NCBI GenBank assembly: GCA_041492755.1
Contig: JBGPXN010000006.1
Coordinates: 1 to 59,771, forward strand
Source of the DNA: Candidatus Methylomirabilia bacterium
GTDB lineage: Bacteria > Methylomirabilota > Methylomirabilia > Rokubacteriales > CSP1-6
Length of the DNA: 59,771 nt
Reading direction: 5' to 3'
Shown: one piece after another, positions 1-59,771 of the stretch
How the letters are laid out: each line of letters begins with the position of its first letter
How positions within the stretch are numbered: position 1 is the first letter of the stretch
The notes under the pieces: generated by a model
What the model was told of the DNA's origin: nothing
What the model saw: the letters and a program-made list of their open reading frames with translations, nothing else
Databases searched by the model: none
Translations under genes and position numbers: made by a program

Positions 1-356
1 GCGGCCAGACGCTCTACCACTTCTGCTAGCGGCGACGCCGGGGTCGGCTGCCGGTAGATCGCGTCGAACGACCGCATCGCCTGGGCGACGCCCGTCTCAC
101 CGAGGCGCTCGCAGAGAACGACGGTGTCGAGATAGTCCCGCACGGTGTGCCGGATCACGAGCAGCCAAGCCTTGATCCGTGTCATCTCCTCGAGCGTAGG
201 GACACGGAGCCCCGCAACCTCCTCGATCTCCAGGGGTCGCGTACGGCGAAGCTGGCGAACGCCGGTGAGGATGCCGTCGAGCTGACCGAGGATGAGCACG
301 GGCCGCTGCACACGCTCGGTCGACCAGCCCGCCACGGCCTGCCATGACGGGTGCAT
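1..356 (-). pseudogene. N-terminally truncated AbiEii/AbiGii-like nucleotidyltransferase fragment (runs off the left edge)
   Basis: Minus frame not in the ORF track: MHPSWQAVAGWSTERVQRPVLILGQLDGILTGVRQLRRTRPLEIEEVAGLRVPTLEEMTRIKAWLLVIRHTVRDYLD... The PT..E...K...R...RDYLD pattern resembles the C-terminal half of AbiEii-type NTases. The N-terminal GG-x-A / DxD catalytic part is absent from the open upstream frame. Confidence 0.5.
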
Positions 357-673
357 TGTGCCATGTGGTTCCCGATGACTTCTACTCAGCGCTCTCAATT
401 CCGGGCAGTGATCGTGATTCGGCGCGCGACCCTCTACCGCACGCTCTTGGCTTGGATTACTCATGAACACGCACACCGCGATCGACCGGGGGGCACGGGC
501 GGAGATGGGGGGATGGGGTCCGGGTGACCCATTTCCCGCCACGCGAGACGACGACATCACCGTAGAGAATGGGAACGGCTCGCCGGTGATCGGTACGCCG
601 TCGGTTGTGGTCAGAGGACCCCGTCCCCCCAGCTCCGGCCGTGCTCCCCGGTCGGCGAACGCGTCGCGCGGCC

Positions 674-2230
674 TCACTTCTTTTTGAGCCGCACCTCTTC
701 GAGAGGCGCCGACCAGGGGTACGGGTTGATGAGCATCAGCGCGGGCTCCTCCACGCGGGGCCCCACCCCGCTCGGCCAGATGTATTCCCAGATGGGCGCG
801 AACCTCACGCGCTCGTGGAGGAGCTGCTGGATCTGGTGCAGTAGCGCCTCGCGCTTGCGGCGATCGGTCACGAGGGCCTGCTCCTTGTACAGCGCGTCGA
901 TGTCGGGATAGCTCCCATAGGCATAGGCGCCGGTACTCGGGACCAGCTCCGACATCCGCGACGCGGCGTTGCCGTACAGCGCGGTCGCGCACACGCAGAC
1001 CCCGCGCAGCTTCTTCGCCAGCAGCGCCGAGGTGTAGGCCGCGCGCTCCATCGGCCGCATCTTCAGCCTGATCCCCACGGCGCCGAGATACCCCATGATC
1101 GTCTCGCCCATCGAGAAATAAGGGGGAAGCTGGTGCAGCTCCCCGGCATCGAAGCCGTTGGGGTAGCCGGCCTCGGCCAGCAACTGCTTCGCCTTCCCCG
1201 GGTCGTAGGGATAGGGCTCGATGGGCAGCGCGAACTCGAAGGTACGCGGGACGATGCTCCCCACGGGCTTGGAGGCCCCGAGCGTTTCCGCCTCGCTCAG
1301 CGCCCGGCGATCGATGGCGTAGTTCGCGGCGAGCCGCACCCGCCGGTCGGCCCAGGGGGACTTCGGGTCCCACTGGTCGAGGAAATCCAGGAAGAACGAC
1401 GCGATCCCTCCGGAGAAGGCGAGCTTCAGCGTGGGATCCCGCTTCACCTCCTGGGCCTGCGGGACGTCGAGCAGGTAGGCAACATCGACTTCCCCGCGCT
1501 TCAGCATCGCCGCGCGCGTGATGGCCTCGGGCACGCTCTTGAAGACGAGCCGCTTCACCGAGGGCATCTTGCGCCAGTAGCCCTCGTACGCCTCCATGAC
1601 CAGCTCGATGCCGGGCGCGTGACTCACGAACTTGTAGGGGCCAAGGCCGATGGGGTGCTTCCTGAAGCCGTCATCGCCCACCCGCTCGACGTACTTCTTC
1701 GGCACGACCCAGCCGGCCCCGCTCACGAGCGTCCCGTAGAACGTCATGAAGTCGGGCCAGGGGTCATGCAGATGGAAGCGCACCCGGTAGGGATCGACGA
1801 TCGCAATCTCCCGGACCTTGTCGTGGAGGATCTTCGATCCCTTGGCCCGATGGAAGCTGAACCGCACGTCCTCGGCGGTGAAGGGGTCGCCGTTGTGGAA
1901 CTTCAATCCCTCGCGCAGCTTGAATTCATAGACCCGCTGATCCGCGCTCACCGTCCAGGACTCGGCAAGGCTCGGCGTCAGCAGATTGCCCGGCATGGGT
2001 TTGACGACCGCGTCGTGGATGGCATAGAGCACCCAGAACGGGGTGAGGCCCCCGATCTCTCCCGGATCGAACCACATCGGTGACAACGTCACGTACAGCG
2101 CCCAGCGCATCTCCCCTTCCGGCTTCGGCTGGGCCGTCGCTTCCCCGAATGGATCGCCCACGAGCAGGACGCACAGCAGGCCGGCGGCGGCCAACGCGAA
2201 CGATAGTGAACGGCTCCGTGTGGAGTTCAT
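674..2230 (-). CDS. ABC transporter substrate-binding protein, family 5 (DppA/OppA-like)
   Basis: Signal-like N-terminus (MNSTRSRSLSFALAAAGLL). Family-5 signature LAESWTVSADQRVYEFKLREGLKFHNGDPFTAEDV, plus PIGLGPYK. Start placed at ATG 2230 downstream of GGAGGG. Confidence 0.92.
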   Translation of the reverse strand: MNSTRSRSLSFALAAAGLLCVLLVGDPFGEATAQPKPEGEMRWALYVTLSPMWFDPGEIGGLTPFWVLYAIHDAVVKPMPGNLLTPSLAESWTVSADQRVYEFKLREGLKFHNGDPFTAEDVRFSFHRAKGSKILHDKVREIAIVDPYRVRFHLHDPWPDFMTFYGTLVSGAGWVVPKKYVERVGDDGFRKHPIGLGPYKFVSHAPGIELVMEAYEGYWRKMPSVKRLVFKSVPEAITRAAMLKRGEVDVAYLLDVPQAQEVKRDPTLKLAFSGGIASFFLDFLDQWDPKSPWADRRVRLAANYAIDRRALSEAETLGASKPVGSIVPRTFEFALPIEPYPYDPGKAKQLLAEAGYPNGFDAGELHQLPPYFSMGETIMGYLGAVGIRLKMRPMERAAYTSALLAKKLRGVCVCATALYGNAASRMSELVPSTGAYAYGSYPDIDALYKEQALVTDRRKREALLHQIQQLLHERVRFAPIWEYIWPSGVGPRVEEPALMLINPYPWSAPLEEVRLKKK

Positions 2231-2544
2231 GCGCTTTCCCTCCGTCCCGTCGTCCCGTCCATCCCGGAACCCCGGGTGGCCGGTATCCTCGCCTTGCTGG
2301 CCGTCGGACGCAAGACGCTCCACGACGTATCAGCGCGCAGGGATGTCCGGCGTGCGCGAGCGCGCGCCGGCTCCCGACCGCCCGCCGTGATCATGCACCT
2401 TTGGTTCGCCACGCTGACCTGCCGTGCAGAGGCCGTGTGCCCGTCACGACACACCGTGCGCCGTGTGCAACCCGCTTGACTTGGCAGGGCGGGACGCCTA
2501 GTTATGGCGGGCTGCCATCTCGCGGCACAAGGAGGACATCACCC

Positions 2545-3612
2545 ATGCGCATCCTCACTCGCGGCATGCTCCTGACACTGCTCGCCGTCGGCGTCCTCGC
2601 GCTGCCCGTTCACGCGTGGGACCGCGGCGAGGTCAAGACCTTCGCCAGCCTTCCCCCCGGCGCCGCCCATCCGGAAGGCATCACCGTGGATCGGGCCGGC
2701 AACGTCTACGTGACCACGTTCGACGTCGCGCGGGCAGGCGTGACCGACGAGGTCGGTCACCTCTTCGTCTTCCGCCACAACGGGCAGCTGCGCCGCCAGG
2801 TCGCGGTCCAGAACTCGAGCCCGCTGCTGCTGGACCTCGCCTTTCACCCGCGCACCGGCGCCCTCCTGGTGATCGACTTCGGCGGGTCGCAGGTGCTGGA
2901 GGTCGATCCCGTGACGGGCGAGTCGCACGTGTTCACCAGCCTCGCCGACCAGGGGCAACCCGGACTCAACGTGCTCACCTTCGACCGGGACGGCAACGTG
3001 TACATCTCCGCGTCCTTCGCGGGCAAGATCTTCAAGACCGGCCCGACCGGCGGGGCGGCGGAGGTCTGGGTCGAGAGCGCGCTGCTCCGGACCACAGGAG
3101 TCCCCGGCTTCGGCGCCAACGGGCTTGCCTTCAACAACGCCCACACCCACCTGTTCGTGGCCAACACTGGCAACGACACCATCGTGAAGATCCCCGTCGA
3201 CGCCAGCGGGAACGCCGGCACCCCGGCGGTGTTCGTAAACAGTGTCAACGGCGCCGACGGCCTGATCATCGACGAGCACGACAACCTGTGGGTGGCGGCG
3301 AACCAGGCCGACGAGATCGTGGTGATCCACCCGACGGGACGGGTCATCGCCAAGCTCGGCGACTTCGACGGGCTCGACCGGCACGGTGCCCCCAGCGGAC
3401 TCCTCTTCCCGGCAAGCCTCGTGCGCTCGGGCGAGTTCCTCTACGTCACCAACCTCGCCATCGACCTCAGGCTCTTCGACATGGCCGGCGCGGAGACGAA
3501 CGGAACGATCGATTCGCCGTGGGCGGCCGACGTGAGAGTCCACACGATCGCGAAGCTCAAGGCGCGCATCCCGCACGTGCATGGCCTGCGGGCCGTGCAA
3601 AACGGGGAATAG
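2545..3612 (+). CDS. Secreted SMP-30/gluconolactonase/LRE-like beta-propeller protein
   Basis: AAGGAGG RBS, signal peptide ending VHA-W, and propeller motifs HPEGITVD, GANGLAF, GADGLIID. Confidence 0.85.
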   Translation: MRILTRGMLLTLLAVGVLALPVHAWDRGEVKTFASLPPGAAHPEGITVDRAGNVYVTTFDVARAGVTDEVGHLFVFRHNGQLRRQVAVQNSSPLLLDLAFHPRTGALLVIDFGGSQVLEVDPVTGESHVFTSLADQGQPGLNVLTFDRDGNVYISASFAGKIFKTGPTGGAAEVWVESALLRTTGVPGFGANGLAFNNAHTHLFVANTGNDTIVKIPVDASGNAGTPAVFVNSVNGADGLIIDEHDNLWVAANQADEIVVIHPTGRVIAKLGDFDGLDRHGAPSGLLFPASLVRSGEFLYVTNLAIDLRLFDMAGAETNGTIDSPWAADVRVHTIAKLKARIPHVHGLRAVQNGE

Positions 3613-3613
3613 C

Positions 3614-3694
3614 GCCCGCGGTTTCGCGCGCCGGCTTTGCCGGTGCAACTGTTCGCGGGGAGGACTCGGAGGGGGGCCGTCGAGACCCCCCTGA
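3614..3694. repeat. Intergenic palindromic (REP-like) element
   Basis: Hairpins CCGGC-TTT-GCCGG and GGGGG-CCGTCGAGA-CCCCC. On the minus strand it shares the CCGGC-RAA-GCCG hairpin with the repeats at 21529 and 59690. Confidence 0.5.
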
Positions 3695-3803
3695 TAGTTC
3701 TCGGCGAAGACGTCACAGGGTCTCCGCAACCTCATTGACACCGTCTTCGAGCACCTGTAGGTTCCAGGCCACCGCAGTCTTCACTCCAGAGGAGGAGCAC
3801 ATC

Positions 3804-4388
3804 ATGAGCACTCGCCACGTCAGAGTCCTGCTGGTCACGCTCTTCGCGGCACTGCTGATCGCCTCGGTGCCCGGCTCGGCCCACGCCCAGGCAACGTCCC
3901 TGTTCCTCAAGATCACCGGGATCAACGCGCTCGTCGGGTGCGGGCTCTCGTTAGACGCCCGCCACAAGGGCGAGATCATCCTGCGCAGCGTCGAGGAGAA
4001 CATCTTCCACCCGACCGATCCCATCACGGGCCTGCCGCTCGGTACCTCAGTGGATGGCCGCACCCTCAAGGTCGTCAAGGATCCGGACCCGTGCAGCCCG
4101 ACCCTCTTCCTGACGATGCTCCAAGACCGCTTGGTCCAGGAGATCAACATCTTCTTCGTCAGGACGGTCGCGGAAATCCCACGCGAGGTCGCGACCATCC
4201 GCGCCAGCGACGTCCAGATTGTCGGGATCAATCTGGCGAGTAACGCGGGCGGTGCCGCGACCGAGATCGTGTCCTTCGCGCTGTTGGGCCAGCTGCAGCT
4301 CACGGTGTTGAAGTTCGACGAGACAACGGGCCAGCCCGCCGGGTCTATCACGACCTGCTGGAGCTTCGCGGCTAACAAGCGCTGCTGA
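3804..4388 (+). CDS. hcp: Hcp (type VI secretion tube)-like protein with N-terminal Sec signal peptide
   Basis: GGAGGAG RBS and signal peptide ending AHA-Q. Hcp-like pattern FLKITG..G.S.D..HKGEI, K..D..SP.L, I...DV.I, E.VSF, and C-terminal W....NK. Confidence 0.75.
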   Translation: MSTRHVRVLLVTLFAALLIASVPGSAHAQATSLFLKITGINALVGCGLSLDARHKGEIILRSVEENIFHPTDPITGLPLGTSVDGRTLKVVKDPDPCSPTLFLTMLQDRLVQEINIFFVRTVAEIPREVATIRASDVQIVGINLASNAGGAATEIVSFALLGQLQLTVLKFDETTGQPAGSITTCWSFAANKRC

Positions 4389-4447
4389 CCCCGGACGGCG
4401 GCGTCACATCAATTGCGCGCGCCCGTGGCCTCCGCTAAGGTGCGGCC

Positions 4448-5818
4448 ATGGGCGCCCTGACCCGCATCGCCGAGTTCGTCGCGAAGACCTCGCTGGACGA
4501 TTGCCCACCTGCCGCCGTCGCCCAGGTTCGTCGGGCGGCGCTGGATACGCTGGGCGTCATGCTCGCGGGCGCGTCGGAGCCGGTTGCGCGCATCGTGCGC
4601 GCGCTGGCCCGCGCGGAGGGCGGCACGCCCCTCTGCACCGTGGCCGGGACGTCGCTCCGCACGAGCCCGACGTGGGCGGCGCTGGCCAACGGCGCGGCCG
4701 GCCACGCGCACGACTTCGACGACACGTCGTTCGCGCTCATGGGCCATCCCAGCATCTCGCTGGTGGCGGCAGCGCTCGCCGCAGGCGAGGCGGCGATGGT
4801 GGACGGTCGAACCGTCGCGCTCGGTTACGTAGTCGGCTTCGAGATCGCGGCCACGCTCGGCACGATCCTGAACCCCGCACACTACTCGCGCGGGTGGCAC
4901 GCGACGTCGACCATTGGCACACTTGGCGCCGCCGCGTCCGCGGCGCGTATCGGCGGGCTCGACGTGCTCCAGATCCAGCACGCGCTCGGCATCGCGTGCT
5001 CGCTGGCCTCGGGGCTGAAGGAAAATTTCGGCTCGATGACCAAGCCGTACCACGCCGGCCACGCCGCCCGGAACGGCGTGCTCGCCGCGGAGCTGGCGCG
5101 CCTCGGCATGACCGCGTCGGAGAGCGCGCTCGACGGCTCGCAGGGTTACCTCGCCGCGTTCGGCGACGGTGCCGAGCAGAAGCTTTCGGCCGCGCTCGAT
5201 GCGCTCGGCCAGCGCTGGCATCTGGTCGACACCGGCATCGCCGTGAAGCCGTATCCGTCGTGCGCGCTCACCCACTCGGCCGTCGACGCGCTCATCGAGC
5301 TCAGCCAGACGCACGCGCTGCGCGCCGCCGACGTCGCCGCGGTCGAGGTCGGCGTGAACACCGTGGTACCGCCAGTCCTTCGCCATCCGGTGCCGGTCAC
5401 GGCGCTCGAGCGCAAGTTCTCCATGCCGTACTGCGCGGCGGCCGCGCTCGCCCACCGGCGGCTCGACATCGACTCGTTCGAGGATGGCCCCGTGCGTGAC
5501 CCCGCCGTGCGCGATCTGATGCCGCGCGTCCACATGACCGTCGATCTAGCGCTGCCCGCCGGGCTCGATCAGCAGGCCTGGAGCCGCGTCACCGTGCGGC
5601 TCACCGACGGCCGAACGCTGGCGCTCCCGCCGCGCGGCGCGCGCGGCCACCCGGACAATCCGCTGTCACCGGACGCCCTGCGCGCGAAGTTCCTGGCGTG
5701 CGCGGCCATGGCCGTGCCGGTGGCGGAGGCGGAAGGCATCGCCGAGCAGCTGGAGCACCTGGAGGAGATCCCGGACGTCCGCGCGCTCACGTCGCGCCTC
5801 GCCGGCGCCGCCGAGTGA
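4448..5818 (+). CDS. MmgE/PrpD family protein
   Basis: ALANGAAGHAHDFDD, GHPS, GWHATST, KPYHAG, KPYPSC, KFSMPY motifs. Confidence 0.93.
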   Translation: MGALTRIAEFVAKTSLDDCPPAAVAQVRRAALDTLGVMLAGASEPVARIVRALARAEGGTPLCTVAGTSLRTSPTWAALANGAAGHAHDFDDTSFALMGHPSISLVAAALAAGEAAMVDGRTVALGYVVGFEIAATLGTILNPAHYSRGWHATSTIGTLGAAASAARIGGLDVLQIQHALGIACSLASGLKENFGSMTKPYHAGHAARNGVLAAELARLGMTASESALDGSQGYLAAFGDGAEQKLSAALDALGQRWHLVDTGIAVKPYPSCALTHSAVDALIELSQTHALRAADVAAVEVGVNTVVPPVLRHPVPVTALERKFSMPYCAAAALAHRRLDIDSFEDGPVRDPAVRDLMPRVHMTVDLALPAGLDQQAWSRVTVRLTDGRTLALPPRGARGHPDNPLSPDALRAKFLACAAMAVPVAEAEGIAEQLEHLEEIPDVRALTSRLAGAAE

Positions 5819-5861
5819 GCGGCCTACACCGAGCCCGCTGACCCGGTCGAAGGAGACATCC

Positions 5862-7052
5862 ATGGGAGCGCTCGACGGAATCAAGGTCCTCGAAGTGGCG
5901 CGGGTGCCGCCGGCGGAGATGCCCGGCATGCTGATGGCTGACATGGGCGCCGACGTGCTGAAGATCGAGACGCCCGAGCCCAACCGCGCGCATCGGGGGG
6001 ACGACGATCGGCGCGCCGCCTTCGCCTTCGTCAATCGCAACAAGCGCAGCATGGCGCTGAACATGAAATCGCCCGAGGGCCAGGCGATCTTTCGCAAGCT
6101 CGCGGCCGGCGCCGACGTGATCGTGGAGGGCTTCCGGCCCGGCGTCATGAAGCGGCTGGGGGCCGACTACGAGACGATCCGCGCGCTGAACCCGCGCCTC
6201 GTCTACTGCTCGCTGTCGGGCTTCGGCCAGGACGGCCCCTACCGCGACTACCCGGCCCACGACATGAACTACCTCTCGCTCGCCGGCGTCCTCGGCCTCA
6301 TCGGCGAGGCGGACCGCAAGCCCGCCATTCCGCTGAACCTCGTCGCCGACTACGCGGGCGCGAGCCTGCACGGCGCGCTCGGCATCGTGCTCGCGCTCTT
6401 CGCCCGCGAGCGCACCGGACGCGGCCAGCACGTGGACGTGTCGTACCTGGACACGACGATCTCGCTGCTCGCGGCCACGCCGAACATGCGCTTCTTCTTC
6501 AGCGACGGCCTGGCGCCGCGGCGCGGCCAGGGCTTTCTCGGCGGCTCGTATCCCTACTATGCGATCTACGAGACGCGTGACAAGAAGCTCCTGACCATCG
6601 GGTGCACCGAGCCGTGGCTCTGGGAGAACTTCTGCAAGGCGATCGGGCGCCCGGAGTTCAGCCGCTTTGCGCGCAAGGCCGATCAGTTCGTCCGCGCGGC
6701 GAACGCCGAGGAGGACGCGGCCCGGCGCCAGATCGAGGACATCATCCGCACCCGCGATCGCGACGAGTGGTACGATGTCCTCGTGAAGGCCGACGTGTGC
6801 GTGGGCAAGGTCTACGACGTCGAGGAGATGGTCCGCGATCCCCAGGTGAACCACCGCGAGATGATCGTGGAGGTCGAGCACCCGACCCACGGCAAGATCA
6901 AGGAGTTCGGGGTCGCCATCAAGCTCTCGGACACGCCCGGCACCGTGCGCCACGCGGCGCCCGCCTCCGGCGAGCACACCGAAGCGGTGCTGCGCGAGCT
7001 CGGGATGGCGGCGGAAATCTCGGCGTTGCGCGGGAAGGGCGTGATCGAGTAG
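5862..7052 (+). CDS. CoA-transferase family III (CaiB/BaiF)
   Basis: ADMGADVLKIE, NRNKRS, EGFRPGVM, GFGQDGPY, AHDMNY (catalytic Asp). Confidence 0.93.
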   Translation: MGALDGIKVLEVARVPPAEMPGMLMADMGADVLKIETPEPNRAHRGDDDRRAAFAFVNRNKRSMALNMKSPEGQAIFRKLAAGADVIVEGFRPGVMKRLGADYETIRALNPRLVYCSLSGFGQDGPYRDYPAHDMNYLSLAGVLGLIGEADRKPAIPLNLVADYAGASLHGALGIVLALFARERTGRGQHVDVSYLDTTISLLAATPNMRFFFSDGLAPRRGQGFLGGSYPYYAIYETRDKKLLTIGCTEPWLWENFCKAIGRPEFSRFARKADQFVRAANAEEDAARRQIEDIIRTRDRDEWYDVLVKADVCVGKVYDVEEMVRDPQVNHREMIVEVEHPTHGKIKEFGVAIKLSDTPGTVRHAAPASGEHTEAVLRELGMAAEISALRGKGVIE

Positions 7053-7075
7053 GAGCCGGGGCGCTCCTCGGCCGG

Positions 7076-8152
7076 CTACGCGGGCGCGACCGTCGGCGGG
7101 AAGTCGGGCAGCAGCGCGGCGCCGCTTTCGGACGCCAGCCACTCGCGGGTTGCCGTGTAACCGAACCGTAGCGCGGCCCGGCTGGCCTGGAAGCCCATCG
7201 AGGGCCCGAACAGCGGCGTGCCCGTCCGCGGGGGCTCGAGCAACACGAACTGCGTGCGCGGGAAGCGCGCCCGCAGCGTCGCCATGCCGAGCGTCAGGAG
7301 GTTCTGGCTGTAGATGCGGTTCGCCTGCTCCATGATCGTGTAGAGCCCGCGCTCCCGCATCGAGGCCGATCCTTCGTCCAGCCGCGTCGGGACGAGCGGG
7401 TTCACCACGACGACCAGGTCGGCTCCGGCTTCCGCCGCCAGGTCGGCGTGTCCGCTGAACCCCACGCCCCCGTCCACGTAGATCCGGCCGCCGATCGTGT
7501 AGGGATCGAAGAACCCGGGGATGGCCGAGGAGGCAGCAATGGCGTGGCTGATGGGCACGTCGTGCAGCCCGTCCCGGCCGAACACGACGCGCTCCGCGAT
7601 GTCCAGATCGATGGCCGGAATGAGGAGCGTCCGGGGCAGGGTGGCGAAGGTGTTGCTCAAGCCGCGAGCGGCGAACGTGTCCCGCATCCAGACCTCGAGT
7701 CCGGCGAGCGAGAAGAACCCGGTGGGCATGTCTCGCTCCGCCCGCGCCAGCATGTCGGGAATGGAGCCGCGAAAGCCGACCCAGGCGTTCTTGCCCATCG
7801 CCCACAGGAGCTGGCCAAATCTGCCGCATGCCCGGCGGAACGCGTCGTGGGCGTAGACGGCGGTGCGTCGGAAGTTCAGCGGATCGTCGAGGTCCTCGTC
7901 CAGCACGCGATAGAGCTCGGAGGCACGCACGCCGTTGGCAAGGAACGCGGCCACGACTGAGCCTGCGCTGCAACCCACGTAGATATCGAAGGGTTGGGTG
8001 CCCCACTGCTCTTCCACGGCAGCCAGCGCGCCGACTTCATACATTCCCCCCAGAACGCCGCCTCCGGCCAGGGCGAGGCCCCGGCGCGGCGCCTGGGCGG
8101 GTCGGGCCGCTCGGGAGCCGAATCGTAGGGTCAGGCGACGTAGAAACTGCAT
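7076..8152 (-). CDS. Patatin-like phospholipase
   Basis: GGGVLG oxyanion motif, GCSAG nucleophile elbow, ASSAIPG and DGG motifs. Confidence 0.9.
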   Translation of the reverse strand: MQFLRRLTLRFGSRAARPAQAPRRGLALAGGGVLGGMYEVGALAAVEEQWGTQPFDIYVGCSAGSVVAAFLANGVRASELYRVLDEDLDDPLNFRRTAVYAHDAFRRACGRFGQLLWAMGKNAWVGFRGSIPDMLARAERDMPTGFFSLAGLEVWMRDTFAARGLSNTFATLPRTLLIPAIDLDIAERVVFGRDGLHDVPISHAIAASSAIPGFFDPYTIGGRIYVDGGVGFSGHADLAAEAGADLVVVVNPLVPTRLDEGSASMRERGLYTIMEQANRIYSQNLLTLGMATLRARFPRTQFVLLEPPRTGTPLFGPSMGFQASRAALRFGYTATREWLASESGAALLPDFPPTVAPA

Positions 8153-8168
8153 CCCACGATCTTTACGT

Positions 8169-8185
8169 AGCAAGCACCTGGCCAG
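8169..8185 (-). promoter_or_regulatory. Putative sigma-54 (-24/-12) promoter of the patatin gene
   Basis: Minus strand CTGGCCAGGTGCTTGCT fits TGGCACG-N4-TTGC spacing, about 17 nt upstream of ATG 8152. Confidence 0.45.
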
Positions 8186-8291
8186 GATCCAACCGTCACA
8201 ATAAGCGCTCCCTCCGGGGAGTCCTTCAGTGGAAGCAACTTCCGATGACCACGAGCGGTTCATCGTTCCCCAGCTACGATAGGATGAGTTG

Positions 8292-9770
8292 ATGCCACGC
8301 TTCGGCGGTTTCCGATTCGCCTGGGCGCCCGTCCTGATCACCTATTTCTGTTACGGCGCCAGTGCCATCACGGCCATCGCCGATGTGTACTTCCAGAAGG
8401 AGGCGCTGGGCCTGACCCCGGCCGACGTGGCGGGGATCGCCTTCTGGCTGAGCCTGCCCTGGAGCATGAAGATGGTCGCCGGCGTGTCGGCCGACGTCTA
8501 TCCCCTGTTCGGCAGCCGGCGCGCGGCCTACCTCCTGCTCGGCGCCCTGTGCACGACCGCCGGCTACGTGCTGCTCGCCACGACCGTCGCCGGCCGAGGC
8601 AGCTATCTGTTCGCCACGCTGCTGCTGACCATCGGCTACATGGTCCAGGACGTCATCGCCGACGCGCTGAGCGTCGAGATCGCGCAGACCGACGAGGAGA
8701 TCGGCCAGATTCAGACCTACGGCCGGATGGCGCTGCTCGTCGGCGGCATCAGCGTGGGCTATCTCAGCGGCTGGCTCGCGGCGACGATCGGCAACCGCGC
8801 GACGTTCGGGCTCGCCACCGCGCTCCCGCTCCTGGTCGCCGCCACCGCGCCGTTCGTGCGGCGGGCGCGCCGCACCGTCCCGCGGCCGGCCGCTGCCCCG
8901 GCCGACGGCCCGCTCGGCGGAGGCCGCGCGCGGCTCGTGCTGATGGTCGGGCTCGGTTACGCGGGCCTCAGCGTTGCACTCGAGCTCCTCGACGTGGCGT
9001 TCGCCCAGGAGCTCGTCCTGGTGGTGTCGGCGGCGCTGATCGGCTTCCTGCTCAAGCGCGTGGGCATCAGTCGCGGCGTCGCCGTCGCCGCCATCGTGAT
9101 CTTCCTGTTCCGCGCCACGCCCTCGGTCGGTCAGGGCTACAGCTACTGGGCGATCGACAAGCTCGGCTTCGATCAGCGCTTCCTCGGCGTGCTCGCCCAG
9201 GTCAGCTCGGTGCTGAGCCTGGCCGGGCTGCTCGTGTTCCGCAAGACGATCGTCAAGCGCCCGGTCAGCTTCACGCTCTTCTGGGTGATGATCGTCAGCA
9301 CGCTCCTGTATCTGCCGAACGTCGGCCTCTTCTACGGCCTGCACGAGCGGCTGGGCGTCAGCGCGCGCACGCTGGCCTTCATCGACACGACGATCTCGGC
9401 GCCGCTCGAACAGCTCACCATGGTCCCGATGCTCGTGCTGATCGCGCGCAGCGCGCCGGTGGGTGCAGAGGCCACGATGTTCGCGATCATGGCCTCGCTG
9501 ATGAACCTCGCGCTGTCGGCGAGCCAGCTCTTTACCCGCTATCTCAACACCACGTTCAGCGTGACCCAGCAGGACTACTCCAACCTGGGATTGTTGATGA
9601 TCGCGGTCGGGGTGCTGAACCTGCTGCCGATCGTCACGCTGCCGCTGCTGCGGCGGGAAGAGCGGCCGGGCGGCGGTGTCGCGGGCGGCGGCGCGCCGAG
9701 GCCGGCGCTCGTGGGGCGAGCCGTCGAGCCCTCGGCGCCCGGGCCGGGCGGCGCCGCTTCACCGGTTTGA
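8292..9770 (+). CDS. MFS transporter, folate-biopterin (BT1) family-like
   Basis: PWSMKMVAGVSADVYPLFGSRR, DVIADALSVE, APVGAEATMFAIMASLMN; about 12 hydrophobic segments. Confidence 0.85.
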   Translation: MPRFGGFRFAWAPVLITYFCYGASAITAIADVYFQKEALGLTPADVAGIAFWLSLPWSMKMVAGVSADVYPLFGSRRAAYLLLGALCTTAGYVLLATTVAGRGSYLFATLLLTIGYMVQDVIADALSVEIAQTDEEIGQIQTYGRMALLVGGISVGYLSGWLAATIGNRATFGLATALPLLVAATAPFVRRARRTVPRPAAAPADGPLGGGRARLVLMVGLGYAGLSVALELLDVAFAQELVLVVSAALIGFLLKRVGISRGVAVAAIVIFLFRATPSVGQGYSYWAIDKLGFDQRFLGVLAQVSSVLSLAGLLVFRKTIVKRPVSFTLFWVMIVSTLLYLPNVGLFYGLHERLGVSARTLAFIDTTISAPLEQLTMVPMLVLIARSAPVGAEATMFAIMASLMNLALSASQLFTRYLNTTFSVTQQDYSNLGLLMIAVGVLNLLPIVTLPLLRREERPGGGVAGGGAPRPALVGRAVEPSAPGPGGAASPV

Positions 9771-9824
9771 GGCCCACTCCCGCGGCGCGATGACGGCCCT
9801 GCGTCGCAATGACAAATAGGTGCG

Positions 9825-11558
9825 TTACATGTGCCAGTCCTGATACCAGGTCGAGTCGGCGCCCACGCCCTCGCGGGCGACGGACACGTCGATCAGGTAG
9901 GGCCGGTTCTCACCCTTGATCTTGTCCAGGCCACGCCGCAGCGCCGGCTCCAGATCCTTCGGCGAGCTGACCGCTTCACCGTCCACGCCCTGCGAGCGCG
10001 CCAGCGCCACGTAGTCGACGGCGGGGGCGCTGAGCCACAGGCCGGGATACTTGCCGTCCCGGATCATCTTGCTGTCCGGCATGTCCTTGGCCCAGTTGTG
10101 ACGCACGATCTGGTAGCTCTCGTTGTTCGACACGATGGTCAGGACGGCGGTGTTGTAGCGGGCCATCGTCCAGAACCCGGCGGCGCTGTAGCCGAGCGCA
10201 CCGTCGCCGAGGTTCAGCACGACCGGCCGCTCGCGGCCGACCGCGATCTTGGCGCCGATGGCGGCGCCCACCCCGAAGCCGAGCGAGCCGCCGCCGCTGC
10301 GCGTCCACGTCATCCCTTGATGCCCGAAGGACAGGAGCGTCGTTCGCGCCGTCGAGCTTTCCTGGACCATGACGGTGTTCTTCGGCAACACCTCGGCCAG
10401 GTGCGCTTCGAGGACACTGGGATGCACGATGGCGTCGTGCTCGTGCTCGCGCACCAGGTCCTCTTCTCGATTGATCAGTGCGGCGGCGTACGTCCGAACC
10501 TTGGCGCGCTGGCGCTTCCACGTCGCGATCCGATCGGAGTCGTGCACGCGCCCGAGCGCGTCGGTGAGGTTGCCCAGCGTCTCGTGCAGCTCACACTGCA
10601 CGGCGACGTCGAGCGGATAGTGACGGCCCATGAGCAGCGGGTTCGGTCCGATCTGCATCACGTACGGCTCGGTCACGCTGCCGTGAACGCCGTGCGAGCC
10701 GACGATGAAGATCAGATCCGGTTTCAGACCGGTGGCCTGCTCGAACTCCTTGGACACCGGATACATGCCGCAGTAGAGCGGGTGGCGGCTGGGAAAGTTC
10801 ACGAAGATCTGCCGGGTCGCGAACGCCGGCGCCTCGAGCGCCTCGGCCAGCGCAACCGCTTCGGCCTGGGCCCCCGCGCGCGAGACGTCGTCGCCGAAGA
10901 TCAGCACGGGGCACTGCGCCTCGCCGAGCCGGCGGGCGATCGCCTCGACCGTCTGGGGGCGAGCCGGCCCCGGCCGTTCGATCCTGTACTGGGCCGCTTC
11001 GCCGATCTGCGCTTCCAGCCCTTCGCGATTGAGCAGCTCGGCGCTGATGGAGAGGTACACCGGGCCCGTCGGCGGGGTGGTCGCTTCGCGCAACGCCCGC
11101 GTGGTGGCCACGGTGATGGCGGCCGGGTTCGTCGCCACTTGATAGGCGCAGCGCGCGTCCTTGGTGATCGGGCGCATGGATTCGGCCTGGGTCAGACCCG
11201 GAAACGGCGAGAGGCCGCGATAGTCCTGAAGCTCGGACGCCCAGTCCCCGGCCACCACGAGCAGCGACGAGCCGGCCACCTGGGCGTTGAAGAGCTGCCC
11301 GGCGAGCTGGTACGAGCCACCCATCACGTGCGCGATGATCACGCCGACGTTGCCGCTGATCCGGTGGTAGCCGTCGGCCATCGAGGCCACCAACCCTTCG
11401 TGCTTGCCGACGACGAGCTTCTGATCGCCATCCTCGGCGAGCGCCGCGAAGATCCCGGTCTCCGCCGACCCCGGATTGGTGAACAGGTACTCGACCCCCG
11501 CGTCCTTCAGGGTCTGGATCAGCAGCACCCCGCCGGTGCCCGTGATCGTCTTTCGCAT
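9825..11558 (-). CDS. Thiamine pyrophosphate-binding enzyme (benzoylformate decarboxylase-like)
   Basis: FTNPGSAE, KHEGLVASMADGY, and ThDP motif GDGALGY...SNNESY. Confidence 0.9.
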   Translation of the reverse strand: MRKTITGTGGVLLIQTLKDAGVEYLFTNPGSAETGIFAALAEDGDQKLVVGKHEGLVASMADGYHRISGNVGVIIAHVMGGSYQLAGQLFNAQVAGSSLLVVAGDWASELQDYRGLSPFPGLTQAESMRPITKDARCAYQVATNPAAITVATTRALREATTPPTGPVYLSISAELLNREGLEAQIGEAAQYRIERPGPARPQTVEAIARRLGEAQCPVLIFGDDVSRAGAQAEAVALAEALEAPAFATRQIFVNFPSRHPLYCGMYPVSKEFEQATGLKPDLIFIVGSHGVHGSVTEPYVMQIGPNPLLMGRHYPLDVAVQCELHETLGNLTDALGRVHDSDRIATWKRQRAKVRTYAAALINREEDLVREHEHDAIVHPSVLEAHLAEVLPKNTVMVQESSTARTTLLSFGHQGMTWTRSGGGSLGFGVGAAIGAKIAVGRERPVVLNLGDGALGYSAAGFWTMARYNTAVLTIVSNNESYQIVRHNWAKDMPDSKMIRDGKYPGLWLSAPAVDYVALARSQGVDGEAVSSPKDLEPALRRGLDKIKGENRPYLIDVSVAREGVGADSTWYQDWHM

Positions 11559-11645
11559 GGTCGACCTCGCTGTCCGCTCGTTTTGTCTTGAGCCGCCGCG
11601 CCGCGCGGCGCCCGACGGACTATACCATCCCGGCGGACGCTTCCC

Positions 11646-13250
11646 TCACTCGGTCGCGGCCGGAAGGCCCGGGTCGCGGGCCGCCGGCGCGGCCGCCTCC
11701 TTGCCCCGCCGCCGCGCGTCGGTGGTGCGAACCCGTCGCATGAACGGCACCAGGAGCACGACGGCGCAGGACGCGACGAGCATCAGCCGGAAGTCGTCCG
11801 CATAGGAAAGGACCTGGGCCTGGGTGAGCGTTTCCCGGTAGATCATGGCCATGGCCTGCCGGCCGGCCGTGACCACATCGGCGCCGCGATCGAGGAAATG
11901 CTCGGTCCACTGCTGGAGCCGGGCCACGACGGCCGGGTTGCCGGCGTCGACCCGGCTTCCCAGCATGACTTGATGAGCCTGCGCCCGCCGGACCAGCAGC
12001 GTCGTGACGACGGCCACCCCGATGCTGCCCCCGATGTTGCGAACGAGGTTGTAGGCCGCCGTGGCGTTGCTCAGCCGCTCCATCGGGATGTTGGCCAGCG
12101 CGAGCGCTTGCAGCGGCACGAAGATGAAGCCCATCGAGAATCCCTGGACGAAGCGGGGCCAGGCCAGGTTCCAGAAGTCGATGCTCGCGGTGACCTGGGC
12201 CATGAGCCAGAGCGAGACCGCCTGCAGGAGGCAGCCCCCCGCCAGCATGACGCGCTGGTCCATCCGTGACACCAGGCGGCCCGAGATCATCAGCGCCATC
12301 ATCGTGCCCAGGCCGCCGGGCGCGAGGGTCAGCCCGGCCGTCCAGGCATCGTAGCCGAGGATCTTTTGCGTGTAGAGCGCGACCAGCAGGATGCTGGCGT
12401 TGAAGCTGAATCCCATCAGGAAGATCGCGACGGTGCCGAGACCGAAGTTGCGGTCGGCAAACACGGTGAGATCGAGGATCGGCTCGTTCGCGAGCAGCTC
12501 CCGGACGAGGAAGCCGAGCAACATGGCGATGGAGACGATGGTGAGGGCCACGATCATCGTCGAGTCGAACCAGTCGTTGCGCTCGCCCAGGTCGAGCACG
12601 AGCTGCAGACAGCCGAACCCGATCACCATCAGCACGATTCCGAAGACGTCGACGTGCCGGGGCCGGCGGTGGAAGGGCGCGTCGAACAGAAACGCGCTGA
12701 TCATGAAGAAGGCGACGACGCCGATGGGCAGGTTGATGTAGAAGATCCAGCGCCACGACCAGTTGTCGCAAATCCAGCCGCCCACGGTCGGTCCGAGAAT
12801 GGGCGCCAGCATGATGCCGAAGCCCCACACCGCCATGGCGGTGCCCCGCTCCGCGAGCGGGAAGATCTCCCACATGATCGCCTGCGCCATCGGGATCACC
12901 GGCCCGCCCCCGAGCCCCTGGAGCACGCGCATCGCGACGAGAAACTCCAGATTCGGCGCGATGCCGGACAGGAAGGAGCTGGCCGTGAACATGACCGTGC
13001 AGATCAAGTAGAAGCGACGGCGCCCGAACACGGCGGTCAACCACCCGGTGGCGGGGATCACGACCGCATTGGCCGCGAGGTACGAGGTGATGATCCAGGC
13101 CATCTCGTCGATGCTGGCCGAAAACGAGCCTTGCATGTGCGGCAGGGCCACGTTGGTGATGCTGGTGTCGAGCACCTGCATGACGGTGACGAGCATCACC
13201 GAGAACGTGATGGCCCACTTGCGGGCCGATCCGATGGGCTCCTCGCTCAC
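11646..13250 (-). CDS. DHA2 (EmrB/QacA) MFS efflux transporter
   Basis: LDTSITNVALP, WIITSYL, RVLQGLGGG, APILGPTVGG, WRWIFYINLPIG. Confidence 0.93.
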   Translation of the reverse strand: MSEEPIGSARKWAITFSVMLVTVMQVLDTSITNVALPHMQGSFSASIDEMAWIITSYLAANAVVIPATGWLTAVFGRRRFYLICTVMFTASSFLSGIAPNLEFLVAMRVLQGLGGGPVIPMAQAIMWEIFPLAERGTAMAVWGFGIMLAPILGPTVGGWICDNWSWRWIFYINLPIGVVAFFMISAFLFDAPFHRRPRHVDVFGIVLMVIGFGCLQLVLDLGERNDWFDSTMIVALTIVSIAMLLGFLVRELLANEPILDLTVFADRNFGLGTVAIFLMGFSFNASILLVALYTQKILGYDAWTAGLTLAPGGLGTMMALMISGRLVSRMDQRVMLAGGCLLQAVSLWLMAQVTASIDFWNLAWPRFVQGFSMGFIFVPLQALALANIPMERLSNATAAYNLVRNIGGSIGVAVVTTLLVRRAQAHQVMLGSRVDAGNPAVVARLQQWTEHFLDRGADVVTAGRQAMAMIYRETLTQAQVLSYADDFRLMLVASCAVVLLVPFMRRVRTTDARRRGKEAAAPAARDPGLPAATE

Positions 13251-13358
13251 GAGGTGGGGGCACTCGCGTGGCGGGCGGGACGAAACGGCCGGCGCGCGGC
13301 GCGCATACCCTCGCCTGACCTCCTCGTCGCCGTCACGCGGGCCGGCTGTCCGCTCGAC

Positions 13359-14228
13359 TCACCGCTGGCTGAGATACCAGTCGCAGATTTCCTCGCCCGT
13401 CGTGAACCACACGCCCTTCTGGCGCCGGATGTAGTCGTACACGGCTTCGAAGTACTTGATCCGGTGCGGCACCCCCGAGATGTACGGGTGCACCGCGAGC
13501 GCCATCACGCGCGGATTCTTCGCGCCCTCGGCGTAGAGCCGATCGAACTGGTCCCGGGCGCGCCGCAGCCATTCCGACGATGCGTGGTGCTGGATGACCA
13601 TCATCGGGATGTCGTTGAGCTCGATCGTGTAGGGCACGGAGACGAGCGGCCCCGCCGACGTGCGGATCTCGTACGGCTGGTCGTCGTTGACCCAGTCCGA
13701 GACGTACCGGATCCCCTCTTCGGCGAGCACGTCCAGGGTCTCCCACGTTTCGGTCAGCCCCGGGCCGAGCCAGCCCTTCGGCGCCTTGCCCGTGAATCCA
13801 CGAATGAGCTCGATCGCTTCCCGGATGGCCGCGCGCTGGTCCGGAAGCAGGTGCATCGCGCCCTGCTTGACTCCGTGTCCCATGAACTCCCAGCCGGCGT
13901 CGAGCATCGCCTTCGCGACGTCGGGGTAGGAGCGGCAAACGTTGGCGTTGATGGCGGTCGTCGCGCGAAGTCTGCGCCGGGTCAGCGCGTCGAGGAGGCG
14001 CCAGACGCCGACACGCATGCCGTACTCGTGCCACGACCAGTTCGGCACGTCGGGGATGACGGCCACGCCCTGCGGCGTCGTGAGGTACTGGCGAGCCATC
14101 GGTTTTTCGATGTCCCATTCCTCGACGTTGACGATCGTCCAGACGGCAATGCGCGCGCCCTTGGGGAGTCGCCAGGGCCGCCGGCCGCGCATCGGGGAGT
14201 ACGGGAACCGCTCGGGCGGAAGTCGCAT
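13359..14228 (-). CDS. Polysaccharide deacetylase family protein (allantoinase PuuE-like)
   Basis: VNVEEW, EYGMRVGVWR, WEFMGHG, PKGWLGPG, DDQPY, AVHPYISG. Confidence 0.88.
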   Translation of the reverse strand: MRLPPERFPYSPMRGRRPWRLPKGARIAVWTIVNVEEWDIEKPMARQYLTTPQGVAVIPDVPNWSWHEYGMRVGVWRLLDALTRRRLRATTAINANVCRSYPDVAKAMLDAGWEFMGHGVKQGAMHLLPDQRAAIREAIELIRGFTGKAPKGWLGPGLTETWETLDVLAEEGIRYVSDWVNDDQPYEIRTSAGPLVSVPYTIELNDIPMMVIQHHASSEWLRRARDQFDRLYAEGAKNPRVMALAVHPYISGVPHRIKYFEAVYDYIRRQKGVWFTTGEEICDWYLSQR

Positions 14229-14310
14229 GTCGCTCGCTCCTCCTCGGAGTCGTACAACCGAGGGAATTGGCTGCCCCGACCTCACGAGACTACTCTATAA
14301 TCCCGCTCGG

Positions 14311-15309
14311 ATGACCAAGGTAAGACCGATCGACATCCATGCCCATTTCTTTCCCGAAGCGTTCTTGCGCCTCATCGGTGAGGAAGGCGAGCGCATGAAT
14401 GCCCGCGTGGACCGGTCGGACGCCAGGGGGCCCGTGCTCCAGATCGGAACCACCCGGACGGCGCCGCTGCGCGCCGGATTCATCGACGTCGACCACCGGC
14501 TCAAGGAGATGAAGCGACAGGGCGTCGGCATGCACGCGCTGTCGCTGACCGGGCCCATGGTCCACTGGGCGCCGCCGGAATTCGGCGCCCGGCTCGCCCG
14601 TGCCTTCAACGATGCGGTGGCGGAGGCGCACACCGCTCATCCGGACCGCTTCGTTGGACTCGCCACGCTGCCCATCCAGGACCCCAAGCTGGCCGTGAAC
14701 GAGATCGATCGCATCGCGCGGCTGCCCGGGATGCGCGGGGTCTATCTCCCCACGAACGTGCAGGGACGCGAGATCGCCCACCCCGACTTCTTCCCCGTGT
14801 ACGAGCGAATCCACGAGCTGGGGCTGCCCGTCTTCCTGCATCCCGTCGTGGTGATCGGCGCCGACCGCTTCCACGCGTTCTATCTCTCGAACCTGCTCGG
14901 CAATCCCTTCGACAACACGATCGCCGCCGCGAACCTGATCTTCGGCGGCGTGCTCGATCGGTTCCCGAAGCTGACCGTGTGCCTGCCCCACGGCGGTGGC
15001 GCCTTTCCGTACCTCGTCGGACGCCTGGACCGCGGCTGGAAGATGCGAGCGGAGTGCAAGCACCTCAAGCGGCCGCCGTCGGCCTACCTGCGCCGCTTCA
15101 CCTACGACACCATCACCCATTCCGCCGAATCGCTTCGCTTCCTCATCAAGCGGGTCGGCGCGGACCGGGTGCTGCTCGGCAGCGATTACTGCTTCGACAT
15201 GGGCTACGCGCGGCCGGTGGAGATCGTGACGAAGCTCGCGGGCCTGGCCAAGGCGGACCAGGCGCGCATCCTGGGTGGCAACGCGCAGCGAATGCTGCAC
15301 CTGACGTAG
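14311..15309 (+). CDS. Amidohydrolase family protein (ACMSD/LigW-like decarboxylase)
   Basis: DIHAH, FLHP, PHGGG, GSDYCFDM. Confidence 0.88.
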   Translation: MTKVRPIDIHAHFFPEAFLRLIGEEGERMNARVDRSDARGPVLQIGTTRTAPLRAGFIDVDHRLKEMKRQGVGMHALSLTGPMVHWAPPEFGARLARAFNDAVAEAHTAHPDRFVGLATLPIQDPKLAVNEIDRIARLPGMRGVYLPTNVQGREIAHPDFFPVYERIHELGLPVFLHPVVVIGADRFHAFYLSNLLGNPFDNTIAAANLIFGGVLDRFPKLTVCLPHGGGAFPYLVGRLDRGWKMRAECKHLKRPPSAYLRRFTYDTITHSAESLRFLIKRVGADRVLLGSDYCFDMGYARPVEIVTKLAGLAKADQARILGGNAQRMLHLT

Positions 15310-15325
15310 CCGCCGGGGCCGACCG

Positions 15326-16180
15326 ATGGAGTTCCTCCTCATCCAGCTCTTCAACGGCGTCTCGTACGGCGCCCTGCTCTTCCTGCTCGCCGGCGGTCTC
15401 TCGCTCATCTTCGGGATGATGCGCATCGTCAACATGACGCACGGCTCCTACTACCTGCTCGGCGGGTACGTGGCCCTCACGGTCATCTGGCGCAGCGGAT
15501 ATTTCGTGCTCGGGCTCCTCGCGGCAATGCTCGTCATCGCGTGCATCGGCATCGCCGAGTGGAACGCCTTCCTCAAGCGCCTGTCCGGCCAGGAGCTCGG
15601 CCAGGTGCTGACCACGATGGGCTTTGCGCTGATCTTCCAGGATCTGGCCCTGGTGGTCTGGGGCGGCGATCCGTATACGATCCCGCAACCGAAGTTCCTC
15701 TCCGGCAGCCTGCGTGCCGGCAACCTCTTCCTCCCGACCTACCGGATCTTCATCGTGGCCGTGGCCGCCGCCGTGGCCATCGTGCTCTGGCTGGTGCTCG
15801 GCCGCACGCGCATCGGCGCCATGATGCGCGCGACGGTGGACGATCCCGAGATGGCGCGCGGGGTCGGCATCAACGTGCACGCGATCTCGATGGGGGTGTT
15901 CGCGATGGGCGCCATGCTGGCCGCGGTGGCGGGCGTGGTGGCGGGCGGCTTCGTCGGCGTGTACCCGGGCGCCGACTTCGAGATCCTGCCCTATGCGTTC
16001 GTGGTCGTGATCATGGGCGGCATGGGGAGCCTCAAGGGCGCGTTGATCGGCAGCCTCATCGTCGGGCTGCTCGACAACTTCGGCAAGGCGCTGTTCCCCG
16101 AGCTCTCGTACTTCACCCTCTTCGCCCCCATGGCCATCATCCTCGCCGTGCGGCCCACCGGGCTCTTCGGCCGCGCGTGA
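15326..16180 (+). CDS. livH: Branched-chain amino acid ABC transporter permease
   Basis: GLSLIFGMMRIVNMTHG, GAMMRA, VVIMGGMGSL. Confidence 0.9.
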   Translation: MEFLLIQLFNGVSYGALLFLLAGGLSLIFGMMRIVNMTHGSYYLLGGYVALTVIWRSGYFVLGLLAAMLVIACIGIAEWNAFLKRLSGQELGQVLTTMGFALIFQDLALVVWGGDPYTIPQPKFLSGSLRAGNLFLPTYRIFIVAVAAAVAIVLWLVLGRTRIGAMMRATVDDPEMARGVGINVHAISMGVFAMGAMLAAVAGVVAGGFVGVYPGADFEILPYAFVVVIMGGMGSLKGALIGSLIVGLLDNFGKALFPELSYFTLFAPMAIILAVRPTGLFGRA

Positions 16181-17157
16181 TCGCCCGTCTCCTCGCCGGT
16201 CGCGAGCGGCTCATCCTGGGCGCGTTCCTGCTCGTGCTGGTGGTGGTGCCGCCGTTCTTCTCCGGCTTCCTCCTCGCCCTCGTCACGCAGGCGCTGATCC
16301 TCGCGATTCTCTCGATGAGTCTCGACATCATCCTGGGCTACACCGGGCTGGCCTCCCTCGGTCACGCCGCGTACCTCGGGATCGGCGCGTACGCGGTGGG
16401 AATCTTGAGCACGCGCTACGGCGCGGGCTTCTGGACGGTGCTGCTGGTCGGCGTGCTGGGGGCCGCCGTGGTCGCGGCCGTGTTCGGCCTGATCGCCCTC
16501 CGCGCGACGGGCGTGTACTTCCTGATGATCACGCTCGCGCTCGGCATGGTGGTGTGGGGACTCGCGCACCGCTGGGTCTCCGTGACGTCGGGGGACAACG
16601 GCATCGCGAGCGTCCCCCGCCCCCGGCTGGGGCTCGGGCTGCCGTGGTCCTTCTCGGACGCGGTGCCCTTCTACTACCTGGCCCTCGTCGCGTTCCTGCT
16701 CGCCTTCACCCTGCTGCGCGTGGTGGTTTCCTCGCCCTTCGGTCAGACCCTCGTCGGCATCCGGGAGAGCGAATCGCGAATGCGCACCCTCGGCTACCAC
16801 GTGTGGCTGCACAAGTACATCGGCTTCGTGATCGCGGGCGCGGTCGGCGGCTTCGCCGGCGTGCTGTGGTCGTACTACAACGGCTTCGTGAGCCCGGCCG
16901 ATCTGGAGCTGGCGACCTCGGTGGAAACGCTGCTGATGGTGGCGCTCGGCGGCCGCGGCACCCTGTACGGACCGGCGCTCGGCGCCGCGGTCATCGTGCT
17001 CCTCAAGAATCTGGTGTCCGTTTACACGCACCGCTGGCTGCTCATTCTGGGTGCCGTCTACATCGGCACGATCGTGTACGCCCCCGAGGGCATCGTGGGG
17101 GCCATCCGGCAATGGACCGAGAGGACGAGGAGGGACAAGGCATGGTCAAGCGGTTGA
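16177..17157 (+). CDS. livM: Branched-chain amino acid ABC transporter permease
   Basis: GTGA overlap with livH; GYTGLASLGHAAYLGIGAY, GVYFLMITLA, PFGQTLVGIRESE, PEGIVG. Confidence 0.9.
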   Translation: MIARLLAGRERLILGAFLLVLVVVPPFFSGFLLALVTQALILAILSMSLDIILGYTGLASLGHAAYLGIGAYAVGILSTRYGAGFWTVLLVGVLGAAVVAAVFGLIALRATGVYFLMITLALGMVVWGLAHRWVSVTSGDNGIASVPRPRLGLGLPWSFSDAVPFYYLALVAFLLAFTLLRVVVSSPFGQTLVGIRESESRMRTLGYHVWLHKYIGFVIAGAVGGFAGVLWSYYNGFVSPADLELATSVETLLMVALGGRGTLYGPALGAAVIVLLKNLVSVYTHRWLLILGAVYIGTIVYAPEGIVGAIRQWTERTRRDKAWSSG

Positions 17158-18383
17158 CCGTCGCGCTGCTCGCGCTGGCCGTCGGGGTTGCTCTCGTGGT
17201 GATGCCGGCCACGGCCCAGAAGGGGCCGATCAAGGTGGGCTTTCTGGCGCCCATGACGGGTGGCGCAGCCCAGGTCGGCAAGGACATGGAGAACGGCTTC
17301 AAGATGTGGCTCGAGGAGAATGGCAACCAGTTCGCCGGCCGCAAGGTCGAGGTGATCGTCGAGGACACCCAGGGGCAGCCCAACATCGCCCTCACCAAGC
17401 TGCGCAAGCTGGTGGAGAGCGACAAGGTGCACGTCCTGGCCGGCGGCCTCTTCGCGCACGTGGGCTACGCGCTCGCCCCCAAGGTCGACGAGTACAAGGT
17501 CCCCATGCTCTACCCGGTGATGGCAGCCGACGACCTCACCCAGCGCCAGCCGAAGAAGTGGGTGGTCCGCACCGGGTGGACGTCGAGCCAGCCCTCGCAC
17601 CCGTTCGGCGAGTACGTCGCGAAGACGCTCGGCTACAAGCGCGTGGTCGTCATCGCGATCGACTACGCCTTCGGCTGGGAGGTGGTGGGCGGATTCCAGA
17701 AGACGTTCGAGGAGAACGGCGGCCAGATCATCCAGAAGCTGTGGCCGCCGCTCGGCACCGCCGACTTCGCGCCCTACCTGGCCCAGATCAAGAAGGACCA
17801 GGCCGACGCCGTCTTCGCGCTGATGGTGGCGGCCTCCTCGCTGCGGTTCCCCAAGCAGTACGAGGACTCCGGGCTCAAGATCAAGCTGCCGCTCATCGGA
17901 GGCGGCACCACCTTCGACGAATTCGTGCTGCCGTCGCTCGGCGACGAGGCCCTCGGTGGCATGAGCCCGCTGATCTACAGCGCGGCCATCGACACGCCCG
18001 CCAACAAGAAATTCGTCAAGGACTACCGCGCGAAGTACACCAAGCAGCCGTCGTACTACTCCGAGACCTGCTACACGGCGGCGCGCTGGATCGCGGAAGC
18101 GGCCAAGGCCGTCAACGGCGACCTCGAAGACCGGGAGAAGTTCCTGGCCGCGCTCAAGAAGGTCGAGATCCCCGACGCGCCCCGCGGCCCGATCAAGCTC
18201 GACGCCCACGGCAACCCCGTCCAGAACGTCTACATCCGCAAGGTCGAAAGGAAGGGCGGCGAGCTCTGGAACACCGTCATCCAGGTCTATCCGAACGTGT
18301 CGCAGTTCTGGAAGTACAAGCCGGACGAGTTCCTCAAGCAGCCCGTCTATGACCGCAACTTCCCGCCCTGCAAGTACTGCTAG
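17142..18383 (+). CDS. livK: Branched-chain/aromatic-type ABC substrate-binding protein
   Basis: Signal peptide ending ATA-Q; PIKVGFLAPMTG, DYAFGWE, PRGPIKLD. Confidence 0.88.
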   Translation: MVKRLTVALLALAVGVALVVMPATAQKGPIKVGFLAPMTGGAAQVGKDMENGFKMWLEENGNQFAGRKVEVIVEDTQGQPNIALTKLRKLVESDKVHVLAGGLFAHVGYALAPKVDEYKVPMLYPVMAADDLTQRQPKKWVVRTGWTSSQPSHPFGEYVAKTLGYKRVVVIAIDYAFGWEVVGGFQKTFEENGGQIIQKLWPPLGTADFAPYLAQIKKDQADAVFALMVAASSLRFPKQYEDSGLKIKLPLIGGGTTFDEFVLPSLGDEALGGMSPLIYSAAIDTPANKKFVKDYRAKYTKQPSYYSETCYTAARWIAEAAKAVNGDLEDREKFLAALKKVEIPDAPRGPIKLDAHGNPVQNVYIRKVERKGGELWNTVIQVYPNVSQFWKYKPDEFLKQPVYDRNFPPCKYC

Positions 18384-18384
18384 C

Positions 18385-19140
18385 ATGAGTCCCGCCGCCG
18401 TCCCGGCGCTGAGCCTCGCCGACGTCTCCAAGGCGTTCGGCGGACTCCGCGCCGTGGACGGGGTGAGCCTGACCGTCGGCGCCGGCGAGCGCCGCGCTCT
18501 CATCGGGCCGAATGGCGCGGGAAAGACGACGTTGTTCAGCCTCATCAGCGGCGAGCAGAAGCCCACGAGCGGTCGCGTGGAGCTCTTTGGCCGCGACGTG
18601 ACGGGCCTGGCGCCGCACCGCCGGGCCGCGCTCGGCCTGACCCGCACGTACCAGATCACCAATCTCTTTCCGAGCCTGAGCGTGCTCGACAACTGCATCC
18701 TGGCCGTGCAGGCGCTGAGCCCGATCAAGCTCCACCTGCACCGCTCGATCGCGCGCTATCCCAACCTGGCAACCCGTGCGCGTGAGGTGTTGGAGGCGGT
18801 GGGTCTGGGCGACCAGACCGCCGTGCGGGTCCGCAATCTCTCGCACGGCGAGCAGCGGCAGCTCGAGATCGCGCTCGCGCTCGCCGGCTCGCCCAGGGTC
18901 GTCCTGCTCGACGAGCCGACCGCGGGGCTGTCCCCCGCCGAGTCGGCACTGATGACCGCGCTCCTCAAGCGGCTCGATCCCGCCATCACGCTGCTCGTGA
19001 TCGAGCACGACATGGACGTCGCCTTCGAGCTGACCGACCGCATCACCGTGCTCCACTACGGCCGGGTGGTGGCCGATGGGCGGGCCGATGACGTCAAGCG
19101 CGATCCCCTGGTCCAAGAGATCTACCTCGGAGTTCAGTAG
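18385..19140 (+). CDS. livG: ABC transporter ATP-binding protein
   Basis: GPNGAGKTT, LSHGEQ, LLDEPTAG, IEHDMD. Confidence 0.92.
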   Translation: MSPAAVPALSLADVSKAFGGLRAVDGVSLTVGAGERRALIGPNGAGKTTLFSLISGEQKPTSGRVELFGRDVTGLAPHRRAALGLTRTYQITNLFPSLSVLDNCILAVQALSPIKLHLHRSIARYPNLATRAREVLEAVGLGDQTAVRVRNLSHGEQRQLEIALALAGSPRVVLLDEPTAGLSPAESALMTALLKRLDPAITLLVIEHDMDVAFELTDRITVLHYGRVVADGRADDVKRDPLVQEIYLGVQ

Positions 19141-19143
19141 ACG

Positions 19144-19842
19144 ATGCTCGAAGTCCGCGACATCCACACCTACTACGGCGACAGCTACGTGCTGCAAGGC
19201 ATCTCGCTCCGCATGGAGCGCGGGCGCGTCCTCGGCATCCTCGGCCGCAACGGGATGGGCAAGACGACGCTCATCCGCTCGATCGTCGGCTTCACACCGC
19301 CGCGCCGCGGCCAGGTCGTGTTCAAGGACCAGGACATCACCGGGTGGCCGTCCAACCGCTCCGTCGCCCTCGGACTCGGCCTGGTCCCCCAGGGGCGCCG
19401 CGTCTTCCGCTCGCTGTCGGTGGCCGAGAACCTCGCCGTCGCCGCGCGCGCCCGCAACCGCGAAGGTGGGTGGACAATCGAGCGTGTGATGGAGCTGTTT
19501 CCCCGGCTGCGCGAGCGCGCGGGCAGCGGCGCGGGAACCTTGTCGGGCGGCGAGCAGCAGATGCTCGCGATCGCGCGGGCGCTGATGACGAATCCCGACC
19601 TGCTGCTGATGGACGAGCCGACCGAGGGACTGGCGCCCCTGCTCGTGCGCGAGGTGGGGCGGGTCATCAAGGGTCTCAAGGCGGCCGGGCTGTCGATCCT
19701 GCTCGTCGAGCAGAACCTGCCGCTCGCCCTGGAGGTCGCCGACGACGTCCACGTGATGTCCCGGGGCCGCATCGTCCACTCCTCCCCCGCCGCGGCGCTC
19801 GCCCGGGACGAGGACGTGAAGAAGCGGTATCTGGGACTATGA
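19144..19842 (+). CDS. livF: ABC transporter ATP-binding protein
   Basis: GRNGMGKTT, LSGGEQQM, MDEPTEGLAP, VEQN. Confidence 0.92.
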   Translation: MLEVRDIHTYYGDSYVLQGISLRMERGRVLGILGRNGMGKTTLIRSIVGFTPPRRGQVVFKDQDITGWPSNRSVALGLGLVPQGRRVFRSLSVAENLAVAARARNREGGWTIERVMELFPRLRERAGSGAGTLSGGEQQMLAIARALMTNPDLLLMDEPTEGLAPLLVREVGRVIKGLKAAGLSILLVEQNLPLALEVADDVHVMSRGRIVHSSPAAALARDEDVKKRYLGL

Positions 19843-19852
19843 GGAGGGTAGG

Positions 19853-20743
19853 ATGAAGCGCATCGGCGTGGTCGGGGTCGGGCTCCTGGGAAGCGCGGTC
19901 GCGCGACGGCTGCTGGCGGGCGGCTTCACGGTCACGGGGCACGATACGCGCTCCGAGGCGGTGGCCGCGCTCGCCTCCAAGGGTCTGCGCGCGGCGGCGA
20001 GCCCGGCGGCGGCCGCCGCCGGTGCCGACGTGATCTTCACCATCCTGCCGTCGCTCGAGATCGTGGAGAAGGTCATCACCGACCCCGGCGGGCTGATCGA
20101 CGCCGCGCCGCCAAGCGCGACCATCCTCCAGATGAGCACGATCTCGCCGGACCTCACGCGGCGGCTCGCCCGGGCCGCGGAGGCTCGCGGGCTCGGCTTC
20201 CTCGACACGCCCATGAGCGGGACCAGCTCGATGGTCGAGCGCGGCGATTGCACCATCTTCGTCGGCGGCGATCGCGCCCGAGCCGACGCGTGCCGCCCCG
20301 TCTTCGACGCCGTCGCGCGCCGGACCGTCTACGTCGGCCCCGTCGGCGCCGCCTGCCTGGCCAAGCTCGCCACCAACCTGCTCGTCGGTCTCAACACGGT
20401 CGCGCTGGCGGAGGCGCTCGTGCTGGGCACCAAGGGCGGGCTCGAGCCGGCGGCGCTGCTGGAGATCCTGCGCGACAGCGCGGCGGGCTCCCGGATGCTC
20501 GACGTCCGTGGCCCACTGATGGTGCAGCACGATTTCGCGCCGCAGATGAAGCTGGATCTGTTCATGAAGGACTTCGCGCTCATGCTCGACGAGGGCCGGC
20601 GCCTCGGCGCTCCCCTGCCCCTCACCAGCATCGCCCAGCAGCTCTGCGGCGCGACCTCCGCCGCCGGCCACGGAATGGAGGACCTCGCCGCGGTCCTCAC
20701 GACGTTCGAGACGATGGCCGGCCTCGACGGATCGAAGGGCTGA
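19853..20743 (+). CDS. NAD(P)-dependent oxidoreductase, 3-hydroxyisobutyrate dehydrogenase family
   Basis: GVGLLG Rossmann motif, MSTISP, DTPMSG, KLATN, MKD. Confidence 0.9.
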   Translation: MKRIGVVGVGLLGSAVARRLLAGGFTVTGHDTRSEAVAALASKGLRAAASPAAAAAGADVIFTILPSLEIVEKVITDPGGLIDAAPPSATILQMSTISPDLTRRLARAAEARGLGFLDTPMSGTSSMVERGDCTIFVGGDRARADACRPVFDAVARRTVYVGPVGAACLAKLATNLLVGLNTVALAEALVLGTKGGLEPAALLEILRDSAAGSRMLDVRGPLMVQHDFAPQMKLDLFMKDFALMLDEGRRLGAPLPLTSIAQQLCGATSAAGHGMEDLAAVLTTFETMAGLDGSKG

Positions 20744-20755
20744 TCCGCCAACCCC

Positions 20756-20866
20756 ATGCGCTTCGGCACGTACGACTTCCTCCAGCCCGCTCCGGGACGC
20801 CGGCATGCCGAAGTCATCCACGACGAGCTCGCGCACATGGTGCCGCACTTCCGGAGGAATGCATGA
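20756..20866 (+). pseudogene. Internally deleted LLM-class flavin oxidoreductase remnant (36 aa)
   Basis: MRFGTYDFLQPAPGRRHAEVIHDELAHM|VPHFRRNA*: a typical LLM start joined to a typical LLM end (V-P-H-F-R), still with an ATGA overlap into the next gene. Confidence 0.6.
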
Positions 20867-21531
20867 GCCGCCGGTACATCGATCTGTCCGTCACCGTCGA
20901 CCGCGAGACGCTGAGCCCGCCGTCGACCAACATGAAGCTCGACATCACGCCGCATCGCCGGGGCCCGGGATTCTGGCAGGTCTCGAGCGTGCACCAGAGC
21001 CTGCACACCGGGGCCCACATCGACTCGCCGCTGCACGTCTACCAGGACGGCATCACGACCGCCGAGATCAGTCTGGACCAGGTGATGGGTGAAGCGATCG
21101 TGGTGGATCTGTCCTTCGCCGGCGCCAACCACAAGGTCACCATCGACGACCTTCGCCGCGGCGGCGCCGACGACGTGCGCAAAGGTGACATCGTCCTGCT
21201 CCGCACCGACTGGTCGGACAAGACCTACGGCCGGTGGCCGGATTACTTCGTCCAGTCGCCGTACTTTCCGCCGGAGACGGCGGAGTGGCTGGTCGCCAAG
21301 GGGCCGAAGAACATCGGCTTCGACTTCTTCGAGGAATACTGCGCGCGCCTGCCCGACTTCTCGTCCGAGGACTTCCCGATGCACCGGGTCATCCTGGGCG
21401 CCGGCATCGTGATCATGGAGGGCCTCACCAATCTCGGCGCGCTGCCTCAACGGCGCGTCGATTTCGCGGCCCCCTTCTACAAGATCGCCGGCACGGAAGG
21501 CGCACCCGCCCGCTTCTTCGCCACGATCTGA
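20863..21531 (+). CDS. Cyclase family protein (kynurenine formamidase KynB-like)
   Basis: HTGAHIDSPLH motif, DIVLLRT, IMEGLTNL, GTEGAPAR. Confidence 0.88.
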   Translation: MSRRYIDLSVTVDRETLSPPSTNMKLDITPHRRGPGFWQVSSVHQSLHTGAHIDSPLHVYQDGITTAEISLDQVMGEAIVVDLSFAGANHKVTIDDLRRGGADDVRKGDIVLLRTDWSDKTYGRWPDYFVQSPYFPPETAEWLVAKGPKNIGFDFFEEYCARLPDFSSEDFPMHRVILGAGIVIMEGLTNLGALPQRRVDFAAPFYKIAGTEGAPARFFATI

Positions 21532-21657
21532 GTACATGGGGGGCCCCGATATGGCCCCCCATCCCCCCCATCGCTCGGACGCGCCCCGGGAAACCCGGGG
21601 CGCGCCTCGACATCCTCCACGCTCGGAGCGCCCCGGCGAAGCCGGAGCGCGCCTCGA
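21529..21657 (+). repeat. Dispersed palindromic repeat, copy 1 (with tandem hairpin subunit)
   Basis: TGAGTACATGGGGGGCCCCGATATGGCCCCCCAT... followed by two GCTCGG..GCCCCGG-NNAA-(C/G)CCG..CCTCGA units. Near-identical to 59690-59771. Confidence 0.85.
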
Positions 21658-21797
21658 ATTCCCTCAATGGCTCTGTCTTTTCCCCCTCCCGCGCACCCCG
21701 CATCCATCTCGACGCATCAAAACGTGCGATGACGGCGCAAAGGCGGCATTCTGTAACGGGATGACGCTGTTCGATCTCGCGTGACAAGGAGGCCGCC

Positions 21798-21983
21798 ATG
21801 GGCGACTTGATCCACACTTCGCGCGTCCGCATCGTCAAGGACGGAGGCCCCGCGCGCCGGGCCTACATCGAAAACTTCCCGGAGCCCGTGCGCTACGGCG
21901 TGCACGGCGGCATCAAGAAGTTCTCACAGTCCGTCCAGCGCGGCATCGCCATCGAGTGGGACGGCGACGTGGAGGAGGAGTGA
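21798..21983 (+). pseudogene. Probable internally deleted OsmC-like gene remnant (61 aa)
   Basis: Strong AAGGAGG RBS; MGDLIHTSRVRIVKDGGPARRAYIENFPEPVRYGVHGGIKKF|SQSVQRGIAIEWDGDVEEE. The end resembles the post-CPV C-terminus of OsmC-like proteins and the catalytic middle is missing. Family recalled from memory. Confidence 0.45.
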
Positions 21984-21985
21984 GC

Positions 21986-22393
21986 ATGCGCGCGCTCGGC
22001 GCGCTCCTCCTGTGCGTCGCGGCCGTCGGCAACGTCGCCGCTCAGCCCACCGCCGCCCCCCATCCGGCGATCCAGACCGTGATGCGACAGCTCGACGCGT
22101 TTCGTCAGGGCGATTACGACACCGCGTACGGCTTCGCGTCGCAGACCATCCGCGACCTGTTCGACCGCGCCACCTTCGAGCGCATGGTGAGCAGCGGGTA
22201 TCCGGAGATCGCCCGCTCGCTGTCCGCGATCGTGCAGAGCGCGGAGGACGCCCCCAACGGCAACGTCTATCTCTTCGTCACCGTCCACGGCGCCAACGGA
22301 AAGAACGTCGAGGCCGTCTACGAGATGGTCCAGGAGGACGGCCGCTGGAAGATCAACGCGGTGGTCACCAAGCACGCTGGGGGAACGGTGTAG
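21986..22393 (+). CDS. Secreted DUF4864-like protein
   Basis: Signal peptide; QLDAFRQGDYDTAYGFAS..I...F....FERMV..GYP, and C-terminal DGRWKINAV. Confidence 0.8.
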   Translation: MRALGALLLCVAAVGNVAAQPTAAPHPAIQTVMRQLDAFRQGDYDTAYGFASQTIRDLFDRATFERMVSSGYPEIARSLSAIVQSAEDAPNGNVYLFVTVHGANGKNVEAVYEMVQEDGRWKINAVVTKHAGGTV

Positions 22394-22422
22394 TCCTCGG
22401 AGGGGACCGGCGACGCGTCGAA

Positions 22423-23982
22423 CTACACCTGGCGGACGCGGCCGGACCAGTAGCGTTCGCGGAGCTCACGCTTGAGGATCTTGCCGTAGGCGTTCTTGGG
22501 CAGAGACGGGAGGAACTCGACGGACTGTGGCTTCTTGTACGAAGCGAGGTGGCGGCGGCAGTGCTCGACGATCTCGGCCTCGGTCACCGTGGTGCCGTCG
22601 CGCACGACCACCAGCGCCTTGACCGTCTCGCCCCACTTCGGATCGGGGACCCCGATTACCGAGACCTCGTAGACGGCGGGGTGCCGGCAGATGACCTCCT
22701 CGACCTCACGCGGGTAGATGTTGGAGCCCCCGCTGATGATCATGTCTTTCTTGCGATCGGTGATGAAGAGGTAGCCGTCGGCGTCCAGATAGCCGACGTC
22801 GCCGGTGTGCAGCCAGCCGCCCCGTAGCGTCTCCGCCGTCGCCTCCGGCTTGTTCCAGTACCCCTTCATCACGAGATCGCCGCGCACGACGATCTCCCCC
22901 ATCGTGCCCGCCGGCACGTCGACGTCGTCGTCGTCCACCACCCGCACCCGCACGCCCGGGCACTCGCGGCCCGCCGACGCCAGACGGCCGAGCTTCACGG
23001 GGTCGTCGCCGGTCACGTGCTCTCGCTTCGGCAGCGTGGTGCACGTCATCGGCGCCTCGCCCTGGCCGAAGATCTGCACGAAGATCGGCCCGAACACGCG
23101 GATGGCCTCGCGGAGTTGCTCGACGTACATCGGCCCGCCGCCGTAGATCACCGTGTGCAGGCTCGAGAGATCGTAGCGGGGCCGGTCCGGACTGGCGAGC
23201 AGCACGTTAATCATGGTCGGCACCAGGAACATGGTCGTCACGCGATAGCGCTGGATGGCCTCGAAAATCCGCGGCGGATCGAACGAGCGGGTGGCCGGAA
23301 ACGCGCTGGCCGCGCCGCCCGCGATGTGGTGGAAGATCGACACGCCGGAGCCGTGGGTGATGGCGGCGGCGTGGAGCAGCACGTCGCCCGGCGCCGTCGG
23401 ATTGATGTCGATGAGGAACTGCCCGGCCATCGTGACGAGGTTCCGGTGGGTGAGCATCGCGCCCTTGGGCCGGCCGGTCGTGCCCGACGTGTAGAAGAGC
23501 CAGGCGAGATCGCCCGGCTCGATGTCGACCGCCGGCGGCGTGTCGGGCTGGCCGATCTGGATCTCCTCGAACCCGAGATCGCCGTCGGGCTGGCCGCCCA
23601 CGCAGACGAATCGCTCGACCGAGGTGAGCTCGTCGCGCACGGAGGCGAGGTGATGGCGAAATTCGTGGCCGTACACGAGCACGGTCGCGCCGGCATCATT
23701 GAGCATGTAGGCATGCTCGGCCGGGTGCAACCGGACGTTCATCGGCACCACCGCCATGCCCGCCTTCATCGGCGCGAGCAGCGTCTCCAGACCCTGCGCG
23801 CAGTTGGGCACGAGCATGCCGATGCGGTCGCCGGGAGCGGCGCCGAGCGCGCGCAGGGCGTGCGCCAGCCGGTTCACCCGCGCCTCCGCGTCACGGAACG
23901 TGACGATCGCGTCGCCCTCGAGCCAGGCCGGGCGATCGGGGAACCGCTGCGCGGCGCGGGTCAGGAGGTGGCCGGCGTGCAC
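22423..23982 (-). CDS. Long-chain fatty acid--CoA ligase (AMP-binding)
   Basis: YTSGTTGRPKG, FGQGE, WLHTGD, DRKKDMIISGG, GKILK. GTG start just after the upstream stop. Confidence 0.92.
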   Translation of the reverse strand: MHAGHLLTRAAQRFPDRPAWLEGDAIVTFRDAEARVNRLAHALRALGAAPGDRIGMLVPNCAQGLETLLAPMKAGMAVVPMNVRLHPAEHAYMLNDAGATVLVYGHEFRHHLASVRDELTSVERFVCVGGQPDGDLGFEEIQIGQPDTPPAVDIEPGDLAWLFYTSGTTGRPKGAMLTHRNLVTMAGQFLIDINPTAPGDVLLHAAAITHGSGVSIFHHIAGGAASAFPATRSFDPPRIFEAIQRYRVTTMFLVPTMINVLLASPDRPRYDLSSLHTVIYGGGPMYVEQLREAIRVFGPIFVQIFGQGEAPMTCTTLPKREHVTGDDPVKLGRLASAGRECPGVRVRVVDDDDVDVPAGTMGEIVVRGDLVMKGYWNKPEATAETLRGGWLHTGDVGYLDADGYLFITDRKKDMIISGGSNIYPREVEEVICRHPAVYEVSVIGVPDPKWGETVKALVVVRDGTTVTEAEIVEHCRRHLASYKKPQSVEFLPSLPKNAYGKILKRELRERYWSGRVRQV

Positions 23983-23983
23983 G

Positions 23984-24577
23984 TCAACGTGGGGTGAACG
24001 CCGCCGGTGACAGGCGGCCGGCGACCGTGAAGCGTCCCTCGCCATGCGGAGTGAGGACGACCATCTCACCGGGTTGGGGCGCGAGCCCGGTGACCGCGCG
24101 CACGTTGAGCTGGTGCGTGACCATGATCAGGTTGCCGCGGGCGGGCCGCTCGCCGGCGAGCGCGCGCACGGCCGGCGTGTGGGCGGCATCGTGCGCGGGA
24201 TCGTTGAAGTACGAGTTCAGGGCCGGCCAGAGTTCGGCGCGGCCGAAGGCGAGCCGGGCCGTCTCCGAGCAGCGGCACCATTCGCTCGACAGCACACGAG
24301 CGATCGGAATGCGCCGGGCGCGGAACGCGACGCCCACGCGGCGCGATTCGATCCGACCGATCTCGGACAGGGTCTGCTGAGTCGCGCAATCCCGCAGATC
24401 GAAGCGCGGCGGATCGCCGACGCCGGACACGGTCGAGGCGTGCCGCATCATCACGACCTGGCCGCCACCGGCCAGCAGCGCCCACAGCGTCTCGTCGGCA
24501 AAGACGGGCGTAAGCGCGCCCGCGACGAGCACGACGGCGAAAGCGCCGGTGATGGCCGCGGCGGGCGCTGCGCTCAC
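23984..24577 (-). CDS. Histidine phosphatase family protein (secreted)
   Basis: MMRHA, SSEWCRCSETA, VTHQ. Confidence 0.85.
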   Translation of the reverse strand: MSAAPAAAITGAFAVVLVAGALTPVFADETLWALLAGGGQVVMMRHASTVSGVGDPPRFDLRDCATQQTLSEIGRIESRRVGVAFRARRIPIARVLSSEWCRCSETARLAFGRAELWPALNSYFNDPAHDAAHTPAVRALAGERPARGNLIMVTHQLNVRAVTGLAPQPGEMVVLTPHGEGRFTVAGRLSPAAFTPR

Positions 24578-24777
24578 TCGATGACGCCGAGGCGGCCGGT
24601 GTGGCTGCCCATGTACGCCTTGAACGTCTTTGCCCGCGTGTCGAAGCGCGCGATCTTGCCGACGACCGGCCCGGCGCCCGCCACCAGGAGTACGACCGCG
24701 AGCAGGGCCCGCAGCGCGGCGAGCGCGACGACGATCGGCACACGAGTACCGGGGACGCGCGTGACCGGCATATTCAT
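24574..24777 (-). pseudogene. Internally deleted Vgb (virginiamycin B lyase)-like propeller remnant
   Basis: Signal peptide followed directly by GKIARFDTRAKTFK|AYMGSHTGRLGVIE*, which look like one Vgb-like blade and the terminal strand. GTGA overlap with the next gene. Confidence 0.5.
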
Positions 24778-24837
24778 GGGGCGATTCTATGTCGGGGACG
24801 ATGCCGGCGCCACCGCCGCGGGCGGGGCGCGGGCGGA

Positions 24838-27315
24838 TCAGCGACGCGCGCTACCGACGAACTCCCGCTCGATGGCCTCACCGCGATCGCCGAAGCGCGT
24901 CGCCCACGGCTCGACCACGAACCCGGCGCCCGTGGACCGGCCCACGTACCAGGCGCCGGTCTCCCGGTCGTGGATCGCGACGTCGGCGCGGCCGTCACCC
25001 GTGAAGTCGGCCACGTAGGTCCGCTCGGTCTCGCCGCGGTCGCCGAGGCTCGTGGCCCACGCCTGGACGGTAAACGCGCTGCCGGTGGAAACGCCGACCC
25101 ACCAGGCGCCGGTCTCCCGGTCGTGGATCGCGACGTCCGCGCGACCGTCGCCGGTGAAGTCGCCGACGAGGGCCTCTTCGCGAGAGCCGCGATTGCCGAA
25201 GTCGAGCACCCAGGCCGAGATCGCGAGGCTCGTGCCCGTCGAGATGCCCACGTACCAGGCCCCCGTCTCCCGATCGTGGATGGCGACGTCGGCGCGGCCG
25301 TCGCCGTTGAAATCAGCCACGAAAACGTCCTCGGCGTCGCGACCCCGGTTGCCGAAGCTGGTCGCCCACCGCTCTTTGGTGAACCCGGTGCCGGTCGACC
25401 GGCCGATCCACCACTCGCCCGTCTGCCGATCGTGGATGGCGACGTCCGTCCGACCGTCGCCCGTGAAATCCGCCGCGAACGTCTCCTCGAACGCCTCGCC
25501 ACGGTTGCCGAAGCTTGCCGCCCACCGGCTGACGGCGAAGCCCGATCCGGTCGACCGGCCCACGAACCAGTCACCGGTCAGACGGTCGTGGAGCACGACG
25601 TCGGCCCGGCCATCGCCGTCGAAGTCCCCGACGAGCACGGCTTCACGCTCGGCGCCCCGATTCCCGAAGTTGGTCGCCCACGCCTCGACGGCGAAGCCGC
25701 CGGTCGCGGCCCGGCCCACGTACCAGTTTCCCGTGCGGAAATCGTGGATCGCGACGTCCGTGCGACCGTCCCCGGTGAAGTCGGCCACGAGCGCCCGCTC
25801 CTGGTCGGCGCGGTTGCCGAATCGCGCGGCCCAGCGGTCGGCAAGAAACGCCGAGCCCGTGGAGAGGCCGACGTACCAGTCGCCGGATTGGCGGTCGTGG
25901 ATGACGACGTCGGCGAGCCCGTCACCGTTGAAGTCCGTGTCGGTGACGTCGCGGGCGGCGCCGAGGCTGGCCAGCGCCTGGCCCACCCTGATCCGCGGCC
26001 GCGTCGTCAACACGTCGGGGATGGACAACCCGGTCGTCTGCATCGCGCTGAGCAACTGCGTCACGCTCGCCAGCGGCCGGGCCTGCCGCAGCACGGCGAA
26101 CGCACCGGCGACGTGCGGCGTCGCCATGGACGTGCCACTGAGCGACCCGAACGTGGTCACCGGCAGCGAGGAGCGGATGCTGCTGCCGGGCGCGAACAAC
26201 GAGAGGAACGGTGCGACGTTCGAGAACGACGACACCTGATCCGTCTTGGTGGTGGACGCCACGCTGATGGCGCTCGAGATGCAGCCGGGTGAGCTGATAC
26301 CGTTGACGTAGCCGTTGTTGCCGGAGGCGATGACGGTGGCGATGCCGGCGGAGCGCAGGTTGTCGATGATCGGCTTCAAGACGTTGGTGTCGCAGAAGCT
26401 GGTGTTGCGCGTCGAGTTGCCGAGGCTCATGTTGATCGACCCGATCGTGTACTGGTTACGGAGCAGATACACGCGCTCCAGCGCGGCCGCCAGGTCGGAG
26501 GTGAATGCCGAGACCGCGTTCGGTGACGTGCGGGAAAACACCTGCACGGCCATGATCCGCGCGCCCTTGGCCACGCCGGAGAACGCCTGGCCCGCCAGCG
26601 TCCCGTCGCCCGCGGCGATGCCCGCGACGTGGGTGCCGTGGTCGCACCCGGCGACGGGGCACTTCGCACCCGCGCCGGGACCAGTCTGGGTGGTCGCGCC
26701 GTTCGGACACACGCTCAGGCTGGCCAGACCGCCACCCGAATAGCAGGCCTCCTCGATCACCTTGCCCGACAGGAACGGATGACCGGCGGCAACCCCGGTG
26801 TCCAGAATCGCGACGACGGTGCCGGTGCCATCCCAGCGATACGACCAGGCGGTCGGTGCCTGCACGAGCGGACCGCTCTCCGCGAGCGTCGGCTCGTACT
26901 CCTCGTCCTCCATCACGCGCTCCACGTGAAGGCCCGCCGCCTCGAGCTCGGCGAGGCCCTCGGGACCGATCTCGACCGCGAGATAGGGGACGGTGTCGTA
27001 CGCGCGAATGACGCGGTGCGCATGGTGTCTCAGGCGGTGTCGAACTTCACGTTGCGCATCGGTGATGTCGCCGCGCTGCAAGCCCACCGCGAACTCCGAG
27101 CTCAGCATGCCTTCCGGCATGGGCCGCCCGGCCCGCAGCCGGAGCTCGATGAGGACACGCGTCCGGCGGCCGACGTGCGCGGCGGCCCGGACGTTCGGAT
27201 CGACTTCGACGCGGCGCTCGGTCGCCGACGGACGCGGCAGCGAGCCCACGACGTTGGCGCCGGTCGCACCAACCAGGAACGCGACGACCATCGCGACGCG
27301 GCGGCGGCGGCTCAT
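24838..27315 (-). CDS. Secreted S8 subtilisin-like serine protease with I9-like propeptide and 7 FG-GAP/VCBS repeats
   Basis: Triad motifs AILDTG, HGTHVAGIA, GTSMATPHVAG; C-terminal 7x DF(T/N/D)GDG.(A/T)DV..HD. Confidence 0.93.
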   Translation of the reverse strand: MSRRRRVAMVVAFLVGATGANVVGSLPRPSATERRVEVDPNVRAAAHVGRRTRVLIELRLRAGRPMPEGMLSSEFAVGLQRGDITDAQREVRHRLRHHAHRVIRAYDTVPYLAVEIGPEGLAELEAAGLHVERVMEDEEYEPTLAESGPLVQAPTAWSYRWDGTGTVVAILDTGVAAGHPFLSGKVIEEACYSGGGLASLSVCPNGATTQTGPGAGAKCPVAGCDHGTHVAGIAAGDGTLAGQAFSGVAKGARIMAVQVFSRTSPNAVSAFTSDLAAALERVYLLRNQYTIGSINMSLGNSTRNTSFCDTNVLKPIIDNLRSAGIATVIASGNNGYVNGISSPGCISSAISVASTTKTDQVSSFSNVAPFLSLFAPGSSIRSSLPVTTFGSLSGTSMATPHVAGAFAVLRQARPLASVTQLLSAMQTTGLSIPDVLTTRPRIRVGQALASLGAARDVTDTDFNGDGLADVVIHDRQSGDWYVGLSTGSAFLADRWAARFGNRADQERALVADFTGDGRTDVAIHDFRTGNWYVGRAATGGFAVEAWATNFGNRGAEREAVLVGDFDGDGRADVVLHDRLTGDWFVGRSTGSGFAVSRWAASFGNRGEAFEETFAADFTGDGRTDVAIHDRQTGEWWIGRSTGTGFTKERWATSFGNRGRDAEDVFVADFNGDGRADVAIHDRETGAWYVGISTGTSLAISAWVLDFGNRGSREEALVGDFTGDGRADVAIHDRETGAWWVGVSTGSAFTVQAWATSLGDRGETERTYVADFTGDGRADVAIHDRETGAWYVGRSTGAGFVVEPWATRFGDRGEAIEREFVGSARR
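24850..25935 (-). repeat. Seven ~51-52 aa FG-GAP-like coding tandem repeats
   Basis: Seven copies of DFxGDGRxDVAIHDRxTGxWxVGxSTGxxFxxxxWAxxFGNRG, counted in the translation. Confidence 0.9.
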
Positions 27316-27776
27316 CGTGACGGCCCCGGTGATGGCGTCGCCTCGGCGTCCTCGTGGACCCGGCTGACGAGATCACTCATCCGCTCGAGCGCGCGCAACG
27401 CGTCGGCACCGATCTCCATGGCGAGGATAGGAACGGTCTCGTAGCGGCGGTGCACCGTGAACCGCGTACCCGCCAATCGCTGCTCGACGGTGGACTGCGC
27501 CGCCGCGATGGCCGCCCGCCGGCGCGTCACTTCCGGCGCCGACAGGCCGCCCTCCGGCTGTGCCGCCTCCGTCACTCGCAACTCCACGAGGACCCGGACC
27601 GAACCTTGCGAGACGTGGTGACGAACTGCGGGATCGACAACGGGGGCGGAGCCGTCGCTGGCGCCCGGTCGCACACACGCCAGCAGGAACATGGCGGCCC
27701 CGACGACGCCGACGCGAACCGCCAGACGCCGATGTCCGCCCAGCCCTCCACGGATACGCCGGTCGCGCGGAGCCAT
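27312..27776 (-). CDS. Putative lipoprotein; stand-alone paralog of the S8 propeptide (inhibitor I9-like)
   Basis: Lipobox-like FLLAC. The mature part aligns by eye with the neighbouring protease prodomain (VDP.VR, RVL.ELR, PEG.LS, AQ..V..RL, Y.TVP.LA.EIG...L..LE, V.RV.ED.E..P). Start codon uncertain. Confidence 0.8.
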   Translation of the reverse strand: MAPRDRRIRGGLGGHRRLAVRVGVVGAAMFLLACVRPGASDGSAPVVDPAVRHHVSQGSVRVLVELRVTEAAQPEGGLSAPEVTRRRAAIAAAQSTVEQRLAGTRFTVHRRYETVPILAMEIGADALRALERMSDLVSRVHEDAEATPSPGPSR

Positions 27777-27810
27777 CGCTCCTAAAGTACGGCCGACCCA
27801 CGGCCGGAGT

Positions 27811-27972
27811 TTAACGAGGGCCGTTATGGCACGCAGTCCGGGCGGCCCTGCAGCCGCTGCTTGAGTTGAACTGGAAGAGCTCAGGATCCGCGGCGCGCCA
27901 CAGCGCGGAAGCATCGTCGAGCCGCAACGGCTCCACCGCCCTGCCCCGCAACCCGACCGCCTCCCCCCACAT
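27811..27972 (-). pseudogene. N-terminal fragment of a RimJ/RimL-like GNAT acetyltransferase
   Basis: VGLRGRAVEPLRLDDASALWRAADPELFQF resembles the 'L.G..V.LEPL...H...L..A' start of these enzymes, then degenerates. Confidence 0.4.
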
Positions 27973-28091
27973 GCGAGGCCGGCAGCGTAGCGTGCGGCCA
28001 GCCCAGGAGCAAGACCGTTTCAGCCGGGCTCGTCTCGGGAGCTCGAGGCCAGCTGGGGCAACGTACGCTATCGGGAGCGGGACTTGCGCGA

Positions 28092-28216
28092 GGGGGAGGG
28101 GCGTGGGGGCGCTCCCGGACCTGTTGTAGTGAGGCTGCCCCTTCCACCCACCCGTGGCGTTCACGACACACCGCAGGGTGAAGTCAGGTCCGGGAGCGCC
28201 CCCACGCCCCTCCCCC
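28092..28216. repeat. Perfect 32-bp inverted repeat flanking a 61-bp spacer
   Basis: GGGGGAGGGGCGTGGGGGCGCTCCCGGACCTG (28092-28123) and its exact reverse complement (28185-28216). Confidence 0.9.
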
Positions 28217-28298
28217 ACGCTACGGCACCAGGCGACCTCGTGAGATCAGGCGTGGTCGAAGCCGTGGGAGTCTTTGACGCTGTTCGGACCTCGGGACG

Positions 28299-29534
28299 TC
28301 AGCCGCCGAGACGGTGAAAGACGAGGCCGTCGAGCAGCTTGGGGTAGAAGTGGGTGGACTTCTGCGGCATCAGCTCACCGCCTCGCACCACCGCCTGGAG
28401 CTCTTCCGGCGTCGTTGGCGCGATCAGGAAGGCCGCCTGGTAGCGGCCCGCCCGCGCGAGCGCGACGGCCTCGGCCTGGTCGGCGGTGTAGTCGACGTTG
28501 GTCCTGGCCTCGAGCTTCTCGTCGGTGATGTCGAGCAGCGGGCGCAGCAGTCCCTCGTGCAGGACGGACACCGCGAGCTGCCGCCACGCCGGTGACGTGC
28601 CTGCGGCCCACGCGATGCGATCGGCGGCGGCGTCACGCAGCCGGAGCGCGAGGGCGTGCGCGCCCGCGACCACGCCGATGCGCCGATTCCCGGGACGAAA
28701 CGCGACGGGATCCGCGAGCGGCTCGACGTCGAACCAGGCGCGCGCGGCCTCGACGAACCGCGCGACGTCGAAGCCGGCGACGTCGTGGACCAGTCGATGA
28801 TTCGGAAGGATCGTGAGACCCGGCGCCTCCGGGGTGAAGAACGCCATCATCTTGTGGCCGGCGCCCTGGTGCCGCGCGGCGTAGGCGAGGGCGGTTTCGT
28901 AGCGGTGATGGCCGTCGGCGATGATCGTCTGCCGCGGCGCCATCAGTCCGGCGACGCGCGCGATGGCGGTGGCGTCGGTCATCCGCCACAGGCGATGCAG
29001 CTCGCCGCGCAGGTCGCGCGCTTCGGCGACGGGATCACCGGCGGGCGCGGTCGCCCGGCGCAGGGTCCCGTCGGGGTCGCCCACCAGCATGAAGATCAGC
29101 CCGACGTCGGCGCCGGTCGCTTCGAGCAGCCGCATGCGATCCTGCTTGGGCCCCGGGTGCGTCCGCTCGTGCGGCAGCACGACGTTCTCCGCGTAGTCGG
29201 TCACCTCCCCGAGCGCGACGAAGCCCTGGCGGGTGATGGGGCGGTCACCCACCGTGTACGTCTGCGTATAGGGATAGATCGCCGGCCGTTCGTCGCGCGG
29301 CCAGACGCCCGAGGCCAGCCACTCGTCGAGGACCACGCGCGCCTGCGCATAGCCGTCGCCGCCCCCCTCCGCCTCCTTGGGCAGCGTGACGCGCACGATG
29401 TTGAAGGGGCTCATCGCATAGAGCCGGTCCTGCATCTCGGAGCTGATCTGATCGTACGGCGGCGCCACGATCCTGGACAGATCGCGCTCGCCGCCGCCGC
29501 CGTAGCGATAGCCCTGGAACGGACGGATGCGCAC
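28299..29534 (-). CDS. DUF1015 family protein
   Basis: IRPFQG, APPYD, VLPHERT, IADGHHRYETA, MPQKSTHFYPKL. Confidence 0.9.
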   Translation of the reverse strand: MRIRPFQGYRYGGGGERDLSRIVAPPYDQISSEMQDRLYAMSPFNIVRVTLPKEAEGGGDGYAQARVVLDEWLASGVWPRDERPAIYPYTQTYTVGDRPITRQGFVALGEVTDYAENVVLPHERTHPGPKQDRMRLLEATGADVGLIFMLVGDPDGTLRRATAPAGDPVAEARDLRGELHRLWRMTDATAIARVAGLMAPRQTIIADGHHRYETALAYAARHQGAGHKMMAFFTPEAPGLTILPNHRLVHDVAGFDVARFVEAARAWFDVEPLADPVAFRPGNRRIGVVAGAHALALRLRDAAADRIAWAAGTSPAWRQLAVSVLHEGLLRPLLDITDEKLEARTNVDYTADQAEAVALARAGRYQAAFLIAPTTPEELQAVVRGGELMPQKSTHFYPKLLDGLVFHRLGG

Positions 29535-29611
29535 GGTCAGTGGGCGGCGTTGCGGAGGGTGTTCATACCGTGGGCGCGCTACGGGCGGGGCTCATCGGGC
29601 CGACGTTCCGA

Positions 29612-30328
29612 TCAGGACGCGCTCGTGGTGGCGCTCCCGACCCCACTGAGCCGCCGCTGCAGGTCCACGATGTGGGTGGCCATGACGGCGCGCGCGCGCT
29701 CCAGATCGCGCGCGGCGATCGCATCCACGATCCCTTGATGCGCGCGGTCGACGTGCACGCGATCCTCACCGACCAGCCGGGGCTGGGGCACCACGCCGAT
29801 CTCGACCTCCAACAACGCGTCGATCAGCAGCGTGTGCACGGGATTGCGGGCGGTGGCGGCGACGAGACGATGGAAGCGAAGGTCGGCCTCACGCGGATCG
29901 GCGCCGGCGGCGGTGCGCGCGGCCGCCTCGTCCAGCACCGCGAGGAGCGCCTTCACGTCCATCTCCGTCGCCCGCAGCGCGGCCAGCTGCGCGATCTCCG
30001 GCTCGACGAGCAGGCGAGCTTCCATGAGCTGCGCCAGCGACACGTGCGAAAGCCGCAGCAGCGTGCGCAGGTCGCGGCCGAGCAGCCCGCCGTCCACGGC
30101 ACGAACGAAGTAACCACCCGCCGCGCCGTGCCGCACCTCGAGCAGGCCGCGGTGCTCGAGCGTTCGTAGCGCCTCGCGCACGGCGACGCGGCTGGCGCCG
30201 ACGTCGCGCGCGAGCGTGCGCTCGGGCGGAAGCTTGTCGCCTTGCTGGAGGCGGCCGTCGAGGATCGCGCTCTCGACACGCGCGGCGATGTGCTCGTATA
30301 CGCGCGGAGCACGGGTCGACGTCAGCAT
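29612..30328 (-). CDS. GntR family (FadR subfamily) transcriptional regulator
   Basis: GDKLPPERTLA..GASR.AVREAL wHTH; FCD domain with EAR..VE, D.RFH, N, H. Confidence 0.92.
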   Translation of the reverse strand: MLTSTRAPRVYEHIAARVESAILDGRLQQGDKLPPERTLARDVGASRVAVREALRTLEHRGLLEVRHGAAGGYFVRAVDGGLLGRDLRTLLRLSHVSLAQLMEARLLVEPEIAQLAALRATEMDVKALLAVLDEAAARTAAGADPREADLRFHRLVAATARNPVHTLLIDALLEVEIGVVPQPRLVGEDRVHVDRAHQGIVDAIAARDLERARAVMATHIVDLQRRLSGVGSATTSAS

Positions 30329-30417
30329 CGTGCGGCCACTGTCCGATCAAAGTCGGGTGAAGTCAAGTGGTGGTAACCCCGACAGCACGCACAATCGCGC
30401 AGTATACTTTCGGGCCA

Positions 30418-30564
30418 ATGACGAAACGCGAGCGCGTCGCCGCCGCCCTCGCCCGCGCGCCCGTGGATCGCGCTCCGGTGGCCGAAGACGTCCCCGACGA
30501 ACGTCTCGAAGCCGTCGTGGCGACGGTCAAAGAGTCGATGCCGGTGAAGGCGTCCGCTCGCTAG
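30418..30564 (+). pseudogene. Internally deleted uroporphyrinogen decarboxylase-family (URO-D/MtaA-like) remnant
   Basis: MTKRERVAAALARAPVDRAPVA|EDVPDERLEAVVATVKE: the family start (RER..AAL....DR.P) fused in-frame to the family end (vP.E.l.A.v..v). Confidence 0.6.
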
Positions 30565-30580
30565 CGGCTGAAGTCGCCGC

Positions 30581-31234
30581 TCAGGCCCTCCGGCCGTCGA
30601 TCCAGTCGAGGAAGGCGCCGGCGATGCGCTCGGCGAGCGCCGGTGCCGCGTCCGCCTCGCCGACGAGGTCGTGGGCGCCGCCCTCCACGATCAGCAATCC
30701 CGTCGGCGCCGGCACCAGCGCTTGCGCCGCACCGATCTCCTCCGGCGTGCCGAATCCGTCGCGTGTGCCGTGCACGAAGAACGCGGGCACGCGCAGCGCC
30801 GCGAGGTGCGCAATACGGGGCGCGCCCGGACGATTGGGCGGATGCAGCGGATAGGACGAGAGCAGAAGCGCGTCGGCGACCGCGGGCGCGGCCGCCGCGA
30901 GCATGCTGGCCTGGCGCCCGCCGTACGAATGCCCACCGAGGAACACCCGGCCGGGCGCGAGCTTCCGAATGGCGGCGACGGCGACGCTCAGGCCCTCGCG
31001 ATCACGAGCGGCACCGGCTGGCGACGGTGGCCCCATTCGCCGCAATTGCCGGTAGGGAAGATCGCACCGAAGCGCGCTGACGCCCCGGGCGGCGAAGGCG
31101 CTGGCCAGCGCGACGAGGAGCGCCCGGTGGCAGTCCGAGCCGGCGCCATGAGTCAGCACGACGCCGTCTCGCCCCGTCGCCGCCCGGTGAAGCACGCCGC
31201 GCACCGCGGGCCCATCGCCGTCGCCGCGCCGCAC
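30581..31234 (-). CDS. Alpha/beta hydrolase (KANL3/Tex30-like)
   Basis: LTHGAG, GGHSYGGR, SYPLHPP, HGTRD, GAHDL. Start uncertain. Confidence 0.85.
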   Translation of the reverse strand: MRRGDGDGPAVRGVLHRAATGRDGVVLTHGAGSDCHRALLVALASAFAARGVSALRCDLPYRQLRRMGPPSPAGAARDREGLSVAVAAIRKLAPGRVFLGGHSYGGRQASMLAAAAPAVADALLLSSYPLHPPNRPGAPRIAHLAALRVPAFFVHGTRDGFGTPEEIGAAQALVPAPTGLLIVEGGAHDLVGEADAAPALAERIAGAFLDWIDGRRA

Positions 31235-31288
31235 GAACGGCTCGACCGGGGAGGAAGCGCTACCGATGGCCGGTCGGCAGCATGTGGC

Positions 31289-32344
31289 TCATGCGACCGT
31301 CAGCGGCAGTCGGATCGTTTCGCCGCGGGCCGCGCTCCGGGCCACCGCCTCGGTGAACTCCATGTACCGCACGCCGTCCTCGAAGCCGGTATGCGTCACC
31401 CGCTCTTTGCCGCGCACGGCGTTGACGAACTCCTCCTCGACGCGCCAGCCGCCCCGCCGTTCCGTCGGGATGGCGATCTCGGCCAGCGCCTTGTCTCCCC
31501 GTCGCCCGCCCGACAGCCGCTGCGGGTCCACTTCCATGCGCAGCGTGCCTTCGCTCCCGTAGATCCACGCCTCGTTGCCGGGCGCGAGCGCCGTCACGCT
31601 GCTGAATCGCAAGTGCGCGATCCCGCCGCGCTCGAGATCGGCCAGGATGTCCACGTGGTCCGGCACCCGGACCTGCTTCATCACGCCGCTGCCGTCGCGC
31701 CGCTGCGGGACCACCACGGAGGTCATGGCGGACACGCGGGCCGCGGGTCCCACCCAGCGCATCATCGCTTCGTACCAGATCCCCATGTTGAGGATGTTGA
31801 AGCCGCTGAGGCTCATGTCTTGCCGCCAGTGCAGCGGCGCGGCGCGCTCGACGAACTTGCCCTGGGTGGCGCGCACCTCGACGGCGAGCACGTCACCGAG
31901 GTAGCCGTCGGCGATCATCGACTTCAACGTCGCGTCGGCCCAGAGCGTGTGGGGCGCCGGCACGAGCTGGGTCACGAGGTTCGGCACCCGCCGCGAGACC
32001 TCGAGCATGGTGCGGGCCTCGGCGGCGTTCATGGCCATCCGCGCTTCGCAGAGGACGTGCTTGCCGCGGGCGAGCGCGGCAAGCGTGACCGGCGCGTGCA
32101 GGTACGGCCAGGTCCCGATGCAGATGGCGTTGGTGTCGTCGGCGTCGACGAGCTGCTGCCACGTGTCGTACACGCGCGCGATGCCGAAGTCCTTCGCCGC
32201 CTTCTCGCCGGATTCGCGCGACCGGTTGGCGACGCTGACGATCTCCACGCCCGGCTGGGCTTTCAGGTTCGGGATGTGGTACTTGCGCGTGTTCGCGCCC
32301 GCGCCAACGACACCGACCCGCAGCGTCCCGATTTCACCGCTCAC
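31289..32344 (-). CDS. Gfo/Idh/MocA family oxidoreductase
   Basis: AAGGAGG RBS plus GTG; GVVGAG, GKHVLCEARMA. Confidence 0.9.
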   Translation of the reverse strand: MSGEIGTLRVGVVGAGANTRKYHIPNLKAQPGVEIVSVANRSRESGEKAAKDFGIARVYDTWQQLVDADDTNAICIGTWPYLHAPVTLAALARGKHVLCEARMAMNAAEARTMLEVSRRVPNLVTQLVPAPHTLWADATLKSMIADGYLGDVLAVEVRATQGKFVERAAPLHWRQDMSLSGFNILNMGIWYEAMMRWVGPAARVSAMTSVVVPQRRDGSGVMKQVRVPDHVDILADLERGGIAHLRFSSVTALAPGNEAWIYGSEGTLRMEVDPQRLSGGRRGDKALAEIAIPTERRGGWRVEEEFVNAVRGKERVTHTGFEDGVRYMEFTEAVARSAARGETIRLPLTVA

Positions 32345-32507
32345 GCCGTCCTCCTTGTGCGGCCGCACGCCCGCTGCGCCCGCGTCACTGTTGGTCCATT
32401 CGAGCGAGGCCGATGCTACCACGCGGTCGTCGCTGCCGGTTCCGCCTGTGCCCTCCCGCGGGGAGACCGGCGCCCAGCGCCCGCCAATGATCAGCGGTGG
32501 CGAGCGG

Positions 32508-33440
32508 TCAGCGACGGCGGAGCTTGGGGTCCCAGGCGTCGCGGAGGGTGTCGCCGAAGAGGTTGAAGGCGAGAACCGCGAGGCTGATGGCGAGCCCGGG
32601 GAAGATGGCCAGCCAGGGCGCCTGCTCCATGAACGCCCTTCCCGTGCTGCTCAGCATCAGCCCCCACGACGGTGTGGGCGGCTGCGTGCCGACCCCCAGG
32701 AAGCTCAGCGTCGCCTCGATGAGGATGGCGTTGCCCAGCCAGATCGACGCGATGACGAGGATCGGGGCCGTCACGTTGGGCAGGATGTGCTTGGCGAGGA
32801 TGTAGAGATGACGGCAGCCCAGAGCCTGGGCCGCCTCGACGTACCGGTTCTGCTTGGCCGACAGCACCGCGCCGCGGACGATCCGCGAGTTGCCCGGGAT
32901 GATCACCATCGCGATCGCGAGCATCGCGTTGGTCGTGTTGGGCCTCAACACCGAGACGATGGCCAGGGCCAGGACGAGGCCGGGAATGGCCTGGATCGCG
33001 TCCATGACCCGCTGGAGCATGAGGTCGAGCCGCCCCTCGCAGTAGCCGCACGCCAGGCCGATGATCATGCCGACCGCGGTGCCGATGCCGACGGCGATCA
33101 GCCCCACCCACAGCGAGATCCGGCTGCCGTGAACCACGCGACTGAAGACGTCGCGGCCGATGTCGTCGGTGCCGAAGAAGTGCGCGCGACTCGGCGCCTG
33201 CAGCCGGATCTCGGGCCGGGCGTCCAGAGGGTCGTAGGGCGCCAGCACGTCGGCGAAGATGGCCGTGAACACGAGCAGCACGAGCAGCCCGGCCGACACC
33301 GCCCCCAGCGGCTTGCGCCTCAGCGTGACCCCCAGCAACCGAAGCCGGCTCGGGCTCGCCGCCGTCGCCGGCTCGACGGCCAACACCCCCGCCGTCACCG
33401 TCGACATCGACGCCCCGACGGCCGAGCGATCGCCGTTCAC
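32508..33440 (-). CDS. Peptide/nickel ABC transporter permease (DppC-like)
   Basis: [12 protein letters not shown] loop [27 protein letters not shown]. Alternative start at 33407. Confidence 0.9.
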
Positions 33441-33450
33441 CGTCGTGCCC

Positions 33451-34401
33451 TTACCGATACCGGATCCGTGGATCCAGCCACGCATAGGTCAGATCCACGA
33501 AGAGGTTCAACGAGACGAGGATCCCGGCCACGAGCATGACGTTGGTCTGCACGACCGGGTAATCCCGGTAGAGGATCGCTTCCACGGTCAACCGGCCCAT
33601 CCCGGGGAGCGCGAAGATCGTCTCCACGACGACGGTGCCGGCCAGCAGGGTGCCGATCTGCCCGCCCACGATGGTGACGACCGGAATGAGCGCATTTCTC
33701 AGCGCGTGCTTGTACACGACGATCCGTCCCGCCAGACCCTTGGCCTGGGCGGTACGGACGTAGTCCTCGCGCAGCACTTCCAGCACGGTCGAGCGCGTCA
33801 TGCGCATGGTCGCGGCGGACAGGCGGAAGCCGAGCACGGCCGCGGGCAGCAGGAACTGCTGGAGATTGCGCCAGGGCGAGTCCCACAGGCTCACGTACCC
33901 GATCGGGGGGATCCAGTGGAACCAGATCGCCGCGAACGTGATGACGATCGTTCCCAGCCAGAAGTCGGGCAGGCTGAGGCCGGACACGGCGACGACACGG
34001 CCCACGTAATCCGGGGTCGTGTCCTGTCGCGTGGCCGACAGTATACCGATCGGAATGGCGATGACCAGCCCCATGATCATGGCCAGCGTCGCCAGCTCGA
34101 GGGTGACAGGGATGGCCTTCTTGAGCGCCACCGGAATCGGCTCGTTCGTAAAGATCGAGTAGCCTGGGTCGAACGTCACCATCTGCCAGAGCCACACCAT
34201 GTATTGCTCGTGGTACGGACGGTCGAGACCCAGGTCCTTGCGGAGCTTCTGAAGCTCGCGCTCGCCGACGTTGCCGGACTCCCCCATCAAGGCGATCAGC
34301 GCGTCCCCCGGCATCACGCGCATCAGGCCGAACACGATCAGGGAAGAGAGCAGCAGCACCGGGATCGCCAGCAGGAGCCGGCGGATCACGTACTTGTACA
34401 C
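33451..34401 (-). CDS. Peptide/nickel ABC transporter permease (DppB-like)
   Basis: [36 protein letters not shown]. Confidence 0.92.
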
Positions 34402-34427
34402 GGCGGCGCCGCGCCTCGCGGGCTCCC

Positions 34428-36116
34428 CTACTTATCGAGCCAGAGCCGGGCGACGGTCGGCGATCCGTAGCCGTCGGCGCGTCGGAGGGCGAGGCTGGCC
34501 ATGTTCCGCAGGTACGGCTGGTAGAGCAAGAAGCCGGCGTCGTACGGCATCCACATCCGGAGCACCTGGTCGAACTCCCGATCGACGATCTTCTTGGTGA
34601 TCACCCGCTGCTCGGCGCGATCGGGCGTCAGTCTGAGCTTCGTGGTCAGCTCGTCGATCACGGGGTCGTTGACGCGGAAGAAGTTCTTGGTGGACTTGGA
34701 GTGCAGGTACTGGTACGTCCGCTCGTCGAGGCCCACCGCGTGGCCCGATTGGAACCCCCACGACATCCCGTCCCATTTGTTCTCGACGTAGCGGCCGTAG
34801 TACGTCGTGTAGTCGAGCTTGGTGATCTTGACGTTGATGTTGAGGTTCTTCTTGAGGTCCTGCTGGACGAGCTGGACCTGCGACGTCATCTGCGGCCAGT
34901 ACTCGTAGTAGAAGATCGTCGTCTCGAATCCGCTGGGATGGCCGGCTTCGGCGAGGAGCTTCTTCGCCTCCGCCGGGCGGTACTGCGACCACGGACCGAG
35001 CTGGGCCAGCGTGGGCATCTTGTCCTGGTAATAGACGTAGGGGACGCCCCAACCGGGGATCCCGTGCCCCTCGAAGACCGTGTCCACTTGCTTCTGGCGG
35101 TCGATGGCCATGGACATGGCGCGCCGCACGCGAATGTCGTTGAAAGGCGGCTTGTCCTGCGCGAGGGCCAGGCCGAAGGGCGCCAGCACGTTCTTGTACT
35201 CCTGCACGACGGCGGCGGGGTTCGTCTTGCGGACGACCTCCACTTCGCCCAGGCTCGCCACCTGCAGGATGTCGCTTTGCCCCGTGCGGAACGCGGCGAT
35301 GCGAGTCGCCATATCGGGCGTCGAGAGGATGATGTACTCATCGACGTACGGCCGGCCCTTGTCGAAGTAGTCGGGGTTGCGCGCGAGCACCACGCGCACC
35401 TTGCGCGTGTGCTCCTTCAGAATGTACGGCCCGGTGCCGATCAGGCGCTTCTTGAGATCGCCGTCCTGTTCGAGGACCTCGCGGGAGAAGATCACCGTGA
35501 CGGACTCGGCGACGTTCTGTGGGAACAACACGTTGGGCGTGTGGAGATGGACGCGCAGCGTGTACTTGTCCGGCGTCTCCATCCCCTCGATCTCACGGAA
35601 ATTGAACGACTGCACGCCCTCCTTAGCGTAGGCCTCGAAGCAGTACTTGACGTCGGCCGCTACCAGCTCGCGCCCGTTCAGCGGCGGGAGGTTGTGCCAC
35701 TTGACCCCCTGGCGCAGCTTGAACGTCCACGTCCGGTAGTCGGCGCTGGACTGCCACGACTCCGCGAGATCGCCCTTGATCGTGAGGTCGTTGGTGCCGG
35801 TCGCCTCTTCAGGGAACGCGTAACGGACGAGGCGGCTGCTGGTGAGGCCGGCGAACTGGAAGAGCCCGATCGATTGCGTCAGCCGGGGATCGAGCACCGG
35901 CGGGTCCCAGGCGGAGGCCCGCGTCAGAACCCCGCCCCGCTTGGGTGTCTTGGTGCTCGACGCGATCCAGTCCGGGTAGGGCGACACGGCCGCCGCCGAG
36001 GCGCGTCCGTGATCGGCGACGACGAGGGCGGTGGCGCCCACGGCGGCGCACGCGAGGAATTCACGACGGCTGACGTGATGTCGGGAGGCGATCGGACCAC
36101 GGTCGTTCGTAGGCAT
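34428..36116 (-). CDS. ABC substrate-binding protein, family 5, with Tat signal
   Basis: SRREFL twin-arginine motif; LAESWQ..FKLRQGVKWH; IGTGPY. Confidence 0.9.
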   Translation of the reverse strand: MPTNDRGPIASRHHVSRREFLACAAVGATALVVADHGRASAAAVSPYPDWIASSTKTPKRGGVLTRASAWDPPVLDPRLTQSIGLFQFAGLTSSRLVRYAFPEEATGTNDLTIKGDLAESWQSSADYRTWTFKLRQGVKWHNLPPLNGRELVAADVKYCFEAYAKEGVQSFNFREIEGMETPDKYTLRVHLHTPNVLFPQNVAESVTVIFSREVLEQDGDLKKRLIGTGPYILKEHTRKVRVVLARNPDYFDKGRPYVDEYIILSTPDMATRIAAFRTGQSDILQVASLGEVEVVRKTNPAAVVQEYKNVLAPFGLALAQDKPPFNDIRVRRAMSMAIDRQKQVDTVFEGHGIPGWGVPYVYYQDKMPTLAQLGPWSQYRPAEAKKLLAEAGHPSGFETTIFYYEYWPQMTSQVQLVQQDLKKNLNINVKITKLDYTTYYGRYVENKWDGMSWGFQSGHAVGLDERTYQYLHSKSTKNFFRVNDPVIDELTTKLRLTPDRAEQRVITKKIVDREFDQVLRMWMPYDAGFLLYQPYLRNMASLALRRADGYGSPTVARLWLDK

Positions 36117-36342
36117 CCGGGACTCTCCTTCTCTGAGCGATCGTGAAGGCTCGGGACGCTGACGCCGGGTGCCGCCGACGTTGCCGTAGTCGCGACGGTA
36201 AGTCAAGACCTAGCTCGTCAGAACGGCTCACACGGGCCTGTAGACGGCCGGCCACGCGATGGCCATAGTGGACCGTCGGCGAAGCCGGCGCCCGGCCGCG
36301 CAAGCACGGGAGAGACCTTCAAGCACAGGAGAGAGACCAGCG

Positions 36343-37365
36343 ATGCCCGACTTCGTGTACGTGTCGCTCCAGGGAGACGACAAGATCCTCCGATTCGCGA
36401 CCGATCCCGCGACCGGTGAGCTGGACCCGCTCGGCGAGGTGCCGGTTCCCGGCGGGCCGGCGCCGATGGTGGTCGATCCCGCGCAGCGCTACCTGCACGT
36501 GGCCCGACGCGGCGAGTGCAAGATATCGAGCTTCCGGATCGATCAGCGGACGGGCGATCTCTCGCTCATCGGGACCGTGCCGCTGCCCACCGACCCCTGC
36601 TATCTCGGCATCGACCGCAAGGGACGATTCTTGCTCTCGGCGTACTACGAAGGGCGCGGCGTCGCCGTGCATCCCATCGGCGACGACGGCGCCGTCGCCG
36701 ATCCACCGATCGAGCGGCGCGACACGGCCCGGGGCGCCCATTGCTTCCAGACCGATCCGTCCAACCGCTTCGCCTTCGTGCCGCACATCGCGGGGCGGGG
36801 CCCGAACGCGATCTGGCAATTCAGGTTCGACGAGGAGACGGGGCACCTCACGCCGAACTCACCAGCCAAGGTCGTCCCCGACGAGCCGGTGGGCCCGCGC
36901 CACTACTGCTTTCATCCGTTCCGGGGCGTCGTGTATTTCTCCAACGAGCAGGGATGCAGCGTCACGGCGTACCGCTTCGATCCGTCGACGGGCACGTTGA
37001 GCGCCATGCAGACGGTGTCGACGTTGCCGAGCGGCTACGACGGCAAGAACTCCTGCGCGCAGATCCGGATGCACCCGTCGGGACGCTTTCTCTACGCGCC
37101 GAACCGCGGGCACAACAGCATCGCCTGCTTCGCCGTCGACGCGTCGACCGGCCTCTTGACGCCGACCGGGCACGCCGCGGCCGAGCCCGTGCCCCGCGCC
37201 TTCAATCTCGACGCCGACGGCAACTTCCTGTACGCCGCCGGGCTCGAGTCGGGCCGCCTCACCGCCTTCCGAATCGACGGCGACACGGGACGGCTGGAGG
37301 CGCTGAAGACCTATCCCCTCGGCACGCGGCCGATGTGGGTGCTGACGCTCCGGCTGACGACGTGA
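36343..37365 (+). CDS. Lactonase family 7-bladed propeller (6-phosphogluconolactonase-like)
   Basis: AHCF, GPRH, SNE, PNRGHNSIA, PRAFNL. Confidence 0.88.
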   Translation: MPDFVYVSLQGDDKILRFATDPATGELDPLGEVPVPGGPAPMVVDPAQRYLHVARRGECKISSFRIDQRTGDLSLIGTVPLPTDPCYLGIDRKGRFLLSAYYEGRGVAVHPIGDDGAVADPPIERRDTARGAHCFQTDPSNRFAFVPHIAGRGPNAIWQFRFDEETGHLTPNSPAKVVPDEPVGPRHYCFHPFRGVVYFSNEQGCSVTAYRFDPSTGTLSAMQTVSTLPSGYDGKNSCAQIRMHPSGRFLYAPNRGHNSIACFAVDASTGLLTPTGHAAAEPVPRAFNLDADGNFLYAAGLESGRLTAFRIDGDTGRLEALKTYPLGTRPMWVLTLRLTT

Positions 37366-37405
37366 GGGCCCGCGGGACGGAGCGCTCCTCGATAGGCCGA
37401 CGCTT

Positions 37406-37825
37406 CTAACCGTTCTTGAAGGCGCCCGCCTCGTCGAGCTCCATCAGGGCCTTCACGCCCGCGCTGAGCGTCGGCCCGCCGCCGGGCACCGCCGCCGACT
37501 GGACCGCCTCCAGCAGCTCCCGCTTGGTGGCCCCGTGGTCGATGGCCCGGCGCATGTGCGCGTGGAGGCCTTCCTGGCTTCCGCCGCGATACATCAGGAT
37601 GCCGAGAATGACCATCTCGCGGTACTTGATCGACAGCGCCTTGCCTTCGCCGACCGACAGCGCGCTCAGCGGCTGCCGGGCCCGGACGTACTCCGGATCT
37701 TCCTGGGCCAGCCAGTCCCAGAACGGATAGCCGTAGGGACTGGCCGCCCGCGCGTCGGCCTTGGCGCTACTGGAGACCTTACCGGCTCGGGCCGGCTTCG
37801 CTGCGCGACCGCGGCGTTGGCTCAT
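37406..37825 (-). CDS. Carboxymuconolactone decarboxylase (CMD/AhpD-like) family protein
   Basis: ALSIKYREMV, HMRRAIDHGATKRELLEA, PGG. Confidence 0.82.
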   Translation of the reverse strand: MSQRRGRAAKPARAGKVSSSAKADARAASPYGYPFWDWLAQEDPEYVRARQPLSALSVGEGKALSIKYREMVILGILMYRGGSQEGLHAHMRRAIDHGATKRELLEAVQSAAVPGGGPTLSAGVKALMELDEAGAFKNG

Positions 37826-37835
37826 CGTTGCCTCC

Positions 37836-38915
37836 TTACTCGAACATCAATACGGTGCGGGCGACCTCGCCGGCCTTCATGGCGCGGAACGCCTCGTTCA
37901 CGTCCTCGAGCCGTCCGCGGCGCGTGATCATCTCGTCGAGCTTGAGACGGCCCTGACGATAGAAGTCGATGTAGCGCGGCATGTCGACCTTGAAGCGGTT
38001 GGAGCCCATGCTGCAGCCCTGGATCCGCTTCTCGCGCAGGAACATCGGCCCGTCCAGCTCGATCTTCTGGCCGACCGGGATCATGCCGATCACGGTCGCG
38101 GTGCCGCCCGGCCGGATGCAGTCGAAGCACTGCTCGGCCGCGATCTTGAGGCCGATCGCCTCGAAGGAGTAATCGACGCCGCCGTTGGTCATCACGCGGA
38201 TCGCCTTCACCGGATCGTCGACGGAGGCGTTGACGGTGTGGGTCGCCCCCAGCTCCCGCGCCTTGGCGAACTTTCCCTCCACCGTGTCCACGGCGATGAT
38301 CATGCGCGCGCCCGCGATGCGCGCGCCCTGGATGGCCGACAGCCCCACGCCCCCGGCGCCGAAGACGGCCACCGTCGACCCCGCCTCGATCCGGGCGGTG
38401 TTGAGCACGGCGCCGACGCCGGTGGTGACGCCGCAGCCGATGAGGGCCGCGCGGTCCAGCGGCATGTCGTCGGCGATCTTCACGAGCGCGTTCTCGTGGA
38501 CCAGTATCTGCTCGGCGTAGGCGGAGAGGTTGGCGAACTGGTTTACGGGCTGGCCCTTCCACGAGAGTTTGGGCGGCTCGTCCTTGGCGCGCACCGGACG
38601 GGTCTGGCAGAGATGAGTCTTGCCGGTCAGGCAGTACTCGCAGGCGCCGCAGAAGACGGACAGACAGGCGATGACGTGATCGCCCGGCTTGAGCTCCGTG
38701 ATGTGGGGACCCACCGCTTCCACGATCCCGGCCGCCTCGTGGCCGAGGATCGCGGGTGTGGGAAACGGATAGTAGCCGTCGACGAAGTGCAGGTCGCTGT
38801 GACAGACGCCGGAGGCGACGACGCGCACGAGCACCTCGCGCCTCCTAGGCTTGTCGATGTCGACGTCCTCGATTGTCAGCGGCTGGTGGGGACCGTGGAA
38901 CACGGCAGCTTTCAT
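37836..38915 (-). CDS. Zn-dependent alcohol dehydrogenase
   Basis: CHSD, GHEAAG, CGACEYC..C structural Zn site, GCGVTTG, GAGGVG. Confidence 0.93.
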   Translation of the reverse strand: MKAAVFHGPHQPLTIEDVDIDKPRRREVLVRVVASGVCHSDLHFVDGYYPFPTPAILGHEAAGIVEAVGPHITELKPGDHVIACLSVFCGACEYCLTGKTHLCQTRPVRAKDEPPKLSWKGQPVNQFANLSAYAEQILVHENALVKIADDMPLDRAALIGCGVTTGVGAVLNTARIEAGSTVAVFGAGGVGLSAIQGARIAGARMIIAVDTVEGKFAKARELGATHTVNASVDDPVKAIRVMTNGGVDYSFEAIGLKIAAEQCFDCIRPGGTATVIGMIPVGQKIELDGPMFLREKRIQGCSMGSNRFKVDMPRYIDFYRQGRLKLDEMITRRGRLEDVNEAFRAMKAGEVARTVLMFE

Positions 38916-39032
38916 CGCACCCTCCTGTCGACCTCTCGCACGCCCTATACACCGCGGCTGACTCCGCCGCAAGCGGCGTGCGGGAGGGCTCGTCAATCCT
39001 GCTATCCTTCCCCGAGCCGGGAGGCTCCGCGC

Positions 39033-39785
39033 ATGGCCGATTCCCTTTCGGGCAGGATCGCGATCGTCACCGCCGGCGGCGCTGGCATCGGCGCGGCCAC
39101 CGCGCGCCGCTTCGCCGCGGAAGGCGCCTCGGTGGTGGTCGCCGATCTGAGCGGCCGGCGCGCCGGCGCGATCGCCGCTGCCATCACATCCGGGGGCGGC
39201 CGGGCGGTGAGCATCAAGATGGACGCCGCCGAGCCCGAGGGCATCCAGGCAGTGATCCGGCTGGCCCTCGACACGTTCGGTCGGCTCGACATCCTGTTCA
39301 ACAATGCCGGCATGGCCGACGTGGCGCTGCTTGAGGAGACCTCGCTCGAGAGCTGGAACCGGGTGATCGCGGTCACGTTGACGGGCACCTTCCTCGGCAT
39401 GAAGTACGCCCTGCCCGTCATGCGCCGGCAGGGCCGGGGCGTCATCGTCAACACGGCCTCGATCTCCGGCACCGCTGGCGACTATGGCCTGTCCTCCTAC
39501 AACGCGGCCAAGGCCGGCGTGATCAACCTGACGCGGGCGGCCGCCATCGAGAACGCCCGGCACAACACCCACGAAGGTCACCTCACGTACCTCAACGAGC
39601 TCGACCGTCCCGTCGTGAGCGGAGAGATCGTCAAGGCGTTCACCTTCACCGGCGAGGCCGAGGCGCTCCGGCAGCGGGTGCGCGAGCTGGCGGCGCGCGG
39701 CGTCACCGAGATCGCCTATCAGCCGAAGGGGCCGGACATCGCGCGGGAGCTCACCGCCTTCGCCGCCATGGCCGGCCTCGGGTGA
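39033..39785 (+). pseudogene. Chimeric ORF: SDR N-terminal ~180 aa fused in-frame to an LLM-oxidoreductase C-terminus
   Basis: TAGGAGIG, NNAG and YNAAK (SDR) run to ENARHN. The expected IRVN..PG is replaced by THEGHLTYLNELD...GVTEIAYQPKGPDIARELTAF (LLM-like end). Junction near 39567. Confidence 0.7.
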
Positions 39786-39854
39786 GGTCGGATGGAGTTA
39801 CACTGAACCGCCTTTCGCGAAAGCGTATTTCGCGCGGCGGCGAGGAGGGCCACC

Positions 39855-40238
39855 ATGGAGGACGAGGTCGCGGTCGCGAGCACGACCGGCGTCGCGCAGA
39901 TCTTCGACCTGAACGCGCTGAAGGCCTTCGCGTCCGACAAGCGCGTGCGCAAGATGCTCTTCAAGACCGACCAGCTCTGGTCGGAGATCGCCTGCTACGA
40001 GCCCGGCCAGTCGACGGCCATGCACCACCACCCCAGGGAGGAAGAGGCGATCTTCGTCCTCGAGGGCACCGCCAACATGAGCATCGCGGGGGAGGAAGTC
40101 GTCGTGCCAGCGGGCGCCATCGTGAAGTTTCCCGCCAACGTGCCGCACGACGTCCGCAACCTGGGCGCCGAGCGGTGCGTGATCATGTTCGTGAAGCTCA
40201 ATCCAAAGGTGCTGAAGGGAGCCGATGGCCGTGGGTAA
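39855..40238 (+). CDS. Cupin domain protein
   Basis: PGQ..MHHHP..EE...VLEG and G.....P....H. Confidence 0.88.
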   Translation: MEDEVAVASTTGVAQIFDLNALKAFASDKRVRKMLFKTDQLWSEIACYEPGQSTAMHHHPREEEAIFVLEGTANMSIAGEEVVVPAGAIVKFPANVPHDVRNLGAERCVIMFVKLNPKVLKGADGRG

Positions 40239-40581
40239 CGTCGAGCGCTGCGACAAGACGCTGCCGCTGAACGAGATGATCTTCTACGTCCGGCGCGACC
40301 CCGCGCTGCGCGCGCGCTGGCTCACCGATCTCGAAGGTCTCACCCGGGAATTCGGCTTGAGCCGGGCGGAGTACGAGGCGCTGAACGACAAGGACGTACG
40401 CCGGCTCAACGACCTCGGCGTGCATCAATACTATATCCCTCAGATCATGCGACTCTTCTACGGGGCCGGCATGAACACCAACAACCACCCGGCGCTGGAG
40501 GCCTACAAGCGGGCCTTCCCCGAAGAGACGGCGCGCGCCATGCAACTCCAGGCCGAGCTCGACGCGCGGACGCGGAGCTGA
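40225..40581 (+). CDS. LigA-like small subunit of an aromatic ring-cleavage dioxygenase
   Basis: LNEM, R.RW..D.E...EFGLS..E..AL...D...L...GVH; lies directly upstream of the LigB-like gene. Confidence 0.7.
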   Translation: MAVGNVERCDKTLPLNEMIFYVRRDPALRARWLTDLEGLTREFGLSRAEYEALNDKDVRRLNDLGVHQYYIPQIMRLFYGAGMNTNNHPALEAYKRAFPEETARAMQLQAELDARTRS

Positions 40582-40584
40582 CCG

Positions 40585-41427
40585 ATGGCCGAAATCGTCG
40601 CCGCCATGGCCGCCACCCACTCTCCCGGTCTCACCGGCTGGTTCACGCGCGGGCCGAAGGAGCATCAGGAGCAGGTGCTGCGCGCCTTCGGAGAGATGCG
40701 CGAGCGGCTGGCCGCCGCGCGGCCCGACGTCATCGTCGCGTTCAGCAACGACCACCTGCTGAACTGGCCGATCAACAACACGCCGGAGTACACGGTCGGC
40801 GTCGCCGCTGAGCACGTGGGACCGGCCGACTGGTACGACGAGTGGCTCGCGCTCGCCAAGTACCGCGTGCCCGGTCACCCGGCCCTGGCCCGCCATCTCG
40901 TCAACGAGGGCGCGCGGCGACGGCTGGCCCTCGCCTACCTCCGCGAGATGCAGTTCGACGACGGTTTCTCGGTGCCCCTGCACTACCTGACCCCGGACAT
41001 GCGCATCCCGCTCGTGCCGGTGTCGATGAACTGCACGGTGCCGCCGATCCCCACGCCCGAGCGCGCCTACGAGGTGGGAACGACCATGCGCGAGATCCTG
41101 CGCGCCTTCCCCGGCCCGGAGCGCATCGCGGTCGTCGCCACCGGCGGGCTCTCGCACGAGCCGGGCGGCCCCCGGTACTTCTGGGTGGACGAGGAGTTCG
41201 ACCTCTGGTTCCTCGATCTGCTCAAGAAGGGCGATCACGCGACGCTGCTGCGCGAGTGCACGCTCGAGCGCATGGAGGAGGCCGGCTCCGGCGGCACCGC
41301 CGAGCTGCTCGCCTGGATCCTCGTCATGGCGTTCACCCGCGGCCCGGCCGAAGTCCTCGCCTACATGCCGGCGATCGCCTGGCGCACGGGGACCGGCATG
41401 GTCGTCTGGAACGAGCTGGCGAGCTGA
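40585..41427 (+). CDS. Class III extradiol ring-cleavage dioxygenase (LigB family)
   Basis: THSP, NDH, GGLSHEPG, DEEFD, GTAE. Confidence 0.88.
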   Translation: MAEIVAAMAATHSPGLTGWFTRGPKEHQEQVLRAFGEMRERLAAARPDVIVAFSNDHLLNWPINNTPEYTVGVAAEHVGPADWYDEWLALAKYRVPGHPALARHLVNEGARRRLALAYLREMQFDDGFSVPLHYLTPDMRIPLVPVSMNCTVPPIPTPERAYEVGTTMREILRAFPGPERIAVVATGGLSHEPGGPRYFWVDEEFDLWFLDLLKKGDHATLLRECTLERMEEAGSGGTAELLAWILVMAFTRGPAEVLAYMPAIAWRTGTGMVVWNELAS

Positions 41428-41441
41428 CCTGGGAGGAGCCC

Positions 41442-41900
41442 ATGGGCAAGCGACAGTCGCAGGGGGCGGCGCTGCTCCGCATCGTCCTCGGTGCGATTCT
41501 CGTCATGCATGGCTACCGCGCGCTGGCCATCATCGGCTGGAGCGCCACCGCCGACTTCATCGCGCGGGCCGGGTGGTTCCCGCCGGCGCTCACCACCACG
41601 CTCGCCGGCTACCTCATCGTCGCTCACCTCGTGGGGGGCGCCCTGCTCATCCTCGGGGTGTGGACGGAGCCCGCCGCGCTCGCGCAGCTGCCGATCATGG
41701 CCACGCTCGTGTTCTTCATCCACTCGAACGAAGGCTTCTTCATCCGCGCCGTCGTTGACGCGGGAGGACAGCCGGCCGTGGGCGGCTACGAGTACGCGCT
41801 CCTGATCCTCGCCGCCACCATCTCGGTGAGCCTCCTCGGTGCCGGCGACTTTGCCCTGGACCGCGGCTCGCGTCGCGCGCGTCGCCTTTCGCAGCCCTGA
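41442..41900 (+). CDS. DoxX family membrane protein
   Basis: LLRIVLG....HG, GGALLILG, GGYEYALL, GAGDFALD. Confidence 0.88.
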   Translation: MGKRQSQGAALLRIVLGAILVMHGYRALAIIGWSATADFIARAGWFPPALTTTLAGYLIVAHLVGGALLILGVWTEPAALAQLPIMATLVFFIHSNEGFFIRAVVDAGGQPAVGGYEYALLILAATISVSLLGAGDFALDRGSRRARRLSQP

Positions 41901-41921
41901 AGAACTCCGGAGAGGACTGAC

Positions 41922-42857
41922 ATGCCGCGTGAACATCGCCTCGATGCCAAGCAGGTCCATCACGAGTGGAACAACGCGCTGCCGGCGCGGCTTCAGATCG
42001 ATCCCGGCGACACGGTGGTCTTCGAGACCCGCGACGCCGCCGATGGGTTCTACTCACCGAAGTCCACGGCGGCCGACGTCCTCAACCGCGTGTTCAAGGG
42101 CCACCCCCTCACGGGGCCGGTGCGCGTGCGGGGTGCGCAGCCCGGAGACACGCTCGTGATCGAGATCCTCGACGTGCGTCCGCGCGCGCCGTGGGGCTGG
42201 ACCCAGATCCGGCCCGGCCGCGGCTTGCTGCCGGAAGCGGACTTCTCCCAGCCGTTCCTGCAAATCTGGAACATCGAGGACGGAACGCACGCGCGCATGG
42301 GCAACGGGATCGCCGTGCCGCTCGATCCCTTCCCCGGCGTGATGGGCGTGGCGCTCCCGGAGCCGGGCGGCCACAGCACGATGCCGCCACGGCGCAACGG
42401 CGGCAACATGGACATCAAGCAGCTCACCGCCGGCACCACGCTGTGGCTCCCCGTGCTCGTCGACGGCGCGCTCTTCAGCATCGGCGACGGCCACGGCGCC
42501 CAGGGCGACGGCGAGGTGTGCATCACCGCGGTGGAGATGGACGCGACGGTCACCCTGCGCTTCGGCCTCGATCGTGGCCGCTCCGTGCCCGAGCCGCGCC
42601 TGCGCACGGCCGGACCGATCGCCGCGCGCACGAACCATGGCCCGCACTTCGCGACGACCGCCCACGGCCCCGACCTCTTCGCCTCCGCCCAGCAGGCCAT
42701 CCGCTACCTCATCGATCACCTCGTGGCCGAGCGTGGACTCTCCCGCGAGCAGGCGTACGTGCTCGCCAGCGTGGCCGCGGATCTGAAGATCAGCGAGATC
42801 GTGGACAGGCCGAACTGGATCGTCTCCGCCTTCCTGCCCGAGATGGTCTTCGGCTGA
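41922..42857 (+). CDS. Acetamidase/formamidase family protein
   Basis: HPLTGPV, GGNMD, GDGHGAQGDGEV...AVE, ISEIVD. Confidence 0.92.
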   Translation: MPREHRLDAKQVHHEWNNALPARLQIDPGDTVVFETRDAADGFYSPKSTAADVLNRVFKGHPLTGPVRVRGAQPGDTLVIEILDVRPRAPWGWTQIRPGRGLLPEADFSQPFLQIWNIEDGTHARMGNGIAVPLDPFPGVMGVALPEPGGHSTMPPRRNGGNMDIKQLTAGTTLWLPVLVDGALFSIGDGHGAQGDGEVCITAVEMDATVTLRFGLDRGRSVPEPRLRTAGPIAARTNHGPHFATTAHGPDLFASAQQAIRYLIDHLVAERGLSREQAYVLASVAADLKISEIVDRPNWIVSAFLPEMVFG

Positions 42858-42864
42858 GGTCGCG

Positions 42865-43173
42865 CTACTTGAACTCCTGAGAAAATTTCACCTCACAGCG
42901 ATTGGTCTTGAACTCTCCGACGAAGAAGGGCTGCAGCGGCGCGAGAATCTCCTTCTGGTAGAACTCGCTCTGCTCATACGCCCGCATGTCCTCCATGCTG
43001 TCCCACAAACTGACGGCGAAGCCGGCGTCTTTATCCTGGGTGTCCTGCGCCAGCCAGCGGCCCCGCAGTCCCTTCTGCCCCTTGGTCTTGGCCACCACCG
43101 TTGCGTGGTACGTTTGCTCGTACTCGCTCCATCTGCCGGGATGCACTTTGCCCCACGTGATACGCATGATCAT
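42865..43173 (-). CDS. Antibiotic biosynthesis monooxygenase (dimeric alpha/beta barrel) family protein
   Basis: About 100 aa with PG, GLRG, SLWDSMEDMRAY pattern; AGAAGGAGG RBS. Confidence 0.75.
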   Translation of the reverse strand: MIMRITWGKVHPGRWSEYEQTYHATVVAKTKGQKGLRGRWLAQDTQDKDAGFAVSLWDSMEDMRAYEQSEFYQKEILAPLQPFFVGEFKTNRCEVKFSQEFK

Positions 43174-43280
43174 GGAATGCCCTCCTTCTGATAGTCGCCT
43201 GCCCTACACACCACCGCCCCCGGTCGCTCCAGACATCGCACGCCCGCCGGGGCGCGCGTCTCAGCCGCGAATGGCCCTGG

Positions 43281-44330
43281 TCACTCCGGGCGCTCGAGGC
43301 GCGACGTGAGCTCGACCCGCTCGCCGTCGCGCAGGACGACGATGGTGAGCGCCGCGCCGGGGACGAGCGACCGCCGCAGCGCGACGATGCGCTCGCGGCT
43401 GCCCGGCTCACCGACGCGGATGCCGCCGATGGAGAGGATGATGTCGCCGCCGACGAGGAACGTCTGGCCGTCGATGATTGCCTTCTGCGTGCCCGGGCGC
43501 AGGCCGGTTCTCTCCGCCGGCGACCCGGCCGCGACCCGCTGGATCAGGACACCGGCCGGCTGCGGCAGGTTGAAGATCTTCGCGAGGTGGTCGCGGAGGA
43601 CGAAGCCCTGCACGCCGCTCCAGAACGACCGCTGGTCGAGGAGGAGCGCCCGGGCCATGTTCGAGCTGACGACGAACCCGAGGCCCTCGAAGCCACCGGA
43701 CTTCGAGATGATGTGGCTCACGATCCCGACCACCTCGCCAGCCAGGTTGAACATGGGGCCGCCGGAATTGCCCTGGTTGATGGCGGCGTCCGTCTGGAGG
43801 AACTCCGCGCGCGCCAGTTCGCTGTAGATCGTGTTCGGCTGATGCCGCGCGCTGACGTGGCCGACCGTGAGCGTGTGGCTGATCCCGTACGGGGCGCCGA
43901 TGATGAAGACCTGGTCGCCGACGTCGACCCTGTCCGAGTCGCCGAGGGGCAACGACTGGATGCCCTCGGGCACGCGGTCGAGCTGGATGAGCGAGACGTC
44001 GGCGCTGGGCTCGGAGGCGATCACGCGCGCCCGGACAGCATCGCCCGTCAGGAACTCCACGGTGATCTCGTCGGCGGTCTGGACGATGTGGGCGGCGGTC
44101 ATCACCTTTCCGTCGGCGGAAACGAGGACACCCGAGCCGAGGCCCGGGAGGCTCGTGAGGTGCCCCGGGCCCTGGCCGACGACGGCGTTCTCCGTGGTCC
44201 GCACGACCACAACGGACCCGTTCACGCGCTTGAAGACCTGCCCCAGGGTCTCGGCGCCGGCGGGCGCGAGCGGCCAGACGGTGGCGAGCGGCAGGAGCAG
44301 CGCGGCGACGCCACGTCGAAGGATGGTCAC
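43281..44330 (-). CDS. HtrA/DegP-like trypsin serine protease with PDZ domain
   Basis: GSGV, TAAH, DVSL, QTDAAINQGNSGGP, GSPAE, GGDII. Confidence 0.9.
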   Translation of the reverse strand: MTILRRGVAALLLPLATVWPLAPAGAETLGQVFKRVNGSVVVVRTTENAVVGQGPGHLTSLPGLGSGVLVSADGKVMTAAHIVQTADEITVEFLTGDAVRARVIASEPSADVSLIQLDRVPEGIQSLPLGDSDRVDVGDQVFIIGAPYGISHTLTVGHVSARHQPNTIYSELARAEFLQTDAAINQGNSGGPMFNLAGEVVGIVSHIISKSGGFEGLGFVVSSNMARALLLDQRSFWSGVQGFVLRDHLAKIFNLPQPAGVLIQRVAAGSPAERTGLRPGTQKAIIDGQTFLVGGDIILSIGGIRVGEPGSRERIVALRRSLVPGAALTIVVLRDGERVELTSRLERPE

Positions 44331-44683
44331 GTCCCGGCAAGGATTTCCGATGCGCGGCCCCTTGTCAAGACGCACAGGGCTGCGCCTTTGACGGTGCACA
44401 CGCCGGCCCGGTAGAGTCTCGCCGGTGATCGCCCGGCCCGCTGCGCTGCCACCGAAGCTGCTCCGGCGGGAGTTCGCGATCGAGGACGCCACCGAGGCGC
44501 GCCTGCGTCCGCGCGGTGGACTTCGAGAGTGGCCGCGCGCTGTGCGCCCCCGATCTCGTCGCGTTCGGCACGGTCGCCGAGTTCGTGGTCGGCCTCGACG
44601 GCGTGGTTCCATCTATACTCTTTACCCGGGCCGCGGGGCACGAAGCCGACAGTTCCCGACGGGCGCTCTGCTACCATGTCGTC

Positions 44684-45082
44684 ATGCGCGGCGCTGACCG
44701 GGATGCGGTGGGCGCGATCTCGGAAGTGTTCCAGCAACACCCCGGGGCCCGTCTCGCTATCCTCTTCGGCTCCCGCGCGCGTGCAGACGGCACCGCGGCA
44801 TCCGACTGGGACATCGGATACCTGGGTGACGAGTGTGTGGATCGTGACCGCCTGATGACCGACCTCGTCTACGCCCTCGACACCGACCGTGTCGATCTCG
44901 TCGATCTCGAGCGCGCCGGCGGGCTCGTGCGCTTCCGTGCGGCCCGTGACGGCATTGCCGTGTTCGAAGCGTCGCCTGACGCGTTCGAGCGCTTCTGGCT
45001 CGAGGTCGTGACCTTCTGGTGTGACGCCGGCCCCGTCATCCGGGCCGGTTACGACGAGCTGCTGGCGGAGCTTCCGCGCTGA
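44684..45082 (+). CDS. mntA: Minimal nucleotidyltransferase (MNT) antitoxin, type VII TA
   Basis: LFGSRARADGTAASDWDIG (GSx10DxD) and VDLVDL. Confidence 0.88.
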   Translation: MRGADRDAVGAISEVFQQHPGARLAILFGSRARADGTAASDWDIGYLGDECVDRDRLMTDLVYALDTDRVDLVDLERAGGLVRFRAARDGIAVFEASPDAFERFWLEVVTFWCDAGPVIRAGYDELLAELPR

Positions 45083-45498
45083 GCGCCCTCGATCGAGAGG
45101 TACTCGCGGAAAAGGTCGCCGCCGTGCAGCGGCACCTCGCCCGCGTGAGTGAGCGTCTCCCGGAAAATCCGGTGGATCTTGCGCCATCGACGGATGCATC
45201 GGATGCCGTGATTCTGCACCTATGGCAGGCCGTGCAAATCGTCATCGATCTGGCGGTGTCGGCCTGCTTGCATCTGAAGCTCGGCACACCGAGCACGTAT
45301 GCGGACGCGTTTCGCCGGCTGGCGGACGCCGGCCATGTGGAGCGCGAGCTCGCCGCCCGCCTCGAACGCGCGGCCGGCTTCCGGAACGTCGTGGCGCACG
45401 CGTACGAGAGGCTTGACATGACTCGGGTGCATCGCGGGGCCCGCGACGGGCCCGACGACCTCCGCGCATTCCTCGGGACCCTCAGCCGCCTGGTCTGA
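45079..45498 (+). CDS. hepT: HEPN (DUF86) ribonuclease toxin
   Basis: RNVVAHAY (Rx4HxY) and PSTYADAF. Start probably CTG 45079, overlapping the mntA stop; GTG 45124 is the alternative. Confidence 0.85.
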   Translation: MSALDREVLAEKVAAVQRHLARVSERLPENPVDLAPSTDASDAVILHLWQAVQIVIDLAVSACLHLKLGTPSTYADAFRRLADAGHVERELAARLERAAGFRNVVAHAYERLDMTRVHRGARDGPDDLRAFLGTLSRLV

Positions 45499-45561
45499 TC
45501 TCCTGCCCGTCGCGCCGCGCGGAGGCGGCGGCCATACGACTCATCCCTGGTTCGGGCGCGT

Positions 45562-46092
45562 CTACCGCGGCTTGGCGTACCCTTCCGCGAGCAGCGTGCG
45601 CGCGACGTCAACGCCGCCGACGTAGACGTCGGCCACGATGCGGCCGTAGGCATCCTCCGCGCGGCGCACGATCGTCACCGGGCCCGAGTGGAGCAGCGCG
45701 ATGAGGCGCTGCGTGGCGGCGGCGGCCCCCGGCTGGCCCAGCTCGGGCGTGTCGATCCCGCGCAACCGGATGGCTTCGGGGCCGACGTAGAACGTATCGC
45801 CGTCGTGGACGTGGATGCTGCCCGGCGTCACCGTCTGATGGCTGGCGCCCGCGGCCTGGGTCACGGACGGGGTGCCTCGACGCGCATACCTCCACGAGTG
45901 GACCCGGACTCCCACGCGGTGATGGGGTGACGCCCCGAGGCGCGGCTGCCAGCGGACGTGGGCGGCGTTTCGGAGCGGAGCCGGCGCCGCGTGGGCGGCC
46001 CGAACGTGGGAGGGCAACGAGGCGTGAAGGGTTGCGGCCTCGACACGCAGCGGCAGCAGAGCCACGGCGAGAATAAAGACGATGCGTTTCAT
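45562..46092 (-). CDS. Secreted thermonuclease (SNase) family protein
   Basis: GGAGG RBS, signal peptide, basic linker; HDGDT, IRLRGIDTPE, DAYGR, EGYA. Confidence 0.88.
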   Translation of the reverse strand: MKRIVFILAVALLPLRVEAATLHASLPSHVRAAHAAPAPLRNAAHVRWQPRLGASPHHRVGVRVHSWRYARRGTPSVTQAAGASHQTVTPGSIHVHDGDTFYVGPEAIRLRGIDTPELGQPGAAAATQRLIALLHSGPVTIVRRAEDAYGRIVADVYVGGVDVARTLLAEGYAKPR

Positions 46093-46536
46093 GGTCGCCT
46101 CCGTCGTTGATGAATGCGCCCGGTCGCACATTCGACGTGCGACGGTGGCGAGTCGTTTGTGTCTGATCTTTGATACGGTGCGTGGCACCGGAGGCGCGGC
46201 GCCAGGTGACTCAGCCGTCACTCCGGCGGCGGCATAAACGGTGTCCGGCGTCGCCCAGGTGGGGCCGGCGCCGTCGGCTGGGGCGAGGCTTGCTGCCTCA
46301 GGAGCCCTCAGGGGCCGTAGGCACAAGCAGCGACCGGGCTTTGGAATTCTTACGCTCCCCGGGCGCCTCGGACAAGACGAACGTCCCCTTCACCGGCCGT
46401 GGCCAGGAAGAACCTGGGCCGCTCAAAGGCGCGAACGCATGACGGGAACGCCTCGTGCACTCGCCGTGGCCGAGGCGCTCAGCGAGCCTGCCACGCCCCT
46501 GGGAGACGCTATTGCGTTACGTGACCAGGACGTCGT

Positions 46537-46668
46537 TCATTTTGTGACGAGGAATGGGAACTCCTCCGCCTTGGCCTTCCCCCCGCCCTTCACGTTCTTG
46601 ACGTCCTTGGGCGCCAGATCCTTCGTCGCCACGCGCTTCCGTGCCTGCGCCTTGCTCTTCTTCGCCAT
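46537..46668 (-). CDS. Small basic peptide with double-glycine-type leader (43 aa; frameshifted extension to 46517)
   Basis: GGAGG RBS plus ATG; MAKKSKAQARKRVATKDLAPKDVKNVKGG|GKAKAEEFPFLVTK*. Codons look coding (AAG/GAC/GTC-rich). The -1 frame continues KMNDVLVT*. Confidence 0.65.
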   Translation of the reverse strand: MAKKSKAQARKRVATKDLAPKDVKNVKGGGKAKAEEFPFLVTK

Positions 46669-46856
46669 GGCCCAGCCTCCCGTTCGAAGATTCACTCCAG
46701 TACGAACTGACCCAGCACATCCTGCGTCGGCCCCGCGCGGCGCGCAAGTCATCGATTCGACGGTGCCGACGTACCGCCGCGAGGCGCCGATCGGGCATCG
46801 CGCCATGATTCGGCGCCGGTCGGCGACGGGCCGCCCGATCTCGACGCGCTACCCGG

Positions 46857-47124
46857 TCAGGAAGCCCACGCGCCGGCGGCCGAAGAGGTCCAGCGGATCA
46901 CGCGCTTGTTCAGTTGACTCTCGTCGACCTCCAGCCCGAGCCCCGGCGCGTCCGAGAAGACGAACTTCCCCTTCACCGGCCGCACCGGCGGCTTGAACCC
47001 CACGTCCTGGATGTCCCGGGGCCCGCTGTACTCGGCCGGGTGGTGCGAGTGCGTGAGCGAGGCCACGAAGTGCAGGTTCGCGGTGTGGCCGATCGAGGGC
47101 TGCGTCCGGTGGACGGGCTTTCAT
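46857..47124 (-). pseudogene. Mandelate racemase/muconate lactonizing enzyme remnant (start codons joined out-of-frame to the C-terminus)
   Basis: ATG-AAA at 47124, then in another frame VHRTQPSIGHTANLHFVASL..AEY...DAPGLGLEVDE (enolase-superfamily C-terminal PGLG motif). Confidence 0.65.
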
Positions 47125-47145
47125 GGACGTGACGGACGACCCGGT

Positions 47146-48351
47146 TCAGACCACGCCGTCGGCCTTCAGGCGCGCGAGATCCTCCGCGCCGAGCGACAGC
47201 CACTCCTTGTAGATCTCGGCGTTGTGCTGGCCGAGCAGCGGTGCGGGGGTGATCTGCGTCGGTGACTTCGAGAGCTGCACCGGGTTGCCGGGCATCGTGA
47301 ACTCGCCCCAGCCCGGGTGCTGGATCGTGGTCACCATGCCGCGCTCCTTGAGGTGCGGGTCCGTGAGGATCTCGGCCGGCGTGAGGCAGGCACCGGCGGG
47401 GACCCCGGCCTTGCCCAGCGCGGCCATCACCTCGTGCTTGGTCTTCGTCAGCGTCCACGTTTCGACCAGCTTGTCGACCTGGTCCTTGTGGTCGCTACGC
47501 CACTTGGGCTCGGACCACTCCGGGTGGCCGACGAGGTCGTCGCGATCGATCGTGCGCAGCAGCGCGTCCCACATGTGGCGGCGCACCGGCTGCGGATAGA
47601 TGTAGGCGTAGTCATCGGCGCCGCCCGGCTTGCAGCGATAGATGCCCGAGGGCGAGGAGTTGGGAATGTCGTTGCCGCGCCGCGAGTCGGACTGGCCGCC
47701 GGAGTAAACCAGCCGCATGGCGACGCGGCAGAAGTTGACCACCGCGTCCTGCATCGACAGCTCGACGCGCTGGCCCTGGCCGGAGGCTTCGCGCTGCCAC
47801 AGCGCGGCCATCACGCCGAAGGCCGCGTGCACGCCGGTGCCGGAGTCGCCGATGGTCGGGCCCGGCTTGAGCGGCGGCGAGCCGGGGAAGCCGGTCAGCG
47901 TCATCGCGCCGCCGGTGGCCTGGGCGATCATGTCGAAGCTCTTGTACTCGCTGTACGGCCCGTACGTCCCGAAGCCCTTGACCGAGAGGTAGATCAGCCG
48001 CGGATTGATCTTGGCGAGCGCCTCGTAGCCGAGCCCGTTCTTCTCCAGCGCGCCCGGCGCTTGGTTCTCGGCGACGACGTCCGCCTTCTTGACCATGTCG
48101 AGGAACATGGCCTTGCCCTGCGGGTGCTTGAGGTTCAGCGTGACGCTGCGCTTGTTGGAGTTCAGCGTCAGGAAATAGCTGCTGTCCACGCCGGGCTTCT
48201 CGGCGCGGCCATAGCGGCCCGGCTCGCCCTTGCCGGGCTCTTCCACCTTGATGACGTCGGCGCCCAGCCAGGCCAGGAGCTGGGTGCAGGAGGGGCCGGC
48301 CTCGAACTGGGTCAGGTCCAGGACGCGGATGCCGTTCAGGGCTTTGCTCAT
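47146..48351 (-). CDS. CoA-transferase family III (formyl-CoA transferase-like)
   Basis: [49 protein letters not shown]. Confidence 0.92.
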
Positions 48352-48662
48352 AATGGCCGCATTCTAGCGCAGCTCCAGGACGTGCGTGCAGTCGGGGACG
48401 TCGTCGCGGCGGCGGCGACCTCGGCCATCAGTCGCCGGGCGACTCCGCGCCGCCGGTGGGCCAGCAGCACGTAGAGGTGTCGCACGCGGCCGATGGTCGG
48501 CGCGGCGAGGGTCACCGACGCTCGCGACTGCGGCCAGGCCGCGACGAAGTGCGCGGTCACGACGAGGGCCAGCATCGCGTTGCAGAACAGCCGGCGCAGC
48601 TCCCAGTATCGCAGCGCATCCGTCGTGAGATCGCGAAGCGGCGGCACGCCATCCGGGGCCAT
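48348..48662 (-). pseudogene. Chimeric remnant: membrane-protein N-terminus fused to GNAT fragments
   Basis: DALRYWELRRLFCNAMLALVV..WP is followed abruptly by IGRVRHLYVLLAHRRRGVARRL (GNAT motif A). A GNAT-like tail DVPDCTHVLELR* lies in another frame ending at 48364. Confidence 0.55.
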
Positions 48663-48958
48663 GTGACCTCCAGTGTGAGTTACCGGGCTCGGTGCCGCGG
48701 CCAGGTCAAGCTCGAAGGACGCGTTCGGATCATTCTTGGGCTGTAGCCAGTCCTTCCACCTACTCTCGAGACAGTGACGTCGTGCCCGACACCGAATGTG
48801 CACGTGGGGTCTCACTCGGGCCGTCGTGACTCTCCGCGCCAGGAGTCAAGTGCTTCTAGCAAATCCCCCCCAGTCTTCCCCGCGGTTCCCCAGGAGCCGG
48901 ATTGCGGTAGAGTCTGCGTAGCCCGCCGGCCGATCGGCCGCACGGCGAGGAGGCCCCC

Positions 48959-49795
48959 ATGCACACCGGTATCGCGATCTTCGACACCGACTACTCGATT
49001 CCGATTCAGGACCTGGCCCGGGCCGCCGAGGAGCGCGGCTTCGAATCGCTCTGGGTGCCCGAGCACACGCACATCCCCACCAGCCGCAAGAGTCCGTTCG
49101 CCGGTGGCGAGCTGCCGGAGCACTACAAGCACACGCTGGATCCGTTCGTCTCGCTGACGGCCGCCGCCATGGTGACGACGCGGCTCAAGGTCGGCACCGG
49201 GATCTGCCTCATCATCGAGCGCGACACCATCACCACCGCCAAGAGCGTGGCCAGCGTCGACTTCGTCTCCAACGGCCGCGTCCTGCTCGGCATCGGCGGC
49301 GGCTGGAACCGGGAGGAGATGGAGCACCACGGCACCGACTTCCCCACGCGCTTCAAGCGGCTGGAGGAGCAGGTGCGCGCCATGAAGGAGATCTGGACGA
49401 AGGACGTCGCCGAGTTCCACGGCAAGTACGTCGACTTCGAGCCGCTCTGGGCGTGGCCCAAACCCGTGCAGAAGCCCCACCCGCCGGTCGTGATCGGCGG
49501 CGAGAGCGGCTACACGTTGCAGCGGGTGGTCGACATCGGCGACGGCTGGTTCCCGCGCGGGCGCGCCGGCGCCGAAGCCGTCCTCAAAGGGTACGCCGAC
49601 CTCAAGGCGCGCGCGGCCAGGGCCGGGCGCGACATCAAGACGATCTCGGTGTCGGTGTTCGCGGCCAAGCCGGATGCGACCGATCTCGCCAAGCTCGCCG
49701 AGGGTGGCGTCACACGCGCGGTGTTCCTGCTGCCGTCCGAGGGCCGCGACAAGGTGCTGCCGCTCCTGGACCAGTACTCGAAGCTCATCCGGTGA
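48959..49795 (+). CDS. LLM-class (F420-dependent type) oxidoreductase, Rv2161c-like
   Basis: GFESLWVPEHTHIP, DPFV, GGWNREE, WPKPVQKPHPP. Confidence 0.88.
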   Translation: MHTGIAIFDTDYSIPIQDLARAAEERGFESLWVPEHTHIPTSRKSPFAGGELPEHYKHTLDPFVSLTAAAMVTTRLKVGTGICLIIERDTITTAKSVASVDFVSNGRVLLGIGGGWNREEMEHHGTDFPTRFKRLEEQVRAMKEIWTKDVAEFHGKYVDFEPLWAWPKPVQKPHPPVVIGGESGYTLQRVVDIGDGWFPRGRAGAEAVLKGYADLKARAARAGRDIKTISVSVFAAKPDATDLAKLAEGGVTRAVFLLPSEGRDKVLPLLDQYSKLIR

Positions 49796-49811
49796 CGCGC
49801 GCGTTCACCCG

Positions 49812-50252
49812 GTGACGAACGCCGTTCCCGACTGGGCGCTGGCGCGGCTACGCGAGGCGCGCATCGCCCGGCTGGGGACGGCGGACGCCGGCGGCCGACC
49901 GCTCGTCGTGCCCGTCTGCTTCGCCTTCAACGGCGCGCAGGTCTATTCCGCGATCGACGCCAAGCCCAAGCGCACGGGACAGCTGCGCCGACTCGCCAAC
50001 CTCCAGGCCAACCCGCAGGCGTGCCTGGTGGTGGACGAGTACGACGAGGACTGGAACCGGCTCTGGTACGTGATCGTGGAGGGCGGCGCCGCCCTCCTCA
50101 CCGGCGGTGACGAATTCGCCGGCGCGATCGATCTGCTCGTCGCCAAGTATCCGCAGTACCGCACGCTCGCGCTCGATCGGACATCCGGCACGCTCATCCG
50201 GATCACGGCCACCCGCATCGTGCCCTGGCGGTTCCGGGAGGGCGCGTCCTAG
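49812..50252 (+). CDS. PPOX-class (split beta-barrel, F420-type) oxidoreductase, Rv0121-like
   Basis: ARLGTAD, VVPVCFA, AIDAKPK, LRRLAN, DEYDEDWNRLW, KYPQY. Confidence 0.85.
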   Translation: MTNAVPDWALARLREARIARLGTADAGGRPLVVPVCFAFNGAQVYSAIDAKPKRTGQLRRLANLQANPQACLVVDEYDEDWNRLWYVIVEGGAALLTGGDEFAGAIDLLVAKYPQYRTLALDRTSGTLIRITATRIVPWRFREGAS

Positions 50253-52777
50253 CCTCCCCGGGACCGGCGCACGCGGAACCCGGCGAGCGCGAGCAGCCGG
50301 GGGATGTTCCGCACGACGTCGACGTCCTTCTCGCGCTCGACCTCGGGCAGCTCCTCCCACGGCACCAGGCACTCGTGCGTCTTCTTCTCCAGATCCTTCG
50401 GGCCCGGCGCGTAGACCCAGCCCCGCGCGCGCAGCGTCTCGCTCCACCGGTCGTGCTCGCGCCGGGCGAGCGCGCCGATCTCGTCCGGGGTGAACGTGAC
50501 GCCGCCGGCGCCGCCCGGCGACGGCTCCAGCTCGTAGCCGATCGCGCGCAGCTTTTCGGGAATGTCGGCCGCCTGCTCGCGATTCGACGCCTGCAGGTCG
50601 GCCGGCAGGTCCTCCCAGGCGCGCAGCGACGGGTTCGTGGCCGGCGTCTCCCAGCGTTCCTGGATCGCCTTGCGGCAGTAGTCCTCGTGGATGGCGCGGG
50701 CCAACACCTCGAGCGGCCAGCTCTTGATCGCGCGCAGCCGATAGATGCGGAACTCGCCCGGATACTTCTTGGCGAGCGGCATCGTGCCGGCAAAATCGCA
50801 CGCGAAGCCCTGCGCCGCCTCGAGCGCGGCCAACGCCGCGAACGCCTCGCTGGCGAACACCTTGCCCGGCTCGGTGACGGGCTCGATGCGCGCGGCCCGA
50901 CTGACGTGCGCGCCGGTGAACCCAAGCCGGCGCACGATCGGATCGAAGTGCATGAACACGGGCCCCGAGTGCAGTCCGGTGCGGATGCTGAGCGGCCGGC
51001 GCACCGGGTGGCCGTCGACCATCTCCTCCCAGTACACGCCCATCTGCTCCCAGTCCGTGGTCGCGATCCTCCCCGTGAGCTCGAGCGCGAACAATCCCGC
51101 CGACTCCGCGCGGTCGAACACGAAGTAGATGGCGTCGCCCCACGTGTTCACGCTGATCGGCGCGTGCGGGCTTTCGGCGACGAGGCGCGAGACGAGGCCC
51201 ATGAAGCCGCGCACGAAATCGGGAATGAGGTGCTCGGGAAGCTTGCTGTAGCCGACGATGTCGGCGAAGAGCATCGTCTTGATCTCTTGCCGCAGTGACG
51301 CGCGGCCGGCCGGGTTGCCGCCGGCGCCGGCCGGCGCGTCGGCGGCCGCCTGCTCTGGCGCCGGCGCCTCGGCGGTGGGCAGACCCCCGATACTCACGAT
51401 CTCCGGTGCGACGGCGTGGCCGCGCCAGAGGTCGATGAACGACGCCGTCCCCCCGGGCGCTCCGGGCAGTCCGTCCCACACGGCGAGCGGGACGAGATCG
51501 AGATCGAGCGCGCGCGCGGTCAGACGGGCGAGTCCCGACATGACGGCGTTCGTGTACTCGAAGCCGACCGGGTCCGACGACTGGTACACCTCGCCGAGCA
51601 CGCGCACCGACGTCGCCCGGGCCAGGGCCCGGTGGAAGCGCTCGACCCAGACCGCGCCGTAGGGCGCGACGCTGGAATTCAAGAACGCCTCGTCCAGCCA
51701 GGGCAGCACCACGTGCACGGCGCCGCCGCGCGCCAGCATCTCTTCGAGGAAGATCAAATCGGCGCCGGCGGCGGCGCTGGCGAAGCCCACCCGGGCGTCG
51801 AGCGCGTCGAGCTTCGCGCGCAGGAGCGCGCGCACACGCTCCTCCGCCGCCGCGGGAAACCGGGGCGGGGTCCGCCCGGGCGCATCGAGCATGTGACCAG
51901 AGAAGACCACGAGCTGCAGCGGCGGAAAACAAGCGTCGAAGAAGCTGTCGGGTTGCCCCTGCCCGCGCGCCAGCACCCGGGCCTCCTTGCGGGCGGCGCC
52001 CAGCTCGTGCAGTGCGATGCCGGCGCCGGCGGCCGCCGCGCGATACCGATCTCGCGCCTCCTCGAGTCGGCCGAGGATCGTGAGCGCCTTGGCACGCGCC
52101 AGGAGCGACGCCATGCCCGGCCCGTCGTCGGCCTCGGACTGCTCGATCGACCGGAGAACCTGGCTCGCGAGCGTCCGCGCCTCCTCCGCGTATCGCGGTC
52201 CCAGCATCGAGGCGACCGCGCCCGCCTGGAGTGCGGGGGCGATCTCCGCCGGGCGCGCCGCCACCGCGCGCCGATACGATTCCAGCGCGCCGCGCAGCTT
52301 GATGTCGCGCTCGCCATCGCCGTCGGCCGCGAACGCGTCGTCCAGACTGATGTCGCCGAGCAGCCCGAGCGTCTGGGCGCGCGCCCGCGCGGTGAGCTGC
52401 GCGCTGGACACGAGATCACGCAGGATGCTCCGCGCCTCGTCGACGGATCCCACCCGGACGAGCGCACGGGCCAGGAGTTGCCGCAGCTCGACGTCGCGGC
52501 GATACAGGTGGAGCGCCTCGCGCGCCGCGTCGCACGCCAGCAAGAACTCACCCGCCGCGATCGCCCGCCGCACGAAGAGCCGCGGCAGCTCGACCGATTC
52601 CTGCAGCCAGGCGAGCGCGGCCCGCTCGGCCGCCACCGCCGTAGCGGCGCCGTCCTTGCCCGCCGGCCTGGGCACCGGCTGGCGGCCTTCCCAGATGTCG
52701 TGAAGGCGGCGGACGTCGACTCCGGACTGCTCGAGGCAGGCTTCGACGTCGGCGACGGAGGCGAGCACGGAGTTCAC
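50249..52777 (-). CDS. Multidomain TPR + SLOG-like + class III nucleotide cyclase + RyR-repeat protein
   Basis: Helical TPR-like N-terminus; FSGHMLD..RFP and ASAAAGADL (SLOG-like); LFADIVGYS, WGDA, GLHSGP, AARIE (cyclase); HEDY..WEDLP and HDRW..GW....D....H.CLVPWEEL..EREKD (RyR). Confidence 0.85.
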   Translation of the reverse strand: MNSVLASVADVEACLEQSGVDVRRLHDIWEGRQPVPRPAGKDGAATAVAAERAALAWLQESVELPRLFVRRAIAAGEFLLACDAAREALHLYRRDVELRQLLARALVRVGSVDEARSILRDLVSSAQLTARARAQTLGLLGDISLDDAFAADGDGERDIKLRGALESYRRAVAARPAEIAPALQAGAVASMLGPRYAEEARTLASQVLRSIEQSEADDGPGMASLLARAKALTILGRLEEARDRYRAAAAGAGIALHELGAARKEARVLARGQGQPDSFFDACFPPLQLVVFSGHMLDAPGRTPPRFPAAAEERVRALLRAKLDALDARVGFASAAAGADLIFLEEMLARGGAVHVVLPWLDEAFLNSSVAPYGAVWVERFHRALARATSVRVLGEVYQSSDPVGFEYTNAVMSGLARLTARALDLDLVPLAVWDGLPGAPGGTASFIDLWRGHAVAPEIVSIGGLPTAEAPAPEQAAADAPAGAGGNPAGRASLRQEIKTMLFADIVGYSKLPEHLIPDFVRGFMGLVSRLVAESPHAPISVNTWGDAIYFVFDRAESAGLFALELTGRIATTDWEQMGVYWEEMVDGHPVRRPLSIRTGLHSGPVFMHFDPIVRRLGFTGAHVSRAARIEPVTEPGKVFASEAFAALAALEAAQGFACDFAGTMPLAKKYPGEFRIYRLRAIKSWPLEVLARAIHEDYCRKAIQERWETPATNPSLRAWEDLPADLQASNREQAADIPEKLRAIGYELEPSPGGAGGVTFTPDEIGALARREHDRWSETLRARGWVYAPGPKDLEKKTHECLVPWEELPEVEREKDVDVVRNIPRLLALAGFRVRRSRGG

Positions 52778-52781
52778 CCGC

Positions 52782-53843
52782 TCAGCGCGCGGCGGCTTCC
52801 TCGTGCCAGAGACCGAGCGCGCGCAGGGCCGGCTCGTCGTTGAACTGGAACAGGCACGCCGGCGACCCCGCCGCCCCGTTGCGGTGCTCGATCCAGTGCC
52901 ACGCGGGGGCCACGAACGTGTCGCCCTGCGCCCACGCGAACGTTCCGTCGCCGATCCGGCTTTCCCCACGTCCTTCGATGACGTGGAAGATGGCGGCCGC
53001 GGTCCGGCGCTCACGCCGGGTCGTCTCGCCCGGACGCAGCCACTGGACTTCGGCCCCGAGCGTCACCATGGGCGGGCGGCCCGTCGTCGGATCGACGTAC
53101 CGGAGGATGACGGGCGTTTCGGCGGGGGCGCTGGCGGCGAACGCGGCGAGCGCGCGCCGGACCGTACGCCAGGGCCAGCGCACTTGCGGATACCCGGTCG
53201 GCGCGTAGCGGCTGTGCCGCGGCACGAGGCCGGCGGCGGTGAACTCGTCTTGCGACGAGTCGGTGTCGGTCGCCGGCGGCGGGACCGGGCGCGCGCCCGC
53301 GAGCCACGACGCGTCGAAGGCGCGCACGAGCGGAATGTCGAGCCCGTCGAGCCACACCGTCGGCTCGCTGCCCGCGTGGCCGTGATCGTGCCAGCGCATG
53401 GACGGCGTGATGATCAGGTCACCCGGCTCCATCACGCACTTGACGCCCTCCACCGTCGTGTAGGCGCCGTGACCTTCCACGACCATCCGGAGCGCGGCGG
53501 GCGTGTGGTGGTGGCTGGGCGCGATCTCTCCCGGCAGGATGATCTGCATGCCGGCGAACAGGGTCGGGGTGATGGCGTACGCGCCGTCGAGTCCCGGATT
53601 GCGGAGGACGAGCACCCGCCGCTCGGCACGCTCCATCTCGACGAGCCGGCCGGCTTCGAGCAGCAACGGTCGCAGCTCGCTCCAGGGCCAGAGGTACGGC
53701 ACCGCGCGCGAGGCCCGCTCTTTCGGAAGCAGCGCGTGCAGCGCCGTCCACAGCGGCGCCAGGGACCGCGACTCCAGGGCCTCGGTGTACGCGTGGGGAA
53801 GCGTGGCGTCGTGGGTGGAAAACGTCGTGCTCGTCCCGCTCAT
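52782..53843 (-). CDS. Gentisate 1,2-dioxygenase-like bicupin
   Basis: AERRVLVLRNPGL, QIILPGE.APSHHHT..ALR, WHDH, WLDGLDIP. Confidence 0.88.
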   Translation of the reverse strand: MSGTSTTFSTHDATLPHAYTEALESRSLAPLWTALHALLPKERASRAVPYLWPWSELRPLLLEAGRLVEMERAERRVLVLRNPGLDGAYAITPTLFAGMQIILPGEIAPSHHHTPAALRMVVEGHGAYTTVEGVKCVMEPGDLIITPSMRWHDHGHAGSEPTVWLDGLDIPLVRAFDASWLAGARPVPPPATDTDSSQDEFTAAGLVPRHSRYAPTGYPQVRWPWRTVRRALAAFAASAPAETPVILRYVDPTTGRPPMVTLGAEVQWLRPGETTRRERRTAAAIFHVIEGRGESRIGDGTFAWAQGDTFVAPAWHWIEHRNGAAGSPACLFQFNDEPALRALGLWHEEAAAR

Positions 53844-54060
53844 GGTCGTCCTCCCCCGCGTGGTCGGCCCGCGGTCGTCACGATGATACCGTCGAGCCGG
53901 CCCCAGCGGAAAACACCGGCGGAGCGCGACGGGGGGACGCCCGCCGGCCGCGGCCACGTGCGGGGGTGGCGGCGCGCTCTGGTATGATCCGGGCGATTTC
54001 CCGTCGCTGCGCGTCAACCGCTTTCCGCCCGTGGCGCCACGGGCGACGTCGAGGGCCGAC

Positions 54061-54243
54061 ATGCAGTTCGAGGTCGAGATCTACCAGACCGAAACGAAGG
54101 GATGGATCGCCACGGCGATCGCGCACGGCGTGACCGCCAAGGGGCGGACGGAGAAGGAAGTGCTGGCCCTGCTGATGGAAGCGCTCGCCAAACACTTCAA
54201 GAAAACCGGCGGAGCCGACCGGCGAGCGGAGAAGGGCCGATGA
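54061..54243 (+). CDS. Small HicB-like (RNase H-like fold) protein
   Basis: F.VEI.....GW.A......V.A.G.TE.E....L.EAL pattern; ATGA overlap with the next gene. Confidence 0.55.
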   Translation: MQFEVEIYQTETKGWIATAIAHGVTAKGRTEKEVLALLMEALAKHFKKTGGADRRAEKGR

Positions 54244-55118
54244 AGCCGCGGTCGCTCCGCGCCGCGGTGATGGCGGTGGCGGCCGTGCTCGCCTGTCTCG
54301 CCGCGCGCGCTCCCGCCCGCGCCGCCGACTACACCGGGCGCCTCGTCGACGCGCACTCGCACGTGCCCAATGCCACCGCGATCGACGCCTACGTCGACGC
54401 GATGAAGCGCCACAACGTCAGCAAGGTGATCCTGCTCGGCGTCGGCGGAGCGCAAAAGGACGACCCCGCCTGGATCGCCGCCGCCGCGAAGAAGTATCCG
54501 GATCGCGTCGTCGCCGGCGTTCCGGTGCCCGACCCGACGGCCGCGGCCGCGGGCGACAAGCTGGAGGCGGCACTCGCCAAGCGTCAGGCGCGGGCGGTGG
54601 GCGAGGTCCACATCCGCCAGGTCTCGCGCAAGATCGATCGCAATCCTGCCGAGGCGGGATTCGGCCGCGTGCTCGACGTGGCCGCCCGTCACAAGACGCC
54701 GGTGGTGATTCACGCCGAGCTCAACGACGCCGCCACCGCCGGGCTCGAGCAGGCGCTCGCCGCCCACCGAGAGGCGACGATCGTCCTCGCTCACGGCGGC
54801 GAAGCGGCCCCGGCGCGCCTGGAGCCGCTGCTGACCCGCCACCCGAACCTCGTGATCGACCTCTCCGGAATGCACTTCCAGCGCACGCCGGCGCTGGCGA
54901 CCGAGAATGGAGCGCTCGACCCGGCGTGGAAGGCGCTCATCGAGAAGCACCCGGACCGGTTCGTCATCGGCGTGGACGTCTGGGCCGCCCGGCTCTTCGA
55001 GCCAACCATGCTCGACCGCTTGTTCAAGTGGACGCGCCGCATCCTGGGTGAGCTGAAGCCCGACGTCGCCGAGAAGGTCGCCCACGCCAACTCGGTGAGG
55101 CTCTTCCGTCTGGACTGA
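54240..55118 (+). CDS. Secreted amidohydrolase family protein
   Basis: Signal peptide ending ARA-A; DAHSH, VGE, IHAE, LAHGG, GVD. Confidence 0.85.
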   Translation: MKPRSLRAAVMAVAAVLACLAARAPARAADYTGRLVDAHSHVPNATAIDAYVDAMKRHNVSKVILLGVGGAQKDDPAWIAAAAKKYPDRVVAGVPVPDPTAAAAGDKLEAALAKRQARAVGEVHIRQVSRKIDRNPAEAGFGRVLDVAARHKTPVVIHAELNDAATAGLEQALAAHREATIVLAHGGEAAPARLEPLLTRHPNLVIDLSGMHFQRTPALATENGALDPAWKALIEKHPDRFVIGVDVWAARLFEPTMLDRLFKWTRRILGELKPDVAEKVAHANSVRLFRLD

Positions 55119-55124
55119 CGGGGC

Positions 55125-56780
55125 GTGAGTCGACCGAATCCGTTCGCTGACTCGACCGCCGCGGCCATGCTCGATGCGGTGGCCACGCGTCACCCGCACC
55201 GCGACGCCATCGTCTTTGGCGACGAGCGGATCACGTTCGCCGACTTCCGCGACCGGACGCGGCGTCTGGCCGCCGGCCTGGCCGCGCTCGGCATCGGCCA
55301 CGGCGACCGCGTCGCGATCTGGCTGCCGAATCGACCCCTCTGGTACGTCGCGCAGTACGCGTGCGCGCGGCTGGGCGCCGTCGTCGTCGCGCTGAACCCG
55401 CGCTATCGCGCCCACGAGCTCGGCTACATCCTCGAGCAGTCGCAGTCGAGAGCGCTCTTCGTCACCGATCACCTCGGCGGCATCGATTACTTCGAGACCC
55501 TGCACGCGGTGCTCCCCGAGCTGGCCACCGCGGTGCCCGGCGAGCTCGAGAGCGCGCGGTGCCCGGAGCTTCGCCACGTCCTCGTGGACGCGGAGGATCC
55601 CTACCCCGGCTGCCACCGGGTCGCCGACGTGCTGGCGGCGGCGGAGGACGTGCCCGCGGTCGCCGCCGGACCGGACGATCTGTTCACGCTCCTCTACACG
55701 TCGGGGACGACGTCGTTCCCCAAGGGCGCCATGATCAGCCACCGCAACGTGGTCCCCCACGGCTGGAACTGTGGCGTCACGCTCCGGATCGCGCCGGACG
55801 ACCGCGTCCTGCACGCGCTGCCCGCGGCGGGGACGTGGGGTGGCCTCAACATTCCACTGACGACGTGGTCGCACGGCGCCTGCCTGGTCCTCATGGACAC
55901 GTTCGATCCGCTCCGCGCCCTGCACCTGATCCAGCGCGAGCGCTGCACCGTGTGGAACGCCGTCGACCAGATGGCGCGCGCCCTCCTCGACCACCCGGGG
56001 CTCGAGCGCTACGATCGCGCGTCGCTTCGCACGGGCGGGTTCGGGGCCGTCGGCGGCGGCGGCCATGGGCTGTTCGAGGCGTTCGTCGAGCGCCTCGGCG
56101 TGCGCTTCGCCTACCAGCCGTACGGCATGACCGAGGTCAACGCGCTGTCGCTGCTTCACGAGCTGGACGAGCCGTTCGACGTCCGCGCGCTCGCGGGCAT
56201 CCACCCGGCCCCCGGCATCGAGGTGCGCGTGGTGAATCCGGAGTCGGGCGCCGCCTGCCGCGCGGGAGAGGAAGGCGAGCTGCAATTCCGCGGTCCGCTC
56301 GTCACGCGCGGCTACTGGCGCAAGCCCGACGAGACGGCGCGCGCGTTCACCGCCGACGGCTGGTTTCGCTCCGGCGACGTCGGCCTGCGCGAGGAGCGTG
56401 GCTACGTCATCTTCAAAGGCCGCCTGCGCGAAGTGCTTCGCATCAGCCATCAGATGGTCGGCCCCGGCGAGATCGAGGCGTTCCTGATGTCGCATCCCGA
56501 CGTCCACCAGGCCTTCGTCGTGGGCGTGCCCGACCCGAAGACCAACGAGGCCGCGGTCGCGTACGTGATCCCGAGAGAAGGGGCGCGCGTGAACGAAGCC
56601 GAGCTGAGGGCGTTCTGCCGGGGACAGATCGCCTCGTTCAAGATCCCCCGGGCCATTCGCTTCGTGAAGGACGTGCCGCGCACGCCGGGGCCGCACGGCG
56701 ACAAGGTCCAGCGCGGAAAGCTGCGCGAGCAGGCCATGAGGGAGCTCGGACTGCGCGACACCGCAGCCGGAGGCGCGTGA
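55125..56780 (+). CDS. Acyl-CoA synthetase (AMP-binding)
   Basis: YTSGTTSFPKG, YGMTE, WFRSGD, GRL, FKIP. Confidence 0.92.
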   Translation: MSRPNPFADSTAAAMLDAVATRHPHRDAIVFGDERITFADFRDRTRRLAAGLAALGIGHGDRVAIWLPNRPLWYVAQYACARLGAVVVALNPRYRAHELGYILEQSQSRALFVTDHLGGIDYFETLHAVLPELATAVPGELESARCPELRHVLVDAEDPYPGCHRVADVLAAAEDVPAVAAGPDDLFTLLYTSGTTSFPKGAMISHRNVVPHGWNCGVTLRIAPDDRVLHALPAAGTWGGLNIPLTTWSHGACLVLMDTFDPLRALHLIQRERCTVWNAVDQMARALLDHPGLERYDRASLRTGGFGAVGGGGHGLFEAFVERLGVRFAYQPYGMTEVNALSLLHELDEPFDVRALAGIHPAPGIEVRVVNPESGAACRAGEEGELQFRGPLVTRGYWRKPDETARAFTADGWFRSGDVGLREERGYVIFKGRLREVLRISHQMVGPGEIEAFLMSHPDVHQAFVVGVPDPKTNEAAVAYVIPREGARVNEAELRAFCRGQIASFKIPRAIRFVKDVPRTPGPHGDKVQRGKLREQAMRELGLRDTAAGGA

Positions 56781-56926
56781 TGCTCCGTACGGCGCTCTGC
56801 GATCTCCTCGGCATCGAGTACCCGATCGTGCAGTCGGGACTGCTCATCGGCACCCGGGGGCGGCCGCGGCCGGCCCGTCCATTCCCTGCAACCGGGTTGC
56901 CGATTGGGCTAGCATGGGCGGCATGA
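56780..56926 (+). pseudogene. Nitronate monooxygenase/FabK-like remnant
   Basis: MLRTALCDLLGIEYPIVQSG (family start), then LLIGTR (resembles the family's internal GTR motif), then non-homologous sequence. Confidence 0.65.
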
Positions 56927-57942
56927 AACTCGACGTCGGCATGCTCACCCACGATCTCACGTCGATCCCCGCCTATGCCCGGAAAGTCGAGGCGCTCGGC
57001 TACGACTGTCTGTGGTCCTCCGAGACCCAGCACGACCCGTTCCTGCCGCTGGCCGTCGCGGCGACCGTGACATCGCGGATCAAGCTCGGAACCTCCATTG
57101 CCGTCGCGTTCCCGCGGAGCCCGATGATCACGGCCCACATCGCGTGGGACCTCCAGAAGGCGGCCGAGGGGCGCTTCATCCTCGGACTCGGCTCGCAGGT
57201 GAAGGGCCACAACGAGCGGCGCTTCTCGGTGAAGTTCGACGCGCCGGGCCCGCGCCTGCGCGAGGTCGTCCTCGCGCTGCGCACGATCTGGGACTGCTGG
57301 CAGAACGGGACGAAGCTCGCCTTCAAGGGCGAGTTCTATCGCTTCGATCTCATGACGCCCTTTTTCAATCCCGGACCGATCGCGCACCCGAAGATTCCCG
57401 TGTACATCTCGGGCGTGAACCAGTACATGTGCCGGCTCGCCGGCGAGGTGTGCGACGGCCTGCACGTCCACCCGTTCAACAGCGTGAAGTACCTGCGCGA
57501 GTTCGTCCATCCCTGGGTGGAAGAGGGGCTGCGGCGCGCGGGGCGCCCGCGGGCCGACTTCACCTACGCCACCGCGAGCTTCGTGGTCGTCGGTGACACC
57601 GAGGAGGAGCTCCAGCACGCCCGGCAGGCCGTCAAGCAGCAGATCGCGTTCTACGCGTCGACCCGCACCTACGAGCCCGTGCTCGCCGCCCACGGCTGGC
57701 AGGATCTCGCGCCCCCGCTCCATCGCAAGTCGGTGGAGGGGGACTGGAAGGGCATGGCCGATCTCATCAGCGACGAGATGCTGGAGACCTACGCGGTCAC
57801 GGGGGCGTACGACACCATCGGCGCGAAGCTTCGCGACCGCTACACGGGCTTGCTCGACCGCACGGCGTTCTACCAACCCTACCAGCCCGGGCTCGACGAC
57901 CCGCGCCTGCCCCGGACGGTGAAGGAGTTCAACCAGCCATGA
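56923..57942 (+). CDS. LLM-class F420-dependent-type oxidoreductase (MSMEG_2256-like)
   Basis: ETQHDPFLPL, AFPRSPM, GLGSQVKGH, LMTPFFNPGP, HPF, FYASTRTY. Confidence 0.9.
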   Translation: MKLDVGMLTHDLTSIPAYARKVEALGYDCLWSSETQHDPFLPLAVAATVTSRIKLGTSIAVAFPRSPMITAHIAWDLQKAAEGRFILGLGSQVKGHNERRFSVKFDAPGPRLREVVLALRTIWDCWQNGTKLAFKGEFYRFDLMTPFFNPGPIAHPKIPVYISGVNQYMCRLAGEVCDGLHVHPFNSVKYLREFVHPWVEEGLRRAGRPRADFTYATASFVVVGDTEEELQHARQAVKQQIAFYASTRTYEPVLAAHGWQDLAPPLHRKSVEGDWKGMADLISDEMLETYAVTGAYDTIGAKLRDRYTGLLDRTAFYQPYQPGLDDPRLPRTVKEFNQP

Positions 57943-58967
57943 AAGCCCTCGCCTTCAACGAGTTCGGCGGCCCCGAGAAGCTCCGCCTCCAGGAAGTCTC
58001 CGACCCCAAGCCCGGTCACGACGAGGTCCTGCTCCGCGTGCGGGCGTGCGCGCTCAACCACCTCGACATCTTCGTGCGCGAAGGCATCCCCGCCCTCAAG
58101 ACGCCCCTGCCGTTCTGGACCGGCTGCGACATCGCCGGCGACGTCGCGGACATCGGCGCGGCCGTGTCCGGCGTGAAGATCGGCGAGCGCGTCGCGGTGA
58201 ACCCGAACCTCACGTGCGGGCGCTGCGAGTTCTGCATCGAGGGCGAGGACAGCATGTGCCTGCGCTACGGCATCCTCGGCGAGCACGCACCGGGCGGCCT
58301 GGCCGAGCTGGTCAAGGTGCGGGCCAACAACCTGCTGCGTCTGCCCGACCACGTCTCCTATGAGGAGGCGGCCTCGTTCATCCTCACCAACATGACCGCG
58401 TGGCGCATGGTCGTCACCCAGGGATGCCTGCGCGTGGGCGAAGACGTGCTGATCCTCGGCGTGGGCGGTGGCGTGTCGTCCACCGCGGTGCAGATCGCCA
58501 AGCTCTGCGGGGCCCGCGTGTTCGTGACGTCGTCGAGCGACGCCAAGCTCGAGCGCGCGCGCAAGCTCGGCGCCGACGTCTGCATCAACTACACGAAGGG
58601 CGACTGGGCCAGGGAGGTCTTCGACAAGACGGGCAAGCGCGGCGTGGATCTCGTCGTCGAGAACGTCGGCGCCGCCACCTGGAAGCAGTCGATACGCTCG
58701 CTCCGCAAGGGCGGTCGGCTGGTCACGTGCGGGGCGACGAGCGGGCCGATCGGGGAGACGGACCTCCGGATCGTGTTCTGGAACCAGCTCCACATCATCG
58801 GCTCGACGATGGCGAACCGCAAAGAGTTCAACGACGTGATGCGGCTGTTCTTCGCCGGCAAGCTCAAGGCCATCATCGACGAGGTGGTGCCGCTCGAGCA
58901 GGGCGCCGCCGCCCAGGCCCGGCTCGCCGAGGGCAAGCAGTTCGGCAAGATCGTCCTCACCCCATGA
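57939..58967 (+). CDS. Zinc-binding alcohol dehydrogenase / MDR family oxidoreductase
   Basis: NHLD, CGRCEFC..C, GVGGGV, CGATSG, GSTM, FGKIVL. Confidence 0.9.
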   Translation: MKALAFNEFGGPEKLRLQEVSDPKPGHDEVLLRVRACALNHLDIFVREGIPALKTPLPFWTGCDIAGDVADIGAAVSGVKIGERVAVNPNLTCGRCEFCIEGEDSMCLRYGILGEHAPGGLAELVKVRANNLLRLPDHVSYEEAASFILTNMTAWRMVVTQGCLRVGEDVLILGVGGGVSSTAVQIAKLCGARVFVTSSSDAKLERARKLGADVCINYTKGDWAREVFDKTGKRGVDLVVENVGAATWKQSIRSLRKGGRLVTCGATSGPIGETDLRIVFWNQLHIIGSTMANRKEFNDVMRLFFAGKLKAIIDEVVPLEQGAAAQARLAEGKQFGKIVLTP

Positions 58968-59692
58968 TCTCCTGGCTCGCCGCCGCCCTCCTCGTCGTCA
59001 TCGCCGCGGCGCCGGCGAGGGCGCAGACGAGCACTCCCGACCCAAACGCCGCGTTCCTCGCCGACGTCGAGAAGGTCAAGGCCCATTTCCTCGTGAGCCA
59101 GGAGCTGTACGCCGCCGGCCAGGCCGGCCCCGCCGGCGTGCACGCGGCCCATCCCGTGCACGAGATCGGCGAGCGGGTCGTGCGACCGATCCGCCAGGCC
59201 GCGGGGCCGGAGGCGGCCGAGCGCGCACGGACGCTGCTCAAGCAACCGGGCCGCACGCTTTCGTCCAAGCCCGTCGCCTCGGCCTACCGTGACGCGGTGA
59301 CGCAAGCGTCGGCCGGACTCGACGATCTCGGGAACCGCGTCGTGCCGGCGCGCACGCGCGACAGCGTGCCGTTTCGGGCCCGGGTGATCGGGCTGGTCCT
59401 CGATGGATTCGTCGACGAGTACGACGAGGCCATCAAGGGCGGGAAGATCACTCAGCCCATCGAGTATGGGGACGCGTGGGCGTTCCTGCAGCGAGCCACC
59501 GCCCGCTACCGCGAGATCGCGGAGCGCGTCACGGCGCGCGCACCGACGAGCGCGCGCGCGATCGAGGCCGACTTTGCCGCGCTCGTTCGCGGCTTCCCGG
59601 GGATCACGCCACCGACGACGCCCCTGTCACTGGACGAAGCGAAGACGCTCACCAAGCGTCTCCGCGAAGCCCTCGCCACCCTCAAGGACTGA
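58964..59692 (+). CDS. Secreted all-helical hypothetical protein with His/Glu clusters
   Basis: Signal peptide ending ARA-Q; KAH, HAAHPVHE, DEYDEA, EYGDAWAF; ATGA overlap with the upstream gene. Confidence 0.75.
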   Translation: MISWLAAALLVVIAAAPARAQTSTPDPNAAFLADVEKVKAHFLVSQELYAAGQAGPAGVHAAHPVHEIGERVVRPIRQAAGPEAAERARTLLKQPGRTLSSKPVASAYRDAVTQASAGLDDLGNRVVPARTRDSVPFRARVIGLVLDGFVDEYDEAIKGGKITQPIEYGDAWAFLQRATARYREIAERVTARAPTSARAIEADFAALVRGFPGITPPTTPLSLDEAKTLTKRLREALATLKD

Positions 59693-59771
59693 GTACATGG
59701 GGGGCCCCGAAATGGCCCCCCATACCCCCCCGGCGCTCGGGGCGCCCCGGCAAAGCCGTGGCACCCCTCGA
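59690..59771 (+). repeat. Dispersed palindromic repeat, copy 2 (reaches the window end)
   Basis: TGAGTACATGGGGGGCCCCGAAATGGCCCCCCAT...GCTCGGGGCGCCCCGGCAAAGCCGTGGCACCCCTCGA; matches the copy at 21529. Confidence 0.85.

Follow-up and report, generated by a model that had tools for sequence, protein, structure and literature searches.

The window gene and its surroundings

The window, by which we mean the whole stretch of 59,771 nt that was analyzed, carries a small gene on its minus strand, whose product begins with a segment that resembles a double-glycine leader. The first-pass annotation had described a ribosome-binding site, an open reading frame and, one base out of frame, a tail reading MNDVLVT. 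These features are as it described them and, apart from the strand, its sequence details were all correct. The features considered below are the following:

46676-46681, minus strand: Shine-Dalgarno-like GGGAGG, read from the sequence, followed by a 7-nt spacer and the ATG at 46668-46666
46668 to the TGA at 46539-46537, minus strand: open reading frame of 43 codons, MAKKSKAQARKRVATKDLAPKDVKNVKGGGKAKAEEFPFLVTK, with the peptide ending in FLVTK
46582-46668, minus strand: leader, codons 1-29, MAKKSKAQARKRVATKDLAPKDVKNVKGG, with a basic N-terminus and VKGG as residues 26-29
46540-46581, minus strand: core as encoded, shortened, codons 30-43, GKAKAEEFPFLVTK
46543-46548, minus strand: site of a one-base deletion relative to orthologues, GTC GTC AAG there and GTC A-C AAA here (DNA alignment)
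46537-46539, minus strand: TGA stop, product of the frame break
46517-46540, minus strand: out-of-frame remnant, in the -1 frame, of the second strand of the Hcp hairpin, MNDVLVT and TAA
46424-47111, minus strand: block homologous to the MR_MLE 3' end, peptide gene and downstream flank of relatives (blastn)
46857-47111, minus strand: MR_MLE enolase-superfamily remnant, last ~84 codons (Pfam MR_MLE_C, positions 158-218 of 219, E 6e-8)
46358-46399, minus strand: second copy of a 42-nt MR_MLE 3'-end segment, a direct repeat 88% identical to 46941-46982

The 43-residue peptide found no match in a Pfam search, while its sole match in NCBIfam was a chance one of 12.5 bits to the ZntA ATPase model, for which the cut-off is 1240 bits. 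A consensus scan for promoters and terminators found none between 46200 and 47200.

The block of homology, as defined by blastn, is 76% identical over 727 nt to one related locus (L009), and its 46580-47111 part is 82% and 72% identical to two others (L010 and L008, respectively). Homology to these loci stops at 47111 on one side and at about 46424, some 100 nt past the peptide gene, on the other. In all three relatives the MR_MLE gene is full-length, with the peptide gene directly after it, and in L008 and L010 the peptide gene is convergent with an alanine dehydrogenase gene. In the window, a CoA-transferase gene abuts the MR_MLE remnant on its upstream side. The 42-nt copy, which also matches the MR_MLE 3' end of L010, lies downstream of the peptide gene and is, judging from its sequence, a trace of rearrangement.

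A family of small leader peptides

A word-indexed search of 5.8 billion proteins yielded 19 homologues of 49-68 residues. They have the common leader MAKKSKAQARKR..KDLAPKD.K.VKGG, and the majority also have in common the core ...RKAGKGQQEFLVVKMNDVLITGV. When the 20 sequences were made into a profile and compared with 1.84 billion cluster representatives, 88 proteins were matched at E<=1e-3, 11 of these at E<=1e-10, and the majority of the 88 were peptides of 40-70 residues. Together, the 19 homologues and 88 profile matches place the window peptide far beyond chance.

Four loci in named genome records belong to Rokubacteria/Methylomirabilia metagenome-assembled genomes. A leader-centered profile of 45 sequences, run on 183 genomes from the order to which the window belongs, detected the family in 16, in up to 17 copies per genome. 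All 16 genomes fall within the window's family-level group, and 10 come from a single genus, where they represent 10 of 14 genomes. No description of these peptides came up in literature searches, and the terms Hcp, Rokubacteria and Methylomirabil- do not occur in the available text of PMC12219008. The family is an undescribed one of Rokubacteria/Methylomirabilota small genes.

Across the family the leader is far better conserved than the cores, which vary widely in length and sequence. In terms of selection, dN/dS (Nei-Gojobori) for the leader is 0.15-0.24 between orthologues and 0.21-0.25, from small counts, between the window gene and its orthologues. For the cores, the values among orthologues range from 0.23 to 0.99 and are noisy, as they come from very few sites. 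These values lend weak support to coding constraint. When longer proteins were searched for the leader, the one match was weak (P0106) and has no true leader, and no fusion of the leader with a full-length Hcp was found. The same hairpin core also occurs behind an acidic leader (P0074, P0094, P0101 and P0105). We further noted two long proteins of acidic composition in which hairpin motifs are repeated (P0042 and P0090).

Structure-based comparisons were tried and set aside. An AlphaFold2 model of an intact member from the 20-sequence alignment was uninformative (mean pLDDT 58.5, pTM 0.15, no secondary structure). In the ESM Atlas unnamed clusters were reached at 0.90, and the nearest named entries, a type-A lantibiotic at 0.77 and ComC at 0.76, were too weak to be used.

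The leader and a HetC-like exporter

In double-glycine leaders, positions -4, -7 and -12 are hydrophobic and position -8 is acidic. The window leader, which has D-13, L-12, D-8, V-7, V-4, G-2 and G-1, follows this pattern at each of the four positions. In the alignment of 45 members, no variation is seen at M1, L-12 and G-1, D-13 and G-2 are conserved to 90% or more, and position -7 is variable. Many cores that are unrelated to each other stand behind one and the same leader type. Curated leader models gave nothing comparable: neither the window peptide nor 13 small family members matched any NCBIfam leader or precursor model, and no Pfam leader family was matched, the sole trace being one member with E 0.13 to Bacteroid_pep.

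The first profile, which had been built without any exporter-linked peptide, matched small open reading frames a few kb from a C39 peptidase gene in two genomes, with weak per-genome E-values of 0.08 (G061) and 0.04 (G062). In each of these genomes that C39 gene is the only one. The small open reading frames in G062 share the basic N-terminus, KDL and an ending in ...VKGG or VQGG. The operon there consists, in order, of the exporter, an HlyD-family adaptor, a sigma-54 activator and three leader peptides, with a fourth leader reading frame on the opposite side. This arrangement is repeated in G061 and G116, and exporter and HlyD adjoin leader peptides in G062, G061, G116, G118 and G114. The G062 exporter (1044 residues) comprises two cNMP-binding domains, Peptidase_C39, ABC_membrane and ABC_tran. 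In NCBIfam it comes nearest to type_I_sec_HlyB (554 bits) and to the NHLP bacteriocin exporter TIGR03796 (540 bits), without reaching either cut-off.

When this exporter type is defined as a C39 match of at least 113 bits in open frames that are 595 to 1251 residues long, it is found in eight genomes of the order, seven of them in the peptide-rich genus. Leader peptides are present in all seven, in five of them on the same contig and within ~6 kb, counts that overstate independence, since peptide-bearing and exporter-bearing genomes are related. The eighth exporter genome, G039, is without a family member. Half of the peptide-bearing genomes (8 of 16) show no C39 domain, including G035 with its 97% completeness. 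This means either that the exporter is not strictly needed or that many copies are orphans.

Taken together, the modularity of the leader and its linkage to the exporter indicate that the 29 N-terminal residues behave as a double-glycine leader. This fits a double-glycine export leader, as the first-pass annotation had proposed from the window gene alone. One should consider here whether the conserved N-terminal part itself does the work, either as a Gly-Gly tag or as an intracellular micro-protein, with dispensable tails and no export. The much better conservation of the leader than of the cores would agree with this, as would the eight genomes without a C39 domain. However, the exporter operon adjoins the peptides in five genomes, dozens of 50%-identity clusters keep the hairpin core and the place of its stop, the acidic-leader variants have the same core, and no ligase-type genes stand beside the loci inspected. 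We thus find a working N-terminus very unlikely and prefer the export leader.

Origin of the cores

The first-pass annotation had likened the window core to a strand of Hcp, the tube protein of type VI secretion. For the family, this likeness was strengthened. Positions ~80-107 of the Pfam model T6SS_HCP are matched at E<=10 by 13 of the 20 first-found members, with a best value of 9.4e-4. The first member itself scores 13.4 bits over positions 80-107, a partial match against a cut-off of 23.5 bits. Indeed, the family peptides do not pass as full-length Hcp proteins, as their matches are partial and below the curated cut-off. Over residues 82-104 of canonical Rokubacterial Hcp (G026), the commonest core, RKAGKGQQEFLVVKMNDVLITGV, shows 78-88% identity. 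In contrast to these members, the window's own shortened core gave no Hcp match, either with Pfam or with a panel of Hcp proteins.

Other cores correspond to other parts of the protein, with identities of 54-88% over Hcp residues 3-17, 39-65, 76-110 and 133-154. The correspondences noted outside the commonest core are:

Hcp residues 3-17: cores of L047 and P0052
Hcp residues 39-65: cores of L037, L045, L060, L061, P0007 and others
Hcp residues 62-84: cores of L058, L067, L088 and L023
Hcp residues 118-138: cores of L082 and L025
Hcp residues 133-154: cores of the third gene of L037 and of L032

At L037 there are three tandem genes, of which the first corresponds to Hcp 39-62 and the third to Hcp 133-154, in that order. 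The comparisons show that these cores are derived from Hcp and that the members together tile most of it.

Among 75 distinct leader peptides derived from genomes, 19 match an eight-protein Hcp panel at E<=0.01, and Pfam adds three further peptides of Hcp type. All 19 match best to canonical Hcp and none to the Hcp-like proteins with signal-like N-termini. Among database peptides with a basic leader, 49 of 73 match the panel at the same threshold, and it should be noted that this set was gathered with a profile that included the hairpin.

Hcp is not the only source of recognizable cores. Two peptides carry ends of DUF1559/SBP_bac_10 pseudopilin-like proteins, one N-terminal (HMM positions 10-28) and one C-terminal (HMM positions 222-261), above the Pfam cut-off. 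In another peptide the core matches the first part of a Tox-PAAR-like domain (26.2 bits against a cut-off of 31), and in one more it matches a piece of a GerE helix-turn-helix (16.8 bits). About 50 of the 75 cores have no parent in Pfam or in the Hcp panel.

Two further candidate parents were dropped when neither Pfam at E<=10 nor a PDB sequence search returned anything: the C-terminal end of a needle protein of type III secretion for L062, L063, L072 and P0070, and a gp19-like tail-tube motif for L068. We also observed that L027, L056 and L075 have in common the motif D.ASGLPTGKRQ(H/Y), for which no parent protein was found.

The state of the window copy

At the window locus the frame of the gene differs from that of its relatives. 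Compared with three orthologous loci, which read GTC GTC AAG ATG, the window is one base short, so that the first-pass annotation's reading of a single base to be restored agrees with what a DNA alignment shows for L008, L009 and L010. Past the break, the letters ATG AAC GAC GTC CTG GTC ACG TAA (46540-46517) remain close to ATGAACGAC(G/A)TC(C/T)TGATCA(C/G)(C/T), which is in frame in these three loci, and encode a tail nearly identical to their MNDVLIT. As the tail is still so close to the orthologues, the break is probably recent. The core shows other changes as well. It has a 15-18 nt in-frame deletion after the Gly-Gly, and the GKGQQ motif of the orthologues is replaced by KAEEFPF.

A mistake in a single assembly does not account for the deletion, since the same frame is present in Logan contigs of four other sediment-metagenome runs. 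These span the site ungapped, with 0-2 mismatches (X2, 46250-46644; X3, 46266-46668; X4, 46250-46644; X8, 46535-47095), and no indel is listed in them within 46517-46668. The four runs may share one sampling campaign, and contigs can lose minor variants. Contig depth at the leader reaches up to 10 times that of the flanks, the source being other leader copies in the same metagenomes.

Only one other protein, P0107 (54 residues), falls in the 90%-identity cluster of the window peptide. It is identical to it up to FLVTK and then differs. No intact version of the window variant was found among the 5.8 billion proteins.

Two ways of reading through the break were considered. Reading TGA as a sense codon was rejected, as the zero frame after the TGA is unconserved while the -1 frame is conserved. 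The other is a programmed -1 slippage, ribosomal or transcriptional, on A-AAA by the TGA, which would restore the hairpin core in some of the products. The letters ACA AAA TGA do let tRNA-Lys re-pair one base back, and the -1 frame indeed reads MNDVLVT and a stop. Nonetheless, there is no X XXY YYZ heptamer, as ACA in the P-site cannot re-pair, and the window core has other lesions too. Moreover, all 19 homologues and the orthologous loci read in one frame, with no break at this place. Such slippage is, in our view, extremely unlikely.

The genome of the window (G000) bears further on the matter. Besides the window gene, it has only one leader-family match, on contig C198, and the sequence of this second gene, MAKGKRT-TGA-RSVPKTTKGVKIKNLQPKAAQPVKGG..., is interrupted by a TGA at codon 8. 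The assembly, which is 88% complete, yielded no C39 domain. The seven uninterrupted full-length exporter matches of G000 share 31-35% identity with the G062 exporter. A higher value, 55% over the last 113 residues, is reached by an ABC-exporter gene that is cut off by the end of contig C174; the gene after it is MGMT-like and not HlyD. The exporter is thus likely absent from G000, as judged from the assembled sequence, although this absence is not secure, given the completeness of 88% and the C174 fragment at a contig end.

From these observations we propose how the family would work and what became of the window copy. An intact member consists of a basic leader of ~29 residues ending in Gly-Gly and of a core of 15-30 residues. 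The leader would dock on the C39 peptidase domain of the HetC-like ABC exporter and presumably be cut after the Gly-Gly. The core may then leave the cell through the exporter and the HlyD adaptor, by analogy with class II microcins. The commonest core is copied from the Hcp hairpin of residues 82-104, with sister genes carrying other Hcp segments. In the window, the one-base deletion ends the core after 14 residues, and the gene has probably lost its function. We therefore read the window copy as a frameshifted, probably decaying relic in a family of exporter-dependent peptides with Gly-Gly leaders and Hcp-copied cores, with a probability of roughly 0.6. This reading follows from the frame break, the indels in the core, the deletion of most of MR_MLE, the stop in the second gene and the lack of a C39 domain in G000. 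The frame is broken at a syntenic locus where further local signs suggest decay. The possibility that the window copy is decaying had been missed by the first-pass annotation.

The main alternative for the window copy is that its 43-residue product is a functional short variant with a mature peptide of 14 residues (GKAKAEEFPFLVTK), the break being a case of core diversification. As the GGGAGG ribosome-binding site, the ATG and the leader are intact, the product could still be made and used. The leader's dN/dS of 0.21-0.25 against orthologues, the same frame in the contigs of the four other runs and the great differences in length and sequence among family cores would all be compatible with this. 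However, the out-of-frame tail lies near the in-frame sequence of the orthologues, which points to a recent break. The MR_MLE neighbor is deleted, the second leader gene has a premature TGA, no C39 domain is present in the genome, and the sister P0107 has yet another 3' end. A functional short variant is therefore possible but rather unlikely, and the relic reading is the one that we keep. In this sense, the window copy mainly documents the decay of such genes once the export system, as it appears, is gone.

Hcp-family genes and possible targets of the cores

The window also contains an Hcp-like gene (3795-4385), which scores 43-44 bits on PF05638 and has a hydrophobic, signal-like start. A second such gene of G000 (58 bits), with the same kind of start, lies on C174. 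N-terminal hydrophobic signal-like segments were also seen on Hcp-family genes of G035, G061 and G062; with those of G000, the segments, on six genes in four genomes, were judged by eye. Canonical Hcp (126-139 bits) is found in the related genomes G017 and G026. TssC (PF05943), for which five genomes were tested, is present in G017 and absent from G000, G035, G061 and G062.

An Hcp-family gene occurs in 12 of the 16 peptide-bearing genomes, as compared with 40 of the 167 others, although one genus weighs most heavily in these counts and genomes that are related do not count as independent cases. Eleven of the 12 have low-scoring Hcp only (<=80 bits) and one has canonical Hcp, while among the 40, an Hcp-family gene of at least 114 bits is found in 17. 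The first-pass annotation had suggested that the peptide and the exported Hcp-like protein of the window may be linked. The link amounts to this co-occurrence, and the cores match canonical, cytoplasmic Hcp and not proteins of the exported kind. We regard the association as a lead rather than as linkage, given that tens of kb separate the genes (42 kb in the window), that the counts come mostly from one genus and that the cores resemble canonical Hcp.

What the exported peptides might do is a separate matter from the state of the window copy. One idea is that Hcp-strand peptides bind tubes of Hcp or Hcp-like proteins by beta-strand addition and thereby cap, poison or regulate their assembly, the target being either the type VI secretion systems of rivals or Sec-exported Hcp-like proteins of the producers themselves. 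The cores reproduce segments of canonical Hcp almost exactly and between them cover most of the protein, and the DUF1559 pseudopilin-like and PAAR-like cores are parts of other polymerizing or spike structures. The distribution of Hcp-family genes is also in line with such a role, as these genes are found in 12 of 16 peptide-bearing genomes, in 11 of them low-scoring only, six such genes in four genomes have signal-like segments, and TssC is absent from four peptide-bearing genomes of the five genomes tested. On the other hand, the partner strands of the hairpin are already occupied in folded Hcp, and canonical Hcp assembles in the cytoplasm of the attacker, out of reach of an exported peptide. 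One core is a fragment of a GerE helix-turn-helix, which is no part of a nanomachine, and ~50 of 75 cores have no identified parent. It is also canonical Hcp that the cores match, rather than the Sec-type Hcp-like proteins, and the co-occurrence counts are dominated by one genus. We thus consider tube binding improbable.

A broader form of this idea, which we offer as a long shot, is that of an exported library of cut-out segments, in which up to 17 peptides per genome would act as dominant-negative strand or helix mimics of polymerizing envelope machines. Its sources, as far as similarity indicates, would be at least six Hcp segments, a PAAR-like spike tip and the two termini of DUF1559 pseudopilin-like proteins. 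If true, such a library would be a counter-measure against contractile injection systems, or would control the producers' own exported Hcp-like proteins.

Relation to known systems

To our knowledge, the substrates of peptidase-containing ABC exporters are largely unknown outside Enterobacteria and Firmicutes. The family described here is a candidate substrate set for a HetC-type exporter in an uncultured phylum of soil and sediment. The route by which its cores appear to be made is unexpected: short pieces copied from an existing protein, chiefly from Hcp's most conserved hairpin. It was not expected that leader peptides, each with a gene of its own, would together tile Hcp, and literature searches turned up no account of this. 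Should the mature peptides interact with Hcp-type tubes, contractile injection systems would be subject to a new kind of interference; otherwise, the family would still be a clear case of new secreted peptides born from fragments of cellular genes.

In its overall design, the family is close to class II microcins and bacteriocins, with which it shares a small precursor, an N-terminal Gly-Gly leader and, in relatives of the window genome, a C39-ABC exporter with an HlyD adaptor. For class II microcins, the available text of PMC12219008 describes small proteins with such a signal that are encoded near, and exported by, these transporters. The family differs from them in its longer leader (29 residues) with a strongly basic N-terminus and no curated leader match, and in cores that copy segments of known cellular proteins. 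We know of no immunity gene or antibacterial activity for this peptide family.

The exporter of the relatives resembles HetC in its cNMP-binding, C39 and ABC architecture, which is the one given for HetC of Nostoc in PMC10986499, where, in the text available, physiological substrates of HetC-type exporters are stated not to have been identified. When compared with Hcp/TssD (PF05638, TIGR03344), the likeness lies in cores that are 54-88% identical to canonical segments and give partial Pfam matches, while each core covers 15-30 residues of a domain of ~130 and forms no barrel.

MicroProteins, a concept from plants, are small proteins that come from the interaction domain of a larger protein and act as dominant-negative regulators. 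The family is similar to them in that short stand-alone genes copy one structural element of a multimerizing protein. MicroProteins, however, act inside the cell and lack an export leader, whereas the family peptides have a leader, and their interaction is putative.

Finally, the family can be compared with the NHLP/Nif11 precursors, which it resembles in being scattered, with up to 17 copies per genome, a conserved leader and variable cores. Prochlorosin-type systems are comparable, with scattered precursors, a conserved leader and variable cores. In contrast to NHLP/Nif11, the exporter scores 540 bits where the TIGR03796 cut-off is 853 bits, the leader is unrelated to theirs (no NCBIfam match), and no lanthionine synthetase or other modifying enzyme stands at the loci inspected. 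Among the Pfam matches of open reading frames of at least 110 or at least 150 aa at L003, L008-L011 and L035-L037, there was no RiPP-modifying enzyme. As a separate observation, two peptides at L011 lie directly upstream of an operon of circularly permuted ATP-grasp, Alpha-E and transglutaminase genes.

Leader copies with different cores

In Logan contigs from four sediment metagenomes, the summed depth over the leader-coding stretch (window 46591-46683) rose to as much as 10 times the flanking depth, and the contigs parted ways exactly at the leader-core junction, with loose ends at 46583 and 46611. Those sediment communities hold, side by side, many leader copies with different cores. Clustered and single copies in related genomes and in the window's own genome are as follows:

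L037 (G061:C18), 3033-3574: three tandem leader-peptide genes
L011 (G176:C710), 3467-3855: two tandem members, directly 5' of a circularly permuted ATP-grasp / Alpha-E / transglutaminase operon
L054 (G121:C6), 180-317: leader peptide with core DVGTYTVSTHIRRIYSKLG
L049 (G000:C198), 1059-1216, plus strand: second leader-family gene of the window's genome

When the L037 cores were compared with Hcp, gene 1 matched residues 39-62 and gene 3 residues 133-154; the match was confined to these two, the core of gene 2 being AVAKAKLGELSMS. From these alignments, it looks as if a single Hcp gene had been split into pieces, each with its own leader. The operon beside L011 belongs to a gene set thought to work on peptides, and L011 was the single case of leader peptides adjoining it. 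As the L054 core matches the recognition-helix part of the GerE/LuxR helix-turn-helix (E 0.005), core sources are not limited to envelope machines. L049 reads MAKGKRT*RSVPK...PVKGGATIIEYGFLASTARPIRK; its RBS is good, and its codon 8 is a TGA in frame.

Hcp-like proteins and hairpin modules

Two Hcp-family genes of G000 encode N-termini that, by eye, are hydrophobic and signal-like:

window 3795-4385, plus strand: PF05638, 43 bits; Cys is the last residue
G000:C174:5180-5740, minus strand: PF05638, 58 bits

A Pfam profile search of this 88%-complete genome found no TssC. Genomes G035, G061 and G062 carry Hcp-family genes resembling this pair, and together these proteins may form a class of Sec-exported, Hcp-like proteins. 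In two long, acidic database proteins, P0042 (203 aa) and P0090 (668 aa), a PAAR-like ...P.PYPN motif precedes the Hcp hairpin motif (ARKAGGEQQEYL.VKMED...), which occurs twice in each protein; judged by motif, the hairpin serves as a module also outside Hcp and the leader-peptide family.

Surroundings of the window peptide gene

44516-45498, plus strand: paired genes for a nucleotidyltransferase (Polbeta) and a HepT-like ribonuclease
45562-46323, minus strand: SNase-like gene adjoining this pair
46358-46399 and 46941-46982: direct repeat of 42 nt with 88% identity, each copy being the MR_MLE (enolase-superfamily) 3' end

The Polbeta and HepT-like pair has the gene arrangement usual for MNT/HEPN toxin-antitoxin systems. 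The repeat copies, one on either side of the peptide gene, are a sign of past, old duplication or rearrangement here.
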